32,000 nucleotides of DNA. It comes from Candidatus Saccharimonadota bacterium. GTDB lineage: Bacteria > Bacteroidota > Bacteroidia > Cytophagales > Amoebophilaceae. Shown here in pieces: positions 1 to 32,000 of the stretch (positions are counted from its first letter, which is position 1; every line of letters begins with the position of its first letter). The notes beneath the pieces are model-generated. The model was not told where the DNA came from. It was given only the letters and a program-made list of their open reading frames with translations, and searched no databases. The translations under genes were made by a program, and so were the position numbers. The DNA lies in the NCBI RefSeq assembly GCF_936981045.1, contig NZ_OW441264.1, positions 600,001 through 632,000 on the forward strand, written 5' to 3'.

Positions 1-70
1 GGTGTAAATATTAACTAAATAATTGATATTAAATTGTTGTAAATCAGTCAAATAAATCCCGAACTGACGT
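1..70 (+). mobile_element. MITE-1 copy 1 (right-hand 70 bp; the rest lies left of the window)
   Basis: Positions 1-70 are nearly identical to the last 70 bp of the full copies (e.g. 702-771). They end in the terminal repeat AATCCCGAACTGACGT. Confidence 0.8.
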
Positions 71-290
71 ATATTAATAACCGATTTCGCAGATACTTAA
101 CCCATAGAAGAAAAGGCCTTGGTTGTGGGTGGAAAAGCTATCCCAATAGCAAACTCTATACAATGGGGATGTTGTACATTGGTAGTGGAATGATTAAGTA
201 TCCTGAGAAAGTTGTGCAAGGTTTATGAAGAAGACTGTCGGACCGCCGTATTCGGGAAAACTGAACGTACGGTGGGATGAGAAGGGAATG
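71..290 (+). mobile_element. Putative group II intron 3' remnant (IEP C-terminal coding remnant, domain V, start of domain VI)
   Basis: An open frame ends at 228 (...RFRRYLTHRRKGLGCGWKSYPNSKLY...KVVQGL*), loosely like maturase C-termini. At 243-275, ccgccgtat-tcgg-gaaaa-ctga-ac-gtacggtgg folds as a domain V-like hairpin. It has a 9-bp lower stem, a 2-nt AC bulge, a 4-bp upper stem, the conserved CGTACGG and a CGC triad. It is cut at about 290 by the IS256-like end. Confidence 0.4.
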
Positions 291-358
291 GTCTTTTGTT
301 TTAAGTGTGTAAATATTTTTTAGGATTTATCTTTACCTAAATCATAACACTTAAAACA

Positions 359-1827
359 ATGAAAAGAAAAGAGACAGTTAAAGATGGGATAAGCAAGGCC
401 ATAGATGTACTGATAGAATCAGGTGTAGACCTTTCCAGACTTTTTGATCAAGACGGCTTACTCAAACAATTAAGTAAGCGTCTTGTAGAAAAAGCATTAC
501 AGTCAGAAATGGATGACCATTTAGGTTATAACGTGAGTTCGGGATTAGATTATTTTTTCATTTGATAATCAATATCAATGAAAATTTATAAAATTTGTTT
601 TATTAGACAATTAAATAGGTAGTTGAATAACAAATAATTCTGGTAATCAGTTTATTATGTATGTTATATTTATAAAATTAGATATAAAAACTTGTTAAAT
701 AAGTGCAAATATTAACTAAATAATTGATATTAAATTGTTGTAAATCAGTCAAATAAATCCCGAACTCACGTTTATAATAAGTATGCACGTAGTGATTCAG
801 AGAATGTACGTAATGGATTATTCAGTAAGCACGTTATTACTGATAATGGCGTTATATCGGTTGAAGTACCCAGAGATAGAGCATCGACTTTTGAACCTAT
901 TTTATTGCCTAATCGTCAAACAAGAATTCCTAGTTTGGATGATAAGATCTTATCTTTATATGCTAAAGGTATGAGTCTGTCAGATATTCAGATTCAAATA
1001 CAGGAATTATATGGCGCAGAAGTAAGTGAAAGCCTGATAAGTAACATCACAGACTCTGTTATTAAAGATGTTAAGATATGGAAAAATCGTCCCTTAGAAT
1101 CAGTCTATCCTATTGTTTTTTTTGATTGCTTTGTAGTTAAAGTTAGACAAGATAAGCGCATCATCAACAAGGCAGTCTATGTCGCTTTAGGTATAGATAG
1201 ATCTGGCATAAAGGATGTTTTAGGGCTTTGGATGAGTGAAAATGAAGGGGCTAAATTTTGGTTAGGCAATTTAACAGAACTCAAAAATCGGGGTATGAAC
1301 GATATGCTCATTGCATGTACAGATAATTTGTCAGACATGTCTGAGGCCATTGCTGCTGTATACCCAAAAACGGAACATCAGCTCTGTATTGTTCATGCAA
1401 TTAGGGGTAGTTTGCAGTATGTTTCTTATAAACATAGAAAGGTATTAGTTGCTAATTTAAAACCAATTTATACAACAGTTACCGAGCAAGAAGCATTGAT
1501 GGCCTTAGAAGCTTTTGCTACTAAGTGGAATCAACAATACCCACAAATAGCCCAATCTTGGTATGCTAACTGGGATAATCTGATGGTATTTTTACAGTAC
1601 CCTAATGCCATACGTAAGGTCATTTACACAACAAATGTTTGGAATCTGTAAATAGCCAATTTCGTAGAGTTATCAAAAATAAAAGAGTGTTCCCTAACGA
1701 TCTAGCTGTTTTTAAAACATTATATCTAATTATTAACTACATGACTAGAAAATGGACCACCTCTATTCATAACTGGAGCGAGGCTATGGCACATTTTTTA
1801 ATTAAATTTGAAAACAGAATTGAATAA
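359..1827 (+). pseudogene. IS256-family transposase, split by MITE-1 (531-771) and frameshifted near 1630
   Basis: The N-terminus ...LQSEMDDHLGY(N) stops in the MITE. The frame resumes at 772 as YNKYARSDSENVRNG...VPRDRASTFEPILLP, joining the ORF at 905-1651. The C-terminus (ESVNSQFRRV...) is in another frame at 1639-1827. Confidence 0.85.
531..771 (+). mobile_element. MITE-1 copy 2 (241 bp, non-coding, inside the IS256 transposase gene)
   Basis: 16-bp perfect terminal inverted repeats ACGTGAGTTCGGGATT / AATCCCGAACTCACGT. It is flanked by the direct repeat TTATA. The interior is AT-rich with no ORF. Confidence 0.9.
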
Positions 1828-1866
1828 AACCAAAAAAATAATTTACACACTTAAGTGGACAGAGCC

Positions 1867-1955
1867 CATCTGATCAATTTATTGTATGACTTTAAAACTA
1901 AACGATACGGAAAATAAATTAAAAGATTTTTGTCCGAATTTTTCAGTCCATTATA
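1867..1955 (-). mobile_element. IS3-family 5'-terminal fragment (left inverted repeat plus leader up to the start codon)
   Basis: Nearly identical to 24654-24741, the 5' end of the inverted IS3 copy. It ends in TGTCCGAATTTTTCAGTCCATTATA, which is the complement of the IRL at 13291-13315. Confidence 0.7.
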
Positions 1956-1965
1956 CTTTGAAAAT

Positions 1966-3987
1966 ATGAAAAGCCTTAAAACCAATTTAGATTTAAACCC
2001 AGTATACCCTCCTTCTGATACCATCCAAAAAAGAGCATATATTTCATCATTAGATGAATACCTAAAAATGTATAACGCCTCTATTGAGGATCCAGTGCAA
2101 TTTTGGGAAAACATATCAGCACAATTTTTTTGGAAAAGTAAGCCAGCTGGTCGATTTCTGAGCTATAATTTTGACCTACAAAAAGGGCCCATTTTTGTAA
2201 AATGGATGGAAGGTGCCTCAACTAATATTTGTTATAACCTAGTGGATAAACATGTTCAAGATGGGTATGGAAATAAGGTTGCCTACTATTGGGAAGGAAA
2301 TGAGCCAAGTGAACAAAAACAAATCACCTACCAAGCGTTGCTTCAAGCTATTTGTAAATGTGCAAATGTTTTAAAATCTCTGGGCATAACAAAGGGAGAC
2401 CGAGTAGCTATCTATATGCCGACCACTATAGAGGCTATAGTAGTAATGTTAAGTTGCGCCCGCATTGGTGCGATCCATACTGTTATCTTTGCAGGCTTTT
2501 CAGCAGATGCACTAGCAGAACGCATGATAGCGGCAAAAGCAAAACTCTTGATAACGGCTGATGGAACATTTCGTGGAACAAAATTTATTCCACTTAAGTC
2601 GATTGCCACCCAAGCATTGATACAATGTAAAGCAGCTGATCATCCACTCCACCATTGTATTGTTTTTAATAGACTGCAGACTATTAAGCAACCGAGCAAT
2701 ATACCAGATATCCCATGGGACGATTCCATGGATCACTCGTGGGAAGCACTGATCGCATCTGCATCAGATGTATGTGAACCTGAGTGGGTTGATGCTGAGG
2801 ATCCGCTATTTATACTGTATACAAGCGGTTCGACTGGAAAGCCAAAAGGGGTGGTACATACCGGTGGAGGATACCTGTTATATGCAGCAACTGCATTTAA
2901 ATATGCATTTGATTATCATCCAGAAGATATATTTTTCTGTTCTGGAGATTTAGGCTGGATTACAGGACATACTTTCAATGTTTACGGCGCACTTGCCTGT
3001 AGAAGCACCTCTGTTATATTTGACGGCATTCCAACCTACCCAGATGGAGGTCGCTTCTGGGATTTGATTGACAGATATAAAGTAACGACATTTTATACAG
3101 CGCCCACTGCGATTCGAACCCTTATGAAACTTGAATCGTCCTATGTTACAAAACATAACAGAACCTCCCTTCGTATACTTGGTTCAGTTGGTGAGCCTAT
3201 TGATCCTTCAACCTGGACCTGGTTGTATGAGGTAGTTGGTGCAAAGCGCTGTCCGATCATTGATACCTTTTGGCAGACAGAAACAGGCGCGCCCATAATT
3301 TGTCCACTTCCTGGATTTACGCCATTGAAACCTGGATCTGCTACACTCCCTTTTTGGGGTATTGTGCCAACCATCGTTGATGATCATGGCGTTGACATTA
3401 TAGGTGAAGGAAAAGGACATCTTGTTATCAAAAATCCCTGGCCAGGAATGGCACGGACCATTGATGGGCATCATCAGCGGTTTCAATCCACCTATTTTGA
3501 GCCATACAATGGGTACTACTACACAGGCGATAGTGCAAAACGTGATGCAGATGGGTATTTTTGGATAACAGGTAGAACAGATGATATGTTGAATAGATCA
3601 GGTCACTTGATATCAACCGCTGAAATTGAGTCTACATTGATGCAACACCCATCAGTGGCAGAAGCGGCTGCTGTCTCTGCATCGCATGCCATAAAAGGCG
3701 AATCCATCCATTGTTTTATTGTATTAAAAAACGGATGGTTGTATAATCAAATGATTGATTCTGAGATCAAATCAATCGTTCGAAATAAGCTAGGGGCCTT
3801 TGCTGCTCCAGATCTGGTGTACCCTGTACCCGCTCTACCTAAAGTAGGTTCTGGGAAAATAATGCGCCGGCTGCTCAGAAAAATAGTTCGACAAGAAGTG
3901 CATTTCGGTGATACCTCCACACTAGTTGATCAAAATATTATTGATTGGCTGCGCATACTTACCCTACATAAGGTTAAGATTTCTTAA
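1966..3987 (+). CDS. acs: Acetyl-CoA synthetase (AMP-forming)
   Basis: Full-length ORF with the AMP-binding signature YTSGSTGKPKG, ...WQTETG... and a C-terminal ...GKIMRR motif. ATG 1966 is preferred over the track start at 1930, which lies inside the IS3 terminal repeat. Confidence 0.9.
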   Translation: MKSLKTNLDLNPVYPPSDTIQKRAYISSLDEYLKMYNASIEDPVQFWENISAQFFWKSKPAGRFLSYNFDLQKGPIFVKWMEGASTNICYNLVDKHVQDGYGNKVAYYWEGNEPSEQKQITYQALLQAICKCANVLKSLGITKGDRVAIYMPTTIEAIVVMLSCARIGAIHTVIFAGFSADALAERMIAAKAKLLITADGTFRGTKFIPLKSIATQALIQCKAADHPLHHCIVFNRLQTIKQPSNIPDIPWDDSMDHSWEALIASASDVCEPEWVDAEDPLFILYTSGSTGKPKGVVHTGGGYLLYAATAFKYAFDYHPEDIFFCSGDLGWITGHTFNVYGALACRSTSVIFDGIPTYPDGGRFWDLIDRYKVTTFYTAPTAIRTLMKLESSYVTKHNRTSLRILGSVGEPIDPSTWTWLYEVVGAKRCPIIDTFWQTETGAPIICPLPGFTPLKPGSATLPFWGIVPTIVDDHGVDIIGEGKGHLVIKNPWPGMARTIDGHHQRFQSTYFEPYNGYYYTGDSAKRDADGYFWITGRTDDMLNRSGHLISTAEIESTLMQHPSVAEAAAVSASHAIKGESIHCFIVLKNGWLYNQMIDSEIKSIVRNKLGAFAAPDLVYPVPALPKVGSGKIMRRLLRKIVRQEVHFGDTSTLVDQNIIDWLRILTLHKVKIS

Positions 3988-4098
3988 CTCGCGTATGGGG
4001 CAATCCCCGCCTATTTTGTACCTTTATATAGTTTGTATCTGGTGTACGTCTATGCTACGGCTTTGCTATAGGCTATATCGTAACATGATCCTATCAAT

Positions 4099-5547
4099 AT
4101 GGAACAAAAAACATTTATCTCTACACATGGTTCTGCAGCAAAAAGCCTACCCAAACCGCCTGGCACACACAACCCTCTGTTGCATAGAAAACTATATATA
4201 GAAAGCTACGGCTGCCAAATGAATTTTTCGGATAGTGAAATAGTAGCTTCTATCATGGCCCAGCAAGGTTTTGTGTTTACAGACCAGTATCATGAGGCAG
4301 ATCTCATTCTCATCAACACATGTGCCATTCGGGATAAAGCTGAACAAACTATTCGCAATAGACTATTGGTTTTTAACCAACAAAAGATAAAACAGCCAGA
4401 TCTTATTGTAGGTATATTGGGTTGTATGGCAGAACGGCTTAAAACACAATTACTAGAAGAGGAAAAAGTTGTTGATTTGATAGCGGGTCCAGATGCCTAT
4501 AGAGACCTTCCCAGATTAATTAGTCAGGTAGATCAAGGGCATAAGGCAGTCAATACCTTTTTGTCTAAAGAAGAAACCTATGCCGATATTGCCCCTATTC
4601 GGTTACATTCAAGTGGTGTAACTGCTTTTATCTCTATTATGAGGGGATGTAATAATATGTGCTCTTTTTGCATTGTGCCTTTTACCCGAGGGCGTGAACG
4701 AAGCAGAGATCCCTACTCCATTGTCCAAGAGGCTAAAAAATTGTTTGAAGTAGGCTATAAGGAAATTACCCTTTTAGGACAAAATGTAGATTCTTATAGC
4801 TGGAACCCATCTATTTCAACAGCTGCTGGGTCGCAGCATCATACATCCAGTGATCAGGTGATTCACTTCTCCCAATTACTAGCCATGGTGGCCGAGATTG
4901 ATCCCAATTTAAGGGTTCGTTTTTCTACTTCTCATCCTAAAGATATGACCGATAAGGTATTGTATACGATGAAGGCCTATCATAACATCTGTAAGCACAT
5001 TCACCTCCCCGTTCAAAGTGGCAACAACCGTATCTTAAAGCTAATGAATCGTACTTATGATCGGGCATGGTATATGGAAAGAATTCATGCTATTAGGAAT
5101 ATTTTAGGTCCATCTTGTTCGATTTCTTCTGATATGATTGCAGGATTTTGCTCTGAAACAGAAGAAGAGCATGCAGATACGCTCTCTCTAATGGATTGTG
5201 TGCAATATGATTTTTCTTTTATGTTTTACTATTCCGAGCGGCCGGGTACGTTAGCTGCCAGAAAATATCCAGACGATCTTTCAGAAGCAGTTAAAAAACG
5301 TAGATTAAGTGAAATTATAGCCAAGCAACGTGAACATGCCTTGATGCACAATCAAAAAAGCATAAATCAGGTTTATCAAGTGTTAATTGAAAAATGCTCC
5401 AAAAAATCAGAAGCATTTTTTCAAGGTAGAACCAGTCAAAATAAGATTGTTGTATTCCCCAAAGGGACCTATAAAATAGGAGATTACGTAGACGTAGAGA
5501 TTACCAATTGCAATGCAGCGACCCTATTTGGCACTGTGGTATCATAA
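4099..5547 (+). CDS. miaB: tRNA-i6A37 methylthiotransferase MiaB (radical SAM)
   Basis: N-terminal [15 protein letters not shown] (UPF0004 domain), the radical-SAM cluster motif [11 protein letters not shown] and a C-terminal TRAM-like region. Confidence 0.9.
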
Positions 5548-5558
5548 GCATATGAGCT

Positions 5559-6800
5559 ATGAAAGAAGATCTTCAATATATCAAACAACGGTTTAATATT
5601 ATTGGAAACGCTCCATTATTAAATAGAGCTATTGAAATAGCGATGCAGGTCGCTTCTACTGATCTATCCGTTTTAATCATAGGTGAAAGTGGTACTGGCA
5701 AGGAATCTTTTTCAAAGATTATTCATGCACTGAGTCCCTACCGTCATGGTAGCTTTATAGCTATTAATTGTGGAGCTATTCCAGAAGGTACAATAGATTC
5801 TGAACTTTTTGGCCATGAAAAAGGAGCCTTTACGGGTGCCCTAGAAAGCCGAAAGGGATATTTTGAAGAAGCAAATAGTGGCACCATTTTTCTAGATGAG
5901 ATAGGTGAAATGCCTTTGGGGACACAAACTAGACTTTTACGTGTATTAGAATATGGAGAATATGTAAAAGTAGGTTCCTCTAGCGTACAAAAAACCAAAG
6001 TGCGTGTAGTAGCTGCTACGCATGTAGATTTACTCTATGCCATTAAACAAGGCAAATTCCGAGAAGATTTGTATTACAGGCTCAATACAATTCCGATTAA
6101 CATACCCCCTCTGCGTGAACGTGATGCAGATATTATACAGTTATTTCATAAATTTTCCAGTGATTTTGCTACTAAATACCGCGTTAAGCCTTTAGAAATC
6201 AGCCCAGATACAAAAGATATTTTGCGCACCTATCCATTTCCGGGTAACATCCGACAGTTGAAAAATATTGTTGAGCAAATGGCACTGCTTGAAGAGGTGG
6301 GTATGGTTACACCAAAGGTAATAGAGAAGTATTTACCGAAAATACAAAGCCATACGTTACCAGTTCTGTATAAGAAATGGAAGGATAATGGACTGCTTGA
6401 AAAAGAATATATCTATCCCATCCTCTTTGATGTAAAAAGAGATATTGCAGAATTAAAAGCATTAATGTTTAATTTTATGGAATCCGGCGCTATTAAAAAT
6501 CCTATTCTAAAAGAACATACTCGCCTTGGAGCCTGCAGTGACCAAGAAAACATATCCAAAAAGATCCACTTTTTAGATACAGCGCAATCTTTTAAAGAGG
6601 ATAATCTAAATTACATAGGGGCATCCTATACAGGAGAAAATCTTTCTATTGAAGCCCAAGAACAAGCGTTAATTCGTAGATCTCTGCAAAAAAACGATGG
6701 AAATCGTAAAAATGCAGCTGATGATTTAGGGATTTCTGAAAGAACGCTCTATCGAAAAATTAAACAATATGAGATTGAAGAATCTGATTTTAAGCAATAG
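5559..6800 (+). CDS. Sigma-54-dependent transcriptional activator (AAA+ EBP) without an N-terminal receiver or sensor domain
   Basis: Walker A GESGTGKE lies about 40 aa from the start. The sigma-54 contact loop GAFTGA is present, along with a C-terminal Fis-type HTH (AADDLGISERTLYRKIK). Confidence 0.85.
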   Translation: MKEDLQYIKQRFNIIGNAPLLNRAIEIAMQVASTDLSVLIIGESGTGKESFSKIIHALSPYRHGSFIAINCGAIPEGTIDSELFGHEKGAFTGALESRKGYFEEANSGTIFLDEIGEMPLGTQTRLLRVLEYGEYVKVGSSSVQKTKVRVVAATHVDLLYAIKQGKFREDLYYRLNTIPINIPPLRERDADIIQLFHKFSSDFATKYRVKPLEISPDTKDILRTYPFPGNIRQLKNIVEQMALLEEVGMVTPKVIEKYLPKIQSHTLPVLYKKWKDNGLLEKEYIYPILFDVKRDIAELKALMFNFMESGAIKNPILKEHTRLGACSDQENISKKIHFLDTAQSFKEDNLNYIGASYTGENLSIEAQEQALIRRSLQKNDGNRKNAADDLGISERTLYRKIKQYEIEESDFKQ

Positions 6801-7299
6801 CCTATACTTTTTTTTTAGTTTATTATGGGGTTGTGGTCTTTTTACTTTCTCAGGTGTTTCGCTCTCTCCTAATGTAAAGACCTTTTCTATTCAGTTTTAT
6901 ACAGAAGTTTCAGATGGCCCAACAGATATGCCGGACAAGCTTACTGAAGCACTTGCAACACAAATATTACGCATAACCAACTCTTTAACCAGAGAAGAAA
7001 AAGATGGTGACATCCAATATGAAGGCGTAATTAAGTCCTTTTCGTATCGTACAACCTTCAGTACAAAAGATAATGATCAGGATAAGGAGCTTAAAGAAGT
7101 ACAACGTTTAACCATAACCATAGAAGTTTCTTACTTGAATCCTTCTAATGAAGCGTCTTCATTTAAGAAAAAACAATTTTCGGCTAGCGCAGATATAATG
7201 TCTACTGAAGATCAATCAAAAAAAGAACCTGAGTTGATTGAGTTAATTGTTCGTCAACTAGTAGATGATATTTATAATAAATCCATAGATAATTGGTAA
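6769..7299 (+). CDS. LptE-like lipoprotein (putative LPS-assembly lipoprotein)
   Basis: Signal peptide with a lipobox-like LLWGC. Size and position (after the sigma-54 activator, before secG) match the arrangement I recall in Bacteroidota. The family assignment is tentative. Confidence 0.45.
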   Translation: MRLKNLILSNSLYFFFSLLWGCGLFTFSGVSLSPNVKTFSIQFYTEVSDGPTDMPDKLTEALATQILRITNSLTREEKDGDIQYEGVIKSFSYRTTFSTKDNDQDKELKEVQRLTITIEVSYLNPSNEASSFKKKQFSASADIMSTEDQSKKEPELIELIVRQLVDDIYNKSIDNW

Positions 7300-7318
7300 G
7301 ATTCAAATTGTTTTTACC

Positions 7319-7954
7319 ATGCAAGTTCAAAAACTATTAAAATTATTGGCGCAGCCTTCAACGCTTTCTCCAGCAGACGTGCCTGATTTAGAGGAACTTA
7401 TAAAAAGATACCCCTATTTCTACTTAGCCCATGCGCTCCTTGCTAAGGCAACTTATACACAGGAGAAAGATGTAGAAAAGTATGCGGTTCAAAGGGCTGC
7501 TACCTATGCTATTGACCGCACACATTTGCGCGCATGGTTGGAAGACAAACTTTCCTTACCGCCCATTGTTAGAAACGCCAACGCTAAACCTATGCAGGAA
7601 CCCTCTGCTACCGTTAATAATTATCTGGAAATAATTGCTAAAAAGTCTCTTAAAAAGAGTACGAATGAAAATAGTATCAAACAGTTCTCCGTTATAGACA
7701 CTATTTTAAATAAAAATTTGCAGTTTGATCCTTGTATGGAAGCAATGCCATCACACGAGGAAGTATCTGTAGATCTTTCCGAACAAGCTACTACTTTAGA
7801 CGATCGTTTTGCAACTGAAACATTAGCTAGAATAATGATCCAGCAAAAAAAATATAAACGTGCAATTGAAATTTATAGCCATTTAATATCAAAGCATCCT
7901 GAAAAAAAATCGTATATTGAGGGGATCATTGCTAATTTAAATAGTAATCTTTAG
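7319..7954 (+). CDS. Hypothetical protein with a C-terminal TPR-like repeat
   Basis: 211-aa ORF, tightly packed between neighbouring genes. C-terminal ARIMIQQKKYKRAIEIYSHLISKHPEKK is TPR-like. Confidence 0.4.
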   Translation: MQVQKLLKLLAQPSTLSPADVPDLEELIKRYPYFYLAHALLAKATYTQEKDVEKYAVQRAATYAIDRTHLRAWLEDKLSLPPIVRNANAKPMQEPSATVNNYLEIIAKKSLKKSTNENSIKQFSVIDTILNKNLQFDPCMEAMPSHEEVSVDLSEQATTLDDRFATETLARIMIQQKKYKRAIEIYSHLISKHPEKKSYIEGIIANLNSNL

Positions 7955-7956
7955 TT

Positions 7957-8343
7957 ATGTCTATATTCAATCTGCTTACTATATTTATCATTATAGTAGC
8001 CATTCTATTGCTTGGTGCTATTTTACTGCAAGAGCCTAAGGAACGGATCACCCCTTCAGGTGGAGGCTCAGCTTCCGTGCAACGCATTGGCATTAATCAA
8101 AAGGCAGACTTTTTAGAAAAAGCTACTTGGGTATTGATAGGATTATTGCTCTTTTTAACCCTCTTGTCTTCTATTTTTCTTAAAGATGCACTAGAGTCAA
8201 ATAGGAGTCCCAATTTGGTTAAAGCTCAGAAGGACCAAGCATCAAACACCACAGCCGTTCCAAGCACTACGGATGATGCAGCTATTACCCAAGAGGATCA
8301 GAAACCTGCATCTAATGCAACAAACGCTGCTTCTAAAAACTAA
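7957..8343 (+). CDS. secG: Preprotein translocase subunit SecG
   Basis: Small two-TM protein with LLQEPK...GGG after TM1, and a low-complexity C-terminal tail. Confidence 0.65.
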   Translation: MSIFNLLTIFIIIVAILLLGAILLQEPKERITPSGGGSASVQRIGINQKADFLEKATWVLIGLLLFLTLLSSIFLKDALESNRSPNLVKAQKDQASNTTAVPSTTDDAAITQEDQKPASNATNAASKN

Positions 8344-8395
8344 CTTTCAAGATAAAAGAGCGTATCAATGTTTGTTAATACAAATGGTTATGTAT

Positions 8396-9007
8396 ATGAA
8401 AGTAATCAACATAAGGAAGTCTATCCCAGTTTTTTTTGCCTATTTTCTTGTAGCACATCCATCACGCGCTGTTGGATTGACTACGGGGCCATCTTTAGGT
8501 ATAGCTGGGTTTCATACTAGTTTTGACTTAAAACTGCAACGCCAAAAAATCTCTACGGATAATATGGCATTACAGGTGGGGTGCTTTGCAAAGTTAGATG
8601 TTTGGCTTTTATATGCTAGGTTAGATGCCTTGTTTGTATTAGATTGGCGTAAATTACCCAATAAATCGAAGCGACACCATTTTAAATCTATTACCCTACC
8701 CTTGACGATTGGTCTACCTCTTTTTGATCTCTTTCGGCCTCATATTGGTCTTGTGTTTCGGCTACCTATTGGTGTAGATGATGCGAGGTTTAAAGGCAAC
8801 TGCCTTATAAAAAGCTATAAAGAAAAAATCAATGGCTATATATTAGGTTTGGGTATAGATCTAGGCAATATTTTAATGGATGTCTATTGGGAATTTGCGC
8901 GATCACCAGTAGCTAGAAAATCTATAAGCGATGCCCTGATAGATGGTCATAAACAGTATAGACCTGGGCAACTTACCTTAAGGGTCGGTTACAACTTACT
9001 GGGCTGA
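8396..9007 (+). CDS. Hypothetical exported protein, possibly an outer-membrane beta-barrel
   Basis: The in-frame ATG at 8396 gives a signal peptide (MKVINIRKSIPVFFAYFLVAHPSRA). The body has alternating hydrophobic beta-strand-like periodicity. The upstream part of the track ORF overlaps secG and is unlikely to be coding. Confidence 0.4.
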   Translation: MKVINIRKSIPVFFAYFLVAHPSRAVGLTTGPSLGIAGFHTSFDLKLQRQKISTDNMALQVGCFAKLDVWLLYARLDALFVLDWRKLPNKSKRHHFKSITLPLTIGLPLFDLFRPHIGLVFRLPIGVDDARFKGNCLIKSYKEKINGYILGLGIDLGNILMDVYWEFARSPVARKSISDALIDGHKQYRPGQLTLRVGYNLLG

Positions 9008-9136
9008 TATAAGGAAATGACATGATATTCTACTTTTTGCTTGATCAAAAAGCTACTATTTTTTATCCTTATAGCTTAAGCACTAGTTTTCTAGGTACCT
9101 ATTCAGCAGTCTGGCCATGCTACGAAAAAAATACAA

Positions 9137-9302
9137 ACCCGTCCTTTATAAAAAGTTGCGATGAGAAAGCACACCTTGCAGCTGATCAGAAAAACAGCAT
9201 GTTTGCAGCCCGCATAGCGGGCAAATTCTATTTTTCCAGCTGCAAGGTGTAGTTTTAAGAACTTTTTGCAGAGGGCTTTATTTTTTGCACACTTTTTTAT
9301 CA
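9137..9302. repeat. Structured intergenic repeat, copy a (continues at 9543-9573 after the MITE)
   Basis: Homologous to 15481-15599 (right part) and 28837-28910 (left part). It contains 14-bp inverted arms ACACCTTGCAGCTG (9171-9184) / CAGCTGCAAGGTGT (9237-9250), an inner GCCCGC-ATA-GCGGGC hairpin and an 11-bp terminal stem (9288-9298 / 9550-9560). Confidence 0.6.
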
Positions 9303-27900: not shown

Positions 27901-28570
27901 CTGTTTTTTTAAACATAAACCAAGCCAAAAATGGAATAATTATAGTAAAGGTCACAAACTGCAAGATATCTGTAAAGGTAACTGCACGAACACCGCCAAA
28001 CATAGAATAGAAAATAAGGATTAAGGCAGCAAAGACGGTAATAATTCGGGGATTAAACAAATCTAGATCTACACACATGCTAACTGCCTGGGCCATTGCA
28101 ATGATTTGCATAGTAATTGCAACAATAGATCTACAAATACCAACCAAAGCTGTAATAATCCTTGGGTACTTACCATAGACATTACCCATCGTTTCTGCAA
28201 TAGAAAGGTTTTGCATAAATGGCCCCATACGTAACATCAACCGACTAAAGAGCCATATACTGAAACTATTCACACCCACAATAAGGATGATCCAGTAAAG
28301 GCCAAAGTTATATACTTGTTGTACATTAAATACTAAGCCCCCCCCACTATACAAAGTAGCCAATACGGTAGCCACCAAAGTAGCGGTAGCAAATTGCTTA
28401 TTCCCCACCGCATATTCCCGAAAGGTGGTTTCCTTTCTACTAAAGTAGATCCCCACTACCAAGGTTAATACCAAAAAAGTAGACACTATAAATAGCGACT
28501 CATTAAAGCAGATCATAAAGAATGCTGTTAAAAAGGTTAAAAAATACTTACAGATACACAAGCAACACAA
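24905..28570 (-). CDS. Multidomain membrane protein: sodium:solute symporter (SSS) domain, a second TM block, a degenerate kinase-like module and a catalytically inactive RelA/SpoT-type HD domain
   Basis: 1221-aa uninterrupted ORF (M19 at 28516 is an alternative start). aa ~20-484 are SSS-like multi-TM. aa 536-688 contain about 5 more helices. aa ~835-975 are HATPase-like but degenerate. aa 1024-1199 align motif by motif to the RSH hydrolase domain with the catalytic residues replaced. The tail is acidic/lysine-rich. Confidence 0.8.
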   Translation of the reverse strand: MCCLCICKYFLTFLTAFFMICFNESLFIVSTFLVLTLVVGIYFSRKETTFREYAVGNKQFATATLVATVLATLYSGGGLVFNVQQVYNFGLYWIILIVGVNSFSIWLFSRLMLRMGPFMQNLSIAETMGNVYGKYPRIITALVGICRSIVAITMQIIAMAQAVSMCVDLDLFNPRIITVFAALILIFYSMFGGVRAVTFTDILQFVTFTIIIPFLAWFMFKKTGKSIVEVVSLLQTQEKFQFSSLLHFDTKLVGMVAMALCIMVPDLGVPAVMQRVYMSSGPTQARRIFLYTSLFSVVISSVILLIGLFVFAAIPTLPIKDIWYHIMTNIPPIFRGMVCTSLLAMAMSTADSYLNSCAVMVGHDILESLPKEKEIDDVRQLKIARWTTLVVGLLSMFLTFYCKDLLDLLMLSFAFSLPVITAPALLAIFSFRGTSRTALIGMATGALSILAWNKWVKSTIGIDGAFICMLANALAMMAAHYLLKHPESAGWVGPDYQFKQIQQENARKRAERKEAIKNAWVNKATTLAKLRPSDAILCLTGLYIIATATLGYWFLKQGCLHKAICQVVVGFLFASYGLFTRYKTFFSKSIPSWFIGLCWLIGLALYFPIDLLWNWWHLVDPIFTASLFLTHCAIILWLLPLYLGIGVVAVTSLVAIYPIAAGLSFPLLSSLFPLFIASLLLFTVIICFKVKVGDLTGQILYLKDHEKIRENQNLKASLYEAALVSSNRGTFPKPRGYGFVLTQVVRKIEESISFLDSNMTLYKQDFQSIINKFYDWVIYFNKKERAKEHALLQPTKITLDKLIRKVEVALSQEIDEPPRLLVEKINDPNKGPCPYIVCDIHQVVYSLVQSVLRVGKPEGSYAPVVRIQLHPTVLQFKQTDPFDGSDPVCLIFQATALVISQATTPADLLPKVKASYADVINFTTSQERKEAPPSIDLQQQTISNVIGAHYGCLEDASDQKQPTMLLVLPNDVTEILGKITTTLPIDALTLETPVTPKEQADSMMVLMQFHDYVSKSSLQEDPIDMKTISGLLLLLRKHFGFKRHESGQLFYVRAVGIATLVVEWVFHSPKVIYAALLYGLVRRTCLPLSYIKEHYNFGVYAFVLNVVGIDKRQALDHPSLLHVKNRLKEAIKEEHVQLSVLFIKLAERLYDLCHAAGYIQLTEVQHMAQETLAIDVQIANTYLGPEIGVVLEEAAKQALEVCKSKEEEREKEKNKDKDQDS

Positions 28571-28674
28571 GTTGTATAGTAAGGATTTTTAGTTAAAAAT
28601 CAAAAAAAATAAAGGGAGGAATATTACTGATATTTCAGGTATGGCTACGCATTATACTGAACAGGATCATATAT

Positions 28675-28711
<37 letters not shown>

Positions 28712-28836
28712 GGTTCTGTCGCGTCTATATTTTCTTTTTGTATAGCTTTTCTCTTTAGCTGAAATTTTGAATATCATGCAGCCATTAAGATAGAAAAATG
28801 CTCAAAAGTAGAAAGATGATTTTTAGCTCCGATTAT

Positions 28837-28910
28837 TTGTCCTTTTTGAATCATACGATCAGAAAGAACACCTTGCAGCTGATCAAAAAAATAGTTTAAT
28901 GGAGGCCACA
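28837..28910. repeat. Structured intergenic repeat, copy c (left part only, truncated by the IS256 type C fragment)
   Basis: TTTGTCCTTTTTGAATCATACGATCAGAAAGAACACCTTGCAGCTGATCAAAAAAA is homologous to 9137-9195. Confidence 0.5.
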
Positions 28911-29088
28911 GGAAGTGTTCAATGAACTGTGTCACAGTACCGCTCTATCTCAACTCGAACTTTAACCTACCGAGAAAAAAGATGTCGAGCTGAGATATCG
29001 TTTTTATACAAGGTTTATACTGGTAAATGCTCCCTTTGTCTTAGTAAATTGTCTAATCTGCCTGTGCAAGCTTTCTATGGGATGGTTC
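28911..29088 (-). mobile_element. Inverted partial copy of the IS256 type C right end (~178 bp)
   Basis: It is the near-perfect reverse complement of ~30192-30371, including the terminal repeat GGAAGTGTTCAATGAACTGTGTCA and the last transposase codons (TNPTESLHRQIRQFTKTKGAF). Confidence 0.85.
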
Positions 29089-30371
29089 GGAAGTGTTCAC
29101 TAAACTGTGTCAAATCTTTAAAAAGTTATAATTTGCATACTTAACAGATAAAGGTTTTAGACATAGAAGAAACAATGCATAATGACTACGTTGGCTTAGT
29201 AGATTAACAAATCTCTAGAGGCAAATATTTTATCCTCTATCCGTTTAGGTAAGCCTTTAACAGGCAAAGGTGGTGCTTTAACGCCTCTGATAAAAAAGCT
29301 TTTAGAGGCAAGTCTAGAAGGTGAAATGGCACACCATTTATCTAGTGATTCACGAGAAAATAATAGAAGAAATGGCAAAAGCTCTAAAACTTTTCGTACA
29401 AGCTCTGGTTCATTTGATTTAGTAACCCCTAGGGATAGGACAGGTAGTTTCGATCTGCAAATAGTTAAAAAGCGTCAAACAAGTTTACATCCTGAGCTGG
29501 AAACCAAGATCTTAAGCATGTTTTCTAGTGGTATGAGGTATAATTCTATAGCGTCTCATGTTGAAGAAATTTATGATCATAAAGTGCCAGCTGCTGAAAT
29601 ATCGGCTATTACAGATAGCTTGTTACCGGTAATAAATGAATGGCGTAACCGTCCTCTTCAATCAGTTTATCCAATAGTTTTTATGGATGGCATGTTTTTT
29701 AAGGTGAAAGAAGATGGAAAATGTGTAAGTAAATGCATATATACCTTATTAGGCATAGATCAGGAGAGGAAAAAAGAAATATTAGGCTTCTATTTGTCTG
29801 AAAGTGAAGGTGCTAACTTCTGGCTAGGTGTACTTAACGAACTTAAGGAAAGGGGTGTAGAAGATATCCTTATTGCCTGCGTTGATGGCCTAAAAAGCTT
29901 CCCTTCATCCATAAATACCGTTTTTCCTAATACACAAGTTCAGGTCTGTATAGTACATCAGATACGCAACACACTCAAATATGTAGCTAGCAAAGATGTA
30001 AAACGTTTTTTAACTGATTTAAAGCAAATATATCAAGCCTCAAGTAAGGAAGTTGCTGAACATTATCTATTGGAACTGGAAGAAAAATAGGAAAAAAAGT
30101 ATCAGATGGTTACCAAATCTTGGCAAAATAATTGGGACCATTTATCTGCTTATTTTAGGTATTCAGGTTCTGTCAGAAGGCTAATTTATACAACCAATCC
30201 CACAGAAAGCTTGCACAGGCAGATTAGACAATTTACTAAGACAAAGGGGGCATTTACCAGTATAAATTCCTTGTATAAAAACGATATCTCAGCTCGACAT
30301 CTTTTTTCCCGGTAGGTTAAAGTTCGAGTTGAGATAGAGCGGTACTGTGACACAGTTCATTGAACACTTCC
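29089..30371 (+). mobile_element. IS256-family insertion sequence, type C (degraded)
   Basis: The IRL GGAAGTGTTCACTAAACTGTGTCA (29089-) resembles the reverse complement of the right end GGAAGTGTTCAATGAACTGTGTCA (-30371). The transposase is related to type A but clearly distinct from it. Confidence 0.8.
29175..30315 (+). pseudogene. IS256-family transposase (N-terminal frameshift, in-frame TAG at 30088, truncated C-terminus)
   Basis: MHNDYVGLVD* is followed by a shifted frame ...LTGKGGALTPLIKKLLEASLEGEMAHHL.... A TAG replaces the Trp expected in LELEEK*EKKYQ, and the frame also shifts by 1 nt between that stop (30088-30090) and the ORF at 30106-30315 (...YTTNPTESLHRQIR...), which carries the end and runs into the terminal repeat. 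Confidence 0.8.
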
Positions 30372-30542
30372 TACAAATAGCAAAATTACACTATCGACCT
30401 ATCACAACGGTCTCAACTCTTTTTAAACTCGTTAACTGAAGTAGAGCTCCTTTCCTCTTGAATGGTTTCCCAATCAATACTAACGGTAGTATGAGCCCCG
30501 CAGACTTCTGATATCACCTCTATTGACTTCGCTTTACTTATA

Positions 30543-30782
30543 ACGTAAGTTCGGGATTTATTTTACTGATTTACAACAATTTAATATCAATTATTTAGTT
30601 AATATTTGCACCTATTTAACAAGTTTTTATATCTAATTTTATAAATATAATATATATAATAAACTGATTATCAGAATTATTTTTTATTAAACTACCTATT
30701 TAACTGTCTATAAAACAAATTTTATAAATTTTTATTAATATTGATTATCAAATGAAAAAATAATCTAATCCCGAACTCACGT
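30543..30782 (-). mobile_element. MITE-1 copy 6 (inverted orientation)
   Basis: 240 bp, the reverse complement of the other copies. Termini are ACGTAAGTTCGGGATT and AATCCCGAACTCACGT. The flanking repeat is imperfect (TTATA / TATTA). Confidence 0.85.
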
Positions 30783-30842
30783 TATTAAAAAACTTAAGTA
30801 TAAACGATTAAAGAAGTAACATAATTTAACCATTGTATAACA

Positions 30843-31121
30843 CTAAAAGTCACTTTTTATACCAAAGCTTAAAACTCTATTGCAACGGCCTCTAAATATG
30901 AAAAAGATTAGGAAAATAAATAAGACACCTTGAGTCTTACAATAGGTACCTAGATCACTGAACAATAGATATGCTATATCTTTTAGCATATTTTTTAGTG
31001 AATATGCTAAAAGTAAAATTATATGCATATACAAGCAACCATCGAATGCCTGTGCTCCCCACCTGCGCCATGTATACATGGCTGTTATTTTTTCAGCTTC
31101 AACCCAATTTGTATTTTTCAT
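30843..31121 (-). CDS. Hypothetical small membrane protein (doubtful)
   Basis: 92-aa ORF directly downstream of leuS with hydrophobic stretches. I recognise no family, and it may be non-coding. Confidence 0.2.
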   Translation of the reverse strand: MKNTNWVEAEKITAMYTWRRWGAQAFDGCLYMHIILLLAYSLKNMLKDIAYLLFSDLGTYCKTQGVLFIFLIFFIFRGRCNRVLSFGIKSDF

Positions 31122-31133
31122 AAACTCATGCTA

Positions 31134-32000
31134 TTATACAACTACATTTACCATTTTGTTAAGAACAATCACCACATTTTTAGGTGATTTACCTATAACC
31201 CATTTTTGAATCACTTCATTGGCCAATACTGCTTTTTCTATAGCCATAGAGGATGCATTACAGCCAAAAACCATTTTAGTACGCACCTTACCATTTACTG
31301 CAATAGGATATTCAAAACTTTTCTCTTCTAAGTATGCTTCATTCCAAAGTGGAAAAGCCACCTCTGTAATACTATCTGTTTTGTCTATACTTTCCCATAG
31401 CTCAGCAGCCATGTAAGGGGCAAAAGGTTCCAACAACAAAATAAAATCTGCTACAATAGATTGGGTGACCCTTTCAAAAGTTGATAACCTATTTAGACCA
31501 ATCATTAAACTACTTATAGCCGTATTAAAAGAACATTTTTGAATTGATTCTGTTACTTTTTTGATGGTTTTATGGATTACTTTAAGCATTTCCTGATGAG
31601 GAAGCAACTCAGTAGTGGCCCACGAAGCTTTTGCATGGTGTACAAAACGCCATACCTTATTCAGAAAACGAAAGACCCCTTCTATACCAGACAAATCCCA
31701 TGGTTTAGATTGTTCCAATGGTCCTAAAAACATCAAATACAAACGTAAAGCATCAGCGCCATATTGAGCAATAACCTTATCTGGGTCCACCACATTGTAT
31801 TTGGACTTAGACATTTTTTCCATTTTACTCCCACATATATATTTACCTCCTTCTAACAGGAAGCGCGCATCCGCAAATTCAGGGCGCCAATTTTTTAACG
31901 CTTTTAGGTCTAAAATATCTTTTTCTACAAACGCAGTAGGGATATAGATAGGAATGACATCATATTCCGATATAAGACCAGCACTCAGAAAGATATTTTG
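31134..32000 (-). CDS. leuS: Leucyl-tRNA synthetase, C-terminal part (the gene continues past the window end)
   Basis: The class I KMSKS motif (GSKMEKMSKSKYNVVDP) and a C-terminal anticodon-binding region are present. The frame stays open upstream of the track Met at 31823 through to position 32000. Confidence 0.85.
   Translation of the reverse strand, partial: QNIFLSAGLISEYDVIPIYIPTAFVEKDILDLKALKNWRPEFADARFLLEGGKYICGSKMEKMSKSKYNVVDPDKVIAQYGADALRLYLMFLGPLEQSKPWDLSGIEGVFRFLNKVWRFVHHAKASWATTELLPHQEMLKVIHKTIKKVTESIQKCSFNTAISSLMIGLNRLSTFERVTQSIVADFILLLEPFAPYMAAELWESIDKTDSITEVAFPLWNEAYLEEKSFEYPIAVNGKVRTKMVFGCNASSMAIEKAVLANEVIQKWVIGKSPKNVVIVLNKMVNVVV

Follow-up and report, generated by a model that had tools for sequence, protein, structure and literature searches.

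The window analysed here, a 32-kb stretch of a Cardinium chromosome, contains repeated copies of a short AT-rich element, identified below as MITECca01. Repeat search and multiple alignment revealed five full copies and a sixth that is cut by the window edge. The cut copy (1-70, plus strand) is a right end whose terminus reads ACGTCAGTTCGGGATT as reverse complement. Four full copies lie on the plus strand. One of 241 bp (531-771) is found in an IS256-family transposase gene, a second (9303-9542) in the loop of an intergenic hairpin, 47 bp from a tRNA-Ser(cga) gene, a third (18327-18566) in an OppB-like ABC permease gene that had already decayed, and a fourth (24360-24599) in orfA of the IS3-family element IS3b, which is on the minus strand. 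The fifth full copy (30543-30782) is inverted and lies on the minus strand.

At four of the five full copies, the AT-rich target is perfectly duplicated; the duplications are 5, 5, 8 and 5 bp long, and all begin with T and end with A. They read TTATA (526-530 and 772-776), TATCA (9298-9302 and 9543-9547), TAAACATA (18319-18326 and 18567-18574) and TAATA (24355-24359 and 24600-24604), respectively. The inverted copy has no matching duplication, since its flanks read TTATA and TATTA; recombination between MITE copies is a possible cause.

With 240-241 bp, the full copies are below the limit of about 300 bp that is used to define MITEs. Pairwise identity between copies is 94.6-96.3%, and their GC content is 18-21%, compared to 36% for the window. 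The copies do not have an open reading frame in common; the longest stop-free stretch is 30-33 amino acids in four copies and 64 in one. Both ends of the element are formed by the 16-bp inverted repeat ACGTGAGTTCGGGATT, which is perfect at 7 of the 11 ends and carries one substitution at the other 4. In the multiple alignment of the five full copies, similarity stopped directly outside the ACGT...ACGT termini, and the flanks were unrelated. The repeat core GAGTTCGGGATT, with at most one mismatch allowed, had 15 matches in the window, against 0.07 expected by chance, and all 15 were ends of MITE or IS982-like copies. Among the variable columns of the alignment, 20 were private to one copy and 4 were shared. 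Each copy carried 3-5 private substitutions, equivalent to 1.3-2% divergence from the consensus. This star-like variation fits a burst from one master sequence.

An earlier reading of the window from the sequence alone had placed six copies at these positions, including the partial copy at 1-70 and the inverted one, and had named the four duplications correctly. It had missed a seventh, degenerate copy, and the statement that every copy ends in the 16-bp repeat has to be qualified for the four substituted termini, as does the account of the duplications for the inverted copy, which lacks a clean one.

The second set of elements with these ends consists of two copies of ISCca4, a member of the IS982 family. 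Copy 1 (14202-15204, plus strand) is inserted in the IS3-family element IS3a, and its transposase gene is a pseudogene with three frameshifts. Copy 2 (21435-22436, plus strand) abuts an IS256 fragment, and its otherwise colinear frame contains two in-frame TAG stops. The copies are 1002-1003 bp long, 97.5% identical, and each has one frame of about 293 codons. IS982-family elements, as described in ISfinder, are about 1 kb long and have a single ORF and ends beginning with AC; target duplications in the family are 3-9 bp. The two 1-kb elements have the size, the ORF and the ends of this family, and the MITE duplications of 5-8 bp lie inside the family range. With its stops repaired, copy 2 scored 260 bits against the NCBIfam IS982 model (NF033520, cut-off 130). 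The ends of the window copies are ACCTGAGTTCGGGATTAG and ACCTCAGTTCGGGATTAG, beginning with ACCTGAG and ACCTCAG. The sequence-only reading had recognised the family, these ends and the death of both transposase genes; only the spans of the two copies needed correction. A clean target duplication was found at neither copy: copy 2 abuts the truncated IS256 element, and for copy 1 no alignable paralogue was found, as the IS3 paralogue is truncated at this point. The IS256 fragment is present at the right side of copy 2 only, again without a target duplication, which suggests IS-mediated deletion or recombination rather than a simple insertion.

The window copies match the published ISCca4 over its first 150 nt at the 5' end; the published consensus end reads ACCTAAG (Halter, Hendrickx, Horn and Manzano-Marin, 2022, Microbiol Spectr, PMC9769881). 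In the genome as a whole, 7 of 68 ISCca4 copies are intact (Halter et al., 2022). The intact IS982-family transposase that the earlier reading had proposed to look for was found in the Cardinium strain cOegib as a 293-aa protein (P0121), 97% identical to the repaired copy 2 protein. A second IS982 transposase cluster of the same strain, P0122, showed 89% identity.

The MITE ends closely resemble those of ISCca4. The left repeat agrees with the left end of ISCca4 at 15 of 16 positions (17 of 18 when extended), and the right repeat with the right end at 14 of 16. Common to both are ACxTxAGTTCGGGATT and, next to the left repeat on its inner side, about 6 of 8 bases (AGATTATT versus AGCTTGTT). The targets of both elements include AT-rich DNA and other IS copies. 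They differ at position 3 of the repeats, which is G in MITECca01 (ACGTGAG, at both ends) and C in ISCca4, and in content, as ISCca4 is 1 kb long and encodes a 293-aa DDE transposase, whereas MITECca01 is non-coding. As the earlier reading had stated, there is no common internal sequence: local alignment of the MITE interior with ISCca4 gave a score of 27, compared to a mean of 26 for shuffled sequences. An origin of the MITE by internal deletion of ISCca4 can thus be argued only from the ends and the few similar bases next to the left repeat.

Comparison of empty and filled sites, another check that had been proposed, was possible for the copy at 24360-24599. The site is empty, TATTA occurring only once, both in the window paralogue (around 13430) and in the Cardinium of Sogatella furcifera (cSfur, L001:8846-8850). 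For two further copies, the disrupted frames could be restored. Removal of the copy at 531-771 together with one TTATA restored the frame of the IS256-family transposase (...EMDDHLGYNKYARSDSE...), and the restored protein scored 350 bits against the NCBIfam IS256 model (cut-off 150). Removal of 248 bp at 18327-18566, i.e. the copy and one TAAACATA, restored the frame of the OppB-like permease (...AKGLQEEIVLFKHNFKNVMVPIITTFL... / ...VLFKHNFKNVMVPIITT...), and the restored protein had OppB/NikB-type matches. At 9303-9542, the reconstructed empty site forms a hairpin with a perfect 11-bp stem, CACACUUUUUU/AAAAAAGUGUG (z = -3.2), beside the tRNA-Ser gene (9590-9679, minus strand). In cSfur and in the Cardinium of Nabis limbatus, synteny stops about 25 bp from this insertion. 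Duplications, restored frames and empty sites together identify the MITE copies as genuine transposon insertions, with one insertion proven by empty sites and two more by frame restoration. The four targets named by the earlier reading, IS256 transposase, IS3 orfA, permease gene and hairpin loop, were all borne out, as was its description of the element as a non-autonomous MITE with IS982-type ends.

Several other features of the window were recorded alongside. Synteny with the two other Cardinium genomes, which covers a block of hydrolase, dnaN and DHFR genes, ends at window position 9543-9570 (L001:12324 and L002:12309 in the relatives). In the relatives, the next gene is an epimerase gene; in the window, a convergent ORF (8273-9007) is in its place. 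The opp-type ABC transporter operon (17569-19784) is heavily decayed. Its OppB-like gene is frameshifted and also interrupted by the MITE; near 18640, a deletion has fused the OppB tail to the middle of an OppD-like ATPase, and OppC is missing. The OppD/F-like genes are in fragments, whereas the OppA-like gene (15773-17515) seems to be intact. Three sites in the window (1865-1955, 13291-13573 and 24214-24742) carry the 5' end of the IS3-family element with the beginning of orfA. An isolated IS3 remnant of 284 bp is present in the Cardinium of Sogatella furcifera (L001:8708-8991), with 86-89% identity to the IS3b copy and the 1865-1955 fragment and 74% to the IS3a copy, so that this IS3 lineage is older than the divergence of the two strains. 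A truncated IS256-family transposase ORF (29326-30090) lies between two inverted repeats of about 174 bp (28910-29083 and 30197-30372) that are 97-99% identical. These repeats are far longer than normal IS256 ends and lie 170 bp from the inverted MITE copy; the arrangement points either to a local inversion-duplication or to an element bounded by two left ends in inverted orientation.

The element is already known. MITECca01 was described in Cardinium cOegibbosus-W744x776 (genome OW441264) as a sequence of about 240 bp with inverted repeats very similar to those of ISCca4, present in 169 copies that make up 3.5% of the chromosome, mostly located in intergenic DNA or disrupting other mobile elements, and not found in other Cardinium genomes (Halter et al., 2022). 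The authors argue that the family is actively maintained. The sequence published in their Fig. S1 is 92-93% identical to the window copies; the machine-read PDF kept 234 of 240 letters, and most differences are letters lost in this process. Four window proteins are identical to cOegib proteins (CAH2559936, CAH2559942, CAH2559943 and CAH2559946), and the window DnaN is 92% identical to a protein-cluster representative from the Cardinium of Sogatella furcifera. As sequence, genome and parent element all match the published MITECca01, the finding is a rediscovery: the MITE reading was right, but the element has been re-found.

Published and window elements agree in the 240 bp length, the 16-bp repeat starting with ACGTGA, the interior, the parent ISCca4 and the habit of disrupting mobile elements. 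The window adds the duplications of 5, 5, 8 and 5 bp, the copy without duplication and a degenerate relative with 69% identity; neither the main text nor Fig. S1 of the published description contains a table of target duplications. Two further non-autonomous elements related to ISCca4, MITECca02 and a 250-bp "ISCca4 MITE-like" remnant, have the same repeat core (Halter et al., 2022). Unlike MITECca01, both retain 93-105 bp from the left end of ISCca4, MITECca02 being a chimera in which an ISCca4 left end is combined with an end of MITECca01 (Halter et al., 2022). Neither is present in the window, because all 15 core matches belong to MITECca01 and ISCca4.

Short, non-coding elements with IS-borrowed inverted repeats, target duplications and many copies are classical MITEs, exemplified by the Correia elements of Neisseria and the RUP elements of Streptococcus pneumoniae. 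Their architecture is like that of MITECca01, but they belong to other IS families and differ in ends and target sites.

The degenerate relative lies on the minus strand at about 23428-23662. It is 69% identical to MITECca01 and colinear over the whole element, and came to light in a blastn comparison with the MITE interior (E = 1e-17). Both of its inverted repeats are decayed; the better-preserved terminus reads ACCTGAG, as in ISCca4, and a 5-bp duplication (TATTA/TACTA) is possible. This copy suggests an older layer of the MITE lineage. It is contained in a separate 412-bp insertion in IS3b (23269-23680), which is missing from the paralogue IS3a. The perfect inverted repeats of this insertion, GTCGACCCTGAAGTATTATT, are 20 bp long, and it is flanked by TACTTA, a duplication of 6 bp. 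In the window, GTCGACCCTGAAGTATTATT occurs only at the two ends of this insertion, and there is no other copy. The insertion looks like a second, different non-autonomous element; it was not found in the main text or Fig. S1 of the published description.

We also searched other genomes. A 26-mer shared without change by the six window copies had no match in the GTDB species representatives, a collection that evidently lacks cOegib, and none in JGI metagenomes. No trace of MITECca01 could thus be detected beyond this genome, which agrees with Halter et al. (2022). A structural scan of the GTDB species representatives, for two repeat cores separated by a gap of 193-223 nt, did not identify MITECca01 either. 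It did identify a family of elements about 250 bp long, spread over eight contigs of Saprospiraceae MAG-38 (JAHDGD01; among them L004, L006, L007, L015, L016, L018 and L019), and one such element in a MAG of Ca. Jidaibacter (CAYWJW01, L011:7199-7436). Like MITECca01, these elements have the IS982-type terminus ACCTGAGTTCGGGATTA and a similar length. Their target duplications are also 5 bp, TACTA, TATTA and TAATA in Saprospiraceae, of the T...A type, and CTACA in Jidaibacter. Their interiors, in contrast, are more GC-rich, unrelated and without blastn match to MITECca01, and their hosts belong to different phyla or orders. No IS982 transposase was found in the fetched flanks of the Saprospiraceae and Jidaibacter elements. 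They are independent IS982-derived MITE families.

Taken together, we consider it very probable that the element is MITECca01, a non-coding MITE with ISCca4-like ends that would be moved in trans by the ISCca4 transposase. The termini, the duplications, the sharp boundaries, the absence of coding capacity, the ISCca4-like ends, a transposase source in the same genome and the identity of that genome are all directly observed. In the proposed mechanism, the element contributes only its two 16-bp repeats, which are one or two bases off those of ISCca4. The DDE transposase expressed from intact ISCca4 copies elsewhere in the chromosome would most likely recognise these repeats and would move the MITE in trans into short, AT-rich targets of the T...A type, usually of 5 and sometimes of 8 bp, which would be duplicated on insertion. 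The rise to 169 copies may have followed a replicative or replication-coupled route. Against the proposal stand the difference at position 3 of both ends, the lack of interior similarity, the inverted copy without duplication, and the fact that both ISCca4 copies in the window are dead.

It is possible, though in our view rather unlikely, that MITECca01 is a true MITE but a fossil family, the product of a single past burst of which nothing moves today, whether ISCca4 is intact or not. The private substitutions in every copy and the mutation of 4 of the 11 termini are consistent with such a history. So is the absence of the element from all other genomes scanned, which means that no recent transfer is visible. 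However, most copies have kept perfect inverted repeats and duplications, the genome contains intact ISCca4 transposase genes, and the authors of the published description argue for active maintenance. The sequence-only reading had called present-day mobility doubtful because both local transposase genes are dead. This conclusion did not hold: with intact ISCca4 copies elsewhere in the genome, mobility is not doubtful for want of a transposase.

The identity of the mobilising enzyme leaves some room for a different IS982-family transposase, either from an extinct or unsampled relative with ACGTGAG ends or from a variant within the ISCca4 population. In its favour are the G instead of C at position 3 of both ends, the second cluster P0122 in the same strain, and the missing internal homology between MITE and ISCca4. 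We nevertheless regard this as improbable. The terminus of the old degenerate copy has the ISCca4 form, ACCTGAG, which points to an origin of the G in the MITE lineage itself; MITE and ISCca4 are also similar in the bases that adjoin the left repeat on its inner side; and MITECca02 joins an ISCca4 left end to a MITECca01 end.

That the element is not a transposon at all, but a dispersed structured repeat (REP-like, or a small-RNA gene) or a fragment of a longer unit spread by recombination, can be dismissed: its single strand does fold better than shuffled sequences (z = -3.2, mainly due to terminal pairing), but the flanks are unrelated between copies, and the empty sites and the restoration of frames upon removal of copies with exact boundaries and duplications inside coding sequences refute this explanation. 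An Rfam search of the window returned only two tRNAs and no family in the MITE, and promoter-like sites in the MITE were no commoner than chance, so that there is no support for an RNA or promoter function.

The sequence-only reading had placed the MITE burst after the IS expansion. This stands for the individual nested insertions, as MITE copies do interrupt IS elements, but not as a general sequence of events: divergence among MITE copies, at about 4-5%, is no smaller than the 2.5% that separates the ISCca4 pair. Histories of MITE and IS elements instead overlap, as ISCca4 copy 1 itself interrupts an IS3 element and the window also has an old, degenerate copy resembling the MITE.

For the window as a whole, reading the sequence alone led correctly to an already published mobile element, to the IS family of its parent and to the way it inserts, and the outcome is little beyond confirmation. 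The additions are the range of duplication lengths, the old degenerate copy, the second inverted-repeat element and the IS982-type MITEs in other phyla. The last of these suggest, from the terminal sequences and lengths, that IS982 elements may give rise to MITEs of about 250 bp repeatedly. Tentatively, and with somewhat more doubt than conviction, we propose that the MITECca01 lineage may go back further, and in more layers, than one recent burst would imply, and that IS982 elements may repeatedly yield MITEs of this size. If the degenerate relative and the 412-bp element are both real families, cOegib would have at least one further undescribed MITE type, as well as an ancestral intermediate between ISCca4 and MITECca01.
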